From positions 689,731 to 753,730 of the forward strand of contig CBDBUR010000002.1 in assembly GCA_965212115.1 (NCBI GenBank): a DNA stretch of 64,000 nt, given 5' to 3'. The stretch comes from Alphaproteobacteria bacterium. GTDB taxonomy: Bacteria; Pseudomonadota; Alphaproteobacteria; JAPOUT01; G958296285. Of the stretch, positions 1-64,000 are shown piece after piece. The first letter of the stretch is position 1; the number at the start of each line of letters is the position of its first letter. The position numbers and the translations under genes are program-made. Below the pieces are notes generated by a model. That model was not told the origin of the DNA and ran no database searches. It saw only the letters and a list, made by a program, of their open reading frames with translations.

Positions 1-34992: not shown

Positions 34993-36270
34993 ATGGCACG
35001 ACGCGCTGAACAAGATAATCGCTTGAACAAAATGCTCGCCCTCGGGCAGGCCGCGCGCCAAGCTGCCGCGCAAATGGCTCAGGCCGCAACCGCACAAAAA
35101 AATCAAGCCCTCAACGCAATGGCACAGACTCTGCGCGAACAGCAAAAAGATATCCTCGCTGCCAATGAACACGACGTCCAAGCCGCGCAAAACAACCTCA
35201 CCGCCGCTAAAATCGATCGCTTGAAACTCAATGATGCCCGCATCGAAGCTATGGCCAAAGGACTCGAAGATATCGCCGCGCTCGACGATCCGATCGGCCA
35301 AGTGATCGACGCTTGGGAAAGACCCAATGGACTCAAAATCGAGCGCCGTCGTACGCCGCTCGGCGTTGTCGGCATGATCTTTGAAAGCCGCCCCAATGTC
35401 ACCGCCGATGCCGGAGGCCTATGTCTCAAAGCCGGCAATGCGTGTCTTTTGCGCCCCGGCTCGGAAAGCGCTGCGAGCAGCACGATAATCCACCATCTCT
35501 TGCAGCAGGGCCTGCGCGAGGCCGGACTGCCCCAAACAGCAATCACCCTGGCGCCTTTGGGCGATCGCTCTGTAGTCGGCGATATGCTCACCGGCCTCAA
35601 CGGCGCGATCGATGTCATCGTGCCGCGCGGCGGTCGCAGCCTCACCGAGCGCGTCCTCACCCAAGCGCGTGTGCCGGTCTTTGCGCATTTGGAGGGCATC
35701 TGTCATATATATATCGACCGCGAGGCTGATCTGCAAAAAGCGTGTGAAATCTCTTTGAACGCAAAAATGCGGCGCACCGCCATTTGCGGCGCTGCTGAAA
35801 CCGTGCTTGTCGATCAAGCCGTGGAGGATAAAATTTTACCCCCGCTCATCACGACTTTCCTCAATGCCGGATGCGAAGTGCGCGGCGATCAAAGCGCGCA
35901 AAACACTAACCCGCAAGTTAAACCCGCCAGCGAAGAAGATTGGCACACCGAATATCTTGACGCGATCATCAGCATAAAATCGGTCGATGGCGTCCAAGGC
36001 GCGATCGATCACATCACGCGCTACGGATCAGATCATACCGAATCGATCATCACCGAAAATGACCAAACCGCAGAGCTCTTTTTATCCAAAGTCGATAGCG
36101 CGATCGTCATGCATAATGCGTCAACCCAATTCGCCGATGGCGGCGAATTCGGCATGGGTGCCGAAATCGGCATCGCAACCGGACGATTCCACGCACGCGG
36201 ACCGGTCGGCGTCGCACAACTGACCAGCTTCAAATATATCGTGCGCGGCAACAGTCAAACACGGCCTTAA
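34993..36270 (+). CDS. proA: Gamma-glutamyl phosphate reductase ProA
   Basis: 425-aa aldehyde-dehydrogenase-family protein. Adjacent to proB. Confidence 0.85.
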
Positions 36271-36284
36271 TACGACCCTAATAT

Positions 36285-36866
36285 ATGCCCCAATATATGT
36301 CCCAACCCCCTCTAGACCATTTGCGGGCTGGCATTTTAGGCGGCTCGTTTAATCCTGCCCATCAAGGTCATCTCCATATCAGCCGCGTGGCGCGCCGCGC
36401 GCTCGGACTCGATCTCGTCATCTGGCTTGTCGCGCGGCAAAATCCGTTCAAACCTGATCAACCGCCCTTTCGCCGCAGATTCAAAACAGCCCAAGACAAA
36501 GCAACACCCTCATGGATCATTGTCAGCGATCTCGAACAAAAACTCGGCCTCACGCGAAGTTTCGATGTCCTGCGCGCAATCAAGCGCCGCCATCAAAACA
36601 CAAAATTCGCCTTTCTGATCGGAGATGATCTTTTCTGCCAATTGCCGCTCTGGCATCGCGGCAAGGATATTCCTCGCCTGATGCCGCTCGCCATTCTGCC
36701 GCGCCGCGGCTACAGCCGATCTGCGCGCCATAGCCGTCTCGCCGCACAGCTCGCCGACCATATCCTGCCCGCAAACCAAACCCGCAGCCTCATCGAATTA
36801 TCTCCCCCCGCCATCGCCTTTATCTCCGCGCCGACATGTGATATTTCAAGCTCTATCCTGCGCTGA
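36285..36866 (+). CDS. nadD: Nicotinate-nucleotide adenylyltransferase NadD
   Basis: GILGGSFNPAHQGHLHISR (HxGH nucleotidyltransferase motif). ~190 aa. Confidence 0.8.
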   Translation: MPQYMSQPPLDHLRAGILGGSFNPAHQGHLHISRVARRALGLDLVIWLVARQNPFKPDQPPFRRRFKTAQDKATPSWIIVSDLEQKLGLTRSFDVLRAIKRRHQNTKFAFLIGDDLFCQLPLWHRGKDIPRLMPLAILPRRGYSRSARHSRLAAQLADHILPANQTRSLIELSPPAIAFISAPTCDISSSILR

Positions 36867-36875
36867 ACACAACAT

Positions 36876-38228
36876 TTGACGCAACTAGCCGACTCATGCG
36901 AGTCTACAGATAAAGCATGGAGGACAATCAACGTGTTCATCTCTAACTTTGCGCCCGACGATCGCTACGGCATCAAAACCAACTATCTCAATATGCGCAA
37001 ACAAACCGTTTTGCTCGCCGCGCCGCTCAGCCCCGAAGACCAAACCATCCAGACCATGCCCGATGTCAGCCCAACAAAATGGCACCTCGCTCATACGAGC
37101 TGGTTCTTTGAAACTTTTATCCTCAAACCCTTTCTGCCCTCCTATGAAGAAAAATCCGCCGCCTATGATTATCTGTTCAATTCCTACTACGAGCAAATCG
37201 GACCAAAATGGCCGCGACCTCAACGCGGATTGCTCTCGCGTCCTTCGGTCAGCGAAATTCAAGATTACCGCCTTTATATCGATCAAAACATGGCCAGCCT
37301 CATCGACAAAACTAGCTCAAAAAATTGGGATCAAATCTCATCTTTGATCCTGCTCGGACTCCATCATGAATGGCAGCATCAAGAATTACTGCTCACCGAT
37401 ATTAAACATGTGATCGCGCATAATCCTATGCGCCCGTCAATCTATTCAAAGGCGGCAGAGGAAAAAATCACGCCTGAACCCTCAAAGTGGATCGCGTTTG
37501 AAGGCGGCATCAAAAAACTCGGACGCAGCGAGCAAGAACGCGATTTCCGCTTCGACAATGAAACCCCCAAACATCAAAAACTCATCCAACCGTTTAAACT
37601 AGCCGAAACACTCGTCACCAATCGCGACTATCTCGACTTTATCGAAGATGGCAGCTATGACGATCCTGCGCTCTGGCTCTCCGATGGCTGGGCGCAAAAA
37701 CAAAATGAACAATGGGCCGCACCACTCTATTGGCGTCAAGACAAAAACCAAGGCTGGATGGAATTCACCCTCAGCGGTGAAGTGCTACTCGACGATCACG
37801 CGCCGGTCGTCCATCTGAGCTATTACGAAGCCGCCGCCTATGCCGCGTGGCAAAACAAGCGACTCCCGCGTGAAGAAGAAATCGAAATTGCCTCAAAGTC
37901 GATGCCGATCAGCGGCAACCTTGGCCGCATGATTAAAAATGACACGGCTCAAGCTGTCCATCCGACCGCCGCAAAAGGCGAAGGCCTGCGCCAAATCTAT
38001 GGCGATGTCTGGGAATGGACCCAAAGCCCCTATATCCCCTATCCAGGCTATCGTGCCGCAAAAAACGCTATCGGCGAATATAATGGCAAATTCATGTGCA
38101 ACCAATTCGTGCTCAAGGGAGGCTCTTGCGCAACTGCCAAAGAACAAGCGCGCCCCAGCTATCGCAACTTCTTCCCGCCCGATGCGCGCTGGCAATTTTC
38201 CGGCCTGCGTCTTGCTGAGGATGGCTGA
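36876..38228 (+). CDS. egtB: Ergothioneine biosynthesis sulfoxide synthase EgtB (DinB_2 + FGE-sulfatase domains)
   Basis: WHLAHTSWFFETF (DinB-like metal-binding region) and C-terminal GDVWEWTQSPYIPYPGY (FGE-like). Adjacent to egtD. True start may be an internal Met (MRKQTVLL). Confidence 0.7.
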   Translation: MTQLADSCESTDKAWRTINVFISNFAPDDRYGIKTNYLNMRKQTVLLAAPLSPEDQTIQTMPDVSPTKWHLAHTSWFFETFILKPFLPSYEEKSAAYDYLFNSYYEQIGPKWPRPQRGLLSRPSVSEIQDYRLYIDQNMASLIDKTSSKNWDQISSLILLGLHHEWQHQELLLTDIKHVIAHNPMRPSIYSKAAEEKITPEPSKWIAFEGGIKKLGRSEQERDFRFDNETPKHQKLIQPFKLAETLVTNRDYLDFIEDGSYDDPALWLSDGWAQKQNEQWAAPLYWRQDKNQGWMEFTLSGEVLLDDHAPVVHLSYYEAAAYAAWQNKRLPREEEIEIASKSMPISGNLGRMIKNDTAQAVHPTAAKGEGLRQIYGDVWEWTQSPYIPYPGYRAAKNAIGEYNGKFMCNQFVLKGGSCATAKEQARPSYRNFFPPDARWQFSGLRLAEDG

Positions 38229-39187
38229 TGTCTCAACTCACTTTCTTTGAAGATCACAAACCCGACCAAGGCGACTTCCTCACCGATATGCTCGCGGGCA
38301 TGGCGCAGACGCCAAAATCGATCTCGCCAAAATATCTCTACGACGAGCGCGGCTCGAAATTGTTCGAAGATATTTGCCGCACAAAAGATTATTACATCAC
38401 CCGCACCGAAATCGCTTTGCTGAACGAAATCGGCGACGAGCTCGCTAAACTCGCCGGACATCATATCAACCTCGTCGAGTTCGGCATGGGCGACGGACAA
38501 AAAGCGCGCATGATCTTAACCAAGCTGCAAAACCCGCGCGGGTTTATCGGCATCGATATCAATCGTGAGCAACTGCATGATCGCATCATGCTGATCGCCC
38601 GCGACTTTCCTGCCGTTGGGGTGGGCGGCATCTGCGCCGATTTCTTTAAGCTGGACATTCTCCCTGAAAATAAAAAAGCACGGCGCAATATCGGCTTCTT
38701 CCCCGGCTCAACGATCGGAAACTTCCTCCCCGATGAACAAAAAAAACTTATGCGCTCTATAGCCAAAACGCTCGGCGCACAAGGCAGCCTCATCATCGGC
38801 GTCGACCTCAAAAAAGACCCAAACCTCGTCCACGCCGCCTACGATGACGGACAAGGCATCACCGCCGCTTTCACCCTCAACCTCATTACGAGAATTAACC
38901 GCGAACTCAATGGCGAAATCGATCAATCCGGCTTCAAACACGAAGCCGTCTATAATGAACAAAAAGGCCGCATCGAAATCTGCCTGCGCAGCCTGCGCGA
39001 TCAAACCTTGACGATCGGCCCGCACCAATTCGCCGTCCACAAAGACGAGCCCATCCATACCGAAAAATCCTACAAATTCACAATCGACCAATTCCAACAA
39101 CTCGCGCGCTCAACCGGCTTCCGGCCGCGCAAAAGCTGGACCGATAAAAATCAGCTCTTCTCCATCCACTGGCTGGATGTCACTTGA
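38228..39187 (+). CDS. egtD: L-histidine N-alpha-methyltransferase EgtD
   Basis: MSQLTFFEDHKPDQGDFLTDMLAGMAQTPKSISPKYLYDERGSKLFEDICRTKDYYITRTE is an EgtD-family N-terminus. SAM-MTase fold. 319 aa. Confidence 0.75.
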   Translation: MSQLTFFEDHKPDQGDFLTDMLAGMAQTPKSISPKYLYDERGSKLFEDICRTKDYYITRTEIALLNEIGDELAKLAGHHINLVEFGMGDGQKARMILTKLQNPRGFIGIDINREQLHDRIMLIARDFPAVGVGGICADFFKLDILPENKKARRNIGFFPGSTIGNFLPDEQKKLMRSIAKTLGAQGSLIIGVDLKKDPNLVHAAYDDGQGITAAFTLNLITRINRELNGEIDQSGFKHEAVYNEQKGRIEICLRSLRDQTLTIGPHQFAVHKDEPIHTEKSYKFTIDQFQQLARSTGFRPRKSWTDKNQLFSIHWLDVT

Positions 39188-39513
39188 TGACAAAAAACCT
39201 CGAGATCGTCAAAACATGCCTCGATGACGGCAAAGCCGAAAATATCCTCTATATTGATCTCGATCAAAACATCGCACTCGCCGATTATATCGTCGTCGCC
39301 TCCGGCATGAACGCCCGACACGTCATCGCCCTCGCCGAACGCTGCGCCGAACACCTCAAAAAACACGCCAAAATCAACGCGCGAATCGAAGGCCTCCCCG
39401 CCGGAAATTGGGTGCTCGTCGATGCCGGTGATATCGTCGTCCATATCTTCCGGCCCGAAGTGCGCGCTTATTATCAGATCGAAGGCATTTGGAGCCAAAA
39501 CAACCCTCAATGA
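39184..39513 (+). CDS. rsfS: Ribosomal silencing factor RsfS (Iojap family)
   Basis: 109 aa. [19 protein letters not shown]... is an Iojap-like core. Confidence 0.75.
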
Positions 39514-39583
39514 AAATTTCCCTCATGAGGGTTTGCCTAATGAGGGTTTGACAGACCCATTTCTCTCCCTTAGTTTCGGTTCC

Positions 39584-40333
39584 ATGAAAATCCTTGTCCC
39601 CATCAAACGCGTCGTCGATTATAACGTCAAAATCCACGTCAAGCCCGATGGCTCCGGCGTCGATCTAGCCAATATCAAAATGTCCATGAACCCGTTCGAC
39701 GAAATCGCCGTCGAACAGGCGGTGCAGCTCAAAGAAGCAGGCGACGCTCAAGAGATCATCGCCGTCTCCATCGGCGACAAAGCCGCCGCCGAAACCGTGC
39801 GCACCGCTCTAGCTATGGGCGCTGATCGCGGCATCCTCATCACCACCGACCTTATGCCCGAACCTCTCGCCGTTGCCAAGCTGCTCAAGGCCGTCGCCGA
39901 TGAAGAAAAACCCGATTTGATGATCCTCGGCAAACAGGCCATCGACGATGATTGCAATCAAACCGGCCAGATGCTCGCCGCTTTGCTCGGCTGGGCGCAG
40001 GGAACTTTTGCCTCCAAATTGAAAATCGAAAATAATCACGCGACAGTCACACGCGAAATCGATGGCGGTCTGCAAACGATCAAAATCAAAATGCCCGCGA
40101 TCATCACCACCGACCTGCGCCTCAATGAGCCGCGCTACGCAAGCCTGCCCAACATCATGAAAGCCAAGAAAAAAGAAATCGCCGCAAAAACCGCCGCTGA
40201 TTATAGCGTCGATATCACACCGCACCTCGATGTGCTCAAAACCACGCCGCCGCCCGAACGCACAGGCGGCGGAAAAGTCGAAAGCGCCGCCGAATTGGTC
40301 GAAAAACTCAAAAACGAAGCCGGAGTGATTTAA
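39584..40333 (+). CDS. etfB: Electron transfer flavoprotein beta subunit
   Basis: Start [17 protein letters not shown] at 39584 (canonical EtfB N-terminus). Confidence 0.85.
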
Positions 40334-40334
40334 T

Positions 40335-41279
40335 ATGGCCGTGCTCGTCATCGCTGAACATGATAACCAGACGCTCAATGCGGCAACCGCAAAAGTCGTC
40401 GGTGCCGCTGCGCAAATCGACAAAGATATCGCCGTGCTCGTCGCCGGACACCAATGCGATCAAGCCGCTCAAAGCGCCGCAAAACTCGAAGGCGTCGCAA
40501 AAGTCCTGCACACCGAACATCAAAGTCTGGCCAAACATCTCGCCGAACCCATGGCCGACCTCATCGTCAAACTCGCCGCTGATTACGAACATATCCTCGC
40601 CGCCGCCACAACAATGGGTAAAAATATCCTGCCGCGCGTCGCCGCTCTGCTCGATGTCGCGCAGATCTCCGAAATTAGCGCGGTCATCAACCCCGATCAG
40701 TTCGAACGCCCCATCTATGCCGGTAATGCGATCCAAACCGTCAAAAGCAAAGACAGCAAAAAAGTCATGACCGTGCGCGGCACCTCTTTCGCCGCCGCTC
40801 AAGAAACCGGCGCGGCTGCCGTCGAAAAAATCGACGCCCAAGACCTCAAAACCAATCTGTCCGAATATATCAACGAAGAACTCACGCAATCCGATCGCCC
40901 CGAACTGACCGCCGCGCGAATCGTCATCTCCGGCGGGCGCGGCATGCAATCAGGCGACAACTTCGCGCTGCTCGAAAAAATCGCCGACAAGCTCGGTGCC
41001 GCAATCGGCGCCTCGCGCGCCGCCGTCGATGCCGGCTACGTCCCCAATGATTACCAAGTCGGTCAAACCGGTAAAACCGTCGCGCCCGAACTCTACATCG
41101 CCGTCGGCATATCCGGCGCGATCCAGCACCTCGCCGGCATGAAAGATTCCAAAACCATCGTCGCCATCAATAAAGACGAAGAAGCGCCCATCATGCAAAT
41201 CGCCGATTATGGCCTCGTCGCCGACCTCTTCACCGCCATCCCCGAACTAGAAGAAGCCTTGAACAAAGCTGGCTATTGA
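40335..41279 (+). CDS. etfA: Electron transfer flavoprotein alpha subunit
   Basis: [25 protein letters not shown]... C-terminal FAD-binding [23 protein letters not shown]. Confidence 0.85.
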
Positions 41280-41472
41280 CTCACCCAACACGCGCTCAAA
41301 GCTAAAAGACCCACCACAGCCAACTGACCCCATACCCGCACACGCATCAATGTCTGCGCCCGCAAAGAAGAGCGATCCGATCGCACCATGTTATAAAAAC
41401 CCAAAAATAACACGGCCGCAACAAACCCTAGACCAAGCAAAGCAAAATAGATCATCAAAGAGCATAACATAG

Positions 41473-42129
41473 ATGAAAAAAAATATACTCGACGGACCTA
41501 AACTCGATGCCGCCTCAAGACAGACCGACAGCCTCGTCGTGTTCTGCCATGGCTACGGCGCTAACGGCGCCGATCTCATCGGGCTCGCCCCCTATTGGCA
41601 AAAACTTCTGCCCAACACAGCGTTTGCCTCTCCCAACGCGCCCGATCCATGCGACGCCGGAGGCTCGGGTTATCAATGGTTTGCGATCACACGCCATGAT
41701 CCCGCAGCAATGCGCCGCGGCGTCGAAAATGCCGCCCAGCTCTTTGAAAACTTTTTGGCCCACGAATTATCCCGACTCCAAATTGACGATTCAAGACTAG
41801 CCCTCGTCGGCTTCAGTCAAGGGACAATGATCTCGCTCCATGCCGGTCTGCGACGCAACAACGCGCCGGCGGCAATCTGTGGCTATTCAGGTGCTCTGAT
41901 CGCCAGCGATGAACTCAACCAAATCACGGCAAGGCCGCCAATTTTGCTGATCCATGGCGATAAAGATCCAATGGTGCCGCCAACCGCAAGCCTGACCGCC
42001 GCTCAAGCCCTGAGCGAAGCTGGACTTGACGCCAAACATCATATCAGCCGCGGCGGCGGCCATACGATCATGCCTGACGGCCTCGAATTGGGCGGGCTGT
42101 TTTTAGCCACACATCTCAAAACGCCTTAA
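41473..42129 (+). CDS. Alpha/beta hydrolase, phospholipase/carboxylesterase family
   Basis: 218 aa. FSQGTMISL (GxSxG nucleophile elbow) and a conserved His near the C-terminus. Confidence 0.6.
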   Translation: MKKNILDGPKLDAASRQTDSLVVFCHGYGANGADLIGLAPYWQKLLPNTAFASPNAPDPCDAGGSGYQWFAITRHDPAAMRRGVENAAQLFENFLAHELSRLQIDDSRLALVGFSQGTMISLHAGLRRNNAPAAICGYSGALIASDELNQITARPPILLIHGDKDPMVPPTASLTAAQALSEAGLDAKHHISRGGGHTIMPDGLELGGLFLATHLKTP

Positions 42130-42193
42130 GCAGCGATAAGACCTTGAAATAACTGATTTCTTTTATCAGGGCAGATCATGCTATAATAATTTC

Positions 42194-43210
42194 ATGCGGC
42201 TGAACCAGATTCTTACCGAAAGCCAGAAGGCAAAGATCCGCAAACGCTCTTATATGCGCAATCTCTGGCTGATCGTTCATGCTTGGAGCGTGATCGCGCT
42301 TACAATGACAGCGTTTGTGCTTGCGCCGCATTGGGCGATCGCCGCCGCCTTTTATCCGCTCGCGGTTGCGCTGATCGGCGCGCGGCAGCTCGGCCTCGCC
42401 GTGCTGATGCATGATGCCGCCCATGGCACAATCCATCCAAACCGCTATATCAATGACTGGATCAGCGATCTGTTTTTCGCTTGGCCGGTCATCGCGCGCA
42501 CCGACTCCTATCGCCGCTATCACCTCAAACATCATGCGCGCACACAGCAGGAAGATGATCCCGATCTGATCCTCTCTGCGCCTTTCCCGATCACGCGCGC
42601 AAGCCTGCGGCGCAAATTCATTCGCGACCTGACCGGCCAGACCGGATACCAGCAGCGCAAAGCGCAGATCATCGCCGCGCTAGGCAACCCCGCATGGAGC
42701 CTCAAAGCGCGATGCAGATATTTCATCAGCAAATTAGGAGGACCCCTCGCGGCACAGCTCGTCATCTTAGCCATCCTCACCTTCGCCGGATATCCCGAAC
42801 TTTATCTTTTGCTCTGGCTCATTCCCTTTTTGACCTGGCATCAATTGGTCACGCGCATCCGCAATATCGCCGAACACGCCGTCGTGCCCGATAATGACGA
42901 CCCCCTGCGCAACACCAGAACAACACGCGCCGGATGGCGCGCGCGCGCCTTTATCGCCCCCTATTGGGTCAATTATCATATTGAACATCATTTGCTGATG
43001 TGGGTGCCGTGCTATCGGCTGCCGCGCTTGCAAAAATATCTCGTGCAAAACGGCCTCACCGAAAACATGGAGACCGAAGCCTCCTATCTCGATGTGCTCA
43101 AACGCGCCGCCTCGCTGCCCGACAAAGATGATCGCCGCGGCGAGCTCGTTCATCATACGCGGCGCAAAACCGGTTCTTTCGGAGAGGGTTTCGCTAATCC
43201 AAATCCTTAA
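42194..43210 (+). CDS. Membrane fatty-acid desaturase family protein
   Basis: His-box motifs HDAAHG, HLKHHAR and EHHL, with TM helices. Confidence 0.65.
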   Translation: MRLNQILTESQKAKIRKRSYMRNLWLIVHAWSVIALTMTAFVLAPHWAIAAAFYPLAVALIGARQLGLAVLMHDAAHGTIHPNRYINDWISDLFFAWPVIARTDSYRRYHLKHHARTQQEDDPDLILSAPFPITRASLRRKFIRDLTGQTGYQQRKAQIIAALGNPAWSLKARCRYFISKLGGPLAAQLVILAILTFAGYPELYLLLWLIPFLTWHQLVTRIRNIAEHAVVPDNDDPLRNTRTTRAGWRARAFIAPYWVNYHIEHHLLMWVPCYRLPRLQKYLVQNGLTENMETEASYLDVLKRAASLPDKDDRRGELVHHTRRKTGSFGEGFANPNP

Positions 43211-43218
43211 ACGCGCAC

Positions 43219-43746
43219 CTAAAAACGCGAGGAGAGCGCAATCGCAAGCCGACAGGCCGCCGCAATCCCTAAGCGCATCACAGGGAAATTATCCTCGCCT
43301 TCCAAAAGCGCAATATCGCGATGCGCTCGCTCATCATCGCGAAAGCGCGCGATCTCCTGCTTCAAGACTTTATCCTCCTCGCCCAGTCCATCGAGCTCTA
43401 GCTCGTCGAGCTGGCGGGTATAATGATCGTCAATCACCTCCTCCACCGCCTGCGTGCAGGCCATCGCCGCCTGCCGTCCCAGCAAAGCGGTCGCAGCGCC
43501 CAGCATAAACCCAGCTGCGTGCCAAACCGGCAAAAGAGCCGTCGGGCGAATGTTCTCCCGCGCGATCATCTCCTCAAAAAAGGCAAGATGTTCCTGCTCA
43601 TGCGCGGCCATCTCCTTGACTTGGCGCGCCGCGCGCTTATTGCTGCGGTCAAACAAAGCCGCCTGACCTTGATAAATGCGCACCGCGCCATATTCTCCAG
43701 CGTGATTGACGCGCGCCATCACATCAGTTTTCTTTTCTTGACTCAT
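43219..43746 (-). CDS. coq7: Demethoxyubiquinone hydroxylase Coq7 (ferritin-like di-iron)
   Basis: VNHAGEYGAVRIYQGQ...EQEHLAFFEEM... and paired ExxH motifs. Start chosen at MSQEKK. Confidence 0.75.
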   Translation of the reverse strand: MSQEKKTDVMARVNHAGEYGAVRIYQGQAALFDRSNKRAARQVKEMAAHEQEHLAFFEEMIARENIRPTALLPVWHAAGFMLGAATALLGRQAAMACTQAVEEVIDDHYTRQLDELELDGLGEEDKVLKQEIARFRDDERAHRDIALLEGEDNFPVMRLGIAAACRLAIALSSRF

Positions 43747-44767
43747 CAAAGTTCCCAATCGTCCACCCGGTGAATAAGGTAAATAAGGTGAATCCGGCAA
43801 AAGCCAGAGAGATTAAAAAATTATACCCCGCCAGCGACACTCCCCACAAGCGCCATGGCGCTTCATCACAGCGGAGCGGCTCGGCAGTGGCGAGCTGCGT
43901 CATCAGGCCTTGTGTGCTCTCGGCGATGTCTGCTGCCACCGCGCATTGTGCCGGACCAGGCCACCAAGCCCATTCCACGCCCGCATGATAGCCTCCTAAT
44001 ATCGCGCTTGCGATAAATATCAAGAAACATAAAACCAGAACGCTCCAGCGAAGACGCTCAAGCGGCAAAAACAAGGCCGCAAAACAAAGAGCGGCCACCG
44101 CATAATAAGGCCAGCGCTGCCACAAACAAAGCTCGCACGGCGCAAGTCCCAAAACATATTCAAAATAAAAAACCCCCAGCAAAACAATCAACACACCCGC
44201 AAGAATTAAAAACAAAGCCTGTTTCAATTTTGTGCCGAAAGCCAGCCGCAGCAAAAACTCTTCCGCCGCAGGCCCCCAAACACGACACAGACCCGCCACA
44301 ATAAAAAATCTCCCGCCGCGACCCAGCAGACTGAAAAAAATAAAAACAAATGGATTCAAAGAGGCCGCGCCGCTCGTGATGGCGATCACTTTATAAGGAA
44401 TCGGCGTGAACGCGCCAACCAACACAACCGCTATCCCATAATTTTGATAAAGACCCTCAAAGCGCGCAAATTGCTCGCGCAGTCCGTAAAGATCAAGCAA
44501 AGCCCAGCCAAAATAATCCATGAAAAATACGCCGATGAGATAGCCAACAATGCCGCCCGCAACCGAAAACAGAGTCGTCAATCCGGCCAAGCGCCAAGCG
44601 CGCGCGGGTGAGGCGATCGTCATCGGCGCGAGCAGAACGTCAGGCGGCAGAGGAGAAATAATCGCCTCAGAAACGCTCGCCGCCGCCAAAACCAGCAGCG
44701 CCCAGCGCGAACGAACCCCCTCGCGCAAACGCCGATAAAATGGCGGAAATGTCGCTGCCGTCTCCAT
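43724..44767 (-). CDS. Membrane protein with N-terminal DedA/VTT-like domain fused to a C-terminal DsbB-like domain
   Basis: The N-terminal half is polytopic and DedA/YqaA-like. The C-terminal half has LAPCELCLWQRWPYY (DsbB-type CxxC in the first periplasmic loop). Confidence 0.5.
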   Translation of the reverse strand: METAATFPPFYRRLREGVRSRWALLVLAAASVSEAIISPLPPDVLLAPMTIASPARAWRLAGLTTLFSVAGGIVGYLIGVFFMDYFGWALLDLYGLREQFARFEGLYQNYGIAVVLVGAFTPIPYKVIAITSGAASLNPFVFIFFSLLGRGGRFFIVAGLCRVWGPAAEEFLLRLAFGTKLKQALFLILAGVLIVLLGVFYFEYVLGLAPCELCLWQRWPYYAVAALCFAALFLPLERLRWSVLVLCFLIFIASAILGGYHAGVEWAWWPGPAQCAVAADIAESTQGLMTQLATAEPLRCDEAPWRLWGVSLAGYNFLISLAFAGFTLFTLFTGWTIGNFDESRKEN

Positions 44768-44928
44768 CTGACCAACCTTACCCCGCAGCCTCTATCTTGC
44801 CAAATCCCCTCCCCCCACGCCTAGCGTGCGCCTAGCGCCGAGCCGCCCGCCCGACCATATATGCCTAGCCCGCGCCGCGCAGACATGCCTAGTCCGCGCA
44901 GCGTAAATATGATAGTAAAAAGAGGAAG

Positions 44929-45260
44929 GGCGCTGTGGCGGAATTGGTAGACGCGACGGACTTCAAAAGGGGTTGCTCCGGGGGAAACGCCGGAAGTAGA
45001 ACTCGTCAAATTCGGTGAACGCCTCCAGTCCGGCTGAGGCCAACGCCGAGCGAAGCCCCAGCCCGCAAGGGCGGGGAACGTGTAGAGACTAGACGGCGGG
45101 CAGCTAAGTGGCGGCGGTGTATAAGTTTTCACTACCCCATAGGCCGAAGGCATAGTCCAGCGCACAAAGAAGAGGCCTCTCTTCGCGGTGAAAACCGCAG
45201 TGTGATGCAAAATCCGTTGTCCGCAAGGATGTGAGAGTTCGAGTCTCTCCAGCGCCACCA
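44929..45260 (+). tRNA. tRNA-Leu (type II, probable anticodon CAA) interrupted by a ~245-nt group I intron (44963-45207); encoded CCA
   Basis: 5' exon GGCGCTGTGGCGGAATTGGTAGACGCGACGGACT and 3' exon CAAAATCCGT-TGTCCGCAAGGATGTG-GAGAGTTCGAGTCTCTC-CAGCGCC-ACCA together form a complete cloverleaf (acceptor GGCGCUG/CAGCGCC, anticodon stem ACGGA/UCCGU, long variable arm). The insert carries the group I R element (tAGAGACTAGa, 45083-45093) and S element (cATAGTCC, 45151-45158), and ends in G. Confidence 0.75.
44963..45207 (+). ncRNA. Group I self-splicing intron (ORF-less) in the tRNA-Leu anticodon loop
   Basis: Begins after a U of the 5' exon and ends with G (omega-G). R/S elements can form P7 (GACU/AGUC). 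~245 nt, typical of tRNA group I introns. Confidence 0.7.
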
Positions 45261-45307
45261 TTTATGCTATAATAATAAGACAAAGGGAAAAACAGGGAGG
45301 TATCATT

Positions 45308-47098
45308 ATGGGATTGTTGAAAGAAATCCGTTTTGCCATCGACGCGATCGGCATGACCAATGAGCTGAAAAGGCTCAGCGCACAGACCGAAACGACGTTC
45401 ATCACGGAATTTGATAAGGTCATCAAAAAGCATGGCGACAAGCCGCTCCTCATCTTTGAGGGCAAAACCATCACCTATGATGAGTTTGACCGCCGCGCCG
45501 ATGCCTATGCGCATTGGATGAAAGCGCAAAACACAAAGAGAAGCGAAGTCGTCGCTTTGATGATGGAAAATCGTCCGGAATATCTGATGTGCTGGGTCGG
45601 CATTTTGCGCGCAGGCGGCACGGCCGCTTTGATCAACACGCATTTGATCGGCAAGCCGCTTGCTCATTGTCTGAACATATCGGGCGCAAAACATATCATT
45701 CTCGGCACCGAACTGGGCGAGCAATATGCCGGCGCCGCCGATATGCTTGAATTCACGCCAGAGCTCTGGACACAGGAAGGACAGATGCAAGGCTCAAAAA
45801 ATATCGATGAGGCGCTCGAATCTATGCCCAGCGAACGCTTCATCCTGCCGGAAAATCAAAAAATCGATTTTAACGACGATGCGCTCTACATCTATACCAG
45901 CGGCACAACCGGCAACCCTAAAGCCGCGCGCATCTCGCACCGCCGCATGCTGGGCATCATGTCGATTTTCTCCAAAGTCACCAAATCTAAGCCGCATGAC
46001 CGCAATTATATAATCCTGCCGCTCTATCACTCGGCGGGCGGCATGTGCGCCGTCGGTACGACAATGCTCACAGGCGGCGCGATGGTGTTGAAACGCAAAT
46101 TCTCGGTGCGTGATTTCTGGGACGACATATACAAACATGGCATCACACAATTCCAATATATCGGTGAGCTGTGCCGCTATCTCACCACCGCCCCCGTGCA
46201 AGAACACGAACAAGACCATAAACTCGAAAGAATCGTCGGCAATGGCCTGCGGCCGGATATCTGGCCGGAATTCCAAAAGCGCTTCAAAATACCCAAAATT
46301 CTTGAATTTTATGGCGCCACCGAAGGCAATGTGTCATTGATCAATTTCGACGGCCATGTCGGCGCTGTCGGACGCGTCCCCGGATGGGCGCGCTCGCGCT
46401 CCAACCTCGAAATCGCGCAGTTTGACATTGAAAAAGAAGAGCCCGTGCGCAATGAAGAAGGCTTTTGCATCAAATGCGGTCCAGACGAGGTCGGCGAATT
46501 GCTCGGAGAAATCTTCGACGATGACCCCGATAAGCCCTTCGCCCGCTTCGAAGGCTATGTCGGCAAAAAGGAAACACGGAGCAAAATCATGCACGACGTG
46601 TTCAAAAAAGGCGACCGATGGTTCCGCACTGGCGACCTGCTGAAATATGACAAAAAAGGCTATTTCTATTTCATCGACCGCATCGGCGACACATTTCGCT
46701 GGAAGGGCGAAAATGTCGCTACTTCAGAGGTCGCCGAAGTGCTGTCCACCTTTGACGGCATCAGCGATGTCAATGTCTATGGCGTCAATGTCCCCGGCAC
46801 TGATGGCCGCGCCGGCATGGCTTCGCTTGTCGTCGCAGGCGATGTCGACTTCAAAAAGTTCCACGAACATATCTCAAGCCAGCTGCCCGCTTATGCCCGG
46901 CCCGTCTTCCTGCGAATGCAAAAAGAAATGGAAGTCACCGGCACGTTCAAACATCGCAAAGTGGACCTCGTCAAGGATGGGTTTGATCCGGCAAAAATCT
47001 CCGACCCGATCTTGTTCAACAATCCGGAAACAAAGTCTTATGCCCCGCTTGATGGCCCAAGCTATGAAAAAATCATGTCCGGCGGCATGAGACTCTGA
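45308..47098 (+). CDS. Long-chain acyl-CoA synthetase / fatty-acid transport protein-like AMP-binding enzyme
   Basis: AMP-binding signature YIYTSGTTGNPKAARISH. 596 aa, FATP/VLACS-like architecture. Confidence 0.75.
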   Translation: MGLLKEIRFAIDAIGMTNELKRLSAQTETTFITEFDKVIKKHGDKPLLIFEGKTITYDEFDRRADAYAHWMKAQNTKRSEVVALMMENRPEYLMCWVGILRAGGTAALINTHLIGKPLAHCLNISGAKHIILGTELGEQYAGAADMLEFTPELWTQEGQMQGSKNIDEALESMPSERFILPENQKIDFNDDALYIYTSGTTGNPKAARISHRRMLGIMSIFSKVTKSKPHDRNYIILPLYHSAGGMCAVGTTMLTGGAMVLKRKFSVRDFWDDIYKHGITQFQYIGELCRYLTTAPVQEHEQDHKLERIVGNGLRPDIWPEFQKRFKIPKILEFYGATEGNVSLINFDGHVGAVGRVPGWARSRSNLEIAQFDIEKEEPVRNEEGFCIKCGPDEVGELLGEIFDDDPDKPFARFEGYVGKKETRSKIMHDVFKKGDRWFRTGDLLKYDKKGYFYFIDRIGDTFRWKGENVATSEVAEVLSTFDGISDVNVYGVNVPGTDGRAGMASLVVAGDVDFKKFHEHISSQLPAYARPVFLRMQKEMEVTGTFKHRKVDLVKDGFDPAKISDPILFNNPETKSYAPLDGPSYEKIMSGGMRL

Positions 47099-47099
47099 T

Positions 47100-47708
47100 A
47101 TGAGCGAACCCGCGCACGATGTGTTGAAATTTTGGCGCGCGGCAGGCGAAAAAAGCTGGTGGCGTTCCGATCCTTCATTTGATGCAAAAATCAGAGATCA
47201 GTTTCACAAGCTTCATCAAGATGCCGCCAACGGCAAGCTTGTTCATTGGCTGGGCAAGGCCGAAACGGCTTTGGCGCTCGTGATCGTGTTAGACCAGTTT
47301 TCGCGCAATATCTATCGCGGTGAGGCGCGCGCTTTCGCCTGTGATCTCAAAGCGCAACAGGTCGCACAGCAAAATCTAAAACGCGGCTACGATCTCAAAT
47401 TCGATGAGCCAGATCGCCTCTGGTTTTATATGCCCTTGATGCATTCGGAAAATCCCGAACTTCAATCTTTAGCGCTCAAATGTTTCAGCGAGAGATTAGC
47501 AAAAAATGAAAAACATCTGAAATTTGCCCAAGACCATAAGCAAGTGATCGATCGCTTCGGCCGATTCCCACACCGCAATGCAATCTTAGGTCGTGTCAAT
47601 ACAGATCAGGAAAAATCCTTCCTCGCCGAAAATCCAAATCAAGGCTGGGGGCAATCCGCAAAACAATCAAGTCAACAGGGAGATCATCATGACATCAGTG
47701 CAAGCTAA
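47100..47708 (+). CDS. DUF924-family protein
   Basis: 202 aa. ...LALVIVLDQFSRNIYRG...RFGRFPHRN... is typical of DUF924/YbaA-like proteins. Confidence 0.55.
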   Translation: MSEPAHDVLKFWRAAGEKSWWRSDPSFDAKIRDQFHKLHQDAANGKLVHWLGKAETALALVIVLDQFSRNIYRGEARAFACDLKAQQVAQQNLKRGYDLKFDEPDRLWFYMPLMHSENPELQSLALKCFSERLAKNEKHLKFAQDHKQVIDRFGRFPHRNAILGRVNTDQEKSFLAENPNQGWGQSAKQSSQQGDHHDISAS

Positions 47709-48591
47709 CGGAATCCAAATCGAATATGAACGCAAGGGCAACCCTGATAAAGAAACAATCCTGCTCATCATGGGATTGGGCGCACAATTGATCCAATGGC
47801 CCGACGAGCTGGTCGATCTGCTCGTCCAGCGCGGCTTCCAAGTGATCCGCTTCGACAATCGCGACATCGGCCTGTCAACAAAACTCGACAACGCACCCGT
47901 CCCCAATATGATGCAGCTCATGATGGATGTCGCCGCTGGCAAAAAAATCGATACCCCCTACAGCCTCAGCGATATGGCCGATGACGCCGCCGCTTTGCTC
48001 GATGCACTCGATATCAAAAAAGCGCATATCGTCGGCGCATCCATGGGCGGCATGATCGCTCAATTGATCGCGGTCAACCACAAAGAGCACGTCTTGAGCC
48101 TGACCTCGATCATGTCAACAACCGGCAATCCCGAAATGCCCCAAGGCACCCCCAAAGCTATGGAAGCCCTGCTCGCGCCGGTCAACGACCCGAACGATCT
48201 CGAAGAAGCCACCCGACGCGGCGTGCATATCTGGAAAACTATCGGCTCGCCGGGATATCCGCGCGACGACGACGACCTATATCAATATGTTAAACGCACC
48301 GTCGAGCGCTCCTATGACCCCAGAGGCGTCGCACGCCAGACAGCCGCTATCATGGCCGATGGCGACCGCCGCTCACGACTCAAAACCATCACCGCGCCGA
48401 CAATCGTGCTGCATGGCGAAGATGATCCCCTCGTCCCCATCCAAGGCGGCGAAGACACCGCCAAAACAATCCCCGGCGCTCAACTGCGCCGCATCCCCGG
48501 CATGGGGCACGATATCCCCCCCGCACTCTACGAAACCTATGCCGACGCCATCTGTGAAGCCGCCGCGCGCGCAACTCAACGCGCCGCCTGA
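47689..48591 (+). CDS. Alpha/beta-fold hydrolase
   Basis: Start MTSVQANGIQIEYERKG. HIVGASMGGMIA (GxSxG). ~300 aa. Confidence 0.65.
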   Translation: MTSVQANGIQIEYERKGNPDKETILLIMGLGAQLIQWPDELVDLLVQRGFQVIRFDNRDIGLSTKLDNAPVPNMMQLMMDVAAGKKIDTPYSLSDMADDAAALLDALDIKKAHIVGASMGGMIAQLIAVNHKEHVLSLTSIMSTTGNPEMPQGTPKAMEALLAPVNDPNDLEEATRRGVHIWKTIGSPGYPRDDDDLYQYVKRTVERSYDPRGVARQTAAIMADGDRRSRLKTITAPTIVLHGEDDPLVPIQGGEDTAKTIPGAQLRRIPGMGHDIPPALYETYADAICEAAARATQRAA

Positions 48592-48992
48592 TCTTGCGCG
48601 CGCCAATTCAACAATAGCCCGACCGGAAGAACGACCAGCCATAAATTTATCAACCACCAGAATATCTTATAATCTGCGACGATCAGCCAAAATGATATCG
48701 CCATAATGCCCGCGCAAAACATGAGACTCAACGAAATGACGTTGAATAATTCCTTCGTCTTGTCGGCAAGGGCATAAAAAATCCCGATCAGGCCCAAAAC
48801 CGAAAAAGCTAGATCAATCGGCAAAAAAGATAAATTCCACGCGACAATCGTCGGATCGCCATAATCTGAATACATATATTCAGGATCAAGGCTGATGATC
48901 TCCAAAAAATTGAGAAAAACCAAAAGCCAGTAAACGAGCATCCCGAAATCCGTCGCCGCCACCAGCATCTTTTGATTTTTTCCCAACAGCAT
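48576..48992 (-). CDS. Hypothetical small membrane protein
   Basis: 138-aa hydrophobic ORF. No motif. Confidence 0.35.
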   Translation of the reverse strand: MLLGKNQKMLVAATDFGMLVYWLLVFLNFLEIISLDPEYMYSDYGDPTIVAWNLSFLPIDLAFSVLGLIGIFYALADKTKELFNVISLSLMFCAGIMAISFWLIVADYKIFWWLINLWLVVLPVGLLLNWRAQDQAAR

Positions 48993-49011
48993 TTTGAGCC
49001 GACCTCTCTTT

Positions 49012-49088
49012 TGGTGATCCCGGGAGGATTCGAACCTCCGACCCCCAGATTAGGAATCTGGTGTTCTATCCGACTGAACTACGGGACC
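49012..49088 (-). tRNA. tRNA-Arg (anticodon CCU), CCA encoded
   Basis: Reverse complement GGTCCCGTAGTTCAGTCGGATAGAACACCAGATTCCTAATCTGGGGGTCGGAGGTTCGAATCCTCCCGGGATCACCA. Anticodon loop TTCCTAA. Clean cloverleaf. Confidence 0.85.
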
Positions 49089-49115
49089 CAGCCAAACCCA
49101 TTATATTCAAGATCA

Positions 49116-49790
49116 TCAAGATGATGAAGTCGGCGCATCGCCAGCCGCAGCCGCAGCACGACGCGCCGCGCCAAGAACCGAAACTAAAACTTCAGCCGCC
49201 GCCTCATCGTCAATTTTGCGCGCGAGCGCAACCTCACGCTGCAACCGCGCAAACGCCGACTCATATAATTGCCGCTCGCTATAAGATTGCTCGCGCTGCA
49301 TCTCCGAGCGATAAAGATCACGCACCACCTCGCAGAGCAAAACAAAATCGCCAGAATTGATTTTTGCCTCATATTCCTGCGCGCGGCGCGACCACATCGT
49401 CCTTTTGATCCGCGCGGGCTCCTTCAAAACGGCAACCCCAGCGCTCATTAGTTTTTCGTCGGCGAGCTTCCTCATGCCCATCGACGACACTTTGCTCACC
49501 GGCGCTTTGAGCACAAGACGCTCCTGCTTGAAATCAATCACAAAAAATTCCTGACTCTGTTCAGCCACTTGCTGCTCTTTGATCTCTATAATCTGCCCAA
49601 CACCGTGCGCCGGATAAACAACATACTCATTCAAACGAAACGAGGCGCGCTGTCGAATAGGGCCTTTCGGCTTGGCAGGCGGCGCAGCCTTCGTCTCAAT
49701 CTTTTTTTTGGGTGAAGATTTTTTGCCCGCAGCCTTTTTCGCGGCTTTTTTCTTCACGGATTTCTTCTGTGCTGGTTTCTTGACGGCCAT
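49116..49790 (-). CDS. carD: CarD/CdnL-family transcriptional regulator with Lys/Ala-rich (histone H1-like) N-terminal extension
   Basis: Core YVVYPAHGVGQIIEIKEQQVAEQSQEFFVIDF... is the CarD_TRCF RNAP-interaction domain. The N-terminus MAVKKPAQKKSVKKKAAKKAAGKKSSPKKK is AKKA-repeat-like. Confidence 0.7.
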   Translation of the reverse strand: MAVKKPAQKKSVKKKAAKKAAGKKSSPKKKIETKAAPPAKPKGPIRQRASFRLNEYVVYPAHGVGQIIEIKEQQVAEQSQEFFVIDFKQERLVLKAPVSKVSSMGMRKLADEKLMSAGVAVLKEPARIKRTMWSRRAQEYEAKINSGDFVLLCEVVRDLYRSEMQREQSYSERQLYESAFARLQREVALARKIDDEAAAEVLVSVLGAARRAAAAAGDAPTSSS

Positions 49791-49798
49791 ATCTGATT

Positions 49799-50143
49799 CT
49801 AATCCCCCTCGCCCGATTCGGCGCTGAAAAATTTATCAAACTTGCCGTCCATATCCTTATACTCATCGGCATCGGGCGGCGCATCACGCTTAATCGTGAT
49901 GTTCGGCCACTTCTCAGCATATTCAGTGTTGATTTTAAGCCATTTGTCCAGATCATCAACCGGCTCAGTGTCAGCAAAGATCGCATCAACCGGACATTCC
50001 GGCACACACACGCCGCAATCGATGCACTCATCGGGATGGATCACAAGCATATTCTCGCCCTCGTAAAAACAATCGACCGGACAAACTTCAACGCAATCCA
50101 TATATTTACACTTAATGCATTTTTCAGTCACGATGTAGGTCAT
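49799..50143 (-). CDS. fdxA: 7Fe ferredoxin (FdxA-type, [3Fe-4S][4Fe-4S])
   Basis: [55 protein letters not shown]. Confidence 0.9.
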
Positions 50144-50148
50144 GCGGC

Positions 50149-52368
50149 TCAGTCTATATCATCACGCACGCCAAAAGCAAGCAGCGCAGGTAAAAACAAA
50201 ACCGACGAAAATAGATCTAGACCCAAACCGATCATCATAAAAATCGCGAATTTTATCAGCAGAGCCAGTTCCGATAAAAGAAAAACCGCCGAACCCGCAC
50301 AAAAAAGAAGACTCGTCAAAATAATCGCCCAGCCCGTCAAATGCAGCGCCGAACCGCGCGCCGCTTCCCCCGACAGCCCCGCCCCACGCGCGCGACGCCA
50401 GCTATGCAAAAAATGAATCGAATCATCCACCGCTAATCCCAATGTGATCGACGCTACCAAAATTGTCGTGAAATCAAACGGCGTCCCCGACCACGAAATC
50501 AAGCCAAGCACCCCAACCACCGGAGCAAGATTCGATAAAAAACCCAAAACCCCTATACGCCAGCCAAATTGAACCAAAAAAATCACAAACACCGAAACAC
50601 CCGCTAGCGCAAAACTCGATAATTGTGTGCGCAATATCTCCGCGCCTAAAGCATGAACAAAAACATTGAAGCCGGTTAAAATGACCTCGCCCGCATGATC
50701 GCTCGATCGGATGACCGCCGTCGCTTCCCCAATCAGACGCTCAATCGCCCCGCTGCCTAAATCGGGCGTGCGCAAATGAATGCGCGTCGCCGTATAGTCA
50801 AAATTCGCATAAGGCGAAAGAATGTCATCCTTCGCCTCACTGCGCGAAAGCTCAAGAAAAAAAAGCTCTTGCGCAAGCTTCTCATCACTGTCGGGCAGAG
50901 CTTTCTTGCCGGTAAAAGCTTCATGCGCCTGACCCACAGGAATATCCATCGCCTCAGCGTGATTGATCTGCCGATGGCGCGCAAGCCGCTCGCTGAGCGC
51001 GCGCGCGCGATCAAACGCATCAAGCCGCTTGAAATGATCCGCCTCTCGATGCCTGATAATCACATCCAGCGCGCCAGAACCGCCAAGCTGACGATCCGCT
51101 AGCGCAAAATCCCGCCGGATCGCGCTGTCGGGCAGAAAAAAAACAGAAAGAAAATTCGTCTCAGTATGAAACTTCATCAGACCCGCACCAAAAAAACTCG
51201 TCAAGAGCAATGTCGCCAAACAAACCCTTCCCGGATGCGCCGTCGTTATATCATGACAAAAAACAAGAAAACGATCTAAAAACCCCTGAAACCGACTTTG
51301 CGCTGAAAGCACCACTCTGTTTTCAAAAAAGCGAAACAGACTCCAAAACGCCGCCAGCACAACTAAATAAAGCATCGTCATAATCACAAGCGAATCCCAG
51401 CCAAAATTTCGCAGCGGAATCAACCCCGAAACCGCAAAAGAGCCAAGACCAATCGCCGTCGTCAGATTGGCAAAAAAACACGGACGCCAAACACGCCCAA
51501 TCACATCGCGCGCGACCCCAAGCTTCCTGTAATGCGCAAGAATATGCAAGCCATGCGCCACCGCAATCACACCAACCAAGACCGGCAAAGTCAACGCAAC
51601 CGCCGTCATGTGATGCCCAGCCAAAACAATCATCGACAGACTCCCGACAACCGCAATCGTCGCAGTTAAAAAAACAAAAGCCGCAGTGAAAAATTGCCCA
51701 AGTGTCAGCCACAAAAAAACTGCCAGCATCAAAGCCGCCCCCGCCAGCAAAGGCATCATATCCGCGCGAGTCTGAATGTTGATCGCATCCTTGAGCGCCG
51801 CGCGCGCAATCAAATGATATTGCCCCTGCCAGCCCTCGCGCACCAATACCGCGCGCACACGCTCAAGAGCACGGCGGCGGCGCTCAGCCTGCTCGCGCGT
51901 ATCAAGACGCAAATCCAGCGCCGCAACCTGATGATCGTCTGATAAAAGACGACCCCGATAAGAACTCTGCGCAAAAGCCCGCGCAAAAGCTCTAAAGTCT
52001 TTGAACGCGCCGCGAGCAAACGCTTCAGAAAAACTTTCTACCTCGATGACACCCCCATGATCACTCAACCGCGTCGCCGAAAGCGGCGAGCGCATAGAAA
52101 TCAAATCTTGGCCTAAACCTTCTTCTAATGCCGCCTCAAGACGCTCAATGCGCGCCATCTCATCAGAATTGAAAAACCCACGAGGCACATCAACCGCAAT
52201 CACTAAATCATCGCCGGGCGCAAACTGTTCCGAGAGATAATCCAAATGAACTTCCTGAGGATGAGTCTCCGGCAGCCAATCGTCATTGTTAAAACTTAAT
52301 TGTGTGGCAGGCGCAATCAAAATCGCCAGGACAACCGCCCACAAAAAGGCGATGCCCGCCAATTTCAC
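50149..52368 (-). CDS. RND-superfamily MMPL-type exporter (HpnN-like lipid transporter)
   Basis: 739 aa. Two blocks of ~6 TM helices, each following a periplasmic loop (MMPL/SSD architecture). Confidence 0.65.
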
Positions 52369-52370
52369 CG

Positions 52371-54209
52371 CTAAAACTCAAGCGTCGCGCCGACGCGAAA
52401 GCTCAAAGAAAAATCATCAGAAAGCTCTGAATCCCCCCCCTGCTGTCTGTTTTCGTTGGAATCAGCAATGAGCTGGTTGGCAATGCTCGTCGTGTAATCT
52501 ACCGAAACAGTCCAGTTCAAATGCTCGTTCAGCAGTTTGGAGCCGGTGTAAAAAACGCTCACCCCCGCCACAACTCCCAAAAACCCGCCCGCAAAACCTA
52601 GCGTATGCTGCTGTTCAGCACCAAAATCATAAAACACATAGGCCGTCGGCAGAGGAATACCACCAAAATCGCTTTCGTCTAAAACCGAATCGCTGCCCGG
52701 AAACGCCGCCTTATAAAGCGCATTGGCACGATCCGCCTCATCAGACAATAAAGTTTGAAATAAAAGAAGACTTAAACCAAAATTCCAGCGATCATAACGC
52801 GCATCAAATCCGAGCTGCACCATAATCGCATCAACATCAACATATCCCCGACCGCCATTCATATCCGAGATCCAATTAAAAAGATCATCTTGACGCTGCA
52901 GCGAGCGCTGGCACTCGGCAAAAAAAGGATTGTTAGGATCGTTCGGACATATCGAAATCCGCCTCTGCGTGAAAAGACCAATATCAGACTGGCCTTGCAC
53001 ATAAACAAATTCACCCTTGATCGTCCATTCATTGATCGGCACGGAAAACTCTCCGGCGAAAGCTGTGGCCTCTCCCAAGATCAGGCGGTCCGTGACATTA
53101 TAGCCAATGACATTCCGCTCATCCCCGCAATCTGTGTCGCTCAAGCAGAATCTTTCCACCATCGGCAGGCGGTTAAAAAGATTCAGCAGCGAAAAACGAC
53201 CCTGATTAAAAGTAAAGCCCAAAGTGAAATCATCCAAACGCCATAAAGCGCGCCCCGCATAGCCGAGCTTGTCTTCTCCCTCAAGATCGCCAGAAAACGG
53301 AAATTCACATTCAGAAACGCCTTCTCTCGTATCACACGATATAAAATTCTCGCGGCCCCTGAAATTCGGATTGTCGGATGAAGGCTCCCCCTCAACAAAT
53401 ATATTATAGCTTCCGCCGATCAGCCCTTTCTCCAATATCGGATCAAGACTGGTTTGAAAAAACAAATAGCCCGAAAGCTCAACGCGCTCGGTCGGAAAAT
53501 AAGAAACGATGACGGCATCCTGCGGATAACGTAAATTATTGTTGGAAAAGCCAAACTCTCTGCTCTGAAACTCGATCGGCAGCAGCGCGTTGGTGACAGA
53601 AAAAACATCAAACTGACCCCAAGCCGGCCTTTGACGACCCACCGCCACAACCAAATCTGAACGAATCTCATATTCAAAAAAAGCTTCGCGCAATTCGCCT
53701 GAACTGTCTGTCACTTTGACGTCAAACTCGCAAGAGCGGCGGACATTGCGCACTCCTTCATCGCTCAGGCCGCGCACATCTACAGGGGCAAACCGACATT
53801 CGGAATCATCATTTTCAGGATTTTGAAGCTCCTGTCTTCTCTGACTCGTGGCATCTTGAAAGTTTTCTCCAAATGTCAGCGACAGCTCAACCTGACGATA
53901 GGAATAGCCACCCGACACCAATAGACGCCCTTTGCGCGATAAAAAATCAAACGGATAATCAAAACTTGCCGATCCAAAACCAAGAATCTGCTGAAATGAT
54001 CCGCTGCCGCCTGACCAAAAACCACCACCAATAATATGAAAATGACGCTGTAAAAAATCTAATGTCGGACTCGTTTGCGTTTGCGGCGCGCTGTCCTCAT
54101 CCAGAATGATCAAATCGTCATCCGCCGCTTGAGCCTGTGAAATGCCCAACACAATGCCCAACACTAAGAAAAAAACAAATGAAAAAAGCTTCACCTTTGA
54201 ACCTCTCAA
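52371..54209 (-). CDS. Outer-membrane beta-barrel protein, DUF1302-like, partner of the MMPL exporter
   Basis: Signal peptide MRGSKVKLFSFVFFLVLGIVLGISQAQA. C-terminal ...RVGATLEF (terminal aromatic residue). Gly/aromatic-rich alternating strands. Confidence 0.5.
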   Translation of the reverse strand: MRGSKVKLFSFVFFLVLGIVLGISQAQAADDDLIILDEDSAPQTQTSPTLDFLQRHFHIIGGGFWSGGSGSFQQILGFGSASFDYPFDFLSRKGRLLVSGGYSYRQVELSLTFGENFQDATSQRRQELQNPENDDSECRFAPVDVRGLSDEGVRNVRRSCEFDVKVTDSSGELREAFFEYEIRSDLVVAVGRQRPAWGQFDVFSVTNALLPIEFQSREFGFSNNNLRYPQDAVIVSYFPTERVELSGYLFFQTSLDPILEKGLIGGSYNIFVEGEPSSDNPNFRGRENFISCDTREGVSECEFPFSGDLEGEDKLGYAGRALWRLDDFTLGFTFNQGRFSLLNLFNRLPMVERFCLSDTDCGDERNVIGYNVTDRLILGEATAFAGEFSVPINEWTIKGEFVYVQGQSDIGLFTQRRISICPNDPNNPFFAECQRSLQRQDDLFNWISDMNGGRGYVDVDAIMVQLGFDARYDRWNFGLSLLLFQTLLSDEADRANALYKAAFPGSDSVLDESDFGGIPLPTAYVFYDFGAEQQHTLGFAGGFLGVVAGVSVFYTGSKLLNEHLNWTVSVDYTTSIANQLIADSNENRQQGGDSELSDDFSLSFRVGATLEF

Positions 54210-54257
54210 TTGAACCTCTCAATCTAAAAACCCTGTTGATTGAATATCTTATTCTTG

Positions 54258-55013
54258 CTACCTCTTCAAGCCCTTAAAGCCAACTTCATTGGCGTCAATG
54301 CGCGTTGAAACGCTGAAGTTCTCCTTTTGTATGCGGCTTTTGCCGTCGGTGCGATGATTCACCATCACCGCTTTCATCACCGTGAACATGCCCTTGACCT
54401 CCTTCACAACTTGATTTTCAAGCGTCTTTAACTTGACCCCCTGATGATCGTAAAAAATGACACGGCGCGGCACATTGTACTTTTTGAGAATATGCGTTTC
54501 AATCCGGCCATAGGGCTCGTTTTTGTCTTTCGGCGTCGAGACGATGATGATGATCTTACCATCATCTTTTTTCATCTCATGACGATCTTGATCAACCTGC
54601 CGCCCAGAAATATCGGCATTGGTGAAATCAGACCCCATAAAGCTTTTATGCTTATCGTTCGTGCTCAGCTTCTTGACCGCCTTGAGCGCAGGCAGATAAA
54701 TCCATTGTTCGGTCTGTACAGCGCCATTTTCGGCCTCGTTCAACAGCCCCGTGCCACGCACCGACGGCGGCTGGTAAAACTTGATCAAACTCTTCGTCCG
54801 ATCAGAAAAAATCTTATAAAGATAACGAAAATAACGAACCCGCTCACGGCCCGTCTTATCCAAAATGACCAGCTTGACCTCCGCCAATTGATCCTTATGC
54901 TGACGACTCTGATCAAAAACCTCCTGCATCACACCTCGACCCGATGACGCCTCAACCCGCTCCCCAAACAACAGCATCAAAACTAGAACAAAGCATGTGC
55001 GAATCACGGACAT
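54258..55013 (-). CDS. LolA-like periplasmic/outer-membrane lipoprotein-sorting family protein associated with the MMPL exporter
   Basis: Start MSVIRTCFVLVLMLLFG (signal peptide) at 55013. ~250 aa. Motif FMGSDFTNADI resembles the LolA-like DUF family found next to MMPL transporters. Confidence 0.45.
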   Translation of the reverse strand: MSVIRTCFVLVLMLLFGERVEASSGRGVMQEVFDQSRQHKDQLAEVKLVILDKTGRERVRYFRYLYKIFSDRTKSLIKFYQPPSVRGTGLLNEAENGAVQTEQWIYLPALKAVKKLSTNDKHKSFMGSDFTNADISGRQVDQDRHEMKKDDGKIIIIVSTPKDKNEPYGRIETHILKKYNVPRRVIFYDHQGVKLKTLENQVVKEVKGMFTVMKAVMVNHRTDGKSRIQKENFSVSTRIDANEVGFKGLKR

Positions 55014-55103
55014 CGCTAGTTTCCCTGCTTGTTCACGGCTATATAAAGTAGGACTTTGCATATATAACTCTATATATAGTCTATCCTTGCTTGGCAAATC
55101 CTT

Positions 55104-56066
55104 ATGAATATACTGCGCGATACCCACAATCTGCCCAAAACCCTCAAAGGCGCAGTCTATGCGATCGGCAATTTTGACGGCATCCATCGAGGCCACCGCG
55201 CCGTCATCGACGCCGCCATCCAACACGCCAAAAAAACATCCCAGCTAAAAGCGATCATCACCTTTGAGCCCCATTCGCGAAACTTCTTCCAGCCCAATCA
55301 GCCCCACGCACGCATCACCCCAGCCAAAATCAAAGCCGAACTGATAAAACAAATGGGCATCGATATTCTGTTCAATCTCCGTTTCAACCGCAAACTCGCC
55401 AATCTCTCGGCAGATGATTTTGTTAAAAATATATTGCATCAACAATTGGCAGTCTCTCATATCTCCGTCGGACAAAACTTCCGCTTCGGTGCCGGTCGCC
55501 GCGGCGATGCCAACTTCCTCGCCAAAATGGGGCAAAAAAGCGGCTTCAGCGTCGATATCATCAAGCCCGTCATGACCGATGAGAGCACAATCGAGGGCGC
55601 AATCTCATCAACTGCCATCCGCAGCGCTCTGAGCCAAGGACAGATCAAAAAAGCCGCCAGCCTGCTCGGACGCTGGTGGCAAATTGCCGGTGCCGTCCGC
55701 CATGGCGATCAACGCGGCCAAAAACTCGGCTTCCCAACGCTTAACCTCGCGCTCAAAGATTACGCCCCGCTCGCGTTGGGAGTCTATGCCGCGCACTGCC
55801 AGATCAACAACAAAATATATGACGCCGTCATCAATGTCGGGTTGCGGCCCACTTTCGGCGGCAACAAAACGCCTCTGCTTGAAGCCCACCTGCTCAACAC
55901 GACAGGTGATTTTTATGGTGCCTATGCCCGCGTTTTTCCGCTATATTTCATCCGCGCAGAAAAACACTTCGAAAACGTCGATGCGCTCAAAACACAAATC
56001 GCTCAAGACTGCACAACCGCACAAAAGCTGTGCCAAAACTTTAACACCAAAAACACTCTCAAATAA
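55104..56066 (+). CDS. ribF: Bifunctional riboflavin kinase / FMN adenylyltransferase RibF
   Basis: GNFDGIHRGHRAVI (FAD-synthetase motif), with a riboflavin-kinase C-domain. The ribF-ileS-lspA synteny is conserved. Confidence 0.85.
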   Translation: MNILRDTHNLPKTLKGAVYAIGNFDGIHRGHRAVIDAAIQHAKKTSQLKAIITFEPHSRNFFQPNQPHARITPAKIKAELIKQMGIDILFNLRFNRKLANLSADDFVKNILHQQLAVSHISVGQNFRFGAGRRGDANFLAKMGQKSGFSVDIIKPVMTDESTIEGAISSTAIRSALSQGQIKKAASLLGRWWQIAGAVRHGDQRGQKLGFPTLNLALKDYAPLALGVYAAHCQINNKIYDAVINVGLRPTFGGNKTPLLEAHLLNTTGDFYGAYARVFPLYFIRAEKHFENVDALKTQIAQDCTTAQKLCQNFNTKNTLK

Positions 56067-56069
56067 CAC

Positions 56070-64000: not shown

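Follow-up and report, generated by a model that had tools for sequence, protein, structure and literature searches.

A compact group I intron that probably splits a tRNA-Leu(CAA) gene between U33 and C34 in uncultured alphaproteobacteria

Overall, after analyzing a 64-kb stretch of alphaproteobacterial DNA (64,000 nucleotides, hereafter the window), we conclude that it very probably carries a functional tRNA-Leu(CAA) gene, which is split between U33 and C34 by a compact, ORF-less group I ribozyme of the IC3 type. The gene is a type II tRNA-Leu gene at positions 44929-45260 of the + strand, and its two halves lie 245 nt apart. The feature is real, lies at these coordinates and is far beyond chance. 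It is of an ordinary, well-understood ribozyme kind and leaves the known workings of group I introns unchanged.

The split gene and its detection

The 5′ exon (44929-44962, +) comprises the 5′ strand of the acceptor stem, the D arm, the 5′ strand of the anticodon stem, C32 and U33. Its sequence, GGCGCUG UG GCG GAAUUGGUAGA CGC G ACGGA CU, runs colinear with two intron-less tRNA-Leu(CAA) genes from other genomes (L010 and L252). The insert (44963-45207, +) is an IC3-like group I intron according to its Rfam match, covariation and splice-site mapping. The preliminary description had given it a length of about 245 nt, a U before its first base and a G as its last, and on each of these points it was accurate. 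The 3′ exon (45208-45260, +) begins with C34, A35, A36, A37 and A38 and the 3′ strand of the anticodon stem (CAAAA UCCGU), and it continues with the variable arm (UCC-GCAA-GGA), the T arm (GAGAG-UUCGAGU-CUCUC), the 3′ strand of the acceptor stem (CAGCGCC), the discriminator A and a genome-encoded CCA.

A putative promoter element, the -10-like hexamer TATGAT (44908-44913, +), is located 15 nt upstream of the tRNA 5′ end, and TATGAT or TATAAT also occurs 10-15 nt upstream of the gene in the orthologous loci L001, L002, L004 and L008. A consensus promoter scan did not report the hexamer because there is no -35 match. Downstream, positions 45308-47098 encode an AMP-binding acyl-CoA synthetase. 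The ORF list of the window contains no + strand ORF within the intron (44963-45207). Two mechanically listed minus-strand ORFs (44821-45261 and 45104-45790) were rejected as genes because many indels of 1, 2 and 5 nt separate the orthologues across this stretch.

In a search of 501 nt (44850-45350), the Rfam model Intron_gpI (RF00028) matched positions 44954-45172 with 47.5 bits and an E value of 4.5e-11, and the alignment covers P1, P2, P3, P4-P6 and the R and S elements. This score is just below the curated gathering score of 50 bits. Seven orthologous copies scored 67.3, 63.8, 52.9, 47.7, 47.5, 44.8 and 35.5 bits with the same model, three of them above 50. When the whole 64-kb window was searched at the gathering threshold, Rfam missed both the split tRNA-Leu and the intron and matched only a tRNA-Arg(CCU). 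Default ARAGORN, run on the whole window, likewise missed the split gene, its sole call being the intron-less tRNA-Arg(CCU) at 49012-49088. These misses are a matter of sensitivity and not evidence of absence. From the spliced sequence, ARAGORN called a tRNA-Leu(caa) of 87 nt with the anticodon loop CUCAAAA. Together with the Rfam match, this call upholds the preliminary description, which had assigned a group I intron in a tRNA-Leu gene to exactly these coordinates. The intron option of ARAGORN also called tRNA-Leu(caa), with a 250-nt intron at "39-40" and the wrong 3′ partner; we rejected this placement, since a chance CAAAA repeat at both intron ends misleads the program. The repeat is present in the window copy only and is absent from the orthologues, whose P1 loops differ. 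Because standard tRNA finders miss the gene, the genomes of this lineage will appear to be without a tRNA-Leu(CAA).

Inheritance and fold of the intron

Orthologues were traced through homologues of the acyl-CoA synthetase (from 95% down to 54% identity) to the contigs that carry them; several of these contigs come from long-read metagenome assemblies as circular genomes of 1.6-1.9 Mb. Nine loci (L001-L008 and L012) show the order COQ7 - DsbB/VTT - tRNA - acyl-CoA synthetase, and the intron is present in all nine. An intron-bearing tRNA gene thus occupies the equivalent position in all ten genomes, those of the window and of nine uncultured alphaproteobacterial relatives. The intron is 98% identical to the window copy where the neighboring protein is 95% identical, 83-84% where the protein is at 74%, and 70-76% at a protein identity of 54-60%, with one outlier (L007, 84% at 58%). 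The exons are 90-99% identical to the window copy. The orthologous introns are separated by many indels with lengths that are not multiples of three. The intron contains no homing endonuclease ORF and, at 245 nt, is too short for one. Taken together, the divergence that tracks the host, the absence of an endonuclease and the fixed locus indicate that the intron has probably passed vertically from ancestor to descendant within a lineage of small-genome, uncultured alphaproteobacteria. It would thus represent a lineage-datable case of an endonuclease-free group I intron that has been kept in a streamlined genome.

Some features of the host were also observed. Named proteins, from Parvibaculales, Rhodobiaceae and "Alphaproteobacteria bacterium", reach no more than 58% identity to the IleRS encoded in the window. 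Genes for SctV, SctC and SctN of type III secretion are also present in the window, as is one for a protein bearing a SopB/IpgD-like phosphatase domain. The type III secretion genes and the SopB/IpgD-like domain protein suggest that the bacterium may be host-associated.

To describe the fold, a P1-P9 model was written by hand from the Rfam alignment and the known IC3 layout, five tRNA helices were added, and the model was counted on a MAFFT alignment of ten sequences (the window copy and nine orthologues). Across the 79 model pairs, 97.3% of the cells were paired, compared with 36-51% when the 3′ partners were slid by 1-3 columns. Fourteen pairs had changed on both sides, and none of 500 shuffles reached any of the five measures. 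The preliminary description had proposed folding the insert from P1 to P9 as a check, and the outcome favors its reading. Double changes were seen in P2, P3, P5, P6a, P7, P8 and P9b. The core helices P3-P4-P5-P6-P7-P8 follow the canonical order with a P3/P7 pseudoknot and are supported by covariation. When the intron alone is folded by minimum free energy, P2, P4, P5, P6a/b and the three-way P9 domain appear again.

The individual helices, all on the + strand, are as follows. P2 (44976-44996) is capped by an invariant GAAA tetraloop (L2, 44984-44987), and its five distal pairs have all changed on both sides, while the window copy contains a G-G mismatch in this helix. In the ten-sequence alignment, the 5′ strand of P3 (CUCGUC, 45002-45007) forms 6 bp with its 3′ strand (GGCGGG, 45095-45100), and one of these pairs occurs as U-G, U-A or C-G among the orthologues. 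P4 (45012-45017 with 45044-45049; 100% paired) surrounds P5 (45021-45040; two doubly changed pairs), with A-rich J4/5 and J5/4; this domain (45012-45049) follows the Rfam alignment, and both helices appear in the minimum-free-energy fold. P6 (GC/GU), P6a and P6b with its GCAA loop (45050-45081) are supported by the Rfam alignment, covariation and the minimum-free-energy fold. P7, the G-binding helix, is formed by the R element G-(A)-GACUA with its bulged A (45085-45091) and the S element UAGUCC (45153-45158), as seen in the Rfam alignment and in covariation. The last P7 pair is A-U in nine sequences and a compensatory G-C in one orthologue (L012), which substantiates the earlier suggestion that an R-like and an S-like element of the insert can pair as P7. 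P8 (45103-45144) has conserved proximal pairs and one covarying pair. P8 carries GCUAAG ... UA(G)GC in the window copy and UA(N)GC across the orthologues, which we take, from what is known of the Azoarcus intron, to resemble the 11-nt tetraloop receptor. The P9 domain (45161-45204), which is found in the minimum-free-energy fold, has a closing stem, CGCAC/GUGUG (45161-45165 with 45200-45204), that is 98% paired; it holds the P9a hairpin (45169-45184) and the P9b hairpin (45185-45198), the latter with one double change. The P9b loop L9 (45190-45193) is GAAA here and either GAAA or GCAA among the orthologues. The last intron nucleotide is the omega-G (45207). The whole is a compact IC3-type fold of 245 nt in which P2.1 and P5abc are absent, L2 and L9 are GNRA tetraloops and P8 contains a putative receptor.

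These data also bear on whether the locus is a dead relic, that is, a tRNA pseudogene whose intron has decayed and is no longer spliced. The Rfam score of the window copy, slightly below gathering, and the lack of a homing endonuclease would suit such a relic, but we consider it very improbable. The exons remain highly identical and the core is invariant or compensated, although the neighboring protein is only 54-60% identical; only loops and distal stems vary, both the CCA end and the -10-like element persist, and the gene position is constant in all ten genomes. The divergence pattern and the conserved exons therefore point to a tRNA and a ribozyme that are both under purifying selection, and they argue against a pseudogene. 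A pseudogene with a random insertion, which the preliminary description had named as an outcome that would refute it, is contradicted by exons and a ribozyme core that are conserved, with compensatory changes, in ten diverged genomes.

Splice sites and anticodon

The P1 hairpin (44960-44974, +) is formed by exon ACU and intron UC (44960-44964) pairing with the guide GGGGU (44969-44973) around an AAAA loop, and an additional G-U pair between exon G44959 and U44974 is possible. The stem strands are invariant in the ten orthologues, and the loop differs in both sequence and length. P1 contains two adjacent U-G wobbles, U44962-G44971 (U33 with G) and U44963-G44970 (the first intron U with G), both invariant in the ten orthologues. 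Therefore, P1 alone leaves the 5′ splice site unfixed. Three independent lines, namely exhaustive mapping, synteny and guide register, settle this ambiguity in favor of a 5′ site after U33.

For the exhaustive mapping, we admitted only boundaries with U or C at position -1 and G at omega whose product has U33 and a 7-nt loop and is valid in ARAGORN. Each of the ten copies came out as Leu(caa) with the intron at loop position 2 (33/34), and in nine of them this was the sole solution. The L007 copy had one additional ARAGORN-valid solution, a tRNA-SeC at loop position 7, which was discounted. The 5′ junction reads GGACUUC-(loop)-GGGGUUGC in all ten copies, and the 3′ junction reads G followed by CAAAAUCCGU.

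The second line is synteny. Intron-less tRNA-Leu(CAA) genes with the loop CUCAAAA occupy the equivalent COQ7-DsbB position in Parvibaculum sp. (L010, GCA_002694985.1) and in a second lineage (L252/L254). The intron-less syntenic tRNA-Leu(CAA), divergent from COQ7-DsbB, is colinear with the spliced tRNA of the window and identical to it at 68 of 86 positions.

The third line comes from relatives that share P3-P4. In 105 of the 116 sampled, the guide lies directly before GC, of which the G belongs to J1/2 and the C opens P2; 104 of these 105 pair exon ACUU with the guide GAGU, and one reads GGGU. In the window intron, GGUU precedes GC and pairs with exon GACU. Because GGUU stands at the guide positions equivalent to GAGU, the exon is addressed one base further 5′. 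The homologous wobble G is therefore G44971, and its partner U44962 is U33. The number of base pairs that separate the wobble from the foot of P1 was tried as a register rule and rejected: we read it as 3 for Azoarcus, 4 for Leu.3Ug and 5 for L048. Since it is not constant across intron classes, we used only the register relative to close Leu.3Ug relatives.

From these comparisons, we infer that splicing occurs after U33 (44962) and after the omega-G (G45207), so that C45208 would be C34 and the product tRNA-Leu(CAA). Ligated as mapped, the exons give a tRNA of canonical form, in which the 7-nt loop has U33 and carries a purine at position 37. P10 would have at most one base pair, C34-G44970. 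The preliminary description had arrived at the same reading, a CAA anticodon with the intron between positions 33 and 34, which the mapping in ten copies, the intron-less syntenic genes and the guide register now support.

It had also considered a tRNA-Leu(UAA) gene with its intron at the classical 34/35 position, in which ...CUU would be joined to AAAA and the intron would end in C (45208). The flanks ACGGACUU and AAAAUCCGU are indeed the same, base for base, as in classical intron-bearing tRNA-Leu(UAA) genes, such as the one on a Bradyrhizobium plasmid (L256); the nearest relatives of the intron are Leu(UAA) 34/35 introns, and U44963, the equivalent of U34, is likewise wobble-paired with a G in P1. 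However, this gene structure needs an omega nucleotide other than G, as the preliminary description had correctly noted, and all ten orthologues keep G followed by C. By contrast, the metagenome relatives with resolvable junctions (84 of 84) read G followed by AAAA with no intervening C. Moreover, the intron-less syntenic genes are CAA and not UAA, and the guide register points to U33. We therefore regard a UAA gene as extremely improbable and retain the tRNA-Leu(CAA) gene.

We also considered that the tandem wobbles in P1 allow two 5′ sites, so that a tRNA whose anticodon loop has 8 nt (CUUCAAAA) would arise as a minor product besides the normal one. The invariance of both wobbles fits this proposal, as does the single wobble of two sampled Leu(UAA) 33/34 introns (L048 and L085). 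Nevertheless, a tRNA with an 8-nt loop would risk frameshifting, the conservation of G44970 may reflect the 1-bp P10 with C34 of the 3′ exon, and the guide register favors a single site. Use of two sites thus appears highly unlikely, and a single 5′ site after U33 remains our reading.

Proposed mechanism and comparison with known tRNA introns

Based on these data, we propose a putative mechanism for the splicing of this tRNA. The gene would be transcribed as a precursor of approximately 332 nt, and the intron would fold into P1-P9, with the last exon bases (G)ACU pairing with the guide GGU(U). The U33-G wobble (U44962-G44971) would thereby be placed in the active site. Exogenous guanosine, bound in P7, would attack after U33, and the omega-G (45207) would then take its place in the P7 site. 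The freed 3′-OH of U33 would attack after the omega-G and join U33 to C34, generating an 87-nt tRNA with the anticodon loop CUCAAAA and a ligated-exon junction that would read ...GGACU/CAAAAUCC... The anticodon stem probably helps to position the 3′ exon, as in other pre-tRNA introns. The catalytic steps and protein-free self-splicing are presumed by analogy with established group I chemistry, for example that of the Azoarcus pre-tRNA-Ile intron, which has 205 nt and is self-splicing (PMC13168695).

A genuine 33/34 group I intron might nonetheless need a host protein cofactor in vivo and not be fully autocatalytic. The minimal P10 and the G-G mismatch in P2 of the window copy could hint at this, and some group I introns do depend on proteins. 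We find such a requirement unlikely: both tetraloops and the receptor-like motif, which stabilize the fold, are present, and the related compact tRNA introns of Azoarcus and Anabaena/Nostoc self-splice efficiently in vitro (PMC13168695, PMC13011429). An autocatalytic intron is thus our preferred reading.

The intron belongs to a compact IC3-type family of tRNA introns that is spread across many bacterial phyla. The 18-mer of its P7 region, GUGUAGAGACURGACGGC, was found at 119 loci at least in GTDB species genomes of many phyla, most of them intron-split tRNAs. According to our own mapping, the hosts are mostly CAU-anticodon tRNAs (33/34 and 36/37), Leu(UAA) (34/35) and Arg(UCU/CCU) (36/37), and they also include two Leu(UAA) 33/34 tRNAs in gammaproteobacterial MAGs (L048, Thiotrichales; L085, Gammaproteobacteria). 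No further Leu(CAA) host and no member of the intron's own clade was found among the matches to this 18-mer listed from GTDB genomes. A 24-mer of P3-P4 was found on at least 120 metagenome contigs, nearly all with tRNA-Leu(UAA) 34/35 introns. The nearest sequence relatives in the sample are Leu(UAA) 34/35 introns with 72-77% core identity, in a sample that is biased toward them. Related introns also occur on plasmids of Bradyrhizobium, Acinetobacter, Aeromonas, Klebsiella and Mycetohabitans, and the two plasmid introns that were read, including the one in Bradyrhizobium, are classical Leu(UAA) 34/35 introns. The phage collection contained no match to the intron.

In one survey, bacterial tRNAs include 21 classes of intron-split tRNA, among them the proteobacterial Leu.3Cg; the four classical ones are Leu.3Ug, Arg.5Ug, fMet.2Ug and Ile2.5Ug (Williams 2020, bioRxiv 10.1101/2020.01.27.920355). 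[quoted passage not shown] The Leu(CAA) 33/34 combination was not found described in a full-text literature search, outside which lay the class tables of both surveys. The preliminary description had called the insertion site unusual. This holds for tRNA-Leu; it does not hold for bacterial tRNA introns in general, since 33/34 is classical in tRNA-fMet and also occurs in the two Leu(UAA) introns L048 and L085, and since both surveys place group I introns at almost all positions of the loop.

Compared with the classical Leu(UAA) intron (Leu.3Ug) of cyanobacteria, plastids and many other bacteria, the window intron has in common the tRNA-Leu host, the anticodon stem ACGGA/UCCGU, the compact IC-type architecture, the P3-J3/4-P4 sequence GUAGAACNCGUCAAAUUCGG and the P7 core. 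However, Leu.3Ug lies between U34 and A35 of a UAA tRNA and pairs exon ACUU with the guide GAGU, whereas here the insertion is between U33 and C34 of a CAA tRNA, and GACU pairs with GGUU. By this difference in site and guide, both splice sites are one base 5′ on the tRNA. Most probably, the intron derives from the widespread tRNA-Leu(UAA) 34/35 family through a guide that was re-registered by one nucleotide. Set against the abundant 34/35 introns, it would be a ribozyme retargeted to the neighboring phosphodiester by a one-base guide shift. We speculate, only tentatively and as something rather doubtful at present, that it represents an undescribed class, Leu(CAA) 33/34, in which a Leu(UAA) 34/35 intron moved to a CAA gene and its sites slid by 1 nt (GAGU to GGUU), the U-G wobble being kept, unlike in Leu.3Cg, and the host being the only tRNA-Leu(CAA) gene of the lineage. 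If so, splicing would be essential in these reduced-genome alphaproteobacteria with type III secretion.

The Azoarcus tRNA-Ile(CAU) intron (Ile2.5Ug) is the structural model for IC3 introns. Both introns are small and ORF-less, are located in the anticodon loop of a proteobacterial tRNA and have GAAA tetraloops in L2 and L9, and the P7 18-mer found here is common to many introns of CAU-anticodon tRNAs, the host type in Azoarcus. The sequence of the Azoarcus intron and its tetraloop-receptor contacts were reportedly described by Adams et al. in 2004. The Azoarcus intron lies after position 36 (loop position 5) of tRNA-Ile2 and is shorter than the window intron (205 against 245 nt), in which P8 is longer and P9a is an additional hairpin.

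The tRNA-fMet(CAU) 33/34 intron (fMet.2Ug), found in cyanobacteria and others, uses the same site and nearly the same target (CU/CA) in another tRNA, and CAU-anticodon tRNAs with a 33/34 intron and the same P7 core are the commonest class in our genome sample. Some fMet introns carry PD-(D/E)XK homing endonucleases (PMC13011429), whereas the window intron carries none. In sequence, it is more similar to the Leu(UAA) introns than to the fMet introns, in a sampling biased toward Leu(UAA). With the two Leu(UAA) 33/34 introns (L048 and L085), the window intron shares the tRNA-Leu host, the site, U at -1 and G at omega. However, they differ from it in the UAA anticodon, the single P1 wobble, the guide GGGUCC and the lack of a J1/2 linker, and they are not among its closest relatives.

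Finally, the Leu.3Cg class comprises 72 proteobacterial tRNA-Leu introns with C at -1 (Williams 2020, bioRxiv 10.1101/2020.01.27.920355). This would imply the loop CUC/AAAA and hence a CAA anticodon, although the paper's text names no anticodon. Leu.3Cg introns are inserted at 34/35 with a Watson-Crick C-G pair at the splice site, whereas the window intron is inserted at 33/34 with the canonical U-G wobble and U at -1. The window intron would stand in natural contrast to the C(-1) introns that have been reported from proteobacterial tRNA-Leu, and it looks like a different solution to hosting an intron in the CAA isoacceptor.

Sequence around the tRNA-Leu gene and at the intron ends

The window intron has the pentamer CAAAA at either end (44964-44968 and 45208-45212), and among the orthologues this arrangement is found in the window copy only. 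This repeat is of chance origin, because the P1 loop of the window copy happens to read AAAA. The same chance repeat caused the intron mode of ARAGORN to misplace the intron by five bases.

Outside the gene, we observed a direct repeat, ATGCCTAGYCCGCGC, at 44861-44875 and 44885-44899, immediately 5′ of the tRNA promoter region, with additional CCTAGCG motifs nearby at 44820-44838. The direct repeat is missing in L001, the closest orthologue. In two other orthologous loci, L005 (locus positions 2571-2990) and L006 (2451-2990), the gap between the tRNA and acyl-CoA synthetase genes holds a stretch of approximately 430-540 nt. This stretch (GGGGGGUCAAGGGGGGCUAGCCCCCCUUG...) contains many inverted repeats and homopolymer runs of G and C, and its sequence is rearranged between L005 and L006, which are otherwise near-identical.

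Gene content and strand composition

The window encodes the type III secretion proteins SctV (4156-6264), SctC (13806-15449) and SctN (15932-17488), all on the minus strand. An 893-aa protein (25205-27886, minus strand) matches a SopB/IpgD-type inositol phosphate phosphatase effector model at its C-terminus, with a score of 163.9 bits that lies under the model cut-off of 615. Together with the circular, 1.6-1.9 Mb genomes of the relatives, the secretion genes and the SopB/IpgD-type match suggest a host-associated lifestyle. An EgtB equivalog for ergothioneine biosynthesis (36876-38228, plus strand; 536 bits) is present, although the genome otherwise looks reduced.

Strand asymmetry is strong and uniform over the whole 64,000-nt window: across positions 1-64000, all 2-kb bins have a negative GC skew (-0.06 to -0.39), and a positive AT skew predominates.

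Intron hosts and related introns

The classical group I intron host in Alphaproteobacteria is tRNA-Arg(CCU). Its gene is intron-less in the window (49012-49088, minus strand) and in the orthologous loci L001-L003, L007, L008 and L012.

Introns with the P3-P4 24-mer in common were observed in the marine metagenome contigs L141, L167, L190 and L228 and in the loci L172, L235, L236 and L248. Their hosts are not tRNA-Leu, and the 5′ flanks read ...GUUCGAACCUAU... or ...AUGAUUUUCAAAAAU...; one possibility is that these introns reside in tmRNA T-loops. Their guide sequence, GGGUUGC in all but L172, where it reads GGGUUAC, resembles that of the window intron. Around the P7 match, L048 (a Thiotrichales MAG) and L085 (a Gammaproteobacteria MAG) carry tRNA-Leu introns of the 33/34 class, a class separate from that of introns at the classical site 34/35.
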